Source: Trichodesmium erythraeum IMS101 (lineage in GTDB: Bacteria; Cyanobacteriota; Cyanobacteriia; Cyanobacteriales; Microcoleaceae). From it: a stretch of DNA of 32,000 nt. The stretch covers positions 1,320,001 through 1,352,000 of the forward strand of contig NC_008312.1 in assembly GCF_000014265.1 (NCBI RefSeq), written 5' to 3'. Positions 1 through 32,000 of the stretch are shown piece by piece; the first letter of the stretch is position 1, and each line of letters begins with the position of its first letter. Below the pieces are notes generated by a model, which saw only the letters and a program-made list of their open reading frames with translations, searched no databases and was not told the origin of the DNA. Position numbers and translations under genes: made by a program.

Positions 1-188
1 AGATAACCACTACAATTATTATAATTGCCTAAGTCCTGTAAGCCGACATAATTAAAATACTAAATAATAATTATTATTATTGTTATCTACTTTTTTTTCA
101 ATTACAAATTGACCTGCTGAATATGGGCTAGAAAACAAAAAATTCTCCACTGATAAACTGAGTCTTAATTTAATTGAGGATAATCAGA

Positions 189-2276
189 TTAAAATATAAT
201 ATCATCATTAAAATTATCCCCTTCATTTTCTTCTGGTTCATCTATACCAACATGGCTATTTTTAGATTTTTGACTCTGAACATCAATAGATAAATCAGAA
301 GACTCAGATGTTGCAGGTAAATCAGTTTTATCTGCTTGATCTATTTTATCTGGCAATTTAATTGATTTTATATCTACTATTTCTCCCTTAAAAAAATTAA
401 CTATCCGACGAGTAGCGATCGCCACAGAATCTCTTTTTCCTTCAGGATATTTTTCCTTTTCTACCAAATCATTCAAAGGTGAATTAGGCAGAGAAAAATT
501 TGGGGTAGTTTTCTTTTCTTTCTGGGAGTTGCTCGGATAGGAAACTGGGAAATTTTCTGGTTCATCTTCGGCAATTTTATCATCATAATTAGAGTTTTCT
601 TGCCTTAGCTTATTATTACTGTTTAGCCTTTCTCTTGGACTATGATTCGGATAAATATTTTCACGAAAACTATGCTGTTTTTGTTGAGAATTTTTTACCT
701 CTACTTTTACTTTTACCGAAGTCTGAAAAATTTTCTCAAACGCAGCTTCAATATTAGGAATTTTATGAATAACCATTTTCTCTAAATTCTTAGAGCTAAT
801 ACCAATACGCGCCAGTTCATTATTATACCCTAATAATATGACTTGTTGACTTAATAAAGCTTGTGTACTGTGTGGTTTAACTTCTGCTAGAACTTTTTCC
901 CAAATATTCTGTAATTCTGATTCATTCTTAATCTTGTCAGTTTCTAATGAATCTGACGAAGATTTTTTTGCTGTATCATTAGTTGAAGAAGTAAAAAAAT
1001 CTTCACTTTTAGGAGCAATAGGAACTTCTTTAGAAACTTCTTTTGGTTCTGAGATTTGCTGTTTTGGTTTTTCAGAAATCGGTTTTTTTGTCAGGGGTTG
1101 TGATAAATTTTTGGAAGTATTTTTAACAGAAACATTCTGACTTATATCTCTAGTTTCTTGTTTTTCCAACTGGTTAAATTTCGGTAATGCAGAAGGTAAT
1201 AACCCTAATAAAGTTACCTCCAACCATAAACGAGGTTGAGTAGTATTTTTAATTTGTACTTCCGATGTTTGTAAATGCTTTTGACCAGCTAAAATAGTTC
1301 CAATATCCCAGTCTTGAGAAAATTGACAAAGCTTTTCCCAAGTAGGTTTTGTCAAGGCTACTAAATTTTTACTTGTTGGTGCTGTTTTTGCTATCAATAA
1401 ATCTCGGTAAAACCCTGCCAAATTTTGCAATACAATAATTGGTTCCTTACCCCGATCCATAATTTGGCGAGTGCACTTCAATACTTTTATGGAATTATCC
1501 GCAGCGATCGCTTCTACCAGTACCATTAAATCTCGTTCCGGCACCGCCCCCACCAGATCCCAAACTCGTTCAACCGTAATTTCTCCTGCCAACAAACTCA
1601 ACTGATCTAGCAAACTCTCTGCATCTCTTAACCCACCCTGAGCAATTTGAGCTATCATCTGTATCGCTTCAGTTGTAATATCAATTTTTTCCTCAATAGC
1701 AATATGATGTAAATGCTTGACCATTGCTTCAAGAGGAATTCGGCGAAAGTCAAAACGTTGGCAACGGGAAATAATAGTTGCTAAGACTCTCTGTGGATCT
1801 GTAGTAGCCAGGATAAATACTACTCCCTTTGGCGGTTCCTCCAAAGTTTTCAGTAAAGCATTGAAGGCAGACACAGACAACATGTGGACTTCATCTATCA
1901 CATATACTTTATAGCGACACTGCACAGGTGCAAACTGGGATCTTTCAATTAATTCCCTAATGTTGTCCACACCAGTATTGCTAGCAGCATCAATTTCTAT
2001 AACGTCCAGTGTTGACCCTTTTGTAATTCCTACACAAACATTACAAGTGCCACAGGGACTCGGTGTAGGGTGGTCATAGGACAGACAATTGAGAGATTTG
2101 GCCAAAACCCGAGCACTAGAGGTTTTGCCTGTGCCTCTAGGTCCTGTAAATAGATATGCTGGGGCGATGCGTTTGGTATGGATGGCATTAGTGAGAGTTT
2201 GGGCAATCACATCTTGACCCACTAAGTCTGCAAAGGTTTGAGGACGATATTTATGATGAAGAGGTTCGTAAGCCAC
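189..2276 (-). CDS. dnaX: DNA polymerase III subunit gamma/tau
   Basis: 695-aa ORF with a GTG start. N-terminus MAYEPLHHKYRPQTFADLVGQ, Walker A GPRGTGKTS, Zn module CGTCNVC, Walker B IDEVHML and sensor motif SRCQRF. The C-terminal half is long, low-complexity and rich in K/S/E/N. Confidence 0.95.
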   Translation of the reverse strand: MAYEPLHHKYRPQTFADLVGQDVIAQTLTNAIHTKRIAPAYLFTGPRGTGKTSSARVLAKSLNCLSYDHPTPSPCGTCNVCVGITKGSTLDVIEIDAASNTGVDNIRELIERSQFAPVQCRYKVYVIDEVHMLSVSAFNALLKTLEEPPKGVVFILATTDPQRVLATIISRCQRFDFRRIPLEAMVKHLHHIAIEEKIDITTEAIQMIAQIAQGGLRDAESLLDQLSLLAGEITVERVWDLVGAVPERDLMVLVEAIAADNSIKVLKCTRQIMDRGKEPIIVLQNLAGFYRDLLIAKTAPTSKNLVALTKPTWEKLCQFSQDWDIGTILAGQKHLQTSEVQIKNTTQPRLWLEVTLLGLLPSALPKFNQLEKQETRDISQNVSVKNTSKNLSQPLTKKPISEKPKQQISEPKEVSKEVPIAPKSEDFFTSSTNDTAKKSSSDSLETDKIKNESELQNIWEKVLAEVKPHSTQALLSQQVILLGYNNELARIGISSKNLEKMVIHKIPNIEAAFEKIFQTSVKVKVEVKNSQQKQHSFRENIYPNHSPRERLNSNNKLRQENSNYDDKIAEDEPENFPVSYPSNSQKEKKTTPNFSLPNSPLNDLVEKEKYPEGKRDSVAIATRRIVNFFKGEIVDIKSIKLPDKIDQADKTDLPATSESSDLSIDVQSQKSKNSHVGIDEPEENEGDNFNDDIIF

Positions 2277-2773
2277 AATTAGGAATAAGAATTATTTTGA
2301 ATATTTAGTTTAGATAAGGTTATAACCAATACAACTTTACTAGATTTTATTCAATAGAAAGACTTTTATGTTTCTTGAGAGCTTTCGTTTCACAATTTGT
2401 ATATTTTCTTTATTCATATTAAACAGTATATTTATAAATATACAGATAGTAGCTTAAATATTAAAAGTCTCTTAAAAAATCAGCTTAATTTTTACACTGA
2501 AATTAATGGAGGTATAGCTTAAATTATAGTTTTTCAATTATGAGGTATTAGAGTCTTAGAAATATTTGTATTTTGATTAACTTGGTTAAAATTTATAACT
2601 TAATTCAGCCTCTTAATTTCCATAAGAATACAAAATTTATACAAGGATTACACTGAATTAATTAATATCATAGACTAGACCATCAAGGTAATTGATATAA
2701 GTATATATATTATAAGTTATTTAGTAATTATTTTCAACCAACCTATAGTTTTTAGGAGAATCAATAGTTTCAA

Positions 2774-2884
2774 ATACAGCATCTGATCCAGCAAATAATG
2801 TACAAAGTAAATGCTGAAAATATTGTAGTGTAGGCATCTTGCCCGCCATTTGTGTACCTCACCGACAACACCGAACCGCTGTAT
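2774..2884 (-). ncRNA. Candidate structured RNA (orphan paralog of the metE-leader element)
   Basis: 111-nt element closed by a 7-bp helix ATACAGC/GCTGTAT. About 75% identical to 23567-23674 across its GC-rich core. Minus-strand promoter-like TTGAGA (2912-2917), 16-nt spacer, TATACT (2890-2895) places a start at the first helix. Several inferred pairs are G-U only on the minus-strand transcript. Confidence 0.35.
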
Positions 2885-2984
2885 CTACAAGTATAATTAT
2901 TAGGTATTTATTCTCAAAACATTAACTCCCTGATTTTTAAGCTTAAACTTCTGTAAATTCATCGTTAAATTATTCGTAGAGTTT

Positions 2985-3788
2985 ATGTTAACACCTATTA
3001 TTGTCGTGGAATCAAGATTAGCCCAAGTTTCTCCACCTCCAGAACCAAATTTGCTCAAAATAGAATATGTTTGGATGGGTGTATCTGGATTACTATTAAT
3101 ATTACTAATTATTTTGGGCATCTTTCACAAAGCAAAAATCAAAGGATTTAATAAAAAACTTAGCTTAGAAGTATTTAGAAATAAAAACCTCCAACAAAAG
3201 TATAAATTAGCTTTAGCAACCATAGCCAAAATGGAAAAAAATCCTGACCTAATCCATTCTCGGGAATTTAACTTAGATTGCTTAAGAATGCGGATGGAAG
3301 AGGAAGCTTTCAACTTTGGTATTGTGAACCAAATTAAGGAAAAAGTAAAACAGCACATTAATATAGCACTCCAGCCTAATTCAAGTATAACAGGAGAGAA
3401 AAGAAATCCGAATGATCAAAAAATTAATTCAATATTTGAGGTAGAATACAAGACTGGAGAAACAGGTAAAAACCAAATAAAAAGAGTATTATTTCGGGTC
3501 TCAATTAAACTGAAAAAGTTATCAAATCAGGTAAGTTATCAAACTATTAATCAAATTATTGATTGTTTAGAAACCTATTTGAGTCCTAATAATGACCATG
3601 ATAATTGGACTCCTACTATTCAAGGTCAGATTGTACATATTGATTGGGATAAAAAGGCAAAACCAGTACCAATGTTGGTAGTAGAACAATTTAATGATGA
3701 GGTAATATTACGTACTAACAAATCTATTTTAAAAAGTCCTACTGCATTACAACCAGAACTACCCGCAGATTCAAAAAAGTATCACTAA
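2985..3788 (+). CDS. Hypothetical membrane-anchored protein
   Basis: 267-aa ORF with one hydrophobic helix (GVSGLLLILLIILGIF) followed by a K/N-rich soluble part. No family recognised. Alternative start at ATG 3075. Confidence 0.5.
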   Translation: MLTPIIVVESRLAQVSPPPEPNLLKIEYVWMGVSGLLLILLIILGIFHKAKIKGFNKKLSLEVFRNKNLQQKYKLALATIAKMEKNPDLIHSREFNLDCLRMRMEEEAFNFGIVNQIKEKVKQHINIALQPNSSITGEKRNPNDQKINSIFEVEYKTGETGKNQIKRVLFRVSIKLKKLSNQVSYQTINQIIDCLETYLSPNNDHDNWTPTIQGQIVHIDWDKKAKPVPMLVVEQFNDEVILRTNKSILKSPTALQPELPADSKKYH

Positions 3789-5405
3789 AGAAGGCACAAA
3801 CAAAAATTATAAAAGGCAAATTTCAAAGTACATAAAATCAAAAATCATTCAAACAGGATTCAAAAAAATTATCAATAAATCCCATAAAATTTACAGGTAT
3901 TTGTGGATGTTTGGAAACTTCTTAAAGAGGCTTTTTTCAGAGATTATATTTGTAGTACTATAGCAGTACTTTAATATTTTTCACGGCAAAAATGCTATTA
4001 ATTGCTCTTTTGGGTTAGGGGGAATACATCGCTATTACTAAAAATGATTCAAACAAAAGATAGATCATGGCATTAGTTGATTACATCTCAAAAAAATTAC
4101 CTTAATTATATAAGGGTTTGAGACTATTTTGAATTTATGTTTTGCCCAAAGCACCGATAGTATTAAAATCCTTTATAGTGCTCAATGCATATAATAAACA
4201 GCTCTATTTTCAGTTTAAACAACTCAGTTAGCAACATCATAAATAGGATAATCCTGGGTCATCAGTAATAGCTATCGCCACTATAATACTTTTCTCAACC
4301 AGTTTATTAATCTACATACTAGATATTGGGACCAAAACTACCACCTTAGCTAGAAAAAACACTTAAATATAGACGGGCAAAGCTTTTGACCTCAGAAAAG
4401 TCTAAATCCTAAATCAGCAGGAGTTCTAGCTATTTTTAGAGTATCGACGTAATTATATTGTCCCGAACTCTGGCTTTAATACATTGACCAGAAAATGTTA
4501 AGTATCACTATTTCTTCTAATCCTACTATCTGCTTAATAAAATTGGTATGAAACATCACAAATTGCCATATTAATTTTTACTTCCTATTTCCACTAAAGC
4601 TGTAGGTGATTATGAACTCATCCAGGGGCTCTAAACAGCAGTTCTTTACCATGGCGCTCCTCCTTTTTTTTCAAGATTTACTTCAATCTATCTTTCCACT
4701 CGGGTAGGACTTAGGCATGTTGTATTAAATGTCCCTACTTTATTTAATAGATATCTCCGAAAAATAAATATATCGTGATATAGTAAGAAAGTATGTTATT
4801 TTAGCCTGGAAATTATAAGTAGTATATTAGAGCATATTCAGAGTCATTCTCAAGAAGCACAAAGTTTATGGGGAATTAAGTATTAATAACTATAAAAATT
4901 ATTAAAATAAGCAATAAAATGACAGGAATAAAAGCAGGAGTTAGCATCAACCAAAAAGGTAATAATTATTGGAGCAGGTGGTGATAGACTACCTAAATTA
5001 TCAGCATCATAGCAAATTATTTTAACCTTAACTTATTTAATAAATTTGACAACATTTTAACTACTAATAGTTCAATTTGGAGTCAGTGAAACTATTGCTA
5101 ATGATATCTTTAATAACTACAGCCCAATAATTGGGTAATTGTTATTAGCAAATTTATAAGAGGTAAAAAAAACTCTAGTGACCCTAGTGGTTAATAAATT
5201 TTTAGCAAGTTTCAAAAAAATATAAGTTAATGATAGATAGCTATGGGCAAACCATAGAAAAATTAAGGGTATAAGAAAAACAAAAAATAATATTATTAAG
5301 GAAAAAAAAGTAATACAAGAAAAAGTTAGGTAATTGTGTTGCTTTCAGGTAAATATATTGTTGATATAGAAGCTGGAAAACCAGGAAAAAAAAGTAATAT
5401 AATCT

Positions 5406-5710
5406 TTGTTTATGAAAACAAAAAAAATTGTTGAAGGACAAAAAATTACCGGAGATAAAGCTTATATGGGATCACTAGCAATAAAAACACTTAAACAAAA
5501 TCCTAAAAATGAAGAATTAAGCAATCAAGAAAAGTCTGAAAATAAAGAGCTAGCATTAGAAAGAATATTTGTAGAAGATATAAGTGAGATTATTAAAAAT
5601 ATGCGGGACTAGCCCCAGAAAGATTGAAGCTAAATTCTAGTAAATATGCACAGATAGTAACTAAATATTTGTGGTCTGGTGAGTTTAGGAATAGGTGCAT
5701 TAATTTTGTA
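5406..5710 (+). pseudogene. Remnant of an IS5-like (DDE) transposase C-terminus
   Basis: The 68-aa ORF contains ITGDKAYMG...P.N..LS..EK..NK.L..ERI.VE..I..IK. This matches the D-GY-G ... E third-acidic-residue region of the transposase at 16.8-17.1 kb. No N-terminal part is present. Confidence 0.4.
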
Positions 5711-6044
5711 ATAATAATTTCTCTTTAATGTACAGATAAATTAGTAAAATTTATAGAGTTACTTCTATGGATAGTTTTTAATAGCAAGTATCTATAATAC
5801 TGATTTTAATGGAAAAATTAACTATCTTATGGAAACTAGCGATTGCTTTTTAAAGGATAGTTATAGTGAGCGTTTGACTATTTTAGGAGAGGTCTAATAA
5901 AAATTTGTATTTATTTAAAATAATAACCAGTTTTGGCATAAGTCCCAAGCAAATTGAAAATTATTGTGAAACTTTTCGACAATTTAGCTAAAATACTAGA
6001 ATTCAGGTGAAAAACTATGTTTACAACTTAGTGAGGTAATACCC

Positions 6045-6278
6045 ATGCCATCCTTTCGAGAAAATTCGTCTGAAAATCCAACAATTACAACCCCCAGTTG
6101 GAAAATTTCCTCTGAGCTTGTCCTCTCCTTGGCCACTGGTCCAGTTTTACTAGGTCTGTTGAGTAATAAAGCTATTAATGAGTTATTATTAGAAATAGGC
6201 CTGTATAGCGAGGAAATATTTCGTGGCGATCGCCTACCAATTCTTAAATTTCCCCAAAAAAACCCATTAGATTTATAA
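6045..6278 (+). CDS. Possible small hypothetical protein (77 aa)
   Basis: ATG preceded by GAGG 8 nt upstream. Local GC rise with a HIP1 site. Hydrophobic stretch LVLSLATGPVLLGLL. It overlaps a longer antisense ORF (5996-6373) that looks like low-complexity noise. Confidence 0.35.
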   Translation: MPSFRENSSENPTITTPSWKISSELVLSLATGPVLLGLLSNKAINELLLEIGLYSEEIFRGDRLPILKFPQKNPLDL

Positions 6279-6506
6279 TTGTATTTAATTTTAATCTTGT
6301 CCAAGGTAAATTTTTTTTGAGCTAAAGGTAAAACCATAATAATTGTCATCCTGTTAAACTGGATGAATTTCAAAGCATCGTCATGCTATCATAATATATT
6401 TACAGCATTTTTCGGGTTTATAAACCACATCGTCACAAGCAAAACCTTATAAAGACGTTCCTGTAGTTTACTAATCATGAAAACCGCTCTCCAGAAAAGG
6501 GGGGGA

Positions 6507-6535
6507 CTTGACAGCTCAATAAAAATTAACTATAC
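6507..6535 (+). promoter_or_regulatory. Near-consensus sigma70-type promoter
   Basis: TTGACA (6507-6512), exact 17-nt spacer, TATACT (6530-6535). Predicted start is near 6542, about 680 nt upstream of the ppc ATG. Confidence 0.4.
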
Positions 6536-7222
6536 TTGTTTAAACTTACACATATTATAGTGACATTGTAACAATATGAGTAATGATCAAAAATTATGTG
6601 AATAAGTAGCTTGAGCTTCCTCGGTATTTGAAGCCTAGGTCGTAGATAAGTTAGAGACTGCGGTCAGTGGTATTCTTTGAAACAGGAAGCCAGCTCCAAA
6701 ACTTATGCAATCACGCCTTATGTAAGTTTGAGTAAGTTTAGTACAACGGAAATCAAGAAACACACTAAAATAAATCCCGTAGGGAAATATGGTGCTAAGT
6801 ACAAGAGGACTTTTTGTTTCTAGCATCCTATGTCTGTAGGAAGAATAACTCAAATATCATGAAAACATGAACCAAACTACGATAAAATTGTCGGAGTGAT
6901 GTAGTGTAAAAGTGTTTTTCCTCGGTAACTTCTACAAGACTTGTGCAGAACTACTATATCAAGTAGGTGTGTTTGATGTTGCGAATCACTCGTGGCCGCT
7001 CACCCCTATTTACTCCATGTATGATTTTATTCCATGTATGATTGTATATTTTGACTAAGTTTTGTTCTATTAATATGTTTGTAGATTTGTACAAACGCAG
7101 ACAAAAACCCTATTAGTATAAGCTATTTTCAGACATTGGTACTATTAAATCCATAATCATGGAGATAAGAGTATCAAAAAATACATTTTTTTGATATTAC
7201 CGATTAAGGAGGAACAGTCAAT

Positions 7223-10200
7223 ATGAGCTCACTACTACACTCAAAAGAAATAACCCTAGAACCAGGGTTCAAAAATCCTAAAATGACAGCTTCAGATCTG
7301 TTTCTACATAATCGAATCAAAATAGTTGAAAATTTGTGGGAATCAGTGCTCAGACAAGAGTGTGGCCAAGAATTGGTAGATATACTCCAGAAGATGCGCT
7401 CGGGTCATTCTCCAGAAGGACAAGCATCTGACTTTCTAGGTTCAGAAATTGAACAACTGATTGAAAAATTAGAACTAAAAGATGCAATTCGGGCAGCTCG
7501 AGCTTTTGCTCTATATTTTCAGCTAATTAATATTGTCGAACAACATTATGAACAAAAAATTCAACAACTAGCTTACTCTCACAATAACAGTCTAGAAAAA
7601 CTAATCTCTAAAGATGATATAGCTAAAGATCATGATACCCGTTCGCTGCGGGTTGAGAGTATACCAGTGTGGAACGATAACAGAATTAAACATGAGGGAG
7701 AGGGTACATTTCATTATTTATTTCCCCTCCTACAGACCCTCAATGTACCATCACAATTAATTCAACGACTAATTAATAATTTAGATATCCGTTTAGTGTT
7801 TACAGCACACCCAACGGAAATTGTTCGTCGTACAATTAGAACAAAACAAAGACGTATCGCCAAAATTCTCCAACAGCTCGATCAAGTAAATGAAAGCCTT
7901 TCAGAATCACACGTAGATGAAGAACAAGTAAATTCTTTAGTGTCATCTTGGAAAATAGAATCCCTCAAAGAACAGTTAACAGAAGAAATTCTTTTATGGT
8001 GGCGTACAGATGAACTACATCAATTTAAACCTAGTGTCTTAGATGAAGTAGAAACTACTCTTCATTATTTTAACGAAGTCTTATTTGATGCTACTCCTGA
8101 ACTACATCGTAGGTTTAAGCAAGCCTTACATAGTTCCTTTCCTTATCTGAAACCACCAAGTTACAATTTCTGTAAATTTGGTTCCTGGGTAGGATCTGAC
8201 CGTGATGGAAATCCTTTTTGTACACCAGCAGTGACTTGGCAAACAGCTTGTTACCAACGTCAGATAGTATTAGAAAAATATCTTAATGCTATTGATCGCC
8301 TCAAAGAACTTTTGAGTTTATCTCTACATTGGAGTGATGTGTTACCAGAATTGTTAGATTCTCTAGACCGTGACCATATACAGATGTCAGAAGTTTACGA
8401 TCAATGGGCAATTCGCTATCGGCAAGAACCTTATCGTTTGAAGTTGTCTTATATCAAAAAGCGTTTAGAAAATACTCGCGATCGCAATGCGCGTTTATAT
8501 AATGGTGATGAAGTTCAAAGACAAAAAAAAGAAGTTCTTTCTCAACGACAAAAACAAGTTCTCTCTCAATATCAAGAAACAAAAAGCATTTATCACTCTA
8601 GTGCTGATTTTCTAGCTGAATTACAACTAATTCAGCGTAACCTCAAAGAAACTGGTTTAAGCTGTAGTGACTTAGAAAATCTAATCTCTCAAGTAGAAAT
8701 TTTTGGTTTTAACTTAGCACGACTAGATATTCGTCAAGAGTCTTCAGTCCATGAAGCGGCGATCCAAGAGATTACTGAATATTTACAAATTCTGCCTAAA
8801 TCTTATATAGAAATGTCGGAGGCAGAGCGGACTGAATGGTTATCAACAGAGTTGCCTACTCGTCGCCCCTTAATTCCCACAGAGTTACCTTTTTCTGAGA
8901 AAACCTGCGAAATAATTAATACTTTCCGAATGCTGCGAGAATTACAGCTAGAGTTTGGTGAAGAAATTTGCCAAACCTATATTATTAGTATGAGTAGGGA
9001 TGTTAGCGATCTATTAGAAGTGTTGTTGTTAGCTCAAGAAGCAGGACTTTATGATCCGGCAACTGGTGCGAGTAGCATTCACGTGGTTCCTTTGTTTGAG
9101 ACAGTGGAAGACTTGAGAAGTGCTCCCAGGGTAATGCACGATTTATTTAAGTTGTCCCTATATCGTGCAGGGCTTGCTGGTGGATATGATAAATTATCAA
9201 AAGAGCCAATTAATGAATTAGTTAACGAAGCTCCTTATTTGCAAGAGGTGATGTTGGGTTACTCAGATAGTAATAAAGATTCTGGGTTTTTGAGTAGTAA
9301 CTGGGAAATTCATAAAGCTCAAAAAGCTTTATACAAAGTAGGGGAAGAGCATGGCATTGCTTTGCGTATCTTTCATGGACGCGGTGGTTCTGTAGGACGT
9401 GGTGGCGGTCCAGCTTATAAAGCTATTTTGGCTCAACCTGGTAAAAGCATTAGTGGGCGGATTAAAATTACTGAACAAGGAGAGGTGCTCGCCTCTAAAT
9501 ATTCTCTGCCTCACTTAGCAATGTTTAACTTGGAAAATGTTACTACTGCAGTAATTCAAGCTAGTTTGCTACATACAGGGTTTGATGAAATTGAAACTTG
9601 GAATCAAATTATGGAGGAGTTGGCAGTGCGATCGCGTAGCCATTACCGAAATCTGATTTATGAACAAGAAGATCTAGTAGAATTTTTCTATCAAGTTACA
9701 CCAATGCCAGAAATTAGTCAACTACAAATTAGTTCCCGTCCAGCTCGGCGGAAAAATGATAAGAAGAAAACAATTTCTGGTTTAAGGGCAATTCCTTGGG
9801 TATTTAGTTGGACTCAAAGTCGCTTTCTCTTACCTGCTTGGTATGGTGTGGGAACTGCTTTACAAGAGTTTGTGGAAAAAGAACCAGAAGAACACCTAAA
9901 ACTTTTGCAATACTTTTATGTAAAGTGGCCTTTCTTTACTACTGCGATTTCTAAAGTGGAGATGACTTTAGCTAAGGTGGATTTGCAAATTGCTCATTAT
10001 TATGTGCGCGAATTATCCAAACCAGAAGACCGGGAACGCTTTGAGACACTGTTTGAAGAAATTACTATTGAGTATCACCTAACACGGAACTTAGTGCTAC
10101 AAATTTCTGGTCATCAACGACCTTTGGATGGAGATCCAGATTTACAGCGTTCTGTACAATTACGTAATGCAACTATTATTCCTCTGGGTATGTTGCAGGT

Positions 10201-10339
10201 AGCTTTGCTGAAACGTCTGCGTCAGCATGATACAGGTACACCTGGTGTAATTAATTCTCGTTATAGTAAGAGTGAGTTATTACGGGGTGCTTTGTTGACT
10301 CTTAATGGTATCGCTGCTGGTATGCGAAATACAGGTTGA
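7223..10339 (+). CDS. ppc: Phosphoenolpyruvate carboxylase
   Basis: 1038-aa ORF with [32 protein letters not shown] and the canonical C-terminus [17 protein letters not shown] lies 10 nt upstream of the ATG. Confidence 0.97.
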
Positions 10340-10520
10340 TATGGGAATACTCTCTTCTCTATATAAGGAATAATGTTAAAGAAACTGGGTTTATCGGCTG
10401 GGGAAATAAACCCAATTTCTTGTTTAAGTGGGTAAATTCTGATTTAGTCACTGCTATGAATTTAACTTTTGAGTTTGGAGTTCTGAACTTTAAGTTCGCG
10501 CCTTCTGAGTTTGGAGTTCG

Positions 10521-11741
10521 TTAAACCAGTTCATCTGTTACTAAAAGTCTGATAATTTCTGTTACTTCTGCTGCCATCCGAGCATCTATTTCTACTGCTT
10601 CTCTGTCACAGTCTCCTAAAGCTTTTGCACCCCGCAAAGTCATAGCTATGGACTTAACTTTTTCCTGATATTCAAACTGAGTAAAACAAGTATAAGTAAG
10701 TTCTGTACGCTTACGACTCTTGGTATATCCAAAACCCAATTTAGATAAAATAACAGGATATTTAATACTATTTTGAATTCCCAATTTTTCTAGAGCTACA
10801 TCTACATAACGAGCAGAATCTTTGCCAGTATTCCTAATCAAAGGTTGCAAATTTTTCCAAGACATTCCTGGTAGTTTTGCTGGTTCTGGCAAATGATAAT
10901 ACCACCCTACCATTGACATAATTCTGGTTAGGTCATAAGCAGTAACAACATTTTCTCCTGTCTGGTCTTCTGGCTTTTTAATTTCTGATACAGCACTCAA
11001 TAAAACTTGATTATCTTGTACAATTTCAGGAGATATAATAAAGGGTTCTTCACCATATAAACCTTGAAATTCTGTATGATTATTACCTGTAATTTCCTTC
11101 AACCATGATTCTAAACCAACATAAGTTTGGAAGCATTTAAACATTGCAGATAAAGCGTTAGAACTACCTACCTTTTCTGCATAAGTAATCACATCTTCTA
11201 CAGCTTCATTAAAGTCTATATTTTTTCCATCGCCTCGAATTTGACAGGTATTAATATCATTATTAAGAGAACTAAGAGAACAAATTATATTTAAAATTGC
11301 AATGACTTTAGTAGAACTCCAATACTGACATTTATCCAGAGAATTTCTACCTAACCAACGAGATTTAAAGAGTCCGCCAGCATTACCACCTAGGCAAATA
11401 CAAGCTTCTTTAATATCAGGATGAATAAAACTAAGTGCTTGTTCATCAATTTCTGGAAGTTCACCAACATGGGGAAAAGCTTTTGCCCGTGGGGTTGCTA
11501 AACTAGACAGCATTTTTAGATGTTCTGGATAATTTTCCACCTGATTTTGATAGGGAGAATTTTGAATGCCTTTATCTAGAATAGCTAGTTTATAGCTATT
11601 AAAACCAGCTTCAGCTTTTAAGAAGTCGTTGTAATTTGTTTCTCTATCAATTGCTATTAGTAGAGTAAAGGCTTCTTTTTGACCAAAAATGCCGAAAAAA
11701 TCTGCCATCATATTGATAATTTGATCGTTAATGTCTTCCAT
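10521..11741 (-). CDS. Conserved hypothetical protein; possible beta-lactamase-fold serine hydrolase
   Basis: 406-aa ORF with ordinary composition. It contains S142-S-T-K145, S193-S-N195 and K334-L-G336 in the order and rough spacing of SxxK / SxN / KxG motifs. The functional call is weak. Confidence 0.75.
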   Translation of the reverse strand: MEDINDQIINMMADFFGIFGQKEAFTLLIAIDRETNYNDFLKAEAGFNSYKLAILDKGIQNSPYQNQVENYPEHLKMLSSLATPRAKAFPHVGELPEIDEQALSFIHPDIKEACICLGGNAGGLFKSRWLGRNSLDKCQYWSSTKVIAILNIICSLSSLNNDINTCQIRGDGKNIDFNEAVEDVITYAEKVGSSNALSAMFKCFQTYVGLESWLKEITGNNHTEFQGLYGEEPFIISPEIVQDNQVLLSAVSEIKKPEDQTGENVVTAYDLTRIMSMVGWYYHLPEPAKLPGMSWKNLQPLIRNTGKDSARYVDVALEKLGIQNSIKYPVILSKLGFGYTKSRKRTELTYTCFTQFEYQEKVKSIAMTLRGAKALGDCDREAVEIDARMAAEVTEIIRLLVTDELV

Positions 11742-11953
11742 AATTTGATAGAGTGCTAAATTGGACGATTTTTACTAATATATTTAACTATAACATTTTC
11801 TAAAAATAATTTATTTTGCATGAATAAAAAGAAGAAATTTATGTAATTTACTAACCCCTAATTAGACTACAAAAAAGATTGGAGATTATTAGTATATTCC
11901 TCAATTCTGGGTTACCAATTTCAGGGCAATTTTGGTAAAGATAATCAGGACTG

Positions 11954-12062
11954 ATATCAAATCCGGTAGCAGGAGTAATAAGTTGAATTTCTAGGGATGA
12001 GTAAGCTTTTCTCCTTACTGAAGATAAGAATTATATTACTCCGAAGCCAACGGATTTGATAT
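11954..12062. repeat. Long imperfect inverted repeat / hairpin element (~109 nt)
   Basis: ATATCAAATCCG (11954-11965) pairs with CGGATTTGATAT (12051-12062). Inner helices are GGAGTAAT/ATTACTCC and AGTAAG/CTTACT. It lies between the porin stop and the start of the 406-aa gene. Confidence 0.5.
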
Positions 12063-12218
12063 TAAATAGTACTAACCATAATAGCGATCGCTCATCTAAT
12101 AGTAGGCTATCATCTTCTGTTTGATTTGAAATTTTAAGTAATTCTTTTTTTGAGATGGCCACTCATAAAAAAAATATCGTTAATTCCACTAATTTATATT
12201 AGCGATCGCTGATTTTAG

Positions 12219-13871
12219 TTAAAATACAAACTGAGTTCGGAATGTACTTATCCAAATAGTATCATTAACATCATCATGATTAGGATTTGTAATCACAAAT
12301 AAACCAGGAGTCAAAGAAATATTATCATTAATTTGAAAACGATAAATTGCCTCTATATGTATAGATGTATCATCATCTTTCAATGAATCATCATCACCAC
12401 CATCAGTAACAATAGGAGGTACACCAACCATCAAACCACCCAAATTTCCTTCTATCAACAAATCTGGGAAAGCAAAATATAACATTCCATTAATAATAGT
12501 AATATCGTCTTCATCACCATTGCTAGTTTCCGGCCGCGCCCAGGTGGAACCAAACCAACCTCCTATCTCAAACTTTTCATTGACTCTCCAATGAGCTTGT
12601 AACCCAACATTATCAGCAGTTGTGGAAAGACCATCAAAGGGGTCTTGAGCTTTGAAACTACCAGTCCCATTAGTAATATCCACCCCATCCTTACCCCAAT
12701 ATTTACGAACATAACCCAAGGTAAATGCCAAGGTATCATTAGGTTCAATTATAAGTTGACCTAATGCACTGTAAGCCCCATTGAATGCACCCGCACCTTC
12801 AGCAGGATTTGCTGGATCGTCTGTTAAGTAAGCAACATTGACCATAAACATATCATTAAATGCGTAGCTAAAACCAAGAGCTGCATTAGCCGGACCGCGG
12901 AAACTGGTAGGGTTGCGTCGTCCAAATCTAGAAATGGTACCATCCCCTTCTTCTGCAAAGGGTGACAGAACTGTGGAAACGTCATCTAGGTCAACTCCAA
13001 TAGGGCCGATGATGGCTTGGGCGCGATCGCCAATGGGAAATTGATAGAACATCAGGTCAATACCAAAATTATCATTACTATCAGCTTCATCAATGGCAGT
13101 ACGAGTCATTAAAGTATTGGTAAGATCTGGCTCACTCAAATCGTAAGTATTATTAGCTTGTAGACGGGTGAATAGCAAATCTTCTCCAGTAAAGCTACTC
13201 TCAAAGTGTAACCAGGTGCGATAAGAAAAGAAAGTCTGAGTTTTGTTATTGCCAGAAGACTCTCCACGGGCATTTGCTCTTTCTCCGAGGGTATCACTTA
13301 ACCAAAACAGAATTTCACCATTGAGTTTGGTTGTTGTGGAAAATTGGTTATTTTCTAGTTCTGCTGTGCGTGCTTCTAAAGAATCTATACGACCGCGCAA
13401 TACTGCTAGTTCGGTTGCAAATTCTTCTTGTAAACGTTGCAATATAGCTAAGTCTTCTCTAGTCACTAGGTTACTGGTTGCTGCTGCAGTTAATTCTGTG
13501 ATTCTGTCTAGGCAAGCATTTAATCCTGCAGCAAATTCAAAGCGAGTCATGGCCCGGTTGCCTTTGTAGGTTCCATTGGGATAACCTGCTATACAACCAT
13601 AACGTTCTACTAATGATTGTAATGCTTGGAATGCCCAGTCTGTAGGCTGTACATCTGATAATTGAGAGACAGATGTTACCTGATCTATTGCCTCTTCTAC
13701 TGCTAGCTCAGATACACTGGGAATTTCTAATGAGGGATCATCTATCGGTAGTGAACGAAATGCTTGAGAAATTTGTATTGGTCGGTTAGCCTCTGCAGGA
13801 TTTGCTATAAATAATGTGATACTGAGAACACTGGGGGCATATTTGACGAATTTGTTAAAGGTAATCTTCAT
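12219..13871 (-). CDS. SLH-domain / OprB-type outer-membrane porin
   Basis: 550 aa. Signal-peptide-like N-terminus ending ANPAEA. SLH domain (DVQPTDWAFQALQSLVERYGCIAGYPNGTYKGNRAMTRFEFAAGLNACL). Coiled-coil linker (LRGRIDSLEARTAELE). Beta-barrel-like C-terminal part ending in F. Confidence 0.9.
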   Translation of the reverse strand: MKITFNKFVKYAPSVLSITLFIANPAEANRPIQISQAFRSLPIDDPSLEIPSVSELAVEEAIDQVTSVSQLSDVQPTDWAFQALQSLVERYGCIAGYPNGTYKGNRAMTRFEFAAGLNACLDRITELTAAATSNLVTREDLAILQRLQEEFATELAVLRGRIDSLEARTAELENNQFSTTTKLNGEILFWLSDTLGERANARGESSGNNKTQTFFSYRTWLHFESSFTGEDLLFTRLQANNTYDLSEPDLTNTLMTRTAIDEADSNDNFGIDLMFYQFPIGDRAQAIIGPIGVDLDDVSTVLSPFAEEGDGTISRFGRRNPTSFRGPANAALGFSYAFNDMFMVNVAYLTDDPANPAEGAGAFNGAYSALGQLIIEPNDTLAFTLGYVRKYWGKDGVDITNGTGSFKAQDPFDGLSTTADNVGLQAHWRVNEKFEIGGWFGSTWARPETSNGDEDDITIINGMLYFAFPDLLIEGNLGGLMVGVPPIVTDGGDDDSLKDDDTSIHIEAIYRFQINDNISLTPGLFVITNPNHDDVNDTIWISTFRTQFVF

Positions 13872-15868
13872 TAATTTTTCTATTGTATTTCTTAAGACTT
13901 AGCAATATTTACCCCTAATTAATGGAAGGGTAAAAGTCATATATTAGAGTTGTTGAAAATTAAGGAAAAAAAATACCTAAAACCTTTATCTGTTGAAGCT
14001 TAAGCGTTTTTTTAGGTCTAAAATGCTTCAAACTTTATATAGTAAGCTTTTAAGCATTTTAATTTTTCCCACACCAAACAATTCTATTCTGTATATTGAT
14101 GACTGTTATCCGCTTAGCAACAGGTGACTTTTTATTGTTAACTTTTTAATTTGATAATGTCAAGTTTTAATGTCAAGTTTAAAGAACTAATTGCCTCGGA
14201 ATCAATCTTTATAATCCATCTTTAGAGTATTACAGAAAAATCAAAAGTAAGAGTCAACCCCTGATATAATACACTCAGAACTTATGAAGGTGAACTATGT
14301 CAAACTTACTGTCAAAATGTGAAATTGTCAATACTATAATCAGTCATTTTTTTGATAGATATTACTTTTAAAGTATATTATAGATACTAATACTAAATTA
14401 TTTTGAAGATAAATTATCATAAAAAATCGTACTTTTTTTAGGGTAGCTGATTTGACTACATATCATATTTTATCGAATATTATTTAGGATTGCTATAGTA
14501 AAAATAAGAAAATAAAATATCTAAAAATATATATGACAGCTTGTCAAATTAATTTGCTGAAAATCTTTAATAATTATAAAAAAATGACTTAATTATATTT
14601 AGGAGCAAAAATATTGATTTAATCATCTTATAAATCGTAAATATTGACTAAAATTTTACGGGTCTTAAATCACAATATTGGCTCAACTAAAATCGAAAAT
14701 ATTAGCTATAATACAATCAAATTTTATTGAATATATGAGTCTTTAAATTCAGGATATTTATAGTAAAATTTCCAAGAAACATGTCACAAACACAGCAGAA
14801 TATATGACTTTTTATGATATAGTAAATTTAAAAAAGTATGGATTAAAATTTGATGGTGTAGCTTTTTTAAAATAAGCACTAGAGCGACAACAATATATTG
14901 CCATAAATATAAATTTATTTGCCTTCTATAAACTAGGAATATCTTGATATAGAAATAGTTGATTGTATATATTTTAATTAATCAATTAACAATTATAGAT
15001 TATAGGTTTTGTTGCCCAGATACTTACAAAAAACAAAATATAAAAGTGTTTAATAAATTATGCAAAATAGCTTTAAATCATAATTAATGTTATTTAAAAC
15101 TGTATTAATATATAGTTTGTATGCGATACAAATATTAATTACATTAATAGATTATTTAGCAAAAATTGATAGTTATTCCTTAAATAGTAATCCTACCAGT
15201 TGATCATATAAAATATTTCAAAATGTACAAAATTTTTCAACAGCTAACCTAGGATATAGAACTGAAAAAAATATCAGGAAAAATAATCAATTAGTAAATA
15301 ATTTTTACAGCATTAAAAAGTGTTTTTTTTCTTTTTTTACGCCAGCTTCAGCAGAATATATTGTCAAAATATTACCTCAATTAATTATTACTTACAGCCG
15401 TACAATTTGAGTCTATTACCCCAGATAAAAAATTGAGGATTTCATACTATCATCAAACAATTAACAGGTTTAAATTATTGTCAATTTCATGTCATACAAA
15501 TTCAAATAAACCTTATAACTTCTAGGGCATTAGTATGGAATTTTCTGAAAAAGTTAGCAGTGAAAATAGGAAAAACTATTGACAAGGTTACACATAAATT
15601 ATCAGTGGATTATCTGGTGTTAGAATTGAAATATTTTTTAATTAGAATCAAACTTGTTTAATTATAATAACTAAAGATTTTTGAATAAATATTTCAGTCC
15701 TCACTCCCCGTGGCGTTGGCTGGGTTTCCACACTCACAGAATGTAAAAATAGGCAAAATTTTTATGCACTATATATGGTGTTTTTGGGTAACTCTTGATA
15801 ATTACGATAGACCACTATTACAATATACTACCAGCAGTAAGTAATTTTTTTCAAAGCACTAATAACTT

Positions 15869-16140
15869 ATGAGCATAATTATTTTTGGTAGTGTCAACAT
15901 TGACTTAATTACAACCACTCCCCGTTTACCGACTCCAGGATAAACTATTAATGGCAACAACTTTTTTACCGCAGGTGGTGGTAAAGGAGCAAACCAAGCT
16001 GTTGCTGCTGCTGGCCTTGGCATTCCCACAAAAATAGTGGGGCGAGTCGGAAATGATAGCTTTGGGCAACAACTTCTAGTCAGTTTGTCGACTGCTAATG
16101 TTGATACAACAGGTGTGGTAGTTGATGAGAATACTCATAG
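15869..16140 (+). pseudogene. rbsK: Ribokinase N-terminal fragment (in-frame stop, 3' truncated)
   Basis: Translation is MSIIIFGSVNIDLITTTPRLPTPG*TINGNNFFTAGGGKGANQAVAAAGLGIPTKIVGRVGNDSFGQQLLVSLSTANVDTTGVVVDENTH. This matches the PfkB/ribokinase N-terminus, including GGKGANQAVAAA. TAA at 15941-15943 sits where GE is expected. Homology ends near 16140, where IS-like sequence begins. Confidence 0.75.
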
Positions 16141-16144
16141 GGTG

Positions 16145-17165
16145 CTAGTGGATATTATTATCGCTTTATACTTTACCCTATAAAGTCAATAGGTTATTTG
16201 AGATGGGACAATGTTAGATATTAATTGAGTTATAAAAGAAGACTGCCTCTTAAGAGCATTGACTGGACTGAAACGTAAGGCATTCGATGAATTATTACAA
16301 GCCTTTTGTATCCAACTTGAGTTGGAAGCGATCGCTAATAGCCAAAAACCTAGACTCCGAAATATAGGAGGAAGGAGAAAAGTATGATGGCTACAGGCCT
16401 AAGACAAGTCATGTTTTCATCAAGTTCAATTTTAAGTGCTACCTTACCTTTGATGTAGCAGGAGTGTTGTTTTATTTACACCGCAGCAGAGCACACTATT
16501 GGATGTTAAGACTACAGCCATTACCCTTAGAGTGCTTTCAGGAAAAAATGGCCTTACCAGAACGTAAGTTACAAAGCATTGAAGAATTTATTACCAGGTT
16601 TCCATCTACCACAGAAATGATGATTGACGTTACAGAACGGCCTATCCAGCCTCCAAAAGACTACCAAAAACAGAAACATCATTACTCAGGCAAAAAAAAG
16701 TACCATACTCGTAAACATCTGATCATAAAAGATTCAAAGAAAAGAGCCTTCGTCCCATCGTCATCAAGAAAGGGTAAGGTACATGACAAACGGCAGTTGG
16801 ATGAAGAAAAGTTGGTAGATTTTGTGTCCTCAGGAGGTAAAAAGTAATGTAGATTTGGGTTTCCAGGGATTACAGAAAGAATTTGTCAATATCAAAATTC
16901 CCAGGAAAAAACGATTAGGAAAGGAATTAACTGAGGAAGAAAAACCTCTTAATAGAAAAAAAAGTAGCGCTCGGGTCAAATGTGAACATACAATATCTGG
17001 TGTAAAAAGATATAATGCAGCGAGAGAATTGTATCGAAATCACATCAAAGATGGTTAGCTATCGCTTCATGTTGACTGCGGTTATACTCTGGAATTTCTA
17101 TTAGTGAAAGCCAGAATTTTCCCTTTTCACTTTAAGGTTTGATTTTGCGATAAGTCTATTTATTT
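16145..17165 (+). mobile_element. Degenerate IS5-like element (HTH + DDE_Tnp_4-type transposase, frameshifted)
   Basis: Transposase-like translation is spread over several frames: LTGLKRKAFDELLQAF (about 16260), MALPERKLQSIEEF...IDVTERPIQPPKDYQKQKHHYSGKKKYHT (16464-16847) and DLGFQGLQKEF...EEKPLNRKKSSARVKCEHTISGVKRY (16822-17058). Element ends are approximate. Confidence 0.7.
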
Positions 17166-17188
17166 AAGAGGCTGTTTGTCTAGTTTTC

Positions 17189-17797
17189 TTAAGTAGGAGC
17201 GATAGAACTCCGTTTCCCTCTTTTAAAGAATTTAATCCCATTCCAAATCAACAGACTATGGAGAAAAGTTAGAGCGATCGCCCAGACTATATTCTTAATA
17301 AAAATCCTTCCTAAAATCCCTACCGTTAAAACATGAATGCTTCCTACAATTAAGGTAGCACTCAACAATATTATCCCTTCAAACAAGACATATCCTATGA
17401 CTAAACTAGCACTCAACCATAAATAATACCTCCAGATTTTATCCTCAATAAATTTAGGCTTAAGAATAGCTATAATTGTTACTAATAATGTTCCCAAACC
17501 CATCACTAATCCCCAAGTAAAAGATTCTAAATTCTGGGGATATTGACGGAGAGTAAAACCATATAATTGATTAAATAACCAAATTATCATTGAGGAAATT
17601 ATTGCCTGTTTTCTATTAAGTGTTACCCCACTAATAGCAGCAAAACCTACTAAGGGAACGTGAGGATAAATAATACTACTAGCACTGCCAATAGTAATTA
17701 ACAAAAATTCCCACAAACGAGAATAAGAGATTGCTTTTTCAGCATTACTCCAAAGATTATAATTTTCCGACGAATCAACTGTAATTTTATCATTCAT
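17189..17797 (-). CDS. Hypothetical integral membrane protein
   Basis: 202 aa with about 5-6 hydrophobic segments. It starts 23 nt downstream of the preceding minus-strand gene, so the two are probably an operon. Confidence 0.7.
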   Translation of the reverse strand: MNDKITVDSSENYNLWSNAEKAISYSRLWEFLLITIGSASSIIYPHVPLVGFAAISGVTLNRKQAIISSMIIWLFNQLYGFTLRQYPQNLESFTWGLVMGLGTLLVTIIAILKPKFIEDKIWRYYLWLSASLVIGYVLFEGIILLSATLIVGSIHVLTVGILGRIFIKNIVWAIALTFLHSLLIWNGIKFFKRGKRSSIAPT

Positions 17798-17819
17798 AAA
17801 TTTTGATTCCTAATATTTT

Positions 17820-18695
17820 TCAACCATTAGTTTTAGGATATAAATTTTTAGACAACTTCACCCCCCCTAATAAATGCTCATTAACAATACGTTTAGCAAC
17901 ATCAGAAGTGACACGAGTGTACCAAGTTCGGTCTGCCGAATAAAAGACCACCGGACCCATTTTGCAAACTTCCAGACAGCCAGAAGTAATCACATCTATA
18001 TCTAATTCTGATGTTTTTACCGCTGTTTGTAAAGCCTCAAAAATTGGCTGCCACTTCCGAGAAGGATAACAACGACTCGACCGACAAACAGACAAATAAG
18101 GTCGTTTTAAAGGATTACTATTAAAAGGAATTGGACGAGTTCCTAAAACATAAATTTCTCGTAACTCCTGATAAAGTGCAAGTTTGGAAAACTCCGCTTT
18201 TTTCTCAGGCAAATAATCCTCATCTTCCCCTAAAAATGGATTCGGCAAAAATATCGTCATTAACTTTTCTGCCGCCCCATTCCAAAACTGAATACCCCAA
18301 CTTTTTGCCACTCCTTCAGGGTTTAGGCGACGATAAAGTGCTGCCCGACTTAAAAGACGCTTTTCTCTTAATTCTATTGGTGTCGTACAGTGAGGTCCTC
18401 CTAAATTTTTTTCTAAGCATAAATGAATGTGCCAAGTGGGAGTTGCTACGGTCAAATAACCATCATAAATTAAGCAAAGTTTTGGAGGTTCAGTAAATTC
18501 TAATTCTAGTACGCCACCTTCAACAACATGACCTATTTGAACTTGTTGCCACTGTTGCTGAATTAATGTATACAGTAGAGGACCAGTGACATCTATTGTA
18601 GTAGGAAAATCTTCATATTCTATCGTTCCACCTTTAGGATTTTTTTCCGATACCATACGTTTTAATGGTGTGACCCATTGATTAAATTCATTCAT
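17820..18695 (-). CDS. (2Fe-2S) ferredoxin-domain protein (thioredoxin-like ferredoxin C-terminus)
   Basis: 291 aa. The C-terminal pattern SVCRSSRC...SGCLEVCKMGPVVFY matches the C-x-x-x-x-C ... GC-x-x-C-x-x-GP arrangement of thioredoxin-like 2Fe-2S ferredoxins. The N-terminal ~200 aa are unassigned. Confidence 0.7.
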   Translation of the reverse strand: MNEFNQWVTPLKRMVSEKNPKGGTIEYEDFPTTIDVTGPLLYTLIQQQWQQVQIGHVVEGGVLELEFTEPPKLCLIYDGYLTVATPTWHIHLCLEKNLGGPHCTTPIELREKRLLSRAALYRRLNPEGVAKSWGIQFWNGAAEKLMTIFLPNPFLGEDEDYLPEKKAEFSKLALYQELREIYVLGTRPIPFNSNPLKRPYLSVCRSSRCYPSRKWQPIFEALQTAVKTSELDIDVITSGCLEVCKMGPVVFYSADRTWYTRVTSDVAKRIVNEHLLGGVKLSKNLYPKTNG

Positions 18696-18865
18696 TTTAG
18701 TTCTCTAGATTTAAAGTTTGTTTATCAACAAAATACCTCAAAAGTAGGGCTTTGAAGACTAAACTCTTACAGAATATTAGTGATATTTTAGTCAATACTA
18801 TTTAATCATACTTGTTGATTCTTTCCTACTCCATACTCCCTATTTCCTCCCACTGAATTAAATAA

Positions 18866-19080
18866 CATTAATTATACCGATCGCTTCTAAATTAAAACCA
18901 CCAGAAGTCGCAACTAAAGATGATGTCTTCGGTTAGTTCAACCACTGTGCTCTATTTAGGAATGAGATTAAGAAAGTCAGGGCTTAGTAAGTCAACCCAC
19001 CCATAAACCTTCCCAGGAGCGGAAGTATGGAATTTGAATCCCGCTCCAATATTTCGCCTTAAAAGGCAGGCTTTTAGACC
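18866..19080 (-). pseudogene. Decayed fragment paralogous to the C-terminus of the 23707-24846 surface-protein pseudogene
   Basis: The minus strand reads ...ATSGGFNLEAIGIINVI*, compared with ...VTSGGFDLEASGVINVI* at 23707. About 60 nt of DNA identity (ttaaataacattaat..accg.tcgcttc.aaat.aaaaccaccagaagtc). Upstream, TEDIIFS (compare TEDLIFDF) is in another frame. Confidence 0.45.
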
Positions 19081-19200
19081 CATATTATTTTGATAAAATA
19101 AAACCGGATAAAATTAATTACCCTCAAGAGGTTTATGCGGCATAAAGCATATTTTCCCGGTCTTATTTAATTTCCGTTCCTTAACGGAAAATTGCTGTCA

Positions 19201-19905
19201 TTAATTCACAACTTGACAATATTCTTCATACACCCCATCAAGTAGTAAGTTTAAAGCATCTACTGCTGTTGCTGCTGCTGTTAATGCTTCCTGTTTTTGA
19301 GCATTAGTTTCACAGAGTTTTACTAATGCTTCTCGCGTAACTTTGCTGTGAATTTCATCAGCCTTTTCATGTACTTTAAAAAATGCCAAAGCTGCTTCAG
19401 AATTAATGCCGTAAAATTTTTTCAAACCAGCAATTTTAGTAGTAGCTACTTCGGGAATTTGGGATTCATAAGCATAGAGAGCAGCTAAACCTTTTGCTGT
19501 ATTTTCACTGTGGGATAACTGTTGCAAAATCTTCACTGATTCCTGAGTTTTGGCTAGGTGTTGGCGCTCTTGTACAGCTTTCCGTTTTACACCCAAACCT
19601 TCTGCAAAACGCAACCATAATTCTGGGTGATTTGTGGCTCCCATTTCTTCTTCTATGAGATTTTCTAGGAGCATTTTTCGGATTTCTAAGTCGTCACAAG
19701 CTGCATGCGTAGCACTAACATAAGTAGGGAAATAATGAACTTGTAGATAATATTCTTGAGCGTACTCTTGCAACATTTCTAAAGATAATTTTCCTTCATT
19801 CCACATTTGATAGAATTGATGTTTAAGTAAATGTTTTTCTTCAATAATTTTGTCTAATTGAAGAAGAAACTCTTGAGTGGTTATTTTTATATTTTTAGTT
19901 AACAT
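19201..19905 (-). CDS. CADD/PqqC-like heme-oxygenase-fold diiron protein (CADD-family, putative folate/pABA-related)
   Basis: 234 aa with HQFYQMWNEGKLSLEMLQEYAQEYY, metal-ligand-like EEEMG..NHPELW, YAYESQIPE and HEKADEIH. The overall pattern is that of the Chlamydia CADD (CT610) family. Confidence 0.75.
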   Translation of the reverse strand: MLTKNIKITTQEFLLQLDKIIEEKHLLKHQFYQMWNEGKLSLEMLQEYAQEYYLQVHYFPTYVSATHAACDDLEIRKMLLENLIEEEMGATNHPELWLRFAEGLGVKRKAVQERQHLAKTQESVKILQQLSHSENTAKGLAALYAYESQIPEVATTKIAGLKKFYGINSEAALAFFKVHEKADEIHSKVTREALVKLCETNAQKQEALTAAATAVDALNLLLDGVYEEYCQVVN

Positions 19906-20261
19906 AATTGTTTGGCAAATAAATAATATATAGACATAGTATCATCTTTTTTTTTATTGTCAAGAGGCGAATAAATTTTATTAAAATTAACTGTTAATAA
20001 AGAATAATTTATTCAAAAAATATTTTTCTTAATTGTATAAATAGAAAAGCAAATAACTTTTAATCATTCAGGATTCAGCTTTTGCCAGAATCAATCAACT
20101 ACTTAGACCCGCTAATTTTTTTTATAATTTTAATTATCCTTGGATACTAATTATTTTTTTGAGTTGAAAATGAGCTAATAATTCATAGCTTAAGTACTGA
20201 CAGATAAACACTTACTATAACTTTTTTTATTTAATCTAAAGATATAATAAATTAGCAAATT

Positions 20262-20720
20262 TTAGAGATGATGATTATTTTGATATTCCTCTGAATATTG
20301 AGATGGAAATTCATTCCAAATTTTGACTACTTGTTGGTAACAACTAGGCGGACTAATCGGTAAATTAGTAAGATAAAAGAAAGTAACATAACTGCCAGAT
20401 TCCAACATAAAAACGACATCTTTTTCAGGGTTATAATTATCTACAGCTTCTAAAATATGAGCATTCATAAAGTGTGTTTTAAGGGGGACAGTATCAGGTG
20501 CTTTTAACCAAGCATTGAGAAGAGGTACAAGATTATTACGAGGCACAAAATGTACTTTAAATGTTTCTCCACTTGCACCAATAATAGGTAAGTTTGTACT
20601 GCAAATAATTAGACCTCTTTGGCTACTTAAATAACCTTGCCAAGCATTATATCCTATAGAGATTAAATTAGTAGAAATAAACTCTTGCTGCCAATTATGT
20701 AAATAATTTTCTCGATCCAT
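20262..20720 (-). CDS. Hypothetical protein
   Basis: 152-aa ORF with non-repetitive, protein-like composition, downstream of metE on the same strand. No family recognised. Confidence 0.6.
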   Translation of the reverse strand: MDRENYLHNWQQEFISTNLISIGYNAWQGYLSSQRGLIICSTNLPIIGASGETFKVHFVPRNNLVPLLNAWLKAPDTVPLKTHFMNAHILEAVDNYNPEKDVVFMLESGSYVTFFYLTNLPISPPSCYQQVVKIWNEFPSQYSEEYQNNHHL

Positions 20721-21177
20721 TTGATTCGATAACTTATATAATTAAACTACTTAGAAAAGATTTAGGTGTTGCTGAATAGAAATATGAATATGCCATTATT
20801 TGTTCTAGTTAAGCCCCCGCGCATCCCCCAAAATTGGGAGGCTAGGGGAGCTTGTATCATACCTAAAATCAGTAAGGCCAAAATTTACAAATGGATTTGA
20901 AGCATAATTAATAATTGCTTCTTAGTTATCAGGTTTAATAGTTAATTCTGTTTTTGTAAAGTGGGAGTTTAATATTGCTACAAAAATTCCCGTTTTTATG
21001 AGGTAAAATAACAATACTTTTAACAGGGTAAATATTTTTTAATTGTTCCCCTACTTCCCTAGTAAATAGCTTCGGAAACTGCTGTATTTTGAGGGAGATA
21101 GAAAAATGTTTGTTTACCCCCTCAATGCCAAATTATCTAAAATTAGGCAATTTTCAGCTTATGGACAAAAACAACAA

Positions 21178-23412
21178 CTACTCCTGTCGCAAACTAATAG
21201 CAGCTTGTACCATATTCCGAGTTGCCGGAATTGCCTCTTCCCAACGACGAGTTTTCAAACCACAGTCGGGATTAACCCAAATTTGAGTTACAGGCAGATA
21301 CTGAATACACTTATACAAACTTTCCCTCAAATATTCAGTAGTAGGAATACTCGGAGAGTGAACGTCATAAACTCCTGGTCCAACCTGAGCAGGATAATCA
21401 GCATCAGTCAGTTGCATTAAAGTCTCATTATTACTACGACTATCCTCAATAGAAATTACGTCAGCATCCAATTGCTTAATAGATTCCATAATGTCGCCGA
21501 ACTCAGAGTAACACATATGAGTATGTACCTGAGTTTCTGGTCGAGCGATCGCCGTCGATAAACGAAAAGCATCAACTGCCCAATTCAAATATTCGTGCCA
21601 ACGCTGTTGTTTTAGTGGCAAACCTTCCCGCATTGCTGGTTCATCTACTTGAATAAAAGCAGCACCTGCCTTTTCTAAATCTTTCAGTTCTTCGCGAATA
21701 GCTAATGCTAATTGGAATGCCTGTTCTTGGCGAGAAATATCGGTCCGGGGATAAGACCAATTCAACATGGTTACTGGTCCAGTTAACATTCCTTTTACTG
21801 GTTTTTCAGTTAAAGATTGAGCAACTTCAAATTCCCGAATTGTCATTGCATGAGGGCGATAAATATCACCAAAAATAATTGGCGGGCGTACATAACGACT
21901 GCCATAACTTTGTACCCAACCATGAGTAGTAAAAGTATAACCATCTAACTGTTCACCGAAGTATTCCACCATGTCAGAACGTTCAAATTCTCCATGGACT
22001 AAAACATCCATTCCCATCCCTTCTTGTAGACCAATACAGTAGGCAATATTAGCATCAATTTGTGCTAAATATTCAGCTTGAGTCAGCTCGCCTTTTTTAT
22101 AACGTGCTCGTAATTTTCTAACTTGTTTAGTCTGGGGAAATGAGCCGATAGTTGTAGTGGGAAAAGCAGGTAATTTTATTTGATTGTCTAATCTTTCTAA
22201 ATAAGACATGCTTCGCCTAAAGTCTGTTTCTTTCAGTGCTTTAATTTGACTTTTTACTTTTTCATTGGCAGGGCTAAATTTATAAAATTCTTGCCAGTAG
22301 ATTTCGATATTTTCTATCTCTGACTTATTACTTTTTCCAGTCAATGCTTTAGATAATAAAACTGTCTCTTCTAGTTTTTGCTCGGCAAAACTTAATACAT
22401 TTCGCAGTGCTTCTGGGAGTTTTACCTCACGTCTAACATCATAAGGCACAAATTGTAAAGAAGCAGAAGGCTGTACAGAAATATTAGGAATAATCCCCTT
22501 TAATTCCTCTAATAAAGATGTTACTTCTTGAGTACGAATTCGCCAAATATTTCGAGCATCAACTACACCAGCACCTAGAGTTTTATCTGCTGGAAAACCA
22601 TAACTTTTAATTAGTTCTAAATTTTGACCGCGAGTCAAGTCGAGACTAATAGATGTTACTGGCAATTTCATCACCCAAGGATAGGTTTCTCCCAGGTCAT
22701 CAAAGTAGGTGACAAGATGAATATTTAATCCCACTTTTGCTAATTCAGCATAAGCCATCTCGAACTGTTTTTTAAGATTAGAAGAATCGCCAAAAACTAA
22801 AGCAGGTTCGTGTAATTGTATTTCCGAAATTCCTAACTTTTTTAGTTTAGTTAATAGGTCGCTGTATAGCGGCAATAGTTGAGCGAGAATATTGTCAAAT
22901 TCTACAGATTCTAAACGACTTAAACGGATAAAAGTAATAGGGCTGATAATAATAGGAACTGCACTTTTGCCTATTATTTTTTTCGCGCGTTTCACAGTTT
23001 CTAAGAAATCAGAAAAATCTGCTTTGGGAGTAATATCTGGTGTAATTTCTGGCACTAAATAGTGATAGTTTGTATCAAACCATTTAGTCATTTCTAATGC
23101 TAGAATACCATCTTTTCCTCGTGCCATTGCAAAGTAGCATTCTAAATTTTGGAATTGTTGAAAACGCTTGGGAATTATTCCGAAACGAAAACTCCAATCT
23201 AATATTTGGTCGTAGAGAGTAGCATCACCAATACCAATTCGTTCTATACCTGCTTTAGTTTGGGTTTGCCAACTTGCCTCTTCAATTTCTCGGACAATTT
23301 TTAGCAATTCATCAGCACTAATTTTTTGTTGCCAAAATGATTCGAGTGCTTTTTTAACTTCGCGGTTTTTCCCTATGCGGGGATATCCCAAAGTTGATGT
23401 TGATATTGACAT
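21178..23412 (-). CDS. metE: 5-methyltetrahydropteroyltriglutamate--homocysteine S-methyltransferase (cobalamin-independent methionine synthase)
   Basis: 744 aa. N-terminus STLGYPRIGKNREVKKALESFW. C-terminal barrel with TTIGSFPQT, HTHMCYSEF and NPDCGLKTR zinc/substrate motifs. Confidence 0.97.
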   Translation of the reverse strand: MSISTSTLGYPRIGKNREVKKALESFWQQKISADELLKIVREIEEASWQTQTKAGIERIGIGDATLYDQILDWSFRFGIIPKRFQQFQNLECYFAMARGKDGILALEMTKWFDTNYHYLVPEITPDITPKADFSDFLETVKRAKKIIGKSAVPIIISPITFIRLSRLESVEFDNILAQLLPLYSDLLTKLKKLGISEIQLHEPALVFGDSSNLKKQFEMAYAELAKVGLNIHLVTYFDDLGETYPWVMKLPVTSISLDLTRGQNLELIKSYGFPADKTLGAGVVDARNIWRIRTQEVTSLLEELKGIIPNISVQPSASLQFVPYDVRREVKLPEALRNVLSFAEQKLEETVLLSKALTGKSNKSEIENIEIYWQEFYKFSPANEKVKSQIKALKETDFRRSMSYLERLDNQIKLPAFPTTTIGSFPQTKQVRKLRARYKKGELTQAEYLAQIDANIAYCIGLQEGMGMDVLVHGEFERSDMVEYFGEQLDGYTFTTHGWVQSYGSRYVRPPIIFGDIYRPHAMTIREFEVAQSLTEKPVKGMLTGPVTMLNWSYPRTDISRQEQAFQLALAIREELKDLEKAGAAFIQVDEPAMREGLPLKQQRWHEYLNWAVDAFRLSTAIARPETQVHTHMCYSEFGDIMESIKQLDADVISIEDSRSNNETLMQLTDADYPAQVGPGVYDVHSPSIPTTEYLRESLYKCIQYLPVTQIWVNPDCGLKTRRWEEAIPATRNMVQAAISLRQE

Positions 23413-23566
23413 AGTTTTTATTTATTTCCAGTAAATTGGGTTAATTTATCTGAGGTAAAGCGTCTGTGAAGACTTCCTCAGATTGGGAAAATTAAAAGTT
23501 AAAAGTCAAAAGTCAAAAGTAAGATTTCTATACTCAAAACTGGGTTTGAGCAGTGTCACCTATCAA

Positions 23567-23674
23567 TTACAGGAGATTCCAGGTATGTGAAGTACAAATA
23601 TTCAGAATTAATGTTTTTATTGCCAGGATATTGCCCGGTACTGGTGTACCTCACTAAAGTGGAACCTGCTGTAA
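23567..23674 (-). promoter_or_regulatory. Candidate riboswitch-like leader RNA of metE (class unassigned)
   Basis: 108-nt element in the 294-nt metE leader. Helices are TTACAG/CTGTAA, GGTTCC/GGAATC and GTGAGGTAC/GTACTTCAC (with a G-U pair on the minus-strand RNA only). A -10-like TAAAAT (23683-23688, minus) lies 8 nt upstream. It is homologous to 2774-2884. Confidence 0.45.
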
Positions 23675-23706
23675 ATTCCCTCATTTTAATTCTCCAGATT
23701 TAGTCA

Positions 23707-24846
23707 TTAAATAACATTAATGACACCGCTCGCTTCCAAATCAAAACCACCAGAAGTCACAGTTGGTCGTGCAGTTGGCCAAAAGTCGAAAATAAGGTCT
23801 TCTGTCGCATCTAAAAAGCTACCATTACCAGGGATGTCTACAATACGAACAAACTGAATAGCATTAATATCTACCCGACCGGATGTCACTAACGGGTCGT
23901 TAACTAAGTCATCTAAGTCAAAAGGAGTTCCCCAAGAACTGCCAAAAAATTCTCCTTCAAACTCAAAAGCATTATTAACCTGTTTGCCAGCTAAATTATA
24001 AACTTGTGTGGGAATGCTTGCCCTGTGAAAAAGTCCCTAGGTACAGGAGCAAAATTTACTCCATCACTGGAAACTTCAACGAATTCTAGTTCGGCAAAAA
24101 TACCGCCAAGGTTATTAAAACCATTTTCAAGTACTGCAAATTCTGCTCCTGTACCATTACTAATACCAGAGTCAAAGGTTAGAGTAATCTCGCCTGGAGT
24201 TACTCCTGGGACTATTTGTTCTTGAGTTAGATCCCCTAGTAAAGCAATATCAATAAAATTATCTGTTCTAGCGGTAGGTCCTAATGTTAGTTCGGGAGTT
24301 TGGAATCTTTCATAGACTCCTGGTGCTGGCAAATAATTTTGAAATCCTGCTGCCCATGCTCCAAAGACTGGATTAACAATACTGTCCGGTCTGATTAACC
24401 CCTCATCCTCAGAACTAATAAAACCAGGGATGATAGAATATATTTTTCCTGGGTCTTGGGTAGAACTGGAATAAGGTCCTAGTTGTTGGACAAATATTTT
24501 AAATTGGTCTTCGGTAAGTTTGCTGCTGTTAACACCTGAGTTGATTTTGTCGTTGAAGAACAAAATTATGGAAACCCTCTCTCCCAGTTAAGGTTTCTGT
24601 ACCTACATCACCATAAACATTATTGCTACTCAGGTCTTCAGAGAGATTATTGTTCTATTTAACACCCCGCAGTATGTCCCCACTAGCATTTCCGTCAAGA
24701 ATATCCTTGACTTGGTTGCCACTAATTAAGTCTCCACTTTCTAGACCGTTTATTGTGTCATCTCCTGCTAAACCATTTATTTCGTCTCCCTCCAAACTAC
24801 TTGTGAGGAGTTCACTATTTTCTGTTTTTATTATTTGATTGTTGTC
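23707..24846 (-). pseudogene. Disrupted RTX-repeat (hemolysin-type Ca-binding) secreted/surface protein gene
   Basis: The minus strand reads LEGDEINGLAGDDTINGLESGDLISGN...GNASGDILRGVK* (stop at 24655-24657). It continues VYGDVGTETLTGREGFHNFV in the same frame as the RTX repeats after that stop. A 190-aa piece (23991-24563) follows after a frameshift. The last piece, AGKQVNNAFEFEGEFFGSSWGTPFDLDDL...GGFDLEASGVINVI* (to 23707), follows a further shift near 24000. No start codon lies upstream of the RTX repeats. Confidence 0.6.
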
Positions 24847-25490
24847 ATTTTATTTCTTTTGAAATTTATGTAAGACTTTCTATCGCAACTTCCGTGCTAA
24901 TACCAAAGCAGTTGCGATCGCGATTAATTCCACCGTTAACTATCGCTCTTATTACTTATTTTTATATTTTTAACAGTAGATTCTCAAGCACTTTTTGCAC
25001 TTTTTATCAATTTTCTAGCTGTTATTTTTTTCTTCTTTATTGAAGAAGGCAGAAGGGAAAATTAAATAAAGAAAATTTCCACCCCAAGCAATTTTAAGCG
25101 CAGTGATTATGGTAGGCTATTAAATCCACAAAAGAAAATATAAATGCTAATTCACTTCTTTCTAACTAGTAGCTTTTTCCCAGAGTTTGGTTTAAATAAG
25201 TTCTGTCTAAATATCTGTAGCGAAAGGTTCTTATTTAGGGCTAATTCCCTTCTTATCAAAACTATATTAGTCATCATCTATACCTCGCAGATGTTTGATA
25301 AAGTTACTATTAATCGGCGGGCATTCTGACTGAGAGATAATAAAGTATCTCATCACAGTTGCGGGACAGCGACGGATTTACACCGAACTTTCCCCGTTTC
25401 CTCTAATAGCTGCTCTCTATTAGAACCGATTGATTTCATATTAAAACACAGATACTTAATTAATGCAATACTTTTACAAATTTTTTTTAG

Positions 25491-26796
25491 CTGGACTTTC
25501 AAAAAAAATGCAGTAAATTAGGTTAAGATTATTATATATTAAGACTTTTACCTAAAAATGATAGCTGATGAAAGAAACAACTTTATCTGCCTTACCACCA
25601 TGCTATCAATTGTGGCGTCAAAAATTTGATGAAATATTTCAAAACCAAAGCTCAAAAAAGAGGATTTTGTTATTATTTGGCAGGATTATTAGGAGAAAGT
25701 AAACGCAAAAATATTGCTCAAATTACCCACAATATTATCGGCTCTTCATATAATAATATGCATCATTTTATATACTTTGCAGGCTGGGGCTGAAAATTCG
25801 ATAAATGAGCGTCATTTAGAAATTATGAATCAACAACCTGCAAACCCGATTAGAAATGGATTTGCTCTGATTATTGATGATAATTACCATAGAAAAAGTG
25901 GTAATTTTACTGGTGGAATAGGCCGACAATATCTTGGATAAATTGGAAAAACAGATAATGGAGTAGTAATAGTCAGAACTCACCTATATAATGGAGTGCG
26001 CAGCCTACCTTTGGATGTGGAGTTGTACCAAAAGTTATCATCTTTACCAGATAGTAAAGATGATCAAGAATTTGTTAAAAAAACCGATTTAGCAATCAAG
26101 GAACGTGAAAAAAACTTTGTCTAGAAAATATCGACTAGGTATAACTTTAGTGGATAGAGTTTATGGTAATAATTCGTCTTTTCGCAATAGAATTAGAACA
26201 ACTCGAACTTAAATATATAGGGGGTAGTGCGAAAAATCTTCAGGTAAGTTTTATTAATCAAAAAAACTGGCAAAAAACAATCACAAAAAAGGTTAGATGA
26301 AATCGCCTTATCTTTACCACAAAAGGCTTTTTAAGCAGGAACATTAAAACAAGATATACCCAAAACAGTTTGGGTAGCTACTATAAAAGTAGAAACCAAA
26401 GGTTTAACTGGGACTAGAACTATAGTAATCCTCATGAATAATAGTTCTATATCTGAAGCTACTGAAATTGATTATTTAATGACAAATAAACAATATAAAA
26501 GTGTGACAGGAGAATGGATAGTCACCACCTTTTATGAGAGAAACTATATTGAAAATTTTTATAGGGAAACTAAGGGATGCTTGGGTTTAAAAGAATATTT
26601 TGTCAGAGATAAAACCAGTATGATGCGTCATTTTATCTTAGTTTTTGTAGCCTATACTTTCCTTCTTTACCAACAATTAATGGGAGGCTTGAGAAAGGGT
26701 TATTCTTACACCAGTTTGACAAATTTTACAGAGACATTAGAAGCATTTATGACTGGCTGTTTCCTACAAATTTTTTTGCTGGTTACAAGAGAATCA
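25491..26796 (+). mobile_element. IS701-like element, copy 1 (degenerate; right end replaced by or merged into the tandem array)
   Basis: The left end CTGGACTTTCAAAAAAAATGCAG resembles the copy-2 left end and is preceded by TTAG. The transposase-like reading MKETTLSALPPCYQLWRQKFDEIF...ALIIDDNYHRKSGNFTGGIGRQYLG*IGKTDNGVVIV...FYRETKGCLGLKEYFVRD has stops and frameshifts. Homology to copy 2 fades near 26797. Confidence 0.75.
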
Positions 26797-29700
26797 AGTC
26801 AGTCAGATTAATTCATCTAAATCTCAAATATTGTCTGAGATAGTTTGATTAGGGATTTTTCATAGAAATTTGGGCTGACAAGGTTTTATTGCGATATGCG
26901 CAATAGGAGTTTTTACTCACTTATTTCGGCTGACAAGGTTTTATTGCGATATGCGCAATAGGAGTTTTTACTCACTTACTTCGGCTCAGTCAGATTAATT
27001 CATCTAAATCTCAAATATTGTCTGAGATAGTTTGATTAGGGATTTTTCATAGAAATTTGGGCTGACAAGGTTTTATTGCGATATGCGCAATAGGAGTTTT
27101 TACTCACTTACTTCGGCTGACAAGGTTTTATTGCGATATGCGCAATAGGAGTTTTTACTCACTTACTTCGGCTCAGTCAGATTAATTCATCTAAATCTCA
27201 AATATTGTCTGAGATAGTTTGATTAGGGATTTTTCATAGAAATTTGGGCTGACAAGGTTTTATTGCGGTATGCGCAATAGGAATTTTTACTCACTTATTT
27301 CGGCTGACAAGGTTTTATTGCGATATGCGCAATAGGAGTTTTTACTCACTTACTTCGGCTCAGTCAGATTAATTCATCTAAATCTCAAATATTGTCTGAG
27401 ATAGTTTGATTAGGGATTTTTCATAGAAATTTGGGCTGACAAGGTTTTATTGCGATATGCGCAATAGGAGTTTTTACTCACTTACTTCGGCTGACAAGGT
27501 TTTATTGCGGTATGCGCAATAGGAGTTTTTACTCACTTACTTCGGCTCAGTCAGATTAATTCATCTAAATCTCAAATATTGTCTGAGATAGTTTGATTAG
27601 GGATTTTTCATAGAAATTTGGGCTGACAAGGTTTTATTGCGATATGCGCAATAGGAGTTTTTACTCACTTACTTCGGCTGACAAGGTTTTATTGCGGTAT
27701 GCGCAATAGGAGTTTTTACTCACTTACTTCGGCTCAGTCAGATTAATTCATCTAAATCTCAAATATTGTCTGAGATAGTTTGATTAGGGATTTTTCATAG
27801 AAATTTGGGCTGACAAGGTTTTATTGCGATATGCGCAATAGGAGTTTTTACTCACTTACTTCGGCTGACAAGGTTTTATTGCGATATGCGCAATAGGAGT
27901 TTTTACTCACTTACTTCGGCTCAGTCAGATTAATTCATCTAAATCTCAAATATTGTCTGAGATAGTTTGATTAGGGATTTTTCATAGAAATTTGGGCTGA
28001 CAAGGTTTTATTGCGGTATGCGCAATAGGAATTTTTACTCACTTATTTCGGCTGACAAGGTTTTATTGCGATATGCGCAATAAGAATTTTTACTCACTTA
28101 CTTCGGCTCAGTCAGATTAATTCATCTAAATCTCAAATATTGTCTGAGATAGTTTGATTAGGGATTTTTCATAGAAATTTGGGCTGACAAGGTTTTATTG
28201 CGACATGGGCAATAGGAGTTTTTACTCACTTACTTCGGCTGACAAGGTTTTATTGCGGTATGCGCAATAGGAGTTTTTACTCACTTACTTCGGCTGACAA
28301 GGTTTTATTGCGATATGCGCAATAGGAGTTTTTACTCACTTACTTCGGCTCAGTCAGATTAATTCATCTAAATCTCAAATATTGTCTGAGATAGTTTGAT
28401 TAGGGATTTTTTATAGAAATTTGGGCTGACAAGGTTTTATTGCGATATGCGCAATAGGAGTTTTTACTCACTTACTTCGGCTGACAAGGTTTTATTGCGG
28501 TATGCGCAATAGGAGTTTTTACTCACTTACTTCGGCTCAGTCAGATTAATTCATCTAAATCTCAAATATTGTCTGAGATAGTTTGATTAGGGATTTTTCA
28601 TAGAAATTTGGGCTGACAAGGTTTTATTGCGATATGCGCAATAGGAGTTTTTACTCACTTATTTCGGCTGACAAGGTTTTATTGCGATATGCGCAATAGG
28701 AATTTTTACTCACTTACTTCGGCTCAGTCAGATTAATTCATCTAAATCTCAAATATTGTCTGAGATAGTTTGATTAGGGATTTTTCATAGAAATTTGGGC
28801 TGACAAGGTTTTATTGCGATATGCGCAATAGGAGTTTTTACTCACTTACTTCGGCTCAGTCAGATTAATTCATCTAAATCTCAAATATTGTCTGAGATAG
28901 TTTGATTAGGGATTTTTCATAGAAATTTGGGCTGACAAGGTTTTATTGCGATATGCGCAATAGGAGTTTTTACTCACTTATTTCGGCTGACAAGGTTTTA
29001 TTGCGGTATGCGCAATAGGAGTTTTTACTCACTTATTTCGGCTCAGTCAGATTAATTCATCTAAATCTCAAATATTGTCTGAGATAGTTTGATTAGCGGG
29101 ACTTTAGTGAAAAAATAGTAAAAAAAAGGGTATAATGTATACCTGATATGTATTTTACGTTAATTACTGGCCTGGGAAAAGTTTGATGAAAGAAACAACT
29201 TCAGTGGCCATGCCCTCTTGTTTCCATCGATGGTGCGATCGCTTTAACAATGTCTTTAAAACAAAAGCCCAAAAAACAGGGTTTAGGGAATATATAGGAG
29301 GATTACTCTTGAGAAAGCGATCGAAAAAACTTGTCTCAAATTGCCAACAACACTGTAGGTCACACGTACCACAAATTACGGCATTTTCTAGTTCGAGCAA
29401 ATTGGTCTGTAGATGCTGTGAATGAGCGTCGTCTTCAAGTAATGTGGGAACGTCGCCAAACAAAACCTTCTCGATCCTATTGCTTTAATTATAGACGATT
29501 CAGGCCACAGAAAAAGTGGTAATTTTACTGCAGGAGTAGGGCGGCAATATATAGGAGAAATAGGAAAAACAGATAATGGTGTAGTCGTGGTGACAACTCA
29601 TCTTTATGATGGAGTTAAAAGTCTACCTTTAGACATAGCTTTGTATCAGAAAGCTGATTCTTTTCCAAAAGGAAAAAAAGACCCAGAATTTGTCAAGAAA

Positions 29701-32000
29701 CCAGACGAGTGCAATGTCTCTAGTAGATCAATGTTTGTCCAGAGGACACCAACCAGAAATTGTGTTAATTGAAATTTGGCTATGGTAACAATACATCATT
29801 CTTAAATCAACTAGAGAAAAGAAGTTTAACTTATATAGGAGGATTAGCTAAAAATCGAAAAGTCATCATTAAAAAACAAGATGACATTAAAGAGGAAATT
29901 AGATTAGACAAGCTGGCAGAAAGTATACCTCAGAAAGCTTTCAACTTAGTTCAACTAAGTACAAAAAATGCTAGAGAAGTTTGGGTAGCTACATTAGAAG
30001 TAGAAATATCTAGGATGTCAGGTCAAAAAACTATAGCTATCGTTATGAATGCTAAAAGTTTTTCTGAGGCCACTGATATTAACTATTATATCACTAATAG
30101 AGAAGACAAATATGTAACTCCTGAGTGGATATATTCTACTTATTCTCAAAGAAATTGGGTGGAAGTTTTCTACAGGGAAGCCAAAGGATGGTTAGGATTA
30201 AGAGAATATCAAGTCAGAGATAAAATCAGCCTTAAAAGGCATTTTATTTTAGTATTTTGTGCTTATACATTTATTATCTGGCATCAGTTAACAGGAGGTA
30301 TAAGAAGGCGTTGGGCTAACAAACCATTAAATACGTTTACTGATACTTTAGAAGCATTTCGTACCGCAATATCTTATCGTTTTGTTGAGTGGTTAGATGA
30401 AAACATCGACGTATTTACCGCTCATAAAGAGAGTTTAGGGTTTGTTTGGGCTTGAAATTTGCTAAAGTCCCGTTAGGGATTTTTCATAGAAATTTGGGCT
30501 GACAAGGTTTTATTGCGATATGCGCAATAGGAGTTTTTACTCACTTACTTCGGCTCAGTCAGATTAATTCATCTAAATCTCAAATATTGTCTGAGATAGT
30601 TTGATTAGGGATTTTTCATAGAAATTTGGGCTGACAAGGTTTTATTGCGGTATGCGCAATAGGAGTTTTTACTCACTTACTTCGGCTGACAAGGTTTTAT
30701 TGCGATATACGCAATAGGAATTTTTACTCACTTACTTCGACTCAGTCAGATTAATTCATCTAAATCTCAAATATTGTCTGAGATAGTTTGATTAGGGATT
30801 TTTCATAGAAATTTGGGCTGACAAGGTTTTATTGCGGTATGCGCAATAGGAGTTTTTACTCACTTACTTCGGCTGACAAGGTTTTATTGCGATATACGCA
30901 ATAGGAATTTTTACTCACTTACTTCGACTCAGTCAGATTAATTCATCTAAATCTCAAATATTGTCTGAGATAGTTTGATTAGGGATTTTTCATAGAAATT
31001 TGGGCTGACAAGGTTTTATTGCGATATGCGCAATAGGAGTTTTTACTCACTTACTTCGGCTGACAAGGTTTTATTGCGATATGCGCAATAGGAATTTTTA
31101 CTCACTTACTTCGGCTCAGTCAGATTAATTCATCTAAATCTCAAATATTGTCTGAGATAGTTTGATTAGGGATTTTTCATAGAAATTTGGGCTGACAAGG
31201 TTTTATTGCGATATGCGCAATAGGAGTTTTTACTCACTTACTTCGGCTGACAAGGTTTTATTGCGGTATGCGCAATAGGAGTTTTTACTCACTTACTTCG
31301 GCTCAGTCAGATTAATTCATCTAAATCTCAAATATTGTCTGAAATAGTTTGATTAGGGATTTTTCATAGAAATTTGTGCTGACAAGGTTTTATTGCGATA
31401 TGCGCAATAGGAGTTTTTACTCACTTACTTCGGCTGACAAGGTTTTATTGCGATATGCGCAATAGGAATTTTTACTCACTTACTTCGGCTCAGTCAGATT
31501 AATTCATCTAAATCTCAAATATTGTCTGAGATAGTTTGATTAGGGATTTTTCATAGAAATTTGGGCTGACAAGGTTTTATTGCGATATGCGCAATAGGAG
31601 TTTTTACTCACTTATTTCGGCTGACAAGGTTTTATTGCGATATGCGCAATAGAAGTTTTTACTCACTTACTTCGGCTCAGTCAGATTAATTCATCTAAAT
31701 CTCAAATATTGTCTGAGATAGTTTGATTAGGGATTTTTCATAGAAATTTGGGCTGACAAGGTTTTATTGCGATATGCGCAATAGGAGTTTTTACTCACTT
31801 ACTTCGGCTCAGTCAGATTAATTCATCTAAATCTCAAATATTGTCTGAGATAGTTTGATTAGGGATTTTTCATAGAAATTTGGGCTGACAAGGTTTTATT
31901 GCGATATGCGCAATAGGAGTTTTTACTCACTTATTTCGGCTGACAAGGTTTTATTGCGGTATGCGCAATAGGAGTTTTTACTCACTTATTTCGGCTCAGT
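26797..32000. repeat. Higher-order non-coding tandem array of X (77 nt) and Y (55 nt) modules, 187-nt X-Y-Y unit; continues past the window end; interrupted by an IS at 29097-30472
   Basis: X starts at 26797, 26984, 27171, 27358, 27545, 27732, 27919, 28106, 28348, 28535, 28722, 28854, 29041, 30553, 30740, 30927, 31114, 31301, 31488, 31675, 31807 and 31994. There are 40 Y copies. Differences between copies are scattered single-base variants only. Outside the inserted IS, no ORF of 60 aa or more occurs on either strand. Confidence 0.97.
29097..30472 (+). mobile_element. IS701-like element, copy 2 (1376 bp, complete ends, frameshifted transposase)
   Basis: Terminal inverted repeats are CGGGACTTTAGTGAA (left) and the reverse complement of TTGCTAAAGTCCCG (right), identical over the first 11 bp. 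It is flanked by a TTAG direct repeat (29093-29096 and 30473-30476). Removing IS plus one TTAG restores an intact X unit. The transposase is split over at least 4 frame segments (29183-29425, 29331-29522, about 29476-29772, 29769-30455). Confidence 0.85.

What the first reader, a model, noticed from the sequence alone, without database searches (positions are those of the whole stretch)
26797..32000. Large two-module higher-order tandem array (X77/Y55, 187-nt unit) of unknown function
From 26797 to the window end, apart from one IS, the DNA consists of two modules only. X is GCTCAGTCAGATTAATTCATCTAAATCTCAAATATTGTCTGAGATAGTTTGATTAGGGATTTTTCATAGAAATTTGG. Y is GCTGACAAGGTTTTATTGCGATATGCGCAATAGGAGTTTTTACTCACTTACTTCG. 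I count 22 X starts and 40 Y copies. Spacing between X starts is 187 nt (X-Y-Y) in 17 of 21 intervals, 132 nt (X-Y) in three, and 242 nt (X-Y-Y-Y) in one, after subtracting the IS. None of these periods is a multiple of 3, and the ORF track shows no ORF of 60 aa or more in the array, so it is non-coding. There are no unique spacers, so it is not CRISPR. Copies differ only by scattered point variants, which implies ongoing homogenisation or selection. I see three candidate roles: an array of sRNA genes or a processed repeat precursor, a multi-site protein-binding array, or an IS-seeded satellite. I recall that Trichodesmium transcriptomics reported very abundant ncRNAs, some from repeats, so novelty must be checked before any claim.
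Basis: partly seen in the sequence, partly recalled or inferred. Interest (0 to 1): 0.9.

Follow-up and report, generated by a model that had tools for sequence, protein, structure and literature searches.

The report
Amplified COP23 terminator-hairpin repeat array
The 5-kb two-module repeat in Trichodesmium erythraeum IMS101 is real, and it is a runaway tandem copy of the small hairpin-and-U-tract "terminator" cassette that sits after the COP23 gene in Trichodesmium and Okeania; it is an unusual expansion of an ordinary kind of element, not a new kind of system.

Summary
There are 22 X starts, 40 Y copies, 17 XYY, 3 XY and 1 XYYY units, all head-to-tail on the + strand and 98.9% identical to consensus. 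One IS (29097-30472, TTAG duplication) interrupts the array, and no ORF exceeds 45 codons. The window is T. erythraeum IMS101, next to Tery_0852.

First, every Y is a terminator-like hairpin (10-bp stem, 5-nt loop, then GUUUUU) on the + strand. Second, X and Y are not orphan sequences. X is the leader that follows the COP23 stop codon plus a decayed hairpin, and Y is the hairpin unit found there.

The same hairpin units stand in tandem between COP23 and a TPR-CHAT gene, always in sense orientation:
- 19 in Okeania KiyG1
- at least 13 in Okeania SIO2C9
- about 10 in a related MAG
- 4 in T. erythraeum
- 2 in T. thiebautii

The stem and T-run are identical across genera, while the loop and the COP23 third codon positions diverge.

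The IMS101 array is a lineage-specific amplification of that whole cassette, now upstream of COP23. A Red Sea T. erythraeum MAG shows only 2 Y there. The most likely reading is tandem intrinsic terminators with a neutral copy number. Transcription remains untested.

The parts
26797..29096 (+). Array part 1. It holds 12 complete X-led units (XYY x10, XYYY x1, XY x1) plus the first 56 nt of a 13th X. The left edge is a deletion junction with a decayed IS fragment; the first X reads AG instead of GC at positions 1-2.
26884..26914 (+). Example Y hairpin: TTTTATTGCG-ATATG-CGCAATAGGA followed by GTTTTT. It is terminator-like. The same element occurs in all 40 Y copies.
   Evidence: One search found 24 such sites in 26000-29200 against 1.7 expected in shuffles. 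One search gives a hairpin energy of -9.5 to -11.5 kcal/mol.
29097..30472 (+). IS element (1376 bp) inserted in an X after position 56. It has terminal inverted repeats CGGGACTTTAG/CTAAAGTCCCG, and the TTAG target duplication lies at 29093-29096 and 30473-30476. The DDE_Tnp_1 transposase is split into several ORFs. The 228-aa ORF is ABG50262 (inferred to be Tery_0853 from accession order), one of many identical copies in IMS101.
30473..32000 (+). Array part 2. It holds the second TTAG copy, the last 21 nt of the split X, then Y, then 8 further X-led units (XYY x7, XY x1) and a 7-nt X start at the window end. The array runs off the window.
28535..29096 (+). Block XYY-XY-XYY-X whose point variants recur in the same order at 31488-32000 (offset 2953 nt). 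This indicates a multi-unit duplication inside the array, as expected from unequal recombination.
   Evidence: variant table; 319-nt and 132-nt TRF rows at both places
31488..32000 (+). Second copy of the XYY-XY-XYY-X block.
25714..26796 (+). Decayed IS4/IS701-like element, about 66% identical to the IS inside the array. It includes the 125-aa ORF Tery_0852 (26434-26811), which reads 15 nt into the first X. In IMS101 its 3' end is cut off by the array; in MAG_R01 the IS end is intact.

Best explanation
The array is a lineage-specific tandem amplification of the COP23 3' cassette.

Shown:
- Y is a 55-nt unit whose core is a 10-bp hairpin with a 5-nt loop, followed by a run of five T on the + strand.
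- X consists of the 47-nt leader that follows the COP23 stop codon, plus a 30-nt decayed copy of the first hairpin. X begins with the sequence that normally follows the last hairpin (GAGGCTCAAT). One X-Y-Y unit is therefore one whole 'leader plus three hairpins' cassette joined head-to-tail to the next.
- Y-like units stand in tandem directly after COP23 and before a TPR-CHAT gene in Okeania, in a related MAG and in Trichodesmium. They are always in the sense orientation, and the stem and T-run are conserved.

Inferred:
- Each hairpin with its U-tract is a Rho-independent terminator. It may also act as a 3'-end protecting hairpin. The ancestral tandem set ends the COP23 transcript and shields the downstream CHAT gene.
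- In the ancestor of T. erythraeum and T. thiebautii, a copy of the cassette came to lie upstream of COP23.
- In the IMS101 lineage that copy grew by unequal recombination or replication slippage to at least 22 cassettes (at least 40 intact hairpins). The copies are kept similar by the same process.
- In this position the array can at most act as a one-way block to transcription reading in from the IS elements towards COP23. The copy number itself is probably not selected.
For: Hairpin and T-run:
- 24 terminator-like sites lie on the + strand in 26000-29200, against 1.7 expected in shuffles.
- The hairpin energy is -9.5 to -11.5 kcal/mol.

Homology of X and Y to the COP23 3' flank:
- Two 135-nt X'-Y'-Y' units, 75-80% identical to X-Y, start right after the COP23 stop in six T. 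erythraeum contigs.

Conservation across genera:
- Okeania KiyG1 has 19 units.
- Okeania SIO2C9 has 13 full units plus an assembly gap.
- The MAG bin.35 has 6 strong units alternating with decayed ones.
- Stem arms and T-run are 28/28 identical between T. erythraeum and Okeania, although COP23 is only 60-76% identical in protein and 74-84% at third codon positions.
- The loop differs freely.
- In 22 Trichodesmium variants, 97.7% of cells are paired. Two pairs carry changes on both sides (C:G to U:A), and two pairs vary among U.G and U-A. C-G appears as well once the Okeania and bin.35 units are added. Such changes keep pairing only in + strand RNA.

Specificity:
- The covariance model scores 41-60 bits on the sense strand and 22-28 bits on the other strand.
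- It finds no full-length match outside the COP23 flanks in about 260 kb of sequence.

Locus and copy-number variation:
- Contig L035 (99.65% identical to the window over 9.1 kb, with the same left junction) shows last Y, then about 310 nt, then COP23.
- In IMS101 the accession order runs Tery_0852 = ABG50261, the IS ORF = ABG50262, the CHAT protein = ABG50265.
- T. erythraeum MAG_R01 has only an X tail plus 2 Y at this place.
- T. thiebautii contigs have about 3 Y and 2 X.
- Another haplotype, L032, has no array.
- An internal block duplication is visible in the variant table.
- Short-read contigs of other strains and of ocean metagenomes break inside the array.

Background, from my own knowledge and not tested here: cyanobacteria lack Rho and rely on intrinsic terminators.
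Against: - No transcript 3' ends, transcription starts or expression data were available for this locus.
- The stem is AU-rich, with only three G-C pairs, so single units may terminate weakly.
- Covariation is thin. On the wider alignment that includes Okeania, the covariation score is not above shuffles (140/500). The hairpin therefore rests mainly on conservation.
- Near-perfect sequence conservation of both stem arms across genera is more than a plain terminator needs, and hints at sequence-specific recognition.
- One or two terminators would do the job, so 13-19 units in Okeania are not explained by termination alone.
- The terminator scan is not specific in this genome: elsewhere in the window it finds 10 sites against 9.9 expected.
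- The short arrays in MAG and metagenome contigs (L034, L035, L040) could be collapsed assemblies.
- The right end of the array in IMS101 itself lies outside the window.
Confidence: 0.55

Rival explanations
1. The array acts at the RNA level. The conserved hairpins would be recognition sites for an RNA-binding protein or nuclease. Alternatively, the array would be cut into many small hairpin RNAs, acting as an sRNA or 'sponge' array. In either case the tandem set after COP23, and the amplified set in IMS101, would tune the strongly day/night-cycled COP23 message or the neighbouring CHAT protease gene. This resembles the NsiR1 tandem sRNA array upstream of hetF in heterocystous cyanobacteria.
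For: - Both stem arms are sequence-invariant across genera while the loop is free. This is more than a terminator needs.
- Tandem copy number is high in three Okeania-clade genomes.
- The U.G/U-A/C-G changes fit + strand RNA pairing.
[quoted passage not shown] Here the ancestral array lies upstream of a CHAT, caspase-like gene.
- The published IMS101 libraries left out RNAs under 300 nt (PMC4143802), so small products would have been missed.
Against: - No promoter-like site was found on the + strand inside the array.
- Linker length differs between genera (51/52 versus 55 nt), so no fixed -35/-10 geometry is conserved.
- Rfam, which includes sRNA families, gives no match.
- The large array is apparently missing in a conspecific MAG.
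- In contigs with the IMS101-type junction, the adjacent COP23 carries a nonsense codon. That fits decay better than a tuned regulator.
Confidence: 0.2
2. The array acts at the DNA level. The palindrome ATTGCG-N5-CGCAAT would be the operator of a dimeric regulator, and the tandem copies would form a multi-site binding or titration array near the COP23 promoter.
For: The 7-bp arms are perfect and invariant with a variable 5-bp spacer. The array lies next to a gene with strong diel regulation in other diazotrophs (PMC6315102).
Against: - The conserved element is not symmetric. The T-run and the ACTCA flank are conserved on one side only, and the model scores about 30 bits higher on one strand.
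- The outer stem positions pair only as U.G in RNA and are not palindromic in DNA.
- In Okeania the array lies after the COP23 stop codon, not at its promoter.
- One stem pair changed on both sides (GCG/CGC to GTG/CAC) in the downstream copies, which keeps the hairpin but alters both half-sites.
Confidence: 0.1
3. The array is an inert satellite with no function at any level, including in its ancestral form, or it is inflated by misassembly of the Sanger-era genome.
For: - Copy number appears to vary between conspecific contigs and species.
- An IS sits inside the array without evident harm.
- The neighbouring COP23 is truncated in T. thiebautii-type contigs and carries a nonsense codon in the IMS101-type metagenome contigs, and the IMS101 CHAT protein is shorter than in other strains.
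- T. erythraeum is known for a 40% non-coding genome rich in repeats (PMC4143802).
Against: - Cross-genus conservation of the hairpin arms and T-run above the level of COP23 third codon positions argues for selection on the unit.
- Orientation relative to COP23 and CHAT is always the same.
- Unit-specific point variants, and independent assemblies breaking at the same edge, argue against a pure assembly artefact.
Confidence: 0.12

Closest known systems
Tandem Rho-independent (intrinsic) terminators, such as double terminators after highly expressed operons
   Same: A stem-loop followed by a U-tract, on the sense strand directly after a stop codon, with several in series.
   Different: There are 4-19 units in series in the ancestral position and at least 40 in IMS101. 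The units are near-identical tandem repeats with a higher-order period. The stem sequence is conserved across genera. Termination was not measured.
REP/BIME (REPIN) extragenic palindromes of proteobacteria
   Same: Short extragenic hairpin repeats, often clustered after genes, that can stop transcription or protect mRNA 3' ends.
   Different: REPs are dispersed at hundreds of loci, usually as inverted pairs, and are tied to RAYT transposases. Here all copies are direct, sit at one locus, and were found nowhere else in about 260 kb.
NsiR1 tandem sRNA array upstream of hetF in heterocystous cyanobacteria (Ionescu et al. 2010, as summarised in PMC6596454)
   Same: A cyanobacterial tandem array of short direct repeats, each ending in a hairpin, placed upstream of a caspase-like protease gene.
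   Different: Each NsiR1 unit has its own heterocyst-specific promoter. No promoter is evident here, there is no sequence or Rfam match, the units are shorter (51-55 nt), and the downstream gene is a TPR-CHAT protein with a C-terminal protease domain that has not been shown to be hetF.
The >6-kb tandem repeat array of T. erythraeum IMS101 at 103-110 kb (Pfreundt et al. 2014, PMC4143802)
   Same: Same genome. It is a long non-coding tandem array next to transposases, and part of a neighbouring gene was duplicated into the repeat.
   Different: It has 7 units of 736-973 bp, an unrelated sequence, and one strong promoter per unit giving roughly 260-nt RNAs. No such data exist for the array studied here.
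Higher-order satellite repeats (alpha-satellite type organisation)
   Same: Two sub-modules are arranged in a higher-order unit. Identity between units is very high, multi-unit blocks are duplicated, and copy number is polymorphic, as expected from unequal crossing-over.
   Different: This array is bacterial, only a few kb long, and derived from a recognisable functional cassette.

Membership tests
Intrinsic (Rho-independent) terminator | Stable stem-loop with G-C pairs | tested here: met
   10-bp stem (3 G-C, 2 G.U), 5-nt loop, -9.5 to -11.5 kcal/mol
Intrinsic (Rho-independent) terminator | U-tract directly 3' of the stem | tested here: met
   GTTTTT follows one base after the stem. T31-T33 are invariant and T30 nearly invariant in 25 variants from 5 taxa.
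Intrinsic (Rho-independent) terminator | Lies at the 3' end of a transcription unit, in sense orientation | tested here: met
   The ancestral copies start about 40-45 nt after the COP23 stop in T. erythraeum, T. thiebautii, two Okeania genomes and bin.35. The window's own array lies after an IS fragment and upstream of COP23, in the same orientation.
Intrinsic (Rho-independent) terminator | RNA 3' ends or reduced read-through at the site | not testable with these tools
   No RNA data are held; the supplementary tables of PMC4143802 are not available.
CRISPR array | Repeats separated by unique spacers | tested here: not met
   Modules abut with zero gap, and all sequence is X or Y.
REP/BIME/REPIN | Dispersed at many extragenic loci | tested here: not met
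   The model R1 finds full matches only beside COP23. Scans with the exact T. erythraeum Y core gave only chance single hits; the genome scan could not be repeated with a looser pattern.
REP/BIME/REPIN | Copies in inverted pairs | tested here: not met
   All 40 Y and all X are on the + strand.
NsiR1-type tandem sRNA gene array | A promoter in every unit | tested here: not met
   No + strand promoter-like site lies in 26797-29096. The scan covers only sigma-70-type consensus, so this is weak negative evidence.
NsiR1-type tandem sRNA gene array | Match to the family's RNA model | tested here: not met
   No Rfam match at gathering score or at E<=10.
NsiR1-type tandem sRNA gene array | Discrete small transcripts from the units | not testable with these tools
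   Published IMS101 libraries excluded RNAs under 300 nt.
IS- or MITE-derived repeat | Similarity to a mobile element, or terminal inverted repeats and target duplication per unit | tested here: not met
   No similarity to either IS copy, to plasmids or to phages. The units have no terminal inverted repeats.
Tandem satellite with higher-order period, maintained by unequal recombination | Head-to-tail units, higher-order period, near-identity, multi-unit duplications, copy-number polymorphism | tested here: met
   Searches cover the array structure. Searches cover the polymorphism, with the caveat that short-read contigs may collapse repeats.

The most novel reading that the evidence does not exclude
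The tandem hairpin set between COP23 and the TPR-CHAT gene, conserved from Okeania to Trichodesmium, would be a previously undescribed cis-regulatory RNA array. Its sequence-invariant hairpins would be bound or cut by a specific factor. It could set COP23 mRNA life-time or gate read-through into the caspase-like CHAT gene, or it could release many small hairpin RNAs. It would then be a non-heterocystous counterpart of the NsiR1 array upstream of hetF, and the IMS101 array would be a greatly amplified copy of it.
Probability: 0.2. Interest if true: 0.7.

Novelty: new variant of a known kind. Interest (0 to 1): 0.45.

Why it matters
This result turns an apparently orphan 5-kb repeat in a 40% non-coding genome into something with a traceable origin: a gene's 3' terminator cassette that was duplicated, moved and amplified. 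That is a concrete example of how Trichodesmium's non-coding DNA grows. It also shows why short-read assemblies of this organism break at this locus.

Separately, the work exposes a hairpin array that is conserved between genera and tied to COP23. COP23 has been reported only in nitrogen-fixing cyanobacteria and has very strong day/night cycling in some of them (PMC6315102). No paper found here describes the array. If the hairpins prove to be more than terminators, they would give a handle on the control of COP23 and of the neighbouring caspase-like protease gene.

Tried and rejected
Searches that found nothing:
- Scans of the genome, metagenome and viral collections with the Y core TTATTGCGNTATGCGCAATA gave only single chance hits in unrelated bacteria. 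The pattern was too specific to T. erythraeum to catch the T. thiebautii and Okeania variants. IMS101 itself gave no hit, so I assume, without proof, that it is masked or absent there.
- Rfam gave nothing at the gathering score or at E<=10 for the window array and for three related loci.
- BLAST of an X-Y-Y-X-Y-Y stretch against plasmids and phages found nothing.
- Literature searches for the locus tags Tery_0852-0857, for COP23 plus repeats or terminators, and for Trichodesmium repeats or hairpins found no description. The supplementary TSS table of Pfreundt et al. is not held.

Dead ends:
- The IMS101 chromosome could not be retrieved beyond the window by way of Tery_0852.
- A fuzzy-regex extraction timed out and was replaced by an anchor search.

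Readings considered and rejected:
- CRISPR: there are no spacers.
- Coding repeat: the longest open stretch is 45 codons, and the periods 55, 77, 132, 187 and 242 nt are not multiples of 3.
- IS-seeded or MITE origin: there is no similarity to the IS copies, and the modules are older than the IS insertions.
- Identity with the published abundant repeat RNA: that is a different locus.
- Integron attC-type cassette sites: COP23 is flanked by the repeats, and a heptamer ACCTAAC run lies upstream of it, but I saw no integrase gene in the stretches read (not searched for systematically) and the units carry no core sites. I did not pursue this further.
- hetF orthology of the CHAT gene: the domain order is TPR at the N-terminus and CHAT at the C-terminus, and the best NCBIfam hit is a far sub-threshold match to Csx29.

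Full report
**1. The observation**

Tandem Repeats Finder reports a 187-nt period over 26799-29096 and 30497-31809, with nested 55-, 132-, 242- and 374-nt periods.

One more X is split after its position 56 by an insertion sequence, and a 7-nt X start sits at the window end. That makes 22 X starts. With the IS and one copy of its TTAG target duplication removed, the array reads as 17 XYY, 3 XY and 1 XYYY. It covers 3824 nt and has 41 differences from consensus, which is 98.9% identity.

The IS spans 29097-30472. It has terminal inverted repeats CGGGACTTTAG/CTAAAGTCCCG, and its ORF matches DDE_Tnp_1; the transposase reading frame is fragmented. No ORF of 60 aa or more lies in the repeat, and the longest open stretch is 45 codons.

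**2. Where the window comes from**

MetE (21178-23412), the TENA/CADD-family protein and the 125-aa ORF at 26434-26811 are exact matches to Trichodesmium erythraeum IMS101 proteins. The 125-aa ORF is Tery_0852, a fragment of an IS4-like transposase.

That one lies at 103-110 kb and has seven units of 736-973 bp (PMC4143802). The array studied here is not mentioned in that paper's main text, and its TSS table is not held. No paper was found that names Tery_0852-0857 or describes a COP23-linked repeat.

**3. What Y is**

Each Y carries TTTTATTGCG-ATATG-CGCAATAGGA followed by GTTTTT. The consensus scan finds 24 such terminator-like sites on the + strand in 26000-29200, against 1.7 expected from shuffles. 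It finds no promoter-like site on the + strand of the array.

The hairpin folds at -9.5 to -11.5 kcal/mol. X alone folds no better than its shuffles. On the opposite strand the hairpin is shorter and is followed by AAAACC, not by a U-run.

**4. What X and Y come from**

Short-read contigs of other T. erythraeum strains and ocean samples all break within 30-225 nt of the array's left edge. This shows that the repeat is real and multi-copy outside IMS101 as well. Three contigs cross the locus.

- *L035*, a metagenome contig, is 99.65% identical to the window over 9.1 kb and has the same left junction. It reads X-Y-Y-Y, then about 310 nt that include a run of ACCTAAC/ACCTGAC heptamers, then a COP23 gene (PF14218) on the same strand.
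- *L034*, from Trichodesmium sp. MAG_R01, is 98.3% identical in the flank. It has the IS fragment's intact end, about 50 nt of unique sequence, the last 12 nt of X, two Y, and then the same COP23 gene.
- In every T. erythraeum contig the COP23 stop codon is followed at once by two 135-nt units X'-Y'a-Y'b. These are 75-80% identical to X-Y. A TPR-CHAT gene follows on the same strand.

An alignment shows that the first 47 nt of X match the leader that follows the COP23 stop codon in five taxa. The last 30 nt of X are a decayed copy of the first hairpin; this is clearest in T. thiebautii, where X ends in GATTAGGGATGTTGTTATAGAAATTTTT. The first bases of X match GAGGCTCAAT, the sequence that normally follows the last hairpin. 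One X-Y-Y unit is therefore one whole COP23 3' cassette joined head-to-tail to the next.

In IMS101 itself the accession order runs ABG50261 (Tery_0852), ABG50262 (the IS ORF in the array) and ABG50265 (the CHAT protein). This places the array at the same locus there.

**5. Conservation beyond the species**

T. thiebautii-type contigs (MAG_R02 and six JGI metagenome contigs) carry Y-X-Y-X-Y at about 90% identity to X and Y. That is similar to the divergence of the flanking CHAT gene (89-98%). In these contigs the array is fused to a COP23 remnant of only 66-70 codons, and one cassette follows downstream.

Between the COP23 stop and the TPR-CHAT gene, three further genomes carry tandem units:

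| Genome | Units |
|---|---|
| Okeania sp. KiyG1 | 19 tandem units of 51/52 nt |
| Okeania sp. SIO2C9 | 13 full units plus an assembly gap |
| MAG bin.35 | 6 strong units alternating with decayed ones |

All units are in the sense orientation.

The stem arms and T-run (28 nt) are identical between T. erythraeum Y and the main Okeania unit, while the loop differs (ATATG against TATGT). Over the same evolutionary distance COP23 is only 60-76% identical in protein and 74-84% at third codon positions. More distant COP23 genes (48% identity) have no such array.

A covariance model of the 38-nt hairpin plus T-run scores 41-60 bits on the sense strand and 22-28 bits on the other strand. It finds no full-length match away from the COP23 flanks in about 260 kb of held sequence, which includes the other 26.8 kb of the window.

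**6. Structure evidence, stated plainly**

In 22 Trichodesmium variants, 97.7% of cells form standard pairs. Two pairs show changes on both sides (C:G to U:A, G:C to A:U). Two outer pairs vary among U.G and U-A; C-G also appears once the Okeania and bin.35 units are added. Such changes keep pairing only in + strand RNA.

When the Okeania and bin.35 variants are added, the covariation score is not above shuffles (140 of 500). The hairpin therefore rests mainly on conservation of the inverted repeat and the T-run. Compensatory support is only modest.

**7. How it most likely works**

*Shown:*
- the module anatomy;
- the homology of X-Y-Y to the COP23 3' cassette;
- the conserved position and orientation;
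- the conservation across genera;
- the copy-number differences between contigs;
- an internal block duplication, in which 28535-29096 recurs at 31488-32000 with the same variants.

*Inferred:*
- Each hairpin plus U-tract is an intrinsic terminator. It may also protect the RNA 3' end.
- The ancestral tandem set ends the COP23 transcript and shields the CHAT gene.
- A copy came to lie upstream of COP23 in the Trichodesmium ancestor.
- Unequal recombination or slippage then blew it up to at least 22 cassettes in the IMS101 lineage.
- In that position it can at most stop transcription that reads in from the decayed IS upstream and from the IS inside it, both of which point towards COP23. The IS left end carries the only + strand promoter-like site (29107-29136).

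The size is probably not selected, for three reasons. A conspecific MAG shows two Y at this place. A third haplotype, L032, has no array at all. The IMS101-type contigs carry a COP23 nonsense codon (CGA to TGA), and IMS101's CHAT protein is 532 aa against 775-780 aa elsewhere.

*Caveats:* short-read contigs can collapse repeats, the right end of the IMS101 array is outside the window, and no RNA data were available.

**8. Rivals**

- *RNA-level array (protein-binding hairpins or many small RNAs).* This is favoured by the sequence invariance of both stem arms and by the high copy number in Okeania. It has a cyanobacterial precedent in the NsiR1 tandem array upstream of hetF (PMC6596454). It lacks any promoter or Rfam support.
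- *DNA operator array.* This is disfavoured by the one-sided conserved flank, the strand asymmetry of the model scores, the U.G positions, and the location after the stop codon.
- *Wholly inert satellite or assembly artefact.* This is disfavoured by cross-genus conservation, by the unit-specific variants, and by independent assemblies breaking at the same edge.
- *IS-seeded origin.* This is rejected. X and Y have no similarity to either IS, to plasmids or to phages.

**9. Comparison and novelty**

The units meet the sequence criteria of intrinsic terminators. They fail the criteria for CRISPR, for REP/REPIN elements, for MITE or IS derivatives, and for membership of NsiR1. The array behaves like a small higher-order satellite built from a functional cassette.

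I rate it a new variant of a known kind. The amplified array is an oddity of genome growth. The conserved COP23-CHAT hairpin array is the more interesting by-product, and it appears to be undescribed in the literature I could search.

**10. Verdict**

- Observation: confirmed.
- Interest: 0.45.
- Most novel reading not excluded: a conserved regulatory RNA array controlling COP23/CHAT, with probability about 0.2 and interest of about 0.7 if true.

Noticed in passing
window 25299-25445 (-): A cobalamin riboswitch (Rfam RF00174, 55 bits) lies about 1.9 kb upstream of the B12-independent methionine synthase gene metE (23412-21178). A conserved 190-aa ORF with no Pfam match (24563-23991) and a 60-aa ORF sit between the riboswitch and metE. 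The same layout is present in all related contigs.
   Followed up: partly
L035 9430-9480; L038 1-90; L034 6265-6320 (- strand): A run of heptamer repeats (ACCTAAC/ACCTGAC) lies between the array and the COP23 promoter region. Its length differs between contigs (about 6 to at least 13 copies), and several short-read contigs start inside it.
   Followed up: no
L035 9653-10357; L036 405-1109: In the two contigs with the IMS101-type left junction, COP23 carries a nonsense codon (CGA to TGA at codon 75) that splits it into 74-aa and 118-aa ORFs. COP23 is intact (234 aa) in MAG_R01 and in three other contigs. Whether IMS101 itself carries the stop could not be checked.
   Followed up: partly
L040 7100-7363; L041-L046: In T. 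thiebautii-type contigs the X-Y array is fused directly to the last 66-70 codons of COP23. The junction TTTTATT|AATGAC shows microhomology with the gene, so this COP23 copy is a remnant there. A DDE_3 transposase fragment lies just upstream.
   Followed up: partly
ABG50265 (IMS101) against MCL2929048 and MDT9339762: The TPR-CHAT protein downstream of COP23 is annotated as 532 aa in IMS101 and GBRTRLIN201, but as 775-780 aa in MAG_R01 and strain 21-75. This suggests a truncated or disrupted allele in the lineage that has the large array.
   Followed up: no
L032 3665-5021 against window 26734: A third haplotype (ENA ERZ17095360) is 99.5% identical to the window up to 26734, inside the decayed IS. 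It then continues into unrelated genes (a weak flavoprotein match and a 235-aa ORF) with no array, so the site is a rearrangement hotspot.
   Followed up: partly
window 28535-29096 and 31488-32000: The same XYY-XY-XYY-X block, with the same point variants, occurs twice 2953 nt apart. The first copy ends in the X that carries the IS, and the second runs off the window. A second IS copy may therefore follow just beyond position 32000.
   Followed up: no
L048 3816-4070: In the MAG bin.35 array, intact hairpin units alternate with decayed ones (TTCTATTGAGTATGTAGAAATAGGAATTCTTAC) that have lost the T-run. This is a two-type higher-order pattern that arose independently of the X/Y pattern in Trichodesmium.
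   Followed up: no
window 29107-29136 (+): The only strong + strand promoter-like site near the array (GTGAAA-18-TATAAT, 10 of 12) lies in the left end of the inserted IS and points into the downstream half of the array.
   Followed up: no
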